A stretch of 29,904 nucleotides of DNA from the IMG/VR virus record IMGVR_UViG_3300020044_002588, positions 1 to 29,904 of that record; one strand, 5' to 3'. Below the pieces are notes generated by a model. That model did no database searches, was not told the DNA's origin, and saw nothing but the letters and a program-made list of their open reading frames with translations. The position numbers and the translations under genes were made by a program. This document shows positions 1-29,904 of the stretch, one piece after another. Source of the stretch: a virus (taxonomy: Duplodnaviria; Caudoviricetes). Each line of letters opens with the position of its first letter. Within the stretch, counting starts at the first letter, position 1.

Positions 1-78
1 CAAGTAGGTATCAGGGAAGATTCCCTTCTCAACCGCGATCACCTCCAGAGCCATCAACTTAGCCTGCTGGTAGTACAT
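1..78 (-). other. Inverted fragment of probable portal coding sequence (likely chimeric junction)
   Basis: The reverse complement of 1-78 reads MYYQQAKLMALEVIAVEKGIFPDTYL. From recollection (not a search) this resembles an internal segment of the same portal family, whereas the + strand translation of 1-78 does not look portal-like. Confidence 0.55.
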
Positions 79-648
79 GCTAATGAGACATTTGAGACAG
101 ACGAGCATGTCGTTTCGTATCCGGCGTCTGGCACGGATATTAACTCGCTCATCATTGGTATCGGGCAGCGTGTCGGTCTTGGCATCATGTCGAAGAAGAC
201 TGCCGCGACTCTGGACCCGTACATTGACAATCCTGAGTTGGAGCATGACGCGATTATCGCTGAGGGGCTTGAGCAGGCGTTGATGTCAGGGTTGCAGCAG
301 CAGGCATCTAGTGGCGCTATCCCTCCGCTTACCCTGTCGAAGATCATGCAGTTGGTCGCTAATGACAAGATGGAACTTGCTGAGGCGTTGAATAAGGTCA
401 CTGAGGATGCGTTGAAGGAGCAGCAGGCTCAGCAGGCGGCAGCGGCTGGCCCTGAGGCTGCTGCTGCGGCTAGCCCTGAGCAGGCAATGGCTGGCGCGAC
501 TGTTGGTGCGATGGCTGGCGCTCAGCCTCCGTCGCCGATTCCGGGTGTTGGCCCGGGCATGGCGAGCCTTGGTGATCTTCTTGGCTCGTTGAGACGGCCA
601 GCGATGACTGTTCAACCGATGCGTGGAATGGATAGGGGTGCGGTGTAA
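79..648 (+). CDS. Portal protein, C-terminal part (5' truncated)
   Basis: The frame of ORF 187..648 is open upstream (ANETFETDEHVVSYPASGTDINSLIIGIGQRVGLGIMSKKTAATLDPYIDNPELEHD). It ends in a Q/A/P-rich tail typical of podoviral portals and heads the structural operon. Confidence 0.65.
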   Translation, partial: ANETFETDEHVVSYPASGTDINSLIIGIGQRVGLGIMSKKTAATLDPYIDNPELEHDAIIAEGLEQALMSGLQQQASSGAIPPLTLSKIMQLVANDKMELAEALNKVTEDALKEQQAQQAAAAGPEAAAAASPEQAMAGATVGAMAGAQPPSPIPGVGPGMASLGDLLGSLRRPAMTVQPMRGMDRGAV

Positions 649-1031
649 TGCCTAGGGGTGGGAAACGTCAGGGTACGCCGGGGAAGGCGTATTCGAATAG
701 GACTGACATGACATCTGATTATGCGAATGCGGATGCATCGGCTGCTGCTGGTGGGATGACTGCTCCTTCTGGGGCGTCTCCGATGCAATTGCCGACGTAC
801 CCGGATCAGATTCCTAATCTTTCTGATCCTACGAGTCGTCCTGATGAGCCGGTTACGGATGGCTTGCCTACTGGCCCGGGGCGTGGGCCGGAAGCAATGA
901 CTGGCCTTGATCCGCGTCTTGCTGAGACGCAGGCGTTGAAGAAATGGCTTCCGATACTTGACCCGATCATGAACAACCCTGATTCGCCTGAGTCAGTGAA
1001 AGTGCTGATCCGCTACATAAGGGCTAGTTGA
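648..1031 (+). CDS. Hypothetical phage protein (MPRGGKRQG N-terminus, Pro-rich)
   Basis: 127-aa ORF with TAATG coupling to the portal stop and TGATG coupling to the next gene. Confidence 0.8.
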   Translation: MPRGGKRQGTPGKAYSNRTDMTSDYANADASAAAGGMTAPSGASPMQLPTYPDQIPNLSDPTSRPDEPVTDGLPTGPGRGPEAMTGLDPRLAETQALKKWLPILDPIMNNPDSPESVKVLIRYIRAS

Positions 1032-1195
1032 TGTTTATCAGGAATCTAGCAGCGTTCACTGATGCGCTTGGTGTGCAGAACGCTCCTACGATTGTTGCTT
1101 TATCTCAGGTTCCGTGGCCTAGCGATGATGCAAGGAACGAGTTCATCTACAACCTGACTGGCGTGAGTATCGTGGAAAAGGGAAGCAATGTCTGA
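1031..1195 (+). CDS. Small hypothetical protein, 54 aa (not in ORF track)
   Basis: ATG at 1031 overlaps the upstream TGA. It reads MFIRNLAAFTDALGVQNAPTIVALSQVPWPSDDARNEFIYNLTGVSIVEKGSNV*, fills the gap and overlaps the 1188 start. Confidence 0.7.
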   Translation: MFIRNLAAFTDALGVQNAPTIVALSQVPWPSDDARNEFIYNLTGVSIVEKGSNV

Positions 1196-4100
1196 TACCA
1201 AGAAGAAGAAGGTTCCCAAGAATCAAATCTATGATGTAGCGCCGCTGATTGAGAAGAATCTTGCAGGCAAGGGATGGGAGTCCGGTGACTTCAATAGGAA
1301 TACGTTTGGTGATAGTCCTTTCTCAACTTCGCTGAATGCGACAACGACGAACGCCCCGAATACTGATTTCACGACTCCTGAGGATCAGCAGATCATTGCC
1401 GGGATTCTGAAGGACCCACGTCAGGCAGCAGCGGCTGAGGGTCCGACGTATGCGGCAGCGAATAGGTATAGCGCCGCTGATATTGCGAAGGGTTTGGGCC
1501 AGCGTGGTGCGGTTGGAAGGTCTGCGGCGACGCAGGCAAGTATCAATGAGGGTGAGAAGCAGGTAGGAAGTTTTCTCGGGCGAGTATTCGATTACACGGA
1601 TGAGGCTGATAATCCGGGTGAGTATGTGTGGGATCGAATGATTCAGGGTCTTGTCTGGACTACGGACAAGATTGCCAAGGCTGGCGTCATGTATTCAGCC
1701 GCTGCTCCATTGAGCGGTGCTGGTGATATCACGAATGAAACAGTCACTCCGGGACAGATGGGTGTCACGACGAGTGGCAGGGCAGCAAATACTATTGCAG
1801 AGTTTCTTGGTGGCGGTGAAGGATTAGCGGGTGCAATAGCCCCAATTTATTCAGCACTATTTAATCCACTTGGAATGTTGACTGATGTAAATGCTGAATA
1901 CAGCCAACCCGAGTTTGACATCAACGATCCGTCGCAGCAAGAGCAGGCATTTGTTAATGACTTGGGCGGTAAACTCCGTACTGGATTGACTGATGCTGCA
2001 TTTACGACTGTTGCCGATCCTACAATTTATGTTGGAAAGGCTGCCAAGATTGCACGGTTGCGGTACTTGGACGATACGTTCCAAGGACCTGATGGTATAG
2101 CGCGACTGGAAAAGCAAATGGTTGACAGTCTTGCGCGTCCGATGGATGAGAAGGCTGGTATTGCACGGTTTGCTGCTATGACGGCAGAGGTAGATGCAAC
2201 AACTGGTAAGAAAGTCATGTCTGCTGGAGTTATTGCCACTCGTCTTCGTGGTGCCACGATGGGCGAGACGATGGCAGCAGCATTGCATGCCAATAAGGAT
2301 GAGGAAATAGCACAACTGATCATCCGGCACATGTTCGGTGACATTAATGCTGGTAAGGCGTTGCTGGAGAAGCAGCCAAGTATTTTCCTTCCCATTGCTA
2401 GGAGACAGCGGGAAGAGATCATGGACTTGCTTGCACGTGATCCGGCCAAGAAGAAGTTGCTTGAGAAGAATGCCACGGATGCCGAGGATAAATTGACAGC
2501 AGCGATGGCTGCTGAAACACCGGGATCAGAGAAGTACATGCTTCTTGAGCGTAAGCGTGATCTTGCTCGCGACACCTATAACGCGATCATTGATGGGAAA
2601 CTTGGCGATCTTGAGGACATGAGCAATCCCATAATGAAGGGCTTGCTGTCTAAGGAGTTCAAAGAGGTCATCAAGAATGATTCGATTATTGCGAATGCGT
2701 TGACTGACGCGCAGATGGAAGTTCGCTTCGGATCAGGTGCTTCTGGGGCCATGATTGGTGCTAGGCGTGGTTTTGCCAGAGACAACGTGGTTGGCAGGGC
2801 TGTTGAGAAAAGCCGCCTGAATCGTGCCACGGCTGCGTATGAGTCTGCTGCTGAGCGGGGCCAGATGCGTGGCACTGGCAAGATGATTGATCTTGGTGAG
2901 GGTAAGTCAGTTGAGTTGATGAAGAAGAACTGGATTCCTCTTCAGTTCAATGCTGATGGGTTTCGTCGGACTATCAATATCTGGCGTTGGATGGGTGAGC
3001 AGAACCCATCAGGGTTTATTTTTACTAAGGGTGCGGCAGCGGCTGGGTCTTGGCGTGAGGTTCAGGCTGTTCTTAATGATGTGGATATTTATAGTGGTGC
3101 GCCGCGCAAGGTTGTATGGGTTGAGAAGGTCGTTGATAAGAAGACTGGTATAGCGAAGGATGTGCAGCGGACGGCGCTTATTGGGGGTAGGGAGCGTAAG
3201 GATGAGTTGATTACTGCGTACATGAGTGCGATGAAGTCAACTTCTGCTGGCGCTGATGCTGTGCAGATTGCATTGAATAAGATCGAACAGGAGATGATTA
3301 AGGATATTGGGCAGTGGCATGGGATGACTGCTGATGCGGTCAAGGATCTAGCAAAGCAAATGAGTAAAAACCGAGATAATGTAATTACTAGTCTTAGCAC
3401 AAAGCAAAGTGATAATACGCCAGCATTCTGGGTGGAGGATGGGAAAACGCATACCGCTCCTTGGCTAGAAACGCATATTCAAAATGGCACATACATGCTT
3501 AACTATCGTGCGTTGAACAAGGAACTAGACAGGATGGCCAATGATGGGTCGCTCAAGAGTCTTAATGATGCTTGGGCAATTGGACGTAATGGTGCTTCAG
3601 CGACGTATGAGGCATTCAATGCAGTGTGGCGTCCAAGCGTTCTTCTTCGTCTTGGTTACACGCAGCGAAATGTTCTTGAAGGATTGTTCAGGGCTAGCGC
3701 ATTCACGTTCTCACTTGACCCGGTAAGGCAAGCGGCAGCGACTGGAGGCTTATCGGTAAAGAACGCCTATCGAAGCAAGGGTTTCCGCAACGCTGTTGAG
3801 TCAGCGGAGACGGCAATGCGTCTTCGTGCTGCCGGTGATCCGAATGCCATGCTGCCACGAAACTACACGAAGTGGCTAGAGAGCGAGATTGACGCTCGGG
3901 AAAAGCACATCATTCAGATGGAGGAGTTCATTGAGCAGCCGGGTCGCATCATTGCTGACGTGAACAAGGAGACGCAGCAGTTCATGCTGGACTTCTATAA
4001 GGGTCAGGAAAGTCGACTTGTTAATCGTCTGGCTAAGGCGAAGGCTGCTGGTGCTGGGAGTGATGAGATTCAGCAGTTGGAGGGATGCATTACTGCTGTG

Positions 4101-6899
4101 CGGCAGAAGGCTGACGATGTACGTGCGATAAAAAAGTTTGTTCTATCTGATTACGATGCTGAGATTGCGAAGATTAATCGTAAGAGGAGTTGGACGCTTG
4201 CTCAGAAGCGTGAGGCGATAGCGAAGATTGATGATGCAAATAGTGATGTGCTGGCACTTACTGGGCGGGTGCTGGATGACGTTAGGGCGTCGTCTTTAAT
4301 GCTTGCTGATTCCATTAGGCGTAGGGAACTGCTCAATAACGACATGACGTCGCTTGCTGATTATGTCCGTAGTGGTGGGGCAAAACTGCGTGTTCATAAT
4401 GGAGTGATCGTTGGTCCGGCAAAGACAGTGATCAACGCGGCGTTTAACAATCTTTCGTCTTACTCATCTATTGCCCTGAGAAATCTTTCCGCAGACTCTA
4501 CGACTAAAACAGTAATGCGCGGGGCAGCAAACACTATGACCAATGCATTGAAGGTCCATAGGATTGCTCAATACGTAAACGTTAGTCCTGCTGATGCAAC
4601 ATACATGGATGGTGTCGCTACCGCGTTGCGGCAGATAAAGTCGTCAACAGTCGGCGAGATGGTTATTCAGGGAAAGTCAGTTCAGGAGATTGCTGATTTT
4701 CTGTATAAGAATCCTGAGGGTCGTGGAATCCTTGAGTTTATCGTTGCTGGCGAGAACGGTGTCGTAGCAAAGAAGGCAACGGGTCTTGACAAGAAGTTTG
4801 TGAGAGTTGACATGGAGGAGGCGCAGGCGGTAGCGCAGCGGCTCACTGATCGTTATCACGAACTCACCCCCAGTGCTGATCTTCGTGAGTACATGAAGAG
4901 TGCTGTTACTGATGATTCGTTTAATGGAAAAGTCGTCAACGTATTTCTTGGGGAAAAAGACTCGGCAGGTAATTACGTATTGAATCTGAAGCCAGTGGTT
5001 GGAAGCATGGTGGAGGAATACGGGACAAACTCTGTGAGCAAACTCTTTGGGCAAGTCACTTCAGCGGGAATGAAATGGCTTGGAACTATTCCTGAGGATG
5101 CGTTTGTCCGCGCACCATTCTATGGGCAGCGGTATGAGGACACGGTCAAGGAAATGATTGAAGTCCTGCAAGGGCAGGTTGGCAAGGATGCTGTTATTTC
5201 GTGGAAGCAGTATGAGAACATCATGCGGACAGCGCATACTCGTGCCCTGAAGGACACGAAGGAGTGGATGTTCACTATTGAGCGTCGAACGAATCTTGGT
5301 ACGTATGGCGAGGTTGCGGTTCCGTTCATTAGTGCGATGCAGAACTCTATTACGACAGTTGGTCGTCTTATTTGGAATGATCCTGCTCTTGTAGTGTTGA
5401 TGGCAAAGGCATGGCAGGCGCCGGAAAAGATGGGGATCATTGATGAGAAGGGAGATATTCATCTTCCTATCCCAGCGAGGTTCCTGCCGGATGATATTCA
5501 GGAAAAACTTGGTCTTACTGATCAGGGAGAGATTAAGTTCAGCATGTCGCAGTTCAACTTGATTGCGCCACAGTTGGATAACGGGATCCTGTTTCAGTTT
5601 GGTCCGGTCGTTGCTATCCCTATGGGAATGTTGATGAACCATCAACTATTCGGGATGAGTGCGGATACCCCAAGCATCATTAAGTCTATCCCCGGTGGCG
5701 AAGGTCTATGGGGAACGTATAAGAGCATGCTGTTTGGGCCGAATGGTGTTCCCCCGGCTGATCTGGCTGAGAGTGCGACTGAACTGTTCCCACCGTGGTT
5801 TAAGAGAATCGTTTCGTATGTCTCTGGAGAGGGGAATGCTGACTGGGATCGAATCTACGTTGGCAATCTTTTGACTGAGACATTGAAGAAGCGAGCCGGT
5901 CTTAGGGATACTTATCCAACGGCTGATGAACTTAACAGCCTTACGCAGCATCTGCTAATCATCAAGGCTCTTGGTAATGCAACGTTAGCGTTTCCTCCGG
6001 GATACGAGAGCGTACTGCAACCACTTGTCGATGATTACAAGCAGATGCGTGAAAACGAGTTGACTGCCGGTGACGCAGATATGCGGTTTGCTCAAAAGTA
6101 CGGTGATGATGTTCTCATTGCCAAGAACCTTGGCATCGCTGAAGGGCCAGTGCAGCCACTTACTGGAATGGTTGAGACTGCCACTAAGTATGAGGGATTG
6201 ATTGGCAGGGTTTCTGCTGAACTTGAGGATGCCGGTGACTTGTCTGTCATGTCAATGCTGTTTGTTGATAACGCGCAGGGCGTGTTCGACGGGACTGTCT
6301 ACTCGTGGCAGATGGGGAATGATGTTCCCGGATTGAGCCGTAAGTGGCGTGAGCATCAGACGCCTAATGAGATGTTGGTGAATGCTGAGAAGAACGCTGG
6401 TTGGAATAAGTGGTCGAAGGCGTTGGCTGCTTTTGATGCACGTCTTGCTGGCATGGCCTTGACTTCGTATGACGATGCCCCGAGTCTGAAACTTGAGCGG
6501 GATACGTTTCTTGACAACATGTCTCAAGACCCAATGTATTCGAGTTGGTATCGGGATTACAAGGAGTTTGGTTCGTCGCGGACGATGAGTACGGTGACGT
6601 TGATGGAAGCGGCGTTGACTGATTCGGTGTGGATTGCTGAGCATAGGGATTCGCCTATTTGGCAGGCTGCTCGCCAGTATTTGGATGGCAGGAAACTGGT
6701 TATTCAAACGTTGGATTCTAGGGGTGGTGATATTTCATCTCTCAGGAATCGTGATGTGAAGGATTGGTGGGATCAGTATCGTTCTAACCTGAAGATGATT
6801 GATGGCTGGGATGCTGTTGCCAATAGGTTCCTTGATGGTGATGATAATCCAAAGAATCCGGGTGTTCTTTCTTCTAACATGATTACAGGAGATAACTAA
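1188..6899 (+). CDS. Very large (1903 aa) probable internal virion/ejection protein
   Basis: Long ORF with RBS AAGGGAAG, Ala-rich helical-looking composition and almost no Cys, located between portal and capsid genes. The function is inferred from size and position by analogy to podoviral internal proteins; no catalytic motif was recognised. Confidence 0.6.
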   Translation: MSDTKKKKVPKNQIYDVAPLIEKNLAGKGWESGDFNRNTFGDSPFSTSLNATTTNAPNTDFTTPEDQQIIAGILKDPRQAAAAEGPTYAAANRYSAADIAKGLGQRGAVGRSAATQASINEGEKQVGSFLGRVFDYTDEADNPGEYVWDRMIQGLVWTTDKIAKAGVMYSAAAPLSGAGDITNETVTPGQMGVTTSGRAANTIAEFLGGGEGLAGAIAPIYSALFNPLGMLTDVNAEYSQPEFDINDPSQQEQAFVNDLGGKLRTGLTDAAFTTVADPTIYVGKAAKIARLRYLDDTFQGPDGIARLEKQMVDSLARPMDEKAGIARFAAMTAEVDATTGKKVMSAGVIATRLRGATMGETMAAALHANKDEEIAQLIIRHMFGDINAGKALLEKQPSIFLPIARRQREEIMDLLARDPAKKKLLEKNATDAEDKLTAAMAAETPGSEKYMLLERKRDLARDTYNAIIDGKLGDLEDMSNPIMKGLLSKEFKEVIKNDSIIANALTDAQMEVRFGSGASGAMIGARRGFARDNVVGRAVEKSRLNRATAAYESAAERGQMRGTGKMIDLGEGKSVELMKKNWIPLQFNADGFRRTINIWRWMGEQNPSGFIFTKGAAAAGSWREVQAVLNDVDIYSGAPRKVVWVEKVVDKKTGIAKDVQRTALIGGRERKDELITAYMSAMKSTSAGADAVQIALNKIEQEMIKDIGQWHGMTADAVKDLAKQMSKNRDNVITSLSTKQSDNTPAFWVEDGKTHTAPWLETHIQNGTYMLNYRALNKELDRMANDGSLKSLNDAWAIGRNGASATYEAFNAVWRPSVLLRLGYTQRNVLEGLFRASAFTFSLDPVRQAAATGGLSVKNAYRSKGFRNAVESAETAMRLRAAGDPNAMLPRNYTKWLESEIDAREKHIIQMEEFIEQPGRIIADVNKETQQFMLDFYKGQESRLVNRLAKAKAAGAGSDEIQQLEGCITAVRQKADDVRAIKKFVLSDYDAEIAKINRKRSWTLAQKREAIAKIDDANSDVLALTGRVLDDVRASSLMLADSIRRRELLNNDMTSLADYVRSGGAKLRVHNGVIVGPAKTVINAAFNNLSSYSSIALRNLSADSTTKTVMRGAANTMTNALKVHRIAQYVNVSPADATYMDGVATALRQIKSSTVGEMVIQGKSVQEIADFLYKNPEGRGILEFIVAGENGVVAKKATGLDKKFVRVDMEEAQAVAQRLTDRYHELTPSADLREYMKSAVTDDSFNGKVVNVFLGEKDSAGNYVLNLKPVVGSMVEEYGTNSVSKLFGQVTSAGMKWLGTIPEDAFVRAPFYGQRYEDTVKEMIEVLQGQVGKDAVISWKQYENIMRTAHTRALKDTKEWMFTIERRTNLGTYGEVAVPFISAMQNSITTVGRLIWNDPALVVLMAKAWQAPEKMGIIDEKGDIHLPIPARFLPDDIQEKLGLTDQGEIKFSMSQFNLIAPQLDNGILFQFGPVVAIPMGMLMNHQLFGMSADTPSIIKSIPGGEGLWGTYKSMLFGPNGVPPADLAESATELFPPWFKRIVSYVSGEGNADWDRIYVGNLLTETLKKRAGLRDTYPTADELNSLTQHLLIIKALGNATLAFPPGYESVLQPLVDDYKQMRENELTAGDADMRFAQKYGDDVLIAKNLGIAEGPVQPLTGMVETATKYEGLIGRVSAELEDAGDLSVMSMLFVDNAQGVFDGTVYSWQMGNDVPGLSRKWREHQTPNEMLVNAEKNAGWNKWSKALAAFDARLAGMALTSYDDAPSLKLERDTFLDNMSQDPMYSSWYRDYKEFGSSRTMSTVTLMEAALTDSVWIAEHRDSPIWQAARQYLDGRKLVIQTLDSRGGDISSLRNRDVKDWWDQYRSNLKMIDGWDAVANRFLDGDDNPKNPGVLSSNMITGDN

Positions 6900-7663
6900 T
6901 GGCTGCTCCAAGGGACGACATAACTTTGCCTCCGATGAGTAACAACGCCGGAATGTTGCAGCAATTGAACTATCCAAGTCAAGTTAAGGTTGGAGTGCTG
7001 CCTGATGGACAAATACAGTGGGCAGATTACTCATGGTTTAAGAAGTCATGGAATGTCCTTGGGACTGCATACAAGAAACCGATTATTGACACATTAAATA
7101 AAGTCTATGGTGAAAATAATTGGGATAACAGCGAGGTGTCATCTTTATTTTCCGGTTCAGTGGATGACTCCGCTCGCGCTATTGCAATAAATAGCGGAAT
7201 GCCGCCAGATCAATTGCCTTCTCCGCAAGAGATCATGATTGACCGTATCTACAAACTAGGTCAGAACGGTTTGCGCCCTGACGGAAAACTTGCCACAGGC
7301 GCTGGCGGTGCTGGTGGTGTGTCTGTTTCGTTTCAGAAGTCAGTGCGTCTTACTGATCCTGACTCGGCACGGAAACTTATGAATACTGCTCTTAGCCAGT
7401 ACCTAGGGAAATCTGCTACGACGCAAGAGCAGGAGACATTTCTCAAGGCGTTGAATTTTCAGGAGAAGGCTGCTCCTGTTATGACGAAATCAACGACGAC
7501 TGCTGGTGGTGGTTCTTCATCTACTTCGACTGTTACTACTGGTGGATTTGATCCTTCGGTGTTTGCTGAGGAGTACGCTCAGGGCAAGGAAGGCGCAGGA
7601 GAGTTCAAGGCTGCTACGTCGCTGCTAGACACGTTTATCAAGTCGATTGGAGCGAAGGTCTGA
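6899..7663 (+). CDS. Hypothetical virion-associated (probable ejection) protein
   Basis: 254-aa ORF, RBS AGGAG, TAATG coupling, Thr/Ser/Gly-rich C-terminal patch. Confidence 0.6.
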   Translation: MAAPRDDITLPPMSNNAGMLQQLNYPSQVKVGVLPDGQIQWADYSWFKKSWNVLGTAYKKPIIDTLNKVYGENNWDNSEVSSLFSGSVDDSARAIAINSGMPPDQLPSPQEIMIDRIYKLGQNGLRPDGKLATGAGGAGGVSVSFQKSVRLTDPDSARKLMNTALSQYLGKSATTQEQETFLKALNFQEKAAPVMTKSTTTAGGGSSSTSTVTTGGFDPSVFAEEYAQGKEGAGEFKAATSLLDTFIKSIGAKV

Positions 7664-8682
7664 TGGCCCCTCGTGGAAGAACATTGACTGCAGCGCAGAA
7701 GAGAGCGAAGGCTGCTGCTGAGGCTGGTGGCTATGTTGATAGGAACTTGGATGGTGTAGTCGATCCTGATCGCCTGTCTCGCAAGGAAATGGCTGCTCAG
7801 TATCAGTCGGCTATGGGAATTATTTATTCAGTCCCTGAAATAAGCACCTTATTCAACAAGGCTGTGAAGCAACAGTGGTCGACCGATAGGTTTAATGCTG
7901 AAGTTCAGAACAGCGACTGGTATCGAAATAATAATAAGTATTTTCGTGAGGCTTGGGCTGCGGAGAACTTTGGCAAGGTTGATGGGCAGACGAGTGCTGA
8001 CTGGCAGGCGCAACTTGAGAATGCTCGCAATATGGTGCAGAAGGCTGTTGTCGATACTGGTGCAAATGTTGATCCGGTTCAGTTGGATGCTTTGGCTCGC
8101 CGGTACATCTATGAGGGCTGGGGTGAGCAGGGACGTGAAACTCTCATGGCTCGTGCTCTTAGCGAGAAGATTGAGTACCTTCCCACTCCTTCTGGTACTG
8201 GGAAGGCGATGGGTGGGGCGTCTGGTGATCTTGCGGATAGCCTAAAGAAATTGGCTATGGCGAATGGTATTTCGTATAACGATGGGTGGTATCAGTCTGC
8301 TGTGAAGTCTGTGCTTTCTGGTTTGTCCACGGTGAGCGATAAGGAACGTGAGGTGAGGGAGCAGGCTGCTGGGATGTGGCCTGTATTCGCTGACCGTATT
8401 AGGTCCGGTGAGACTACCGCGATGGACCTTGCGTCTCCGTACATGAATGTGATGGCTCAAGAGTTTGAGATGAGTCCTGAGAACTTCACTCTGGATGATC
8501 CATATATTCGGTCTGCTCTTACTGGGATGGATGATAAGGGTTATCCGACTGCTACGAATCTTTATGATTTTCAGAAGAAGTTGCGGCAAGACCCACGTTG
8601 GATGAATACGAGTAAAGCGCAGAACAGTATTACGAGTTCTGCTGGAAAGATCATGCAGATGTTCGGGTTAATGGGAGGCTGA
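7663..8682 (+). CDS. Hypothetical virion-associated (probable ejection) protein
   Basis: 339-aa ORF, TGATG coupling, helical-looking composition ending LRQDPRW...MFGLMGG. Confidence 0.6.
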   Translation: MAPRGRTLTAAQKRAKAAAEAGGYVDRNLDGVVDPDRLSRKEMAAQYQSAMGIIYSVPEISTLFNKAVKQQWSTDRFNAEVQNSDWYRNNNKYFREAWAAENFGKVDGQTSADWQAQLENARNMVQKAVVDTGANVDPVQLDALARRYIYEGWGEQGRETLMARALSEKIEYLPTPSGTGKAMGGASGDLADSLKKLAMANGISYNDGWYQSAVKSVLSGLSTVSDKEREVREQAAGMWPVFADRIRSGETTAMDLASPYMNVMAQEFEMSPENFTLDDPYIRSALTGMDDKGYPTATNLYDFQKKLRQDPRWMNTSKAQNSITSSAGKIMQMFGLMGG

Positions 8683-8684
8683 TA

Positions 8685-9884
8685 ATGGTTCCGAAGAACT
8701 CTGGCGGTGGCTCTAAGCCTGCTCCTAAGCCTGCTGCGCCTACTCCTAAGCCTGCTGCGCCTGCTCCTAAGCCTGCACCATCAGCGCCCTCCGCGCCATC
8801 TCCTAAGCCGTCTGCGCCTTCCACTGGGTCAAAACCATCCAGTGGGTCAAAGCCTTCTACAGGAGGTAAGCCGTCTACTGGAGGCAAGCCTCCTGCAACT
8901 TCCGTACCTAGGAATCCCTCTGCTCCTGTCACTCCACCAAGTAATAAGCAACCAACTTGGGGGGGACCGGCTCCTAAGAAACCGGTTACTCCTGAAACAA
9001 CAACTCCTGAATCTGATTCTGGAGGAATGACAGATTACGAAAAATATTTAGTTGCTTCAGCATCTAATGCAGAAGCAGCACGTACAAGAAACGCTACTGA
9101 AATCATGAAGGCATTGATGACCCAGTATGGGTTGATGTCTCTGTATTCAAAGGTAGTGAGTTACATTCAGGATGGTTATGATCCTGAGGCAATTTCTGTA
9201 TTGATCAGGACGACTCCTGAGTACAAGGCAAGATTTCCTGCTATGGATGCGCTTGCCGCCAAGGGTAGAACTATTTCTGAGGTTGACTATATTAACTATG
9301 AGCAGTCAGCGTCTACGTTGGAGCGTAGGTATGGGCTTCCTGAGGGAATGCTTATGGGCAACGTGACGAAACTGCTTACTAATGAGGTGTCTCCTACTGA
9401 GTTGAATGACCGTGTCTTGCTTGCCTCGGCTGCTTCTATTCAAGCGCCGAAGGAAATTAAGGACATGTTTAAGAACTACTACAACATTGATGCCGGTGGC
9501 TTGACGGCGTATTTCCTTGATCCTGATATCGCTACTCCTCTTCTTGAGAAGCAGAGCGCGTCAGCAATTATCGGGGCTGAGGCAGCGAAGCAGGGTATTG
9601 GCATTGATGTAAATAGTGCTGAGAATCTTCAGAGCATTGGTATTACGCAGGCTAAGGCGCGTGAAGGCTTTACCACTGTCGCCGAAGCGCAAGGGTTGAC
9701 TACTGGTGTTGGCGATACTGTAACTCAGAAAGAACTCATCGCCGCAACACTTGGCAGTGATGCAGAGGCCAAGAAGAAGGCTGAGCGTGCTGCCGCTGGG
9801 CGTCTTGGTAGGTTCCAAGGCGGTGGAGAGTTCTTGCAGACACAGCAAGGTGCTACTGGTTTGGGTAGCGCAGCAACTCGTTGA
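8685..9884 (+). CDS. Hypothetical virion-associated protein with N-terminal Pro/Lys/Ser repeat tail
   Basis: 399-aa ORF, RBS GGAGG. About 110 aa of low-complexity N-terminus precede a globular/helical region. Confidence 0.65.
   Translation: MVPKNSGGGSKPAPKPAAPTPKPAAPAPKPAPSAPSAPSPKPSAPSTGSKPSSGSKPSTGGKPSTGGKPPATSVPRNPSAPVTPPSNKQPTWGGPAPKKPVTPETTTPESDSGGMTDYEKYLVASASNAEAARTRNATEIMKALMTQYGLMSLYSKVVSYIQDGYDPEAISVLIRTTPEYKARFPAMDALAAKGRTISEVDYINYEQSASTLERRYGLPEGMLMGNVTKLLTNEVSPTELNDRVLLASAASIQAPKEIKDMFKNYYNIDAGGLTAYFLDPDIATPLLEKQSASAIIGAEAAKQGIGIDVNSAENLQSIGITQAKAREGFTTVAEAQGLTTGVGDTVTQKELIAATLGSDAEAKKKAERAAAGRLGRFQGGGEFLQTQQGATGLGSAATR
8712..8892 (+). repeat. Coding tandem repeats: about 21-nt CCTAAGCCTGCTGCGCCT-type units (PKPAAP) and 18-nt KPSTGG-type units
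   Basis: Directly visible in the sequence and in the translation (KPAPKPAAPTPKPAAPAPKPAP; KPSSGSKPSTGGKPSTGGKP). Confidence 0.8.
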
Positions 9885-9893
9885 CATAGGGTC

Positions 9894-9924
9894 TTGCATT
9901 CTGCTAGTGAGTTGTGCGTATACT
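9894..9924 (+). promoter_or_regulatory. Candidate sigma70/SigA-type promoter for the scaffold-capsid operon
   Basis: TTGCAT (9894-9899), 19-nt spacer, TATACT (9919-9924). A TTGACA also lies at 9881-9886. The spacing is non-optimal. Confidence 0.4.
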
Positions 9925-9946
9925 GTGCGTAGTGCTTGATGATGGC

Positions 9947-10103
9947 CCTGCTGAAAAGCGGGTGTGCTACTTCAAAGCCTTTCCGGTACGGCTTGGCCTC
10001 CGTGCTGCGTAAAAACGGCTACCTCTAATTCCATGCCCTCACAACCTGTGACTGGCATGTCTTCATGAATACCTCCGATAAGACTCTCCCAGTCTTGTCG
10101 CGT
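9947..10103 (+). ncRNA. Structured 5' leader / candidate cis-regulatory RNA upstream of scaffold gene
   Basis: Four hairpins: CCTGCT-GAAA-AGCGGG (9947-9962); GGTACGG..CCGTGCT (9985-10006); CATGCC-c-TCACA-acc-TGTGA-ct-GGCATG (10032-10059); CGATAAGACT-ctccc-AGTCTTGTCG (10076-10100). G-U pairs work on the + strand. Confidence 0.5.
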
Positions 10104-10123
10104 CAAGGAAAGGGAAGGGCAAC

Positions 10124-10594
10124 ATGTCTAACTACGCAGAAGAAGATTTCGACACTGACGAAATTGACGAGTCCGCTACTGATGAATCCCCTCGTGGTCT
10201 TCGTAGGGCAGCGAACAAAGGCAAGAAGTTGGAGTCGGAGAATCAGCAGTTGAAGCGTGAACTTGCATTCTTCAAGGCTGGCATTGATACGGATGATCCT
10301 CGGATGAAATATTTTGCCAAGGGTTATGACGGTGAGATGACAGCGGAAGCGGTAAGGCAAGCGGCTATTGATGCTGGTTTTCTTCAGACGCAATCCGCTC
10401 AACAGAATGCTCAGGTTCAGGAAATCGCGTCAGCGCAGCAGCGTGTTCTTACTGCTTCGGCTGGTGCCCTGTATGAAGACTCATCTGAGGATGCAGCCTT
10501 CTCTCGTCTTGAGCAGGCTATGGAAGAGGGTGGCGTTACAGCGATGATGGAAGTTGCCCGACAGTACGGAATCCCAATCGCTACCGAACAGTAA
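10124..10594 (+). CDS. Capsid scaffolding protein (putative)
   Basis: Acidic N-terminus, coiled-coil segment (KKLESENQQLKRELAF), strong purine-rich RBS, immediately upstream of the major capsid gene. Confidence 0.7.
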   Translation: MSNYAEEDFDTDEIDESATDESPRGLRRAANKGKKLESENQQLKRELAFFKAGIDTDDPRMKYFAKGYDGEMTAEAVRQAAIDAGFLQTQSAQQNAQVQEIASAQQRVLTASAGALYEDSSEDAAFSRLEQAMEEGGVTAMMEVARQYGIPIATEQ

Positions 10595-10606
10595 AGGACT
10601 TAGATC

Positions 10607-11644
10607 ATGCCAGCAGGAACCGGCACCGCAGGCGCGAACCAGAATGGTCCCGCCACTTCTCCGATGTACTCGCCCGGTGAGATTGTCACCGCAGCGGGTC
10701 CACTCTCTATCAACGCACCGGCTCCGGTCGTTGACATCACCCTTGGTTCGCAGTTCGTTACCAAGGCGTACGACCTTGCGATCTACCCCGCTCTCCGACC
10801 GGAACTCATCTTCGATCAGTTCGCCACGGTTCGGGCAAGCAACACCACGCATCGTGGTGGTTCGGTTCGTTTCTCCTTCGTCGATGACCTGACTGAGCAG
10901 ACTACTCCGCTCCTTGAGAACCTCGATGTCGATTCGATCACGATGGCGTCGAAGGCGCTTACCGTGTCGATGCGTGAGTACGGTACGGCTGTCACGAACA
11001 CGGCGCTTATCCGTGGGACCAGCATGATCTCGCTTGATCCGCTTATCGCGGAGCGCGTGGGATACAACGCTGGTCTCTCCATTGATACGCTCGCTCGTGT
11101 CGCGCTCAGCCAGACTTCCATCACGTACGACGATGCCTCTACTGCGACTGTCGGGTCGATTGGTGATGGTTCGGCGAACCTGTCGGGCGTCATGCTCCGT
11201 CAGGGTGTTGCTCGGCTTCGTGCAGCGAATGTCCGTCCGATGCGCGGCGGCAACTATGTTGCTGTCATTTCCCCGTATCAGGCGCAGCAGTTGATGTCTG
11301 AGTCGACCGATACCGGCTTCCGGTGGATGGTTGGCTACAACGGTGACAACACCGCTGGTAACAGCATCTTCCAAGGAGAGGTTGGCACGTATGAAGGCGT
11401 TCGCCTTGTCGTGAACAATCACCTCACCTCGCAGGGCTTCGGTTACCTGATGGGTGCTGAGGCTCTTGCGAAGGCGTATTCGACGGCTCCGGGCTTCGGG
11501 CCGACTCCGAAGACGGTTGTTTCTCCGGTTGTCGATAAGTTGCGTCGTTTCGCTTCTGTCGGCTGGTATCACCTCGTTGGTTACAGCATCTTCCGTGCTG
11601 ATGCCCTGCTTCACATTCGGACGAGTTCTTCACTCGTAACCTGA
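10607..11644 (+). CDS. Major capsid protein
   Basis: 345 aa with capsid-like segments (LRPELIFDQFA, GGSVRF, EYGTAV, GEVGTYEGVRLV, DKLRRFASVGWY). RBS AAGGA, C-ending codon bias suggesting high expression, followed by a strong hairpin. Confidence 0.88.
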   Translation: MPAGTGTAGANQNGPATSPMYSPGEIVTAAGPLSINAPAPVVDITLGSQFVTKAYDLAIYPALRPELIFDQFATVRASNTTHRGGSVRFSFVDDLTEQTTPLLENLDVDSITMASKALTVSMREYGTAVTNTALIRGTSMISLDPLIAERVGYNAGLSIDTLARVALSQTSITYDDASTATVGSIGDGSANLSGVMLRQGVARLRAANVRPMRGGNYVAVISPYQAQQLMSESTDTGFRWMVGYNGDNTAGNSIFQGEVGTYEGVRLVVNNHLTSQGFGYLMGAEALAKAYSTAPGFGPTPKTVVSPVVDKLRRFASVGWYHLVGYSIFRADALLHIRTSSSLVT

Positions 11645-11650
11645 TGACAT

Positions 11651-11680
11651 GCTGCCCCTCGCCTTCGGGTGGGGGGCAGC
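11651..11680 (+). terminator. Hairpin terminator/processing stem after capsid gene
   Basis: GCTGCCCCTCGCC-TTCG-GGTGGGGGGCAGC: 13-bp stem with a C(UUCG)G loop. The U-tract is weak, so read-through is plausible. Confidence 0.7.
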
Positions 11681-11714
11681 GGTCTTGGCTTGGAAACTAT
11701 CTACGGAGGAAGCA

Positions 11715-12332
11715 GTGGCTAGGAAGAACGCAGGGAACACTGGCCCTACTAAGGCTATTACGAAGGCGTCTCAGACTGACTGGGAGATGCGTAGGGCTTC
11801 TGCTGGTGCTCCGGTGAAGAAGGGGACGGCGCAGAAGACTTCTCAGGCGAAGGGTCTTGTTGACAAGGTCGGTTCGTATGGGAATAAGAAGACTTTGAAT
11901 CTTACGAAGAAGCAACTTGGTGCTAGTGGGGTGAAGGCTGCTTCTACTAGGAAGATTGCTATTAGTCGTACCGAGTACAGGGACGGCAAGGTTTACGGCC
12001 CTATGGGTAAGCCAATCACGGGTCGGGTGGATATGGGCGGCGGCAATATCGCTGTCTACCGCAAGGGTGTCCGTGTGAAGGCTTCTGCTGCGAAGCCGTC
12101 TAGTCCTGACAAGCCGAAGCCTCCTTCCGCAAAGCCGGTCAGGTATGCGGATGTTGATCGTCCGAGTAGGACTCCACCGTCTTCTACTGCTGCTCGTGCT
12201 GCTGCTGGTGCGGCTGCGAATGTTAAGGCGCGTTCTGCTAGTGCGGCACGTAATACTGCTGCTGGCCGTTCTGGCTATGTGTGGAGTGAGACAAGTAAAA
12301 GGTGGATTCCTGCAAAGCGAGGGAGTAAGTAA
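11715..12332 (+). CDS. Basic Lys/Ala/Ser-rich hypothetical protein
   Basis: GTG at 11715 follows GGAGGA. The track start at 11649 would run through the terminator stem. Confidence 0.7.
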   Translation: MARKNAGNTGPTKAITKASQTDWEMRRASAGAPVKKGTAQKTSQAKGLVDKVGSYGNKKTLNLTKKQLGASGVKAASTRKIAISRTEYRDGKVYGPMGKPITGRVDMGGGNIAVYRKGVRVKASAAKPSSPDKPKPPSAKPVRYADVDRPSRTPPSSTAARAAAGAAANVKARSASAARNTAAGRSGYVWSETSKRWIPAKRGSK

Positions 12333-13039
12333 TGCCTGCTGGTGGTGGAGGACGTGGAGTAAGTGGGTCGGGTGGTCCGGGTTCTGGATCAGCAAGCATG
12401 GGTGGTAGGGCTTCTGGTCCTGCTGCTGGTGGCGGTGGTAGGGGTGGTGGTGCTAGGAGTGCTGCCAGTAGTGGTGGAACTAGGGCTACTGGTCGTCCTG
12501 CTCCGGTGAAGAAGGCAACGGTTAAGAAGACTACGGCTGCTCCTGCTGCACCGGCTGCTCCTGCTGGGCGTGGGGCCGGTCCTAAGACTGCTACTCAGAA
12601 GACTGCTGCGCCTGCGAAGAAGACCACGGCTCCTGCCACTGCTCCTAGCACGAATGCTGCTCCTAAGGGACCGAAGCGTGGTAGTAGCACTAGTCCTTCT
12701 ACGGCGCAGAAGACTACTACTGCAAAGAAGACTCCTGCATCAAAAACAACGACTGCGAAGAAACCTGTCACTCAAATTCCTCCCGGAAGATTGCTCCGTA
12801 GTTCGGGGATGGCAAGAACCTCGTCTATGGCTAGTAGTGCAAAGAATGCATTCAAGCGTGTGCCGGGTAGCAATAAGGTAAAGATATCTGTTGCTGGAGG
12901 CGTTGGAGTTGTAGGCGCTGGAATCTACGCCAATAAGGATAATGGTAGTTCTGGTAGCGGTAAGCCGAAGAATGGCGATACCAAGATGCTGGGTGGCCGT
13001 AAGGCGACATATAGGAATGGCAGTTGGTACACATCGTGA
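12332..13039 (+). CDS. Basic low-complexity protein with histone-H1-like PAKK/TAKK segments
   Basis: 235 aa, TAATG coupling, almost no acidic residues, Gly-rich N-terminus, one short hydrophobic stretch (ISVAGGVGVVGAGIY). Confidence 0.7.
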   Translation: MPAGGGGRGVSGSGGPGSGSASMGGRASGPAAGGGGRGGGARSAASSGGTRATGRPAPVKKATVKKTTAAPAAPAAPAGRGAGPKTATQKTAAPAKKTTAPATAPSTNAAPKGPKRGSSTSPSTAQKTTTAKKTPASKTTTAKKPVTQIPPGRLLRSSGMARTSSMASSAKNAFKRVPGSNKVKISVAGGVGVVGAGIYANKDNGSSGSGKPKNGDTKMLGGRKATYRNGSWYTS

Positions 13040-13215
13040 AGAAGCATCCGGGATTCGCTGCGGTGCAAGCGAGCATTGCGAAGAAGCAGGGTATCTCTAA
13101 GGAGCGTGCTGGGGCGATTGTTGCGGCTGGTGCGCGTAAGGCGAGTAAGAAAGCGGTGAAGGCGAATCCGCGTCTAAAGCGTGTATCTGGTGTGGTGAAG
13201 AAGGGAAAGAAGTAA
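13036..13215 (+). CDS. Small basic phage protein (KHPGFAAVQ...ANPRLKRV)
   Basis: GTGA overlap with the upstream stop at 13036-13039; 59 aa, very Lys/Ala-rich. Confidence 0.7.
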   Translation: MKKHPGFAAVQASIAKKQGISKERAGAIVAAGARKASKKAVKANPRLKRVSGVVKKGKK

Positions 13216-13349
13216 TGTGCATGAAGTGTGGTTGCTGCACCCCTAACGATCACAAGATTGGTCCTCAAAACTTTGGATCAAATGGCGGTAGTGGGAAGCA
13301 GGTTATTGTTTCTTCGACTGACATGTCTTCTGACGGCAAACTGATTTAA
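13215..13349 (+). CDS. Small Cys-cluster protein, 44 aa (not in ORF track)
   Basis: TAATG coupling. It reads MCMKCGCCTPNDHKIGPQNFGSNGGSGKQVIVSSTDMSSDGKLI*, and its stop abuts the ATG at 13350. Confidence 0.65.
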   Translation: MCMKCGCCTPNDHKIGPQNFGSNGGSGKQVIVSSTDMSSDGKLI

Positions 13350-13616
13350 ATGGCTACTCCTGCGTGGCAGCGGAAAGCGGGAAAGAACCCTAAGGGGGGA
13401 TTGAACGCTGCTGGTCGTGCGTCTGCGAAGAAGCAGGGCATGAACTTGAAGCCGCCGGTGAAGAAGGCTGAGGCAAAGAGGTCGCCTAAGTCCGCTGCCC
13501 GTAGGAAGTCGTTCTGTGCCCGTATGGAGGGCATGAAGAAGGTGAACACTTCGGCTAAGACTGCGAAGAATCCGAATAGCCGTATCAATAAGTCGTTGAG
13601 GGCGTGGGACTGTTGA
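13350..13616 (+). CDS. Small basic conserved phage protein (DUF6321-like by recollection)
   Basis: AWQRKAGKNPKGGLNAAGRAS...RRKSFCARM...SLRAWDC pattern. Confidence 0.75.
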   Translation: MATPAWQRKAGKNPKGGLNAAGRASAKKQGMNLKPPVKKAEAKRSPKSAARRKSFCARMEGMKKVNTSAKTAKNPNSRINKSLRAWDC

Positions 13617-13768
13617 AGGCCAAGCCGTTCTGGGATAAGCCGAATCCGAAGAAGAAGTCGACTCCGTTGAGTCCAGCGCAGAAGGCTGCAGCAAAGAAAC
13701 GTGCGAAGGCTGCTGGTCGTCCGTATCCGAATCTTGTGGATAACGCTGCTGCGAAAAGGAAACGCTGA
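13604..13768 (+). CDS. Small basic phage protein, 54 aa (not in ORF track)
   Basis: Start is GTG 13604 or TTG 13613. It reads ..KAKPFWDKPNPKKKSTPLSPAQKAAAKKRAKAAGRPYPNLVDNAAAKRKR* and is TGATG-coupled to 13768. Confidence 0.7.
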   Translation: MGLLKAKPFWDKPNPKKKSTPLSPAQKAAAKKRAKAAGRPYPNLVDNAAAKRKR

Positions 13769-14106
13769 TGCCTCAGGGAGTAGCGACTGTTCAATTGCTT
13801 GGTAGAGGTACGTATGGTCCTCGCACTATGCAAGGTCCGGGTATTTCTCCGTTGTGGTCGTTCTTCCTTGCACCGCCTTCGCAGAACAGTGTGATGATCT
13901 ACAACGATGGTTCTGTCGAGGAGCGGCAAACGTTCATGAATAGCGAGATCAAGAGTGACGATGTGTACATGTTCATTCTTGGTGGTACTGATTTTCGTTG
14001 TGCTGTGGGGTCGTTCGAATACACTGCTTTGACTGATGCTGGATACACTTGGCGTGAGGTTGTTCCACCGGATACTTACAGTTCCACTTATCAGGATGCG
14101 TATTAG
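13768..14106 (+). CDS. Hypothetical structural-region protein
   Basis: 112-aa ORF, RBS AAAGGA, coupled start. Confidence 0.75.
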
Positions 14107-14114
14107 GAGTTCAG

Positions 14115-14996
14115 ATGCCGTTGACTTTGCCTGATCCGAATCGCGCCGTTGGTGATAGTGGGCATACGTCGGATACGAATCTCATTATTACTGCTATTAA
14201 TTCTTTGCAGTCTCAGGTTGATGGTCTTCCTGCTGGTCCAACTGGCCCTAGCGGTCCTGCTGGTGCTACTGGTCCTACTGGTTCTCAGGGTCCGTCAGGA
14301 GATTCTTCGACTATTCCCGGTCCTACTGGTCCGGCTGGCGCTACTGGTCCGACGGGAGCGCAGGGACCGATTGGCGTGTCTGGGCCTACTGGTTCTCAGG
14401 GTGTCGTGGGTCCGTCTGGGCCGTCAGGCCCGCAGGGTTATGTCGGTCCTACTGGCCCTACTGGTCCGGTTGGCACTGGCCTGAATGTGAAGGGCACGGT
14501 CGCTAACGTTGGCGATCTGCCTGCTACTGGTGTCCCGGGCGATGCGTACATTATTGGCACGAATCTGTACGTGTGGTCTGCCAATACGAGCAGTTGGGTG
14601 AATGCTGGCCCTGTCGTGGGTCCGTCTGGGCCGTCGGGTGCGACTGGCCCTAGCGGTACTGCTGGTGCGACTGGTGCTACTGGTGCGTCTGGCAGTAATG
14701 GCGCGAATGGTGCGACGGGTGCCACTGGCCCGTCGGGTCCGAGTGGACCGAGTGGGCCTGCGGGTTCCAATGGTGCAGCGGGTGCGACGGGTGCGACTGG
14801 TTCTACGGGACCGAGTGGTGCGACTGGTCCTTCCGGTGCGACTGGCCCGACTGGTCCTAGCGGCCCCTCTGGCCCCACTGGAGCGGCTTCCACTGTCGCT
14901 GGTCCTACTGGTGCGACTGGACCTACTGGCCCGTCTGGTCCCGCTGGGCTGACGACAGACCCGGTTCCGACCATCTTGATGCTTGGCGGCATGTGA
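14115..14996 (+). CDS. Collagen-like (Gly-X-Y) fibre/decoration protein
   Basis: Two long GPT/GPS/GAT triplet runs flank a small globular insert ([15 protein letters not shown]...[13 protein letters not shown]). RBS AGGAG. Confidence 0.85.
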
Positions 14997-16072
14997 TGAG
15001 ATTCCATGTCGTCGGCCTGCCGTTCACTCAGACAACGGATGACTATCCTGCGTGCGCTTTCACGATGAAGGTACGCAAGTTCTGCAAGATGATGAAAGCA
15101 GCAGGCCACACTGTCTACCTGTATTCAGGTGAGCAGAACAATGCCGAGTGTGACGAGCATGTCATGTGCATCAGCGAGTATGAGCGTGCTGCTGCTATCG
15201 GCGACACTCACTACACGATGTCGTCTTTTGATTCGGCGCTGCCGCATTGGGTGCGTTTCAATACTGCTGCCGGGTTGGAGATAGCGAAGCGCAAGCAGCC
15301 GAAGGATTTCATCTGCCTGATTGGTGGGTCTGCTCAGAAGCAGATCGCTGACATGAATCCTGATCTGATGACTGTTGAGTTCGGTATCGGATATCCGGGG
15401 ACGTTTGCCAAGTATCGGGTGTTTGAGTCGTATGCGTGGATGCATACCGTGTATGGGACGACGACAACGAACGCTGCCACTCTTGACGGAAACTTCTACG
15501 ATGCTGTCATTCATGGCTACATTGATGAGGATGACTTCACTCTTGGAGATGGGGCTGGTGATGAGCAGGGCGAGTACCTCATGTTCATTGGCAGGCTCAT
15601 CGAACGTAAGGGTGCTCATATTGCGAGCATGGTCGCTGAGCGTCTTGGGCAGCGGCTGATCATCGCAGGTGTAGGCACACCGCCTTCGTACGGTGAGTAT
15701 GTCGGTCCCGTCGGTCTGGATCGTGCCGACTTGTTCCGTAACGCTAAGGCAATCTTCGCACCCACCCTGTACGTGGAACCGTATGGGACGGTGATTCCTG
15801 AAGCAATGATGTGCGGCACTCCAGCCATCACGACTGACTGGGGTGCGTTCACTGAAACAGTTGAAGATGGAGTGACTGGTTTCAGGTGCAGGACCCTTGG
15901 CGAGTTCATGGAAGCCGCTATCGCTGCACCTAATCTTGATAGGGCGCGTATCAGGGATATTGCGTTTGAGCGATTCAGTCTTGAGCGTACAGCGGTAAAG
16001 TACGAGCGTTACTTCAAACGCCTGCTTGGGCTTTGGGGCGATGGCTGGTACACGGTGAGGAGTGCTGCATGA
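14993..16072 (+). CDS. Glycosyltransferase, GT-B fold, family 4-like
   Basis: [10 protein letters not shown] and [41 protein letters not shown] match the GT4 E-X7-E signature region. ATGA overlap with the collagen gene. Confidence 0.9.
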
Positions 16073-16953
16073 CAACGATGCGTGACATGCTGTCTGATAC
16101 CCGGCGCATGGCTTTTGGTTCAATGACTGAGCAGATCAACTTGATTGCTGAGCCTGCCGCTGCTGGGGCTAATGAGATAAAGATGCAATTAGATATCAGT
16201 GGCATCACTCCCGGAATGGCTATCTCCTGCGACTTGAATGTCTGGTATGTAAAGGGTACTGAGTCTTCAACGAATACTGTGTTCGTAATTCCGGGGTATG
16301 ACAACTCTCCTAAGACTGCGGTAACTGCTGATAGTTTCGTGCTAATCAAGCCTCGCGTCACTGACTGGTACATGTTTGAGACGATGAATCAGGAGATTCT
16401 TCGCCTGTCCACTCCTGAGCATGGCTTGTACAAGATTGCTTCATGGCAGACAGCGGTTGATCCGACGTACCAGACATATACGGTTCCGTCGGCAGCGTTG
16501 GACATGATCGGGATGCTTCGTGTCAGGTATCGGATGCCGGGTACGAGTGATGTGTGGATTGATATTCCTGAGAAGTCGTACCGTATTCAGACTGGTGTGA
16601 GTGGGACGATCATTCGCTTGCTTCGCAATATTCCTTCTGGAACTGATATCGAGTTCCTGTATAAGAGTCCGTTCCATCAGGCTGAGAACCTTGACGATAA
16701 CGTAAACGACGTGTGCGGATTGTCAGCGACTATGGTGGACATTCCTACGCTTGGCTGTCTCGCTACGCTGCTTCGTACTACTGAGTCGCGTCGTAATCAG
16801 GTGCAGCAGCAGGGTGATGCTCGTAGGGCTGGCGAGGTTGGTGGTGGTTCCAACATGTCTATTGCTCAGTTGGTTGAGAAGGATCACCAGATGCGTATCT
16901 GGGAAGAGGCTGCTCGTTTGATTCAGCGTGTTCCGATTGTTCGGAGCATCTGA
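16069..16953 (+). CDS. Probable tail adaptor (tail tubular protein A-like)
   Basis: ATG 16069 (ATGA overlap, RBS GAGGAG), 294 aa, precedes a beta-rich ~600-aa gene as in podoviral adaptor-nozzle pairs. Function inferred from gene order. Confidence 0.5.
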   Translation: MTTMRDMLSDTRRMAFGSMTEQINLIAEPAAAGANEIKMQLDISGITPGMAISCDLNVWYVKGTESSTNTVFVIPGYDNSPKTAVTADSFVLIKPRVTDWYMFETMNQEILRLSTPEHGLYKIASWQTAVDPTYQTYTVPSAALDMIGMLRVRYRMPGTSDVWIDIPEKSYRIQTGVSGTIIRLLRNIPSGTDIEFLYKSPFHQAENLDDNVNDVCGLSATMVDIPTLGCLATLLRTTESRRNQVQQQGDARRAGEVGGGSNMSIAQLVEKDHQMRIWEEAARLIQRVPIVRSI

Positions 16954-18812
16954 TGGGGTTGGAGATCACTGATACTCTAAGTGAACCATATAGCCTATCT
17001 GCTAAGGCTCTACCGTCGTCATTTTCTCCATCAGTTGTTGGTATTGCCGGCATTCCTTATCTGATGGATACGACAGATAACAAGTATAAGCGTGAAGCAT
17101 TTGAAGTTGTTCAGCAGAGAAATGTGACTAGTCAACGGGATACGTTGCTTCTTCCTCAGGATGTTTGGCGTCAGCAGATTGAGTCATGGCACTACGGTTC
17201 TGGTCAGTCAAATGTGGACCGGGATAATGCGTTACCGTATCGTTATAGAGAGAGTTTCGGGATCAACCCGTGGACTCAATGGCAGATATCGTTGCTTCCG
17301 AAGATGAGGAAGATGGGCGCGTATTCCGGGAGCGTGTGGACAGCGACGTGGGATAATCATCTTGCCGTGATGAACGCGCATACCATTTATTGGTATGACT
17401 CGGTGAGTGCTTCGGCTCCTTCAGCATCAACGGTTGTCGGTTCTGCTGACTTCATTGATATTGCCAACATGGCATTTCAGGTGACGACGCTGGATTCTGG
17501 CGGTCATGTGTATGAGACGAATGGACCCGGTGTCAGTCCTGTTCTCAAGGGTACGTATGCGAATGCGACGTTCATTGCGTATGAGAAGGATTATCTTCTG
17601 TGCGGCAAGGAGAACAAACTGTATGACATTACTGGTGGTGGTGCAGGGACACTGATATATACGCATCCTCAGTCAGCGTTTAGGTGGCAGTCGTCAGCAA
17701 GCGGTAACTCATGTATTTATGTGCTGGGAGGGGCAGCGGACAAGTATGTCATTCACCGGACAAATATTAAGACTGGTGGGCTTGGACTGGATACATGCAT
17801 TGTTGCTGCGACACTCCCTGATGGTGAGATCGGATACTGCATAGATCAGTACCTTGGGTACATTTTCATCGGTACGAATAAGGGAGTGAGGGTCGCTCAG
17901 GAGAACGGGAATAGTGGCGATCTCACGCTTGGTCCGATCATTCCTACCACCGCCCCAGTCCGCTGCTTTGAGGGTCAGGACAGGTTTATCTGGTATGGGT
18001 TGAGCGAGATGGTGTCGACATATGGCGATGCCGAGAGCGAACTGTTCCCGACTGGGACTGTCTGTGGGCTTGGGCGCATGGACCTGTCTGTTTCTACTAC
18101 GAGTGTGCTGACGCCTGCTTATGCTCAGGATATGTGTGCGTTGACTGAATCGGGGAAAGTAGTCCGATCAGTGGTGTCATTCAATAATAAGCGCGTCATG
18201 GGCATTGATGGTTCAGGCGTGTGGATTGAGACTAGCGAATTGATGGACGGCGGCTGGTTGACGCAGGGAACGATGTCGTTCTCGGTGGAAGACTTGAAAA
18301 CTGGCCTGTACTCGCAGGCGAAGTGGCTTCCCCTTGTCGGTGAGATTGATCTTGATCTTGCCTATGACTCCACTGGATATGTCCGTGTCGTTGACTGGAC
18401 ATTCCAAAACACTATTCGGTCTGGCAACATCTCACTGGACGGAACTCAATTCTCGCGTGTTGATTCCCGCTACGTATTGAAGAGGGATGCTACGTCTACG
18501 ACAGTAAGCCCTGCCCTTACTCGTTGGGAGATTCGCGCTATCCCGGTTCGCGGAAGGGCTTCTCGCTGGACGTTGCCGATCATGAACTATGAGGACATTG
18601 AGATTGATGGAGTGAAGTACACGAGGGATTGTCTCGCGGTTCTTGACTCTCTTATCAGCCTTGTTGAGAACAGTTCCGTGTTCACTCTGCAAGAATCAGG
18701 TAGGTCGTATCAGGTTCATGCGAAGGATTTTCTGTGGACTCCTGAGAAACTGACTGCGAATGGCAGGGCTTGGCAGGGTTTGTTCATGCTGGTGTGCGAG
18801 GAGGCTCAGTGA
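16953..18812 (+). CDS. Probable tail nozzle/stabilisation protein (beta-propeller-like)
   Basis: 619 aa, rich in short beta-strand patterns with aromatic residues (YIFIGTNKGVRV, RFIWYG), TGATG coupling. Function inferred from size and position. Confidence 0.55.
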   Translation: MGLEITDTLSEPYSLSAKALPSSFSPSVVGIAGIPYLMDTTDNKYKREAFEVVQQRNVTSQRDTLLLPQDVWRQQIESWHYGSGQSNVDRDNALPYRYRESFGINPWTQWQISLLPKMRKMGAYSGSVWTATWDNHLAVMNAHTIYWYDSVSASAPSASTVVGSADFIDIANMAFQVTTLDSGGHVYETNGPGVSPVLKGTYANATFIAYEKDYLLCGKENKLYDITGGGAGTLIYTHPQSAFRWQSSASGNSCIYVLGGAADKYVIHRTNIKTGGLGLDTCIVAATLPDGEIGYCIDQYLGYIFIGTNKGVRVAQENGNSGDLTLGPIIPTTAPVRCFEGQDRFIWYGLSEMVSTYGDAESELFPTGTVCGLGRMDLSVSTTSVLTPAYAQDMCALTESGKVVRSVVSFNNKRVMGIDGSGVWIETSELMDGGWLTQGTMSFSVEDLKTGLYSQAKWLPLVGEIDLDLAYDSTGYVRVVDWTFQNTIRSGNISLDGTQFSRVDSRYVLKRDATSTTVSPALTRWEIRAIPVRGRASRWTLPIMNYEDIEIDGVKYTRDCLAVLDSLISLVENSSVFTLQESGRSYQVHAKDFLWTPEKLTANGRAWQGLFMLVCEEAQ

Positions 18813-19321
18813 GAAGGAGTTATGAGGGTGCTGCACAGGCAGCGCAACTCACTACGTTGCTTGGTAATTCAACTGCGAATACAACGATCTATTGCGATGA
18901 CCTGACGAACTGGCCTACTGGTACTGGTAGTAGACCGTTCTATGTGGTGATCAATCGTGGGAAGACGAATGAGGAGAAGATTCTCTGCTCTTCACGCGCA
19001 GGAAACGTCTTGACTGTGTATGACAATGGTGTCACGAATGGTCGGGCAGCGGACGATACGAGTATCACGAGTCATGCAGCGTCTTCTGTCATTGAGCATG
19101 TGTTCACTGCGACTGATGCTGATGAGGCAAATGATCACGTCAATACTGTGACGCTTCATATCACGGTATGCACGTCTGGTACTCGTCCGGCTTCCCCGGT
19201 TGCGAATCAGACGATTATTGAAACAGACACGCTTTTGCTGCTGTCGTACATTGGAAGCGAGTGGAAGACGATATCATCTAGTGAGGGCGGCCTGAATCCG
19301 CTTCTCTTGATTGGAGCGTAA
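18809..19321 (+). CDS. Tail fibre-associated protein
   Basis: GTG 18809 (GTGA overlap, RBS GAGGAGG). Contains EEKILCSSR..LTV..RAADDT..H and TRPASP segments typical of fibre anchor domains, and ends NPLLLIGA. Confidence 0.6.
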   Translation: MRRSYEGAAQAAQLTTLLGNSTANTTIYCDDLTNWPTGTGSRPFYVVINRGKTNEEKILCSSRAGNVLTVYDNGVTNGRAADDTSITSHAASSVIEHVFTATDADEANDHVNTVTLHITVCTSGTRPASPVANQTIIETDTLLLLSYIGSEWKTISSSEGGLNPLLLIGA

Positions 19322-19323
19322 TC

Positions 19324-19659
19324 ATGGCTACGGTTTATAAGCGTCTTGGCGCAATTGCATCTACTGGGACGATTGGCACAGCAGACACGCTGTACACGGT
19401 TCCGTCTGCAACGGCGACTGTCGTTTCAACGATCACGATCTGCAATACTGCTGCTTCTTCTGCAACGTATAGGATTGCCATTTCTACTACAACGTCGTTT
19501 GTAGCGGCGGGATATGTGATATATGGGGCAACTGTCGCAGCGAATGACACGGTGATTCTGACATGTGGCTTTACGTTGGATGCTACGAATAAGTATCTTC
19601 TGTGTAGCGGTTCGGCTTCGACTGTTTCATTTAGTGCCTTTGGGTCGGAGATTTCGTAA
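19324..19659 (+). CDS. Small beta-rich virion protein (MATVYKRLG...FSAFGSEIS)
   Basis: 111 aa, RBS GGAG, Thr/Ala/Ser-rich, LYTVP and STITICN pattern seen in phage fibre regions. Confidence 0.7.
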   Translation: MATVYKRLGAIASTGTIGTADTLYTVPSATATVVSTITICNTAASSATYRIAISTTTSFVAAGYVIYGATVAANDTVILTCGFTLDATNKYLLCSGSASTVSFSAFGSEIS

Positions 19660-20537
19660 TGGCGGTTATTAGCGGCGCGGTAAGCGGTTTGTCTGGCGGT
19701 AAGAATAGGGATGTTTCTAGTGCTGCTCAATCAGTTGGTGTACCTCCAGCAGCAGATTTTTCCAATACCGCGACCGGCTCCTACACCGGATACAAGTACC
19801 TAACCTTCACGATCAGCGGAACAATCACAATCACCACGGCAGGTTTCGCGGATCTCGTCATCGTCGGGGGAGGTGGCCGAGGCGGAACTGGTGAAGCAAA
19901 CGGCGCTGGCGGTGGTGGCGGCGCTGGCGGGTTTGCCAACCTAAGCCAGGTGTACCTACCCGCTGGAACACTCACGGTGACAGTTGGCGGCGCTACTGGC
20001 CCATCACGAATCGGCTCCTATGTCAGTCCACAAGGCGGGCAAGGTGGGGACGGCGTTAGCGCTGGGAATCGCCCGGGTGATTGGGGGGGCAGCGGCGGCG
20101 GCGCTGGCGGCGGAGGTACTGCTGCTGGTGGTACTGCTCTCGTATCGTTCGGGTTCGATGGTGGGTCTACAACCGGGGGAACTGGCGGTGCTTCTGGCGG
20201 CGGGGGCGCCGGCGCTGTGGGAGTTGGTTCAAATACAAGCGCCAACGGCGGAGCGGGTGGAGTCGGCTCAAGCACCACGATTGCAGGCACAACGCCGTCG
20301 GGCGCATATGTTGCAGGAGCATTCAACTTTGGTGGCGGCGGTGGTGGTGGTGCTTATGGAGGAGGAACGGCGGGCGCTGGTGGTGTCACTGGCGGCGCGG
20401 CAGGGTCAGCCTCAGGAAACGGCAATGCAGCGCCAGCGAATCTAGGCGGCGGTGGTGGTGGTGCGTATGGTCAAGCTACGGGCTATGGCGGCGGACTTGG
20501 TGGCTCGGGCATCGTAATAGTTAGGGTGGCAGTCTGA
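19659..20537 (+). CDS. Glycine-rich domain protein (putative receptor-binding/tail tip)
   Basis: LVIVGGGGRGG...GGGGGAGG...GGSGIVIVR architecture of phage glycine-rich domains. Confidence 0.75.
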   Translation: MAVISGAVSGLSGGKNRDVSSAAQSVGVPPAADFSNTATGSYTGYKYLTFTISGTITITTAGFADLVIVGGGGRGGTGEANGAGGGGGAGGFANLSQVYLPAGTLTVTVGGATGPSRIGSYVSPQGGQGGDGVSAGNRPGDWGGSGGGAGGGGTAAGGTALVSFGFDGGSTTGGTGGASGGGGAGAVGVGSNTSANGGAGGVGSSTTIAGTTPSGAYVAGAFNFGGGGGGGAYGGGTAGAGGVTGGAAGSASGNGNAAPANLGGGGGGAYGQATGYGGGLGGSGIVIVRVAV

Positions 20538-20812
20538 TGGCTCATTTCGCATTGATCGACTCAGCGAACATCGTCCGCGAAGTCATCGTGATCAGCAACA
20601 GCGATTGTGGCGGCGGTGACTTTCCAGACTCCGAACCCATCGGGCAGGCGTTCATTAACGGGCCGCACCCCGACAACCTCGCACTCGAAGGCGTGTGGAA
20701 GCAGACAAGCTACAGCGGTTCGTTCCGGGGCTGTTACGCGGGGATCGGGTTCTCCTACGATCCCGTGGCTGATGTCTTCGTTCCTCCGGCTGCACCCGAG
20801 CCAGCGCCATGA
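20537..20812 (+). CDS. Conserved small protein following glycine-rich gene (MAHFA...WKQTSY...YAGIGFSYD), possible fibre chaperone
   Basis: 91 aa, TGATG coupling. The motif pattern is familiar from phage tail regions; the chaperone role is an inference. Confidence 0.7.
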   Translation: MAHFALIDSANIVREVIVISNSDCGGGDFPDSEPIGQAFINGPHPDNLALEGVWKQTSYSGSFRGCYAGIGFSYDPVADVFVPPAAPEPAP

Positions 20813-20901
20813 TGCTCCTGCGGCTGCCGGACGACGTGCAAGCGGACTGGGCAGAAGACACCGAATATGACGTGTTCGACTCTTCAACTATTTCGGAGTA
20901 G
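20809..20901 (+). CDS. Possible 30-aa acidic microprotein
   Basis: ATGA overlap at 20809; reads MMLLRLPDDVQADWAEDTEYDVFDSSTISE*; the stop abuts the ATG at 20902. Confidence 0.35.
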   Translation: MMLLRLPDDVQADWAEDTEYDVFDSSTISE

Positions 20902-21168
20902 ATGATGAATGGGGACTTCGCTGTTGATACGTGGGGCGAAGTCCTCGTTATTCTCAGTATTGTAGGAGTTGGGTTAGCGATATTGGACTGGCGTATCAAG
21001 CAGTCGGTGTCAACATATGTTGAATCTATGTCAAAAGAACTAAAACACGACATTCAGCAGATGACTCAACCTATCCAACCGGGTTACCGGAATGGCGGGG
21101 AATCGCTGTCTGATCTTGCTCATGAGATTCGTCGTGTCGCTAAGGCTATGGGAGTTGGAAATGAGTAA
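20902..21168 (+). CDS. Single-TM membrane protein of the lysis cassette
   Basis: Hydrophobic segment VLVILSIVGVGLAIL followed by an NGGESLSD motif, similar to actinophage lysis-cassette membrane proteins. Confidence 0.65.
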   Translation: MMNGDFAVDTWGEVLVILSIVGVGLAILDWRIKQSVSTYVESMSKELKHDIQQMTQPIQPGYRNGGESLSDLAHEIRRVAKAMGVGNE

Positions 21169-21388
21169 GTGGCTATCTGATGCGAGAAATCGTAGGCACC
21201 TGTACATGGTGTGCATGGCGATCATTCCGCTGCTGGTTTTCTATGGAGTGATTGCTCAGGCGGTGGCACCGTTGTGGATTGCTCTTGTTGGTGCGATTGT
21301 TGCGCCGAGCGTGGCATTGAATCACATCACTCCGAATGCTGATGATCAGGCGACAGCGTTTGAGGACTTCGATGAGCAGGCTCTCTGA
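21161..21388 (+). CDS. Holin (two TM helices)
   Basis: ATG 21161 after GGGAG. RRHLYMVCMAIIPLLVFYGVI..WIALVGAIVAP, directly upstream of the endolysin. Confidence 0.75.
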   Translation: MSKWLSDARNRRHLYMVCMAIIPLLVFYGVIAQAVAPLWIALVGAIVAPSVALNHITPNADDQATAFEDFDEQAL

Positions 21389-21831
21389 TGGTGAGACTGT
21401 GCGCTGCTGGTGTGACCTTGAGGAATCAGGTCAACGCCCGGTTCCCGCGCCGGGACAAGACGAGCGACGGCTGGATTGGGGACGCTGCACATGCTGCCCG
21501 TGAAGGCTGGGGTCTGAACGGTAAGGGGTCGTACCATAATCCTGCACCGAATGGGTTCGTTCATGCGCTGGATATTGATGAAGATTTTGGCGCTCCCGGT
21601 GATAACAGGAAGTTCGCTGACCAGTTAGCGACGTATTGCCGGTTTGGTTTTGATGGTGGCCGGATCGTACATATCGTGTATGAGGATCAGGTTGCGTCGA
21701 AGACTGCTGGTAACTGGCATTTCAGGGGGAGCGGGTATGGGCACTCGCACCATATTCATATCTCGTTCAGTGCGAAGGCTGATCTGAACGGCGCTAAGTT
21801 CTATTTGCCGATTCTTAAGATGCCGCGTTAG
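21388..21831 (+). CDS. Endolysin, M15-type zinc peptidase domain
   Basis: DGWIGDAAH, SYHNP..VHALDID and HHIHISF motifs supply His/Asp/His zinc ligands; follows the holin. Confidence 0.8.
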   Translation: MVRLCAAGVTLRNQVNARFPRRDKTSDGWIGDAAHAAREGWGLNGKGSYHNPAPNGFVHALDIDEDFGAPGDNRKFADQLATYCRFGFDGGRIVHIVYEDQVASKTAGNWHFRGSGYGHSHHIHISFSAKADLNGAKFYLPILKMPR

Positions 21832-22876
21832 CGAACAGGGCGTGCCATTCGCTGGCCCTGCATTCGATTGTCCATGTTTTCAGGACGGCCATACGCGCAC
21901 GGTAGGCCTCTTTCTTCCGCTCCCTGTGGTCCAGTAGCCGTTCCACTGCCAGCGTCCACTGCTCTGGCGTGGAGGCGAGCGTCCCGACCCCTGTCTCATG
22001 CAGCAGCCGATACTCGGGCATGTCGCTGGCAATGAACGGGATGCCAGCGGCAGCGTATTCCAGTCCCTTGATGTTGGACTTGGCCTCGTTGAACGGGATG
22101 TTGTTCAGGGGTACGAGTCCGATGTCGAATTGGAGCGCTTTCCCATAGGTCTTAATGTCACATAGGGGGCTAGTTATGAGTCGTTGTTCTGGGATTCCAG
22201 CGATGTCGCAAATGTCTTTACCTGTCGCGCCAACGTGGTAAAAAAACAGGTCATTCTTTTCAAGTACTTCAGGCAGCCATTCCCGTAACTGCTCTAGGTC
22301 GTTGTTCCTGAATGCAGTTGACCCGGCCCACCCGATGACGGGTTTGCCGGGTCTGTGGATGCGGGGCGTGAACTGCTGCGTGTTCACTCCGTTTCGGATC
22401 ATCACCACATTGTCATGGAACTGCTGGTAGTGATCCCTAAGGAATGGGGTGGATACGGTGATGATGTCCGCATGGTGTATTGATTCTTTGTAATAGTCAC
22501 GGTTGAACTTCTTGTTGCTCTCTGGATCAGTCAGCCCGTACGCCTTGTTCGCTGGTGTCAGTCCATCGAAGTAGTCGTCAATGTCGATGATGATTCTCTG
22601 CCGTGCGTTCTTCTGGGCAAGGGTGATCTGGTGTGGTGTTGGCCTGTCCATGATGAGTTTCAGCATCACCTGATTGAAGCCGTAAGCGCCGACGTTGCCG
22701 TCTTCGATGATCCCGAATCCGTGTGCGGAGTTGAAGACTGGCAGTCCCATTTGTCCTCTATGTCCACATACGACCATTGGCAGGTAGCAGCGGTAGTAGG
22801 CGCATCCTCCGGGAATTGCGTTGAATGGTGGAGGGACAGTCCAGTCACGGGTGAGGAATCCGATGTTCAGGACCAC
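21815..22876 (-). CDS. Glycosyltransferase, GT-B fold, family 4-like
   Basis: YYRCYLP, DIDD, ITVSTPFL, IGWAGS, FDIGLVPL..FNEAKSNIKGLEYAAAGIPFIAS. The likely start is GTG 22876, overlapping the upstream stop; the track start at 22993 is overextended. Confidence 0.88.
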   Translation of the reverse strand: MVLNIGFLTRDWTVPPPFNAIPGGCAYYRCYLPMVVCGHRGQMGLPVFNSAHGFGIIEDGNVGAYGFNQVMLKLIMDRPTPHQITLAQKNARQRIIIDIDDYFDGLTPANKAYGLTDPESNKKFNRDYYKESIHHADIITVSTPFLRDHYQQFHDNVVMIRNGVNTQQFTPRIHRPGKPVIGWAGSTAFRNNDLEQLREWLPEVLEKNDLFFYHVGATGKDICDIAGIPEQRLITSPLCDIKTYGKALQFDIGLVPLNNIPFNEAKSNIKGLEYAAAGIPFIASDMPEYRLLHETGVGTLASTPEQWTLAVERLLDHRERKKEAYRARMAVLKTWTIECRASEWHALFANAAS

Positions 22877-23481
22877 GTGTGGCCTTCTAGGTTGAGGTTG
22901 AGGAATGGGTTGAGCGAGTGTATGTCTACGTCGTAGTGGTCTTGTAGCCATGCTTTGACCATGCGTAGGTGCTGTTCCCATCTGTCCAGCCACATGCGCG
23001 GGTTGTCTTGGAGGAGGTTGCCTGAGGCGTACCCTTCCATGTTTGTCATGCCGTCCAGCATTCCGCAGTCAGCGCCAACGAGGATGATCTGCTGTGCCCC
23101 CATGTAGGCGGCTATGTGCATGGAGCCGTGGATGCTGCTTGAGCCGACGATGAATCCGTCTGGGTGGACTGATTCTTCTACCATGAAATCAAACTTGGTG
23201 GGCGGGTGAGGGTAGAAGTGGATGTTTGGCAGGAGCCGTTCTGGTTTTCCAGCGAATCCTTGGTCACCTTCTGGCGCGTAGAAAAGGTGGTTGGGGTGCT
23301 CTTCTGCCAGCGGGTAGATGTCTGAGTGGTAGTGGCTGTGGGTGATGAGTGTGCAGTCACGGTCGTATAGGTTCATTCGTGCTGCGGCGTTGTTGGTGGA
23401 GACGACTGTCTTGCCGTCGAAGAATCGTGGCCTCATGTATCCGAGTGTTGTCCCGCTGCCGAGGACGTAGATGTCTTTCAT
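22867..23481 (-). CDS. Maf/MptE-like (DUF115-type) putative sugar transferase
   Basis: IYVLGSGTTL..VSTN at the N-terminus and HIAAYMGAQQIILVGADC near the C-terminus. ATG 23481 forms an ATGA overlap. Confidence 0.65.
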   Translation of the reverse strand: MKDIYVLGSGTTLGYMRPRFFDGKTVVSTNNAAARMNLYDRDCTLITHSHYHSDIYPLAEEHPNHLFYAPEGDQGFAGKPERLLPNIHFYPHPPTKFDFMVEESVHPDGFIVGSSSIHGSMHIAAYMGAQQIILVGADCGMLDGMTNMEGYASGNLLQDNPRMWLDRWEQHLRMVKAWLQDHYDVDIHSLNPFLNLNLEGHTWS

Positions 23482-23756
23482 CCGACGAACTCGTAGCATC
23501 CGCATTTGCATGGTCCAGCAGCGTGCTTGTGGCTGCAAGCCACGCACGAAGTGATATCTACTGGTTCGATCTCAGCGATTGGGGCTGGCAGGGGAGCGAG
23601 TTCACGCTTCACGGGTATTTGGGTGAACACGTTTGGTTCGGCGCATTTGCTGTCATCCCATTCGACTGTTATCGAATGGTTGCCTTTGTGGCTGGCACGC
23701 TTCCCGCACCTGTCTCCAGCGATGTTGTGCGCCCAGCAGATTCTTATGTCGTTCAT
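23478..23756 (-). CDS. Small Cys/His-rich protein (probable Zn-binding)
   Basis: C-x8-C-x5-H-x3-H at the N-terminus and CxxCxHxH-x4-CxCxC at the C-terminus; RBS GAAGGA. Confidence 0.7.
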   Translation of the reverse strand: MNDIRICWAHNIAGDRCGKRASHKGNHSITVEWDDSKCAEPNVFTQIPVKRELAPLPAPIAEIEPVDITSCVACSHKHAAGPCKCGCYEFVG

Positions 23757-23800
23757 TGTTTCCTTCTTCCCATCGGATATGTGTGTCCCATCATTGCGGC

Positions 23801-23892
23801 GGTGGGGGAGAGCGAACAGGAGTGAACTCTCTCCCCCACCATCCTCAACCCTAGTTCTGAAGGATGGGGGACTTCATCACTAGGGGAGTCTT
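23801..23892. promoter_or_regulatory. Cluster of three hairpins (terminator or regulatory RNA)
   Basis: GGTGGGGGAGAG/CTCTCCCCCACC 12-bp stem (23801-23840); CCATCCT/AGGATGG (23839-23867); GGGACTTC/GGAGTCTT (23868-23892). Confidence 0.55.
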
Positions 23893-24836
23893 CATCGTGA
23901 GCGTACCTTTCGAATGTCTAGCCGGGAGTATCCCTGCTTCTCGAAAGATTCCACCGTGGATGGTTGGATATCTACCCATCGTACTTGCCACGAGTTCGTG
24001 GCTCCGTTGACACCATGAAGTATAGCCGAGGCTTCTTTCTTCATCTGATCCGCTTCTTTCGCCATGTCTCTGGCTTCGACGTACATGTTGATCGCTGCGA
24101 CGAGTTCAGGGTTGTCGATCTGTTCGCCTCCGTCATTCATCTGCATTCCTCCACGGCAGGCAGTGAAGTGTGAGCAGATGCGCTCGCACACAGCGGATGG
24201 GAGATCACGGCTGGCGTCTTCCTTGTTCTTCACTGCGTAGATGACGTCAGTGACCCATGCGTCGATCTCATCGGTGAGTGTCGGATCGTATTCAGCGACG
24301 TCAGTGATGAGGAGTTCCTCTTTCCCTGACCTATCAAGGAATGCGTTTCCTACATAGATTGGGCGTGTCTTATCAAGTAGTCCGCTGCTGATAGCGCCAA
24401 GTACGTAGAGGTGACGCTGGAACTTGTTTGACTGCGATGCTCCCTCACGCTTCGCCCAAGTGAGTCCGTCCTTGGTCTTGAGATCAAGGAGAACATTGTC
24501 CTCAGGGATGATGATGTCAGGATGGCCGCTGATCTCCGCTCCTGACGGTAGTACGGCAGTGACCCTGATCTTGTCGATGCTGCCGACAAGCCATGTCGGA
24601 AACATCTCCTTGATCGCTGCCTCCGTGTAGTTGTGGATGGCGGTTCCGATTGCGGCTGGCATGATCGGTGTCGAATCTGTTGCCGCTACCCCACGGGTCA
24701 TAAGGACTGCCTTTTGCCGGCAGAATCCGATGTCCGATGGTCCGAGGATTCCGTTGTCGCTTTGCACTGAGCGGTCGCTGCTGTCGCTGTATGAGCGGAT
24801 AGCGGCGCTGATGAGTGCCCCATAGTCTTTCATCAT
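23892..24836 (-). CDS. PD-(D/E)XK exonuclease (Cas4/RecE-like)
   Basis: GPSDIGFCRQK, GTAIH, SGHPD..LLDLKT, QRHLY and C-terminal CxxxCxxxxxC; adjacent to the annealase. Confidence 0.85.
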   Translation of the reverse strand: MMKDYGALISAAIRSYSDSSDRSVQSDNGILGPSDIGFCRQKAVLMTRGVAATDSTPIMPAAIGTAIHNYTEAAIKEMFPTWLVGSIDKIRVTAVLPSGAEISGHPDIIIPEDNVLLDLKTKDGLTWAKREGASQSNKFQRHLYVLGAISSGLLDKTRPIYVGNAFLDRSGKEELLITDVAEYDPTLTDEIDAWVTDVIYAVKNKEDASRDLPSAVCERICSHFTACRGGMQMNDGGEQIDNPELVAAINMYVEARDMAKEADQMKKEASAILHGVNGATNSWQVRWVDIQPSTVESFEKQGYSRLDIRKVRSR

Positions 24837-25552
24837 TTTCCCTTTCCTGTCTGTGCGATTGCCTTGTCAAGCCACTTCGCGAGCGTGACTCCTTGGAATA
24901 CCCAGTCGTTGACCTGTTCGGTGTTCATCTCCTGCTTGAGTTCTAGGAGTGCGGATACGTCGCTGTCGGCGATGAGTGCCTTCATGCGTTCGATCCAGAT
25001 GCCTGATTCCTCGTTGTCAGGTACAGCCGGTGGCCTGTCGATTTCCTCTACACCGTGTAGACGTAATTTTTCTTCTTCGGTATGTGCTGCTGCTTGCGGT
25101 TTGTCCAGAGTGGTGTGGACGACATCCGCAAGCGATCCGTCGTTGTACAGGCTCAGCCCGAATTGGGTTCCGAGGTTGATTGCCGCTCGCTTGAGCGCAT
25201 CCGATTCTGCTGTCTTGACTGCCATGTCGTGAGCCTCACCGCGTTGAGGGATGCTCGCGGAACCGACAGCGGCTTCGGTGTAGGTGCAGTTGAGCGAGTG
25301 GATTCTGAGTTGTCCGATGACCTTGTATCCGACATTCCATTGGCCTTTCTCGTTCTGCTCTTCGAACATCAGTTCGGCTGTCTGCACGTCCCATGACCAT
25401 GCGCCGAATCCGAAGATGCGGATGAGGTGGGCCTTGACGTCCCATGCCTCTAGGTAAGCGAGGGAGCGTCCTGCCTGTGATCGCTTGGCCACGCGGCTGG
25501 AGTGCAGTGGCTTCATCAGTTGGGCGTATTGCGCGTCGTTCAGTTCATTCAT
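24833..25552 (-). CDS. Rad52/Rad22-family single-strand annealing protein (Sak-like)
   Basis: LAYLEAWDVKAHLIRIFGFGAWS and HDMAVKTAESDALKRAAINLGTQFGLSLY are Rad52-family signatures; RBS AGGAG. Confidence 0.9.
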   Translation of the reverse strand: MNELNDAQYAQLMKPLHSSRVAKRSQAGRSLAYLEAWDVKAHLIRIFGFGAWSWDVQTAELMFEEQNEKGQWNVGYKVIGQLRIHSLNCTYTEAAVGSASIPQRGEAHDMAVKTAESDALKRAAINLGTQFGLSLYNDGSLADVVHTTLDKPQAAAHTEEEKLRLHGVEEIDRPPAVPDNEESGIWIERMKALIADSDVSALLELKQEMNTEQVNDWVFQGVTLAKWLDKAIAQTGKGK

Positions 25553-25610
25553 GTTACTCTCCTGTTCGTTATTGTTTCTCTTAGTTTACCCTATAAAAGG
25601 AGTTAGGTCA

Positions 25611-25946
25611 ATGGGCCTTAAGTATAGCGACGCATACTCGGAGATGCAGGCATTGATTGACTTCCTGAGCAAGGACCCTGACCTAGCATCCAGACTCAAC
25701 AACATCAGCAAACTCAAAGACGATTTCGCAGGGCTGCTCACAAGAGCGAGGGAAGAATCAGCCTACGAACTCAGGTCACGATACCCAGCAGATGAAGCAG
25801 AGCGACTCACTGGAATATCCAGAAGGACAATCGACCGCTGGGCATACAAGTGGAAGTACCGGCATGGACTTCCAGCGATGATGCGGATGAAGAAAGCCGA
25901 CCTAGCCAAAGCCATCGACCTATCTTTCTCCCCACATGGGGAGTAA
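25611..25946 (+). CDS. Small helix-turn-helix DNA-binding protein
   Basis: ATG 25611 after AAGGAG; ADEAERLTGISRRTIDRW HTH pattern. It is the only credible + strand gene in the right arm. Confidence 0.7.
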   Translation: MGLKYSDAYSEMQALIDFLSKDPDLASRLNNISKLKDDFAGLLTRAREESAYELRSRYPADEAERLTGISRRTIDRWAYKWKYRHGLPAMMRMKKADLAKAIDLSFSPHGE

Positions 25947-25948
25947 AT

Positions 25949-26007
25949 CTCGTGAGCGGGATTGGGCTTCCCTACCGCCATCCGCTATGGATGTTCCCGC
26001 TCACGAG
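25949..26007. terminator. 13-bp inverted repeat between convergent genes (probable bidirectional terminator)
   Basis: CTCGTGAGCGGGA (25949-25961) / TCCCGCTCACGAG (25995-26007), with an inner CATCC/GGATG stem. Confidence 0.55.
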
Positions 26008-26345
26008 GACTGAAGGCTACCGTCATCCGATAGCAAATACCAGCCATCCCATAGTTTCACCCGCATCTCGTTTGGCAGGTCGTCTGCGTACAGCAGCCAT
26101 CCGTTGACGTACGCCTCATGCCGGTTGCTCTCCACCCGCTCATGGCATTTCTGGTGCAGGTACAGCGCATTGCTCGCTAGCCCTAGCGTTTCCCTGCGAG
26201 TCCCGCCCATGCGCCGTGGGTTCCTGTGATGAAACTGCCCAGCGTAGGTAACCACCCCGCACATTTCGCACCGCCACTTGCAGCGGAGCAGGATCACTTC
26301 CTTCATAGCAGCATCGAATGACGCCTTCTGTTTACTTGCCGCCAT
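26001..26345 (-). CDS. HNH endonuclease
   Basis: RCEMC..FHHRNPRRMGG..SNALYLHQKCHERVES..GWLL pattern. Confidence 0.8.
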   Translation of the reverse strand: MAASKQKASFDAAMKEVILLRCKWRCEMCGVVTYAGQFHHRNPRRMGGTRRETLGLASNALYLHQKCHERVESNRHEAYVNGWLLYADDLPNEMRVKLWDGWYLLSDDGSLQSS

Positions 26346-26445
26346 TGTGAATCTTCACGAGAGCAGCAATGAATCCGATGATGGCGCACGCTAAGCCTCC
26401 AACGAGGAAGATTTCATACTCGCTCAATGTCACCATGTCAGGCAT
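26332..26445 (-). CDS. Small single-TM protein, 37 aa
   Basis: TAATG coupling at 26445; MPDMVTLSEYEIFLVGGLACAIIGFIAALVKIHNGGK. Confidence 0.6.
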   Translation of the reverse strand: MPDMVTLSEYEIFLVGGLACAIIGFIAALVKIHNGGK

Positions 26446-26792
26446 TACTCGTATCCTGCTTCCTTGAGGAGTTGCACCAGCATCCCAAGTGGGAGTGTGG
26501 CGTATTGATCGGATGGCGTCGTCGTTCCAGTTCGCTTGTGTATGACAGCCCCAAGAACTCCTCCGTTGTTGGCAATTTCGGAATGTAGTTCGGCAATCCA
26601 TCCGGGTAGGTTGTCGCGTCGATGATTTTTGCATTCGAAGGTAAATGGGATTGATTGTCTGCTGATCCCGTGGATGTCCCCTCGGTCGTCTTCCCAACCT
26701 GCTCTGGTCCGGTCTGCATTGAATCCTCTTTCTCGAAGATATCCCACAATGCTTCGCTCATATGCGTCTCCTTTCTGCTTCTGTGGATTCAT
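26445..26792 (-). CDS. Holliday junction resolvase (Hjc-type PD-(D/E)XK)
   Basis: KQKGDAYER..YL...G, DRGDI, FECKN, VIHKR motifs; RBS AAGGAG. Confidence 0.82.
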   Translation of the reverse strand: MNPQKQKGDAYERSIVGYLRERGFNADRTRAGWEDDRGDIHGISRQSIPFTFECKNHRRDNLPGWIAELHSEIANNGGVLGAVIHKRTGTTTPSDQYATLPLGMLVQLLKEAGYE

Positions 26793-26796
26793 GTAC

Positions 26797-27051
26797 CTAT
26801 CTCCTTATCGGCTTGGAGTATTTCTTCTTCTGCCAATTTTTTCTGCTGGCTTCCTGCCTGCATAGGACACAGCGACGGCTAATGCCGTTTCCATCCTTGC
26901 GCCATTCAGTGTTCTCCTCATTCCAATCGTGACCGTTTACGCATTTAGTTTTCGGCGGTTCAGGCTTCGGCGGAAGTAAGGAAACGCAATCCTCGCACTC
27001 GTCGTCAAGATGCATGACGCCCTCGCATACTGGGCATCGACGCTCAGCCAT
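26797..27051 (-). CDS. Small double Zn-finger protein (paralogue A)
   Basis: MAERRCPVC..CEDC followed by KTKCVNGHDWNEENT..RRCVLC; likely start ATG 27051. Confidence 0.7.
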   Translation of the reverse strand: MAERRCPVCEGVMHLDDECEDCVSLLPPKPEPPKTKCVNGHDWNEENTEWRKDGNGISRRCVLCRQEASRKNWQKKKYSKPIRR

Positions 27052-27331
27052 TCGCCTTAGCCTTATCTTTGCGCCGCTTATTTCTTGCGTTATGACAGGC
27101 ACGGCAGGCTCGCGTCACTGACTGCCGATTGTTGCCGACATAGACGTCGATCCTCGTATTTGCTTCGGTCATCTCATGGCCTTTTGAGCAATGCGTCCTG
27201 ATAGGGCGTGGCTTTGCGAGGAGTTCGGCAGCACGCGCCTGAGCCACTAATAATTGCGCGTAGGCTAGGCATTCCTGACAGTCGAGTTCAAGGATGACAG
27301 CCTCGCACTCTTTGCATCTGCGCTCAGTCAT
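27044..27331 (-). CDS. Small double Zn-finger protein (paralogue B)
   Basis: MTERRCKEC..CQEC followed by RTHCSKGHEMTEANT..RACRAC; ATGA-coupled start at 27331, RBS GGAG. Confidence 0.72.
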   Translation of the reverse strand: MTERRCKECEAVILELDCQECLAYAQLLVAQARAAELLAKPRPIRTHCSKGHEMTEANTRIDVYVGNNRQSVTRACRACHNARNKRRKDKAKANG

Positions 27332-27357
27332 GGCTGATCTCCATTGATGGCTGCGAT
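27322..27357. repeat. 36-bp gene-junction direct repeat, copy 1
   Basis: GCTCAGTCATGGCTGATCTCCATTGATGGCTGCGAT; 34/36 identical to 27534-27569. Confidence 0.9.
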
Positions 27358-27543
27358 AGCGAGAAGTGCATCGTTCTTTACGACGCACCACGCCTCCCAG
27401 AACTCAAACGGGATAAGCGCCGCTATGGCATTCCGGGCAGCATCTAGCACCCGATGCTCGCAGGCACGCAACTCATCGCAGATGCACCACGCGGGAGGGT
27501 CGCTCTCATGCGTCGCCCAGCACTCTGGTAGATGCTCAGTCAT
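27328..27543 (-). CDS. Small hypothetical protein (HLPEC..CICDELRACE)
   Basis: ATGA-coupled start at 27543, RBS AAGGGAG; ends AINGDQP. Confidence 0.7.
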   Translation of the reverse strand: MTEHLPECWATHESDPPAWCICDELRACEHRVLDAARNAIAALIPFEFWEAWCVVKNDALLAIAAINGDQP

Positions 27544-27569
27544 GGCTGATCTCCCTTGATGGCTTCGAT
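27534..27569. repeat. 36-bp gene-junction direct repeat, copy 2
   Basis: GCTCAGTCATGGCTGATCTCCCTTGATGGCTTCGAT; a degenerate third copy lies at 28022-28045 (20/24). Confidence 0.9.
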
Positions 27570-28025
27570 GATCCTGACCAGCGCTGGCGCGTCGCTGCTG
27601 ATGCCCCACTCGCCGACCGCTGCCCCGACCCGCTGCACCGCAGCATCAAGGGCTGCCTTGATGTGGCCCGGTTCACCCCAACCATCATCCATAGCGGCAC
27701 CGTAGCCTTCGTGGTAGCCAACTTCCCGCTCCTTGATCAGTTCGGTTAGGCGCTTGCATGGGAGGCAACCGGGACTGCACATGCCTCCCTCTGCCCATTG
27801 TGGGTGCGGAGAGAAAACGTCCCGTTGGCCTCTGTCGTACGAAGTTTGCTCGATGCCGCCGATCATCTGGTCCATACCTGACTGGAAAGCCGCTGCGATA
27901 GCCGCTGCGGCATCAGCAGCGAGAACAACCTCCACGAACACATCATCTGGAACAACCCCGTGCGGCTGTTCGTCAGGGCACATCAGGTCGTCGTCAATTA
28001 CCTTGTACAGCGCCATGTTTATCAT
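27540..28025 (-). CDS. Hypothetical protein
   Basis: 161 aa, ATGA-coupled; C-terminus AAVQRV...AIKGDQP. Confidence 0.7.
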   Translation of the reverse strand: MINMALYKVIDDDLMCPDEQPHGVVPDDVFVEVVLAADAAAAIAAAFQSGMDQMIGGIEQTSYDRGQRDVFSPHPQWAEGGMCSPGCLPCKRLTELIKEREVGYHEGYGAAMDDGWGEPGHIKAALDAAVQRVGAAVGEWGISSDAPALVRIIEAIKGDQP

Positions 28026-28294
28026 GGCCGTTCTCCCTTAATCGCGGAAAGACACGTATCCCTGAGTGCATACCCCGGCAGCGACTCCACCCGCTGCACG
28101 GCAGCGGCGAGCGCGTCCCGATGCCCCTGCAAGTAACTAGGTGGTGTCCATCGCTCAGTCGACGCATGGACTTTTGCTTCTTGCGAACGCGCTTCGTCGA
28201 TAGCAGCCTCTGCGTCAACAAAGAGGACAAACGGGCCGTCCTCGTCAAGCATCGGGCCGAAACTCGTCCACCTGTAGCGGAGAATGTCAGTCAT
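28022..28294 (-). CDS. Hypothetical protein
   Basis: 90 aa; C-terminus AAVQRV...AIKGERP is shared with the neighbouring gene. Confidence 0.7.
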   Translation of the reverse strand: MTDILRYRWTSFGPMLDEDGPFVLFVDAEAAIDEARSQEAKVHASTERWTPPSYLQGHRDALAAAVQRVESLPGYALRDTCLSAIKGERP

Positions 28295-28475
28295 TGGGGA
28301 CTACCGTCAGCGGAGGCTTTGTAGCCCCGTAGAGAAGCACGCAATCCCATGAACAAAAATCGCGAGTGTCCTCGTAGTTTCCACCGACCATATGCACATT
28401 GATGAACCCACAGTCTTCTGGCTTAACTGACCAAGAGTCACAGCCACTACGGTCACAGTGCGTTGCGTAACTCAT
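28287..28475 (-). CDS. Small Zn-finger protein (CDRSGC...DFCSWDC)
   Basis: ATGA-coupled start at 28475, RBS GAGGAG. Confidence 0.68.
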   Translation of the reverse strand: MSYATHCDRSGCDSWSVKPEDCGFINVHMVGGNYEDTRDFCSWDCVLLYGATKPPLTVVPND

Positions 28476-28675
28476 TCTGCCCACTCCTCTTCATGATCTG
28501 AGTCGCATGCCGGACACGCCCAGTAGTAACGACGCGCATCAACCATTGCCGTGACTTTCCCCTCAAACGGACAGCACTGCCCATCATCATCCTTAATCTT
28601 GCATGTAACGTGCATGTCCTCCTCATCAGCCTCAGGAGGAGAAGCCAGTTTCCAAGAGTCGTAATCAACATGCAT
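28472..28675 (-). CDS. Small acidic Zn-ribbon protein (YDSWKLASPPE...WACPAC)
   Basis: ATG 28675 after GGAGAGG. Confidence 0.68.
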   Translation of the reverse strand: MHVDYDSWKLASPPEADEEDMHVTCKIKDDDGQCCPFEGKVTAMVDARRYYWACPACDSDHEEEWAE

Positions 28676-29123
28676 AACGTCCACCTCTCCAATGCTTGAG
28701 TCCAGTCCCATCACCATTCCAGTTGGCGACGGTGTAAAACATCATGTCCTGATAGAACCGATGCCATTTATGTGCCGGGGTAGCACGCAGAGCGCGAGCG
28801 ATCTCCGTACCCACAGTGAATCCCCACATGCTCCGCAGTTCTTCGCGCATCATCCAGCCTGCGCCTACAGCGAGCGCATCCAGTACCTGATACGTGCCTT
28901 CGTACATCCCGTTGTTGCCGGTTCCCCAGTATTGGAATCTCCCTTCCCTCTGGCCGATGCACTTGCGTACAGGCTCCTGTGATTCACGGAAGAACTTCCC
29001 GGTGTATGCGGAGTCCTGCACTCCGGTCTGAATGGGGTCGTTGCGTTGAGCGATGACATGTATCGGCTCTACAGGATGGCTAGAAAAGAGTAGTGCTGCT
29101 GTCAGAATCATCGTGCTGATCAT
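28665..29123 (-). CDS. Secreted lysozyme-fold transglycosylase (Rpf-like)
   Basis: N-terminal hydrophobic signal (MISTMILTAALLFSS); RKCIGQREG..Y..GTYQ, QD and terminal HW..C resemble the resuscitation-promoting-factor-type domain. Confidence 0.62.
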   Translation of the reverse strand: MISTMILTAALLFSSHPVEPIHVIAQRNDPIQTGVQDSAYTGKFFRESQEPVRKCIGQREGRFQYWGTGNNGMYEGTYQVLDALAVGAGWMMREELRSMWGFTVGTEIARALRATPAHKWHRFYQDMMFYTVANWNGDGTGLKHWRGGRYAC

Positions 29124-29460
29124 GTGTCTCCAATGGTCGGAACTTCGCCACTTTCAGTACTGCTTGTCTGCGGCCTGATCGTCCTGTCCTGCGCTCTCCA
29201 CTGTCGAAGATGAGTCCCTTCCTCTTGAGCGATGATGGTCGTGCGGTGATGCTGCTGTATGAGTATCCGGGGTGCATAGCGATGAGGTCGTCCTGTGTCA
29301 TTCCCCAGACGCCAGCGAGTTCGATATCTGCGAGGATCATTTCCTCAAGTTTAGATACGTCAATGGATTCTGCTGCCTCTATTGATGTATCTGATGCATC
29401 TGATGTATGCAAAACTCGGGCGGTGTCAAAATGTGCTGCGTCATTCATATTGAACTCCAT
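29080..29460 (-). CDS. Winged-helix DNA-binding protein
   Basis: TSIEAA..GMTQDDL..YSSITARPSSLKRKGLIFDSGERRTGRSGRRQAV pattern of phage wHTH proteins. Confidence 0.7.
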   Translation of the reverse strand: MEFNMNDAAHFDTARVLHTSDASDTSIEAAESIDVSKLEEMILADIELAGVWGMTQDDLIAMHPGYSYSSITARPSSLKRKGLIFDSGERRTGRSGRRQAVLKVAKFRPLETHDQHDDSDSSTTLF

Positions 29461-29469
29461 ATCGTGTGA

Positions 29470-29904
29470 TTACTGTATGTGTGAGTAGACCGCATCCCAT
29501 TCGTCCTGATAAATCGGAACCCACGGGAACACGTCGCCTTGCTTCACTGCCACGGGAAACCGCCGATCAGTAGCACGATCACCACGCCACGCGCCAAGGC
29601 GCATCAAGCGCCTTCCATCCTTCGTTGACATTGGTTGCATCCCGTAACCAAAGTCAGGCCATCGCAGCCAGTAGGAAGAACCTTCAGGACGCATGTTGTT
29701 TCGGTCGTTCATCGTCCCATGACCAGCGTGATGCTCCACGATGACCGTGCAGTCGACTTCCTGCCTGATGCGGTCAACAACTGACTGAATCGCACGCACT
29801 GACCTGTGAGCATCATCGGATACGTCAGTCAACTTGTACGCCGTACCCATGTACAGGATGTCTGGCGAGTAATGCACTACCCGTCGTATGACATCAGCGC
29901 GATC
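29470..29904 (-). CDS. AAA/RecA-fold helicase (RepA/AAA_25-like), C-terminal part, truncated at window edge
   Basis: The frame is open to position 29904 (DRADVIRRVVHY..); contains CTVIVEHHAGH and MRPEGSSYWLRWPDFG motifs. Confidence 0.7.
   Translation of the reverse strand, partial: DRADVIRRVVHYSPDILYMGTAYKLTDVSDDAHRSVRAIQSVVDRIRQEVDCTVIVEHHAGHGTMNDRNNMRPEGSSYWLRWPDFGYGMQPMSTKDGRRLMRLGAWRGDRATDRRFPVAVKQGDVFPWVPIYQDEWDAVYSHIQ

Follow-up and report, generated by a model that had tools for sequence, protein, structure and literature searches.

A putative phage RNA element behind an annealase-exonuclease operon, with a hairpin loop that covaries with the first gene's ribosome-binding site

Does a hairpin loop at the end of a phage recombination operon match the ribosome-binding site (RBS) at the start of that operon by chance, or do the two sites pair? 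The question is raised by the window analyzed here, which is the whole stretch of 29,904 nucleotides (a 29.9-kb virus record that is itself a fragment). A hairpin follows two minus-strand genes, and 10 nt of its loop are complementary to the first gene's Shine-Dalgarno (SD) region, 1737 nt away. A first-pass annotation, made from this sequence alone, had described a 12-bp perfect stem and an exact reverse complement at the annealase SD, and both were confirmed in the sequence. The features are as follows.

23801 to 23840, minus strand: hairpin P2, in which 23829-23840 pairs with 23801-23812 (from sequence, fold and covariation)
23813 to 23822, minus strand: anti-RBS stretch within the P2 loop (mRNA letters CUCCUGUUCG), the exact complement of 25559-25568
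23844 to 23888, minus strand: hairpin P1, beginning a few bases past the exonuclease stop codon, with a C-rich loop at 23863-23871 (from fold)
23892 to 24836, minus strand: gene for a Cas4/RecB-like exonuclease of 314 aa (phrog_35747 exonuclease, E 3.4e-52; phrog_1706)
24833 to 25552, minus strand: gene for a Rad52/Sak-family single-strand annealase of 239 aa (PF04098, Rad52_Rad22, E 5.9e-24; phrog_37089 recombinase, E 1e-36)
25559 to 25568, minus strand: target site in the A-rich leader and SD of the annealase gene, about nt 9-18 of a predicted 24-nt leader
25583 to 25611, minus strand: sigma-70-type promoter-like site, TTGACC-17-TAAACT, before the annealase gene
25611 to 25946, plus strand: divergent small HTH-like gene of 111 aa (weak Pfam HTH_28 and HTH_23 matches below cut-off)
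23478 to 23756, minus strand: downstream gene for a 92-aa Cys/His-rich protein (alignment A2), the RBS of which is not the target of the loop

The window was compared with its relatives in a set of 141 loci, window included, which came from five scans (the metagenome scan contributing the best 80 of 183) and were admitted when the exonuclease was at least 45% identical and its 3' end complete. These gave 89 distinct downstream sequences, 70 of them with the annealase 5' region. For comparisons of loop and RBS, hairpins were chosen blind to the RBS; both parts were available in 62 loci, among which the doubtful L017, L140 and L156 were retained.

The exonuclease, ~30 to 35% identical to Arthrobacter phage Cas4 exonucleases, has a start that overlaps the annealase stop. 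The GGAG core of the annealase RBS ends 6 nt short of the ATG (25552), the sigma-70-type site lies 30 nt ahead of that ATG, and the predicted leader of ~24 nt is A-rich and nearly unstructured. A matching promoter pattern is found at most 90 nt upstream of the annealase gene in 58 of 70 loci, as against 3 of 89 where the 3' end of the exonuclease was examined. Neither an internal nor an antisense promoter is conserved in the loci, and no P2-bearing locus carries a promoter motif aimed back at the element; an excess of TANNNT (46/89), considered as an internal promoter, was rejected, being mostly the stop codon itself. With the loop motif and the SD on the same strand, one predicted promoter, overlapping genes and no internal promoter, we infer that annealase, exonuclease and element are co-transcribed. 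The annealase and HTH-like genes start divergently 58 nt apart (25553-25611), an arrangement also seen in relatives, and the annealase -35 box overlaps the HTH-like start codon. Another hairpin (25951-26005) is situated between the convergent HTH-like and HNH genes, and its flank at 25933-25958 shows 73% similarity to 23878-23903, where the exonuclease stop lies (repeat D18).

P2 forms the second half of a two-hairpin element (P1-P2) that begins at the exonuclease stop codon. The GC-rich stem encloses a loop of 16 nt (23813-23828), so that the annotation was right about the 10-nt match (plus-strand letters CGAACAGGAG) and wrong in taking it for the entire loop. The fold z-score of the element is -2.9 on the minus strand and -1.2 on the plus strand. 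When the P2 helices of relatives were selected on Watson-Crick pairs alone, their mismatches, read on the mRNA strand, were 6 G-T, 1 T-T and 0 A-C; since these are G-T and not A-C, the fold is assigned to the mRNA strand. Among 43 homologues, 81% of the cells of the stem are paired and 104 double changes occur, giving a covariation score of 0.647, which is above all 500 shuffles (0.206) and all slid registers (at most 0.39). A P2 model found a single copy in 5/5 whole records; these copies belonged to the training set, and the single-copy result alone is new.

The hairpin fits neither a classical intrinsic terminator nor an Rfam 15 family. A classical intrinsic terminator has a short-loop GC stem and a U-tract; the P2 loop here has 16 nt, a U-tract lies behind P2 in 6 of 78 loci (on the opposite strand in 9 of 78), and an intrinsic terminator scan of the window did not call P2. 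With no U-tract and no promoter, internal or antisense, that is conserved, the simplest view is that the element belongs to the mRNA or is cut out of it. The Rfam 15 covariance models, C4 and 6C included, gave no match over the element (window 21000-29904, E at most 5), and in 20 related loci the sole match at gathering score is a hammerhead in L005, away from the element. Contigs of relatives were all that metatranscriptome run X1 (share 0.07) yielded; one 219-nt contig spans the exonuclease end, P1 and P2, but its strand, ends and level are unreadable and it is possibly DNA, so it carries no weight here, nor for the habitat.

The annotation had pointed to P2 and the annealase RBS, both of which stand, and had overlooked P1, the exonuclease RBS as a second target and a look-alike in a second clade. 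The P1 loop is an unpaired C-run in 43 of 78 P2-bearing loci, often followed by GU (23863-23871 and homologues), while in the clade of L112, L115-L118, L121, L129 and L070 it is a G-run and the P2 5' arm is C-rich. No conserved complement of at least 8 nt to the P1 C-loop was found in the loci, and the HTH-gene RBS was rejected as a partner (-0.8 to -9.6 kcal/mol). Of 43 cases, 31 carry a G-run of at least 4 in the 5' arm of P2 and 6 carry one in the 3' arm, while the other 6 have none in either arm; an alternative fold with the P1 C-run is possible. A third short palindrome or hairpin, after P2 and just before the RBS of the downstream gene, is seen in L002, L004, L034, L078, L120 and L124.

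A strong hairpin is present in 76 of the 82 distinct loci with at least 110 nt past the exonuclease stop, and in 73 of 82 its loop is pyrimidine-rich (at least 60%); the detector missed L144, where a bulged hairpin is visible. The element is absent from L017, L022, L046, L103, L114 and L150. In the 6.8 to 7 kb examined, Tank, SilentRX, Beagle and Sunfish, all of them cultured, carry both genes and no anti-RBS hairpin, so that 4/4 of these Arthrobacter/Curtobacterium phage regions are without it. As it is missing from six loci and these four regions, the element is dispensable. Tank, SilentRX and Beagle (L157-L159) have short-loop tandem hairpins on both sides of the recombinase gene, with no RBS complementarity.

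Within the window, the match could be accidental, as the annotation itself had cautioned: of 59,707 window 16-mers, counted on both strands and with the loop's own registers, 22 show at least 10 nt of complementarity to the annealase start region, so that a single genome would be no more than suggestive. Besides the two 10-mer copies that the annotation placed at functional positions bracketing the operon, a third exact copy occurs at 3284-3293 (plus strand); lying in-frame inside a 1903-aa open reading frame, this one was taken as chance. Comparison with relatives makes the loop-RBS match non-random. In the 62 loci, the mean loop-start duplex is -14.8 kcal/mol for cognate and -11.4 kcal/mol for non-cognate combinations (z -8.8, permutation), and perfect runs average 7.5 and 5.7 nt, respectively. 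The cognate effect persists after clustering at 90, 80 and 70% (n = 44, 39 and 20; z -6.9, -6.8 and -5.2). On the other side of the balance, the cognate pair ranks first in only 6 of 62 rows, with a median rank of 10, in part because many loci share one RBS.

Independent pairs, defined as non-overlapping on a FastTree of the exonuclease and differing in both loop and RBS, point the same way, bearing in mind that the tree represents one protein and that phage mosaicism may blur pairs. By energy, the cognate combination is favored 19:1 (24 pairs), 16:2 (21 pairs; 3 ties, p 0.0013) and 15:1 (the larger-distance set of 16 pairs, p 0.0005); by run length, the same sets give 11:3 (p 0.057), 14:2 and 11:1. 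The prediction that loop and cognate RBS would covary in relatives is thus borne out. Double changes include RBS AGGTG with loop CACCT (11 loci), AGGGG with CCCCT (L119), AGGGATGG with CCATCCCT (L034), GGAAAGGAGA (L138) and ACAAGGAG (L036, L083). The match reaches ~5 nt upstream of the SD core and follows lineage-specific changes, and several pairs (L104, L122 and L042) are complete only with G-U. Loop-RBS mismatches were also tallied for a G-U bias, with the aim of separating RNA pairing from a shared DNA site, and gave 5 versus 3 internally and 12 versus 22 at the edges.

The annealase start is the preferred target. Among 36 candidate start regions of the window it has the longest perfect complement (10 nt), with a predicted hybrid energy of -15.8 kcal/mol and a net energy of -11.0 kcal/mol after both sites are opened. 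Across loci, the median net energy is -6.8 kcal/mol, with values below -5 in 39 of 62, and the predicted duplex extends over the SD core, its median position being -15 to -7 relative to the start codon. When equal lengths are compared, the annealase start is a better partner for the loop than the next start downstream in 51 of 53 loci. Runs of at least 8 nt link it to the annealase RBS in 29 of 62 loci, to the exonuclease RBS in 13, to either in 38, to both in 4 and to neither in 24; in some relatives, then, the exonuclease RBS is a second target, alongside or instead of the annealase RBS. Where the exonuclease gene stands apart from the annealase gene, such matches to its RBS are more frequent (7/18 versus 6/44; p 0.04, uncorrected for kinship). 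In the window, a start at 28475 on the minus strand gives a duplex of -21.6 kcal/mol against -18.6 kcal/mol for the annealase, with a run of only 7 nt; its start region (28472-28500) is possibly a second target or a chance match.

A similar arrangement is found in other Rad52-bearing phages. The P2 model weakly matches a hairpin just 3' of a DUF932 gene (25 to 27 bits, E 0.04 to 0.12) in 5 of 29 DUF932 loci searched, the same five records having first been reached via the annealase. In L161, L162, L164 and L166, arrays of small genes precede DUF932, most of them with a type II hammerhead in front (e.g., L162:1161-3613). The loop matches a common RBS, GAAAGGGAAG, by 10 to 13 nt at 6, 6 and 1 upstream genes in L161, L162 and L164, respectively, with one further 9-nt match in L164; downstream genes match it by at most 8 nt. 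In L166, which the P2 model does not match, loop and upstream RBSs are both shifted (GTTGCCC/GGGCAAC, 7 nt, 4 genes). Type II hammerhead ribozymes flank the upstream target genes (11 matches in 4 loci). Six of these are in L162, where all six matched RBSs are upstream of the hammerhead at 3550-3613; if active, the ribozymes would force action in trans, because a hammerhead stands between all six targets and the hairpin. The second lineage, only four loci of one clade with a weak and putative homology to P2, therefore hints at action in trans. As the look-alike adjoins DUF932 and has other targets, a model of Rad52-specific autoregulation was downgraded.

The capsid protein of the window is closest to Streptomyces phages (31%), and the annealase and exonuclease are closest to those of Arthrobacter, Streptomyces and Curtobacterium phages; on this basis the host is likely an actinobacterium. 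Tyrosine and serine integrase domains (PF00589, PF00239) were absent from 5 related records, one of them rated 100% complete, which makes a role in lysogenic immunity unlikely. Direct repeats (94% over 36 nt; 27322-27357, 27534-27569 and 28022-28045) coincide with stop-start junctions of consecutive small minus-strand genes and suggest cassette shuffling. Two glycosyltransferase genes and a sialyltransferase/MptE-like gene (14993-16072, 21815-22993 and 22867-23547) point to glycosylation of virion or DNA.

We consider it probable that loop-RBS pairing represses annealase translation, mainly by fold-back on the same mRNA, a reading that agrees in part with the feedback silencing proposed in the annotation. 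A host-type promoter would yield one mRNA with a short, unstructured, A-rich leader, on which ribosomes could load freely until RNA polymerase had crossed ~1.7 kb, so that the distance of 1.4 to 1.8 kb would set a delay. The P2 stem would then display 8 to 12 unpaired pyrimidines, which may capture the SD and ~5 nt upstream of it, near the free 5' end, and the resulting duplex would exclude ribosomes. The overlapping exonuclease gene would be silenced via translational coupling, or directly where its own RBS is present, and on balance the recombination proteins would be made in an early pulse of capped size. A nuclease-resistant P1-P2 fragment might also act in trans. In this compact model, a lytic phage could time or cap its recombination proteins without a protein repressor.

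We think it unlikely that the element works chiefly in trans, as a stable small RNA set free from the transcript, which would keep count of the transcripts made and possibly silence superinfecting kin that share the RBS, as c4 RNA does. In that role, RBS-loop variants could serve as specificity types. Two strong stems could resist decay, the exonuclease RBS matches of at least 8 nt (13 of 62 loci, both genes in 4) would suit such an RNA, and self-cleavage in L162 would place six matched RBSs on molecules other than that of the hairpin; however, the element lacks a dedicated promoter, the second-clade homology is weak, and immunity is an improbable use in phages whose relatives have no integrase domain. 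Very unlikely, in our view, is a U-less terminator or mRNA-stabilizing hairpin with a generic anti-SD loop that fits the annealase incidentally. The position right behind a stop codon and the GC-rich stem would suit a transcript end, and non-cognate pairs already reach -11 kcal/mol via the shared core, but the match extends ~5 nt beyond that core with lineage-specific changes, the RBS next downstream in each phage is the poorer fit in 51 of 53 comparisons, independent tree pairs favor the cognate partner, and U-tracts follow P2 in just 6 of 78 loci. A terminator role could coexist with pairing, yet it leaves the pairing unexplained.

A shared DNA site would yield the same covariation signal as RNA pairing, and the divergent HTH-like gene overlaps the promoter. 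Both 10-mers might then be operators of an HTH-protein repressor or roadblock, or recombination inverted repeats, that co-evolve via one reader protein. This is highly improbable, considering that one copy is always in the loop of a covarying, strand-specific hairpin, that only 20 of 62 loci yielded an HTH homologue, that no recombinase was found in the 5 records and that several pairs are complete only with G-U. Covariation is also blind to the sign of the effect, and the target is 9 to 18 nt from the predicted 5' end, where pairing might shield the end from nucleases or bridge the mRNA ends for ribosome recycling; we give such an activating or protective role little credence, as the duplex covers the SD core itself and the leader, already unstructured, offers nothing to unmask. 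Least credible of all is the plus-strand transcript that the annotation had entertained as an RBS-mimic decoy for ribosomes or small RNAs. The plus strand of the window can form the same perfect stem, but its fold is the weaker one, the wobbles of relatives would be A-C on that strand, and no promoter motif faces the element in any P2 locus.

Beyond the favored repression of annealase translation, it is tempting to imagine, although we think it doubtful, a widespread and reprogrammable RNA switch at the end of early operons of uncultured actinophages, in which one loop-displayed anti-RBS seed silences the early genes with a matching RBS. These would be annealase and exonuclease here and, in trans, a hammerhead-separated early-gene array in the sister lineage; RBS-loop variants would serve phages in co-infection as incompatibility codes, and the annealase itself may speed pairing, thereby closing a feedback loop. 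Judging by the lineage with hammerhead arrays, a single small RNA could turn off a whole early-gene set.

As far as sequence comparison can tell, the element is a real, previously uncatalogued phage RNA with a natural compensatory signal for loop-RBS pairing over 1.7 kb, and its function is presumably regulatory. We found no published description of it in a search that covered part of the large candidate catalogues. The main text of one of them mentions neither Rad52 nor exonuclease, and the supplements searched contained no match (PMC10690425). The motif could therefore be an unnamed candidate in such catalogues (PMC10690425, PMC5737381).

The best reading of the element is anti-RBS feedback repression like that of icaR or c4 RNA, in what would nevertheless be a new RNA family. 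The P4 CI RNA, which is grouped with c4, likewise comes from a phage, arises within a longer transcript and has loops that pair with an RBS. The c4 RNA of P1/P7, as described in PMC5320573, shares with P2 its place within a longer phage transcript, loops that pair with an RBS, and target specificity, whereas three stem-loops, cleavage by RNase P and a role in lysogenic immunity set it apart. The P2 loop covaries with its target near the RBS as in c4 and CI, but the element has two tandem hairpins in place of the three-stem fold, lies 3' of its target, accompanies recombination genes, does not match Rfam C4, and occurs outside a temperate immunity context, integrase domains having been absent from the 5 related records. 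The 6C/B11 RNA of mycobacteria, in the account of PMC10470900, is also actinobacterial, with two hairpin loops, one of them C-rich, that pair with RBSs, but it is an independent chromosomal small RNA with two C-run loops and many targets. In our element, by contrast, the C-run is confined to P1 (43/78), P2 is fitted to one phage RBS, and there is neither a conserved promoter of its own nor an Rfam match.

In hok, fold-back keeps the full-length toxin mRNA silent until its 3' end is processed, and lambda sib retroregulation works through RNase III decay. In both, as proposed for P2, an upstream gene comes under the control of a 3' element when transcription has reached that element, but neither has a loop-displayed, RBS-specific seed behind a recombination operon. 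To our knowledge, pairing of the 3' region of a bacterial mRNA with its own SD over a long range is documented in very few cases, and proof by natural compensatory changes is rare. One such case, the icaR mRNA of Staphylococcus aureus, in which pairing of the 3' untranslated region with the SD blocks ribosome loading, is described in a paper that mentions the hok fold-back as a comparison (PMC3868564). There, as proposed for P2, the coding region is followed by an anti-SD motif that pairs with the SD at the other end of the message (here a predicted transcript), and the choice between cis and trans action is left open in that account (PMC3868564). What sets icaR apart is that one chromosomal gene is involved, with RNase III cleavage and with its motif, UCCCCUG, placed in a long 3' untranslated region (PMC3868564), while P2 presents its motif in a covarying hairpin loop behind a two-gene phage operon. 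Dozens of phages with natural compensatory variants provide evolutionary proof of this kind across 1.4 to 1.8 kb and two genes, and this natural set of loop/RBS pairs should be useful for the question of cis versus trans action that icaR left open.
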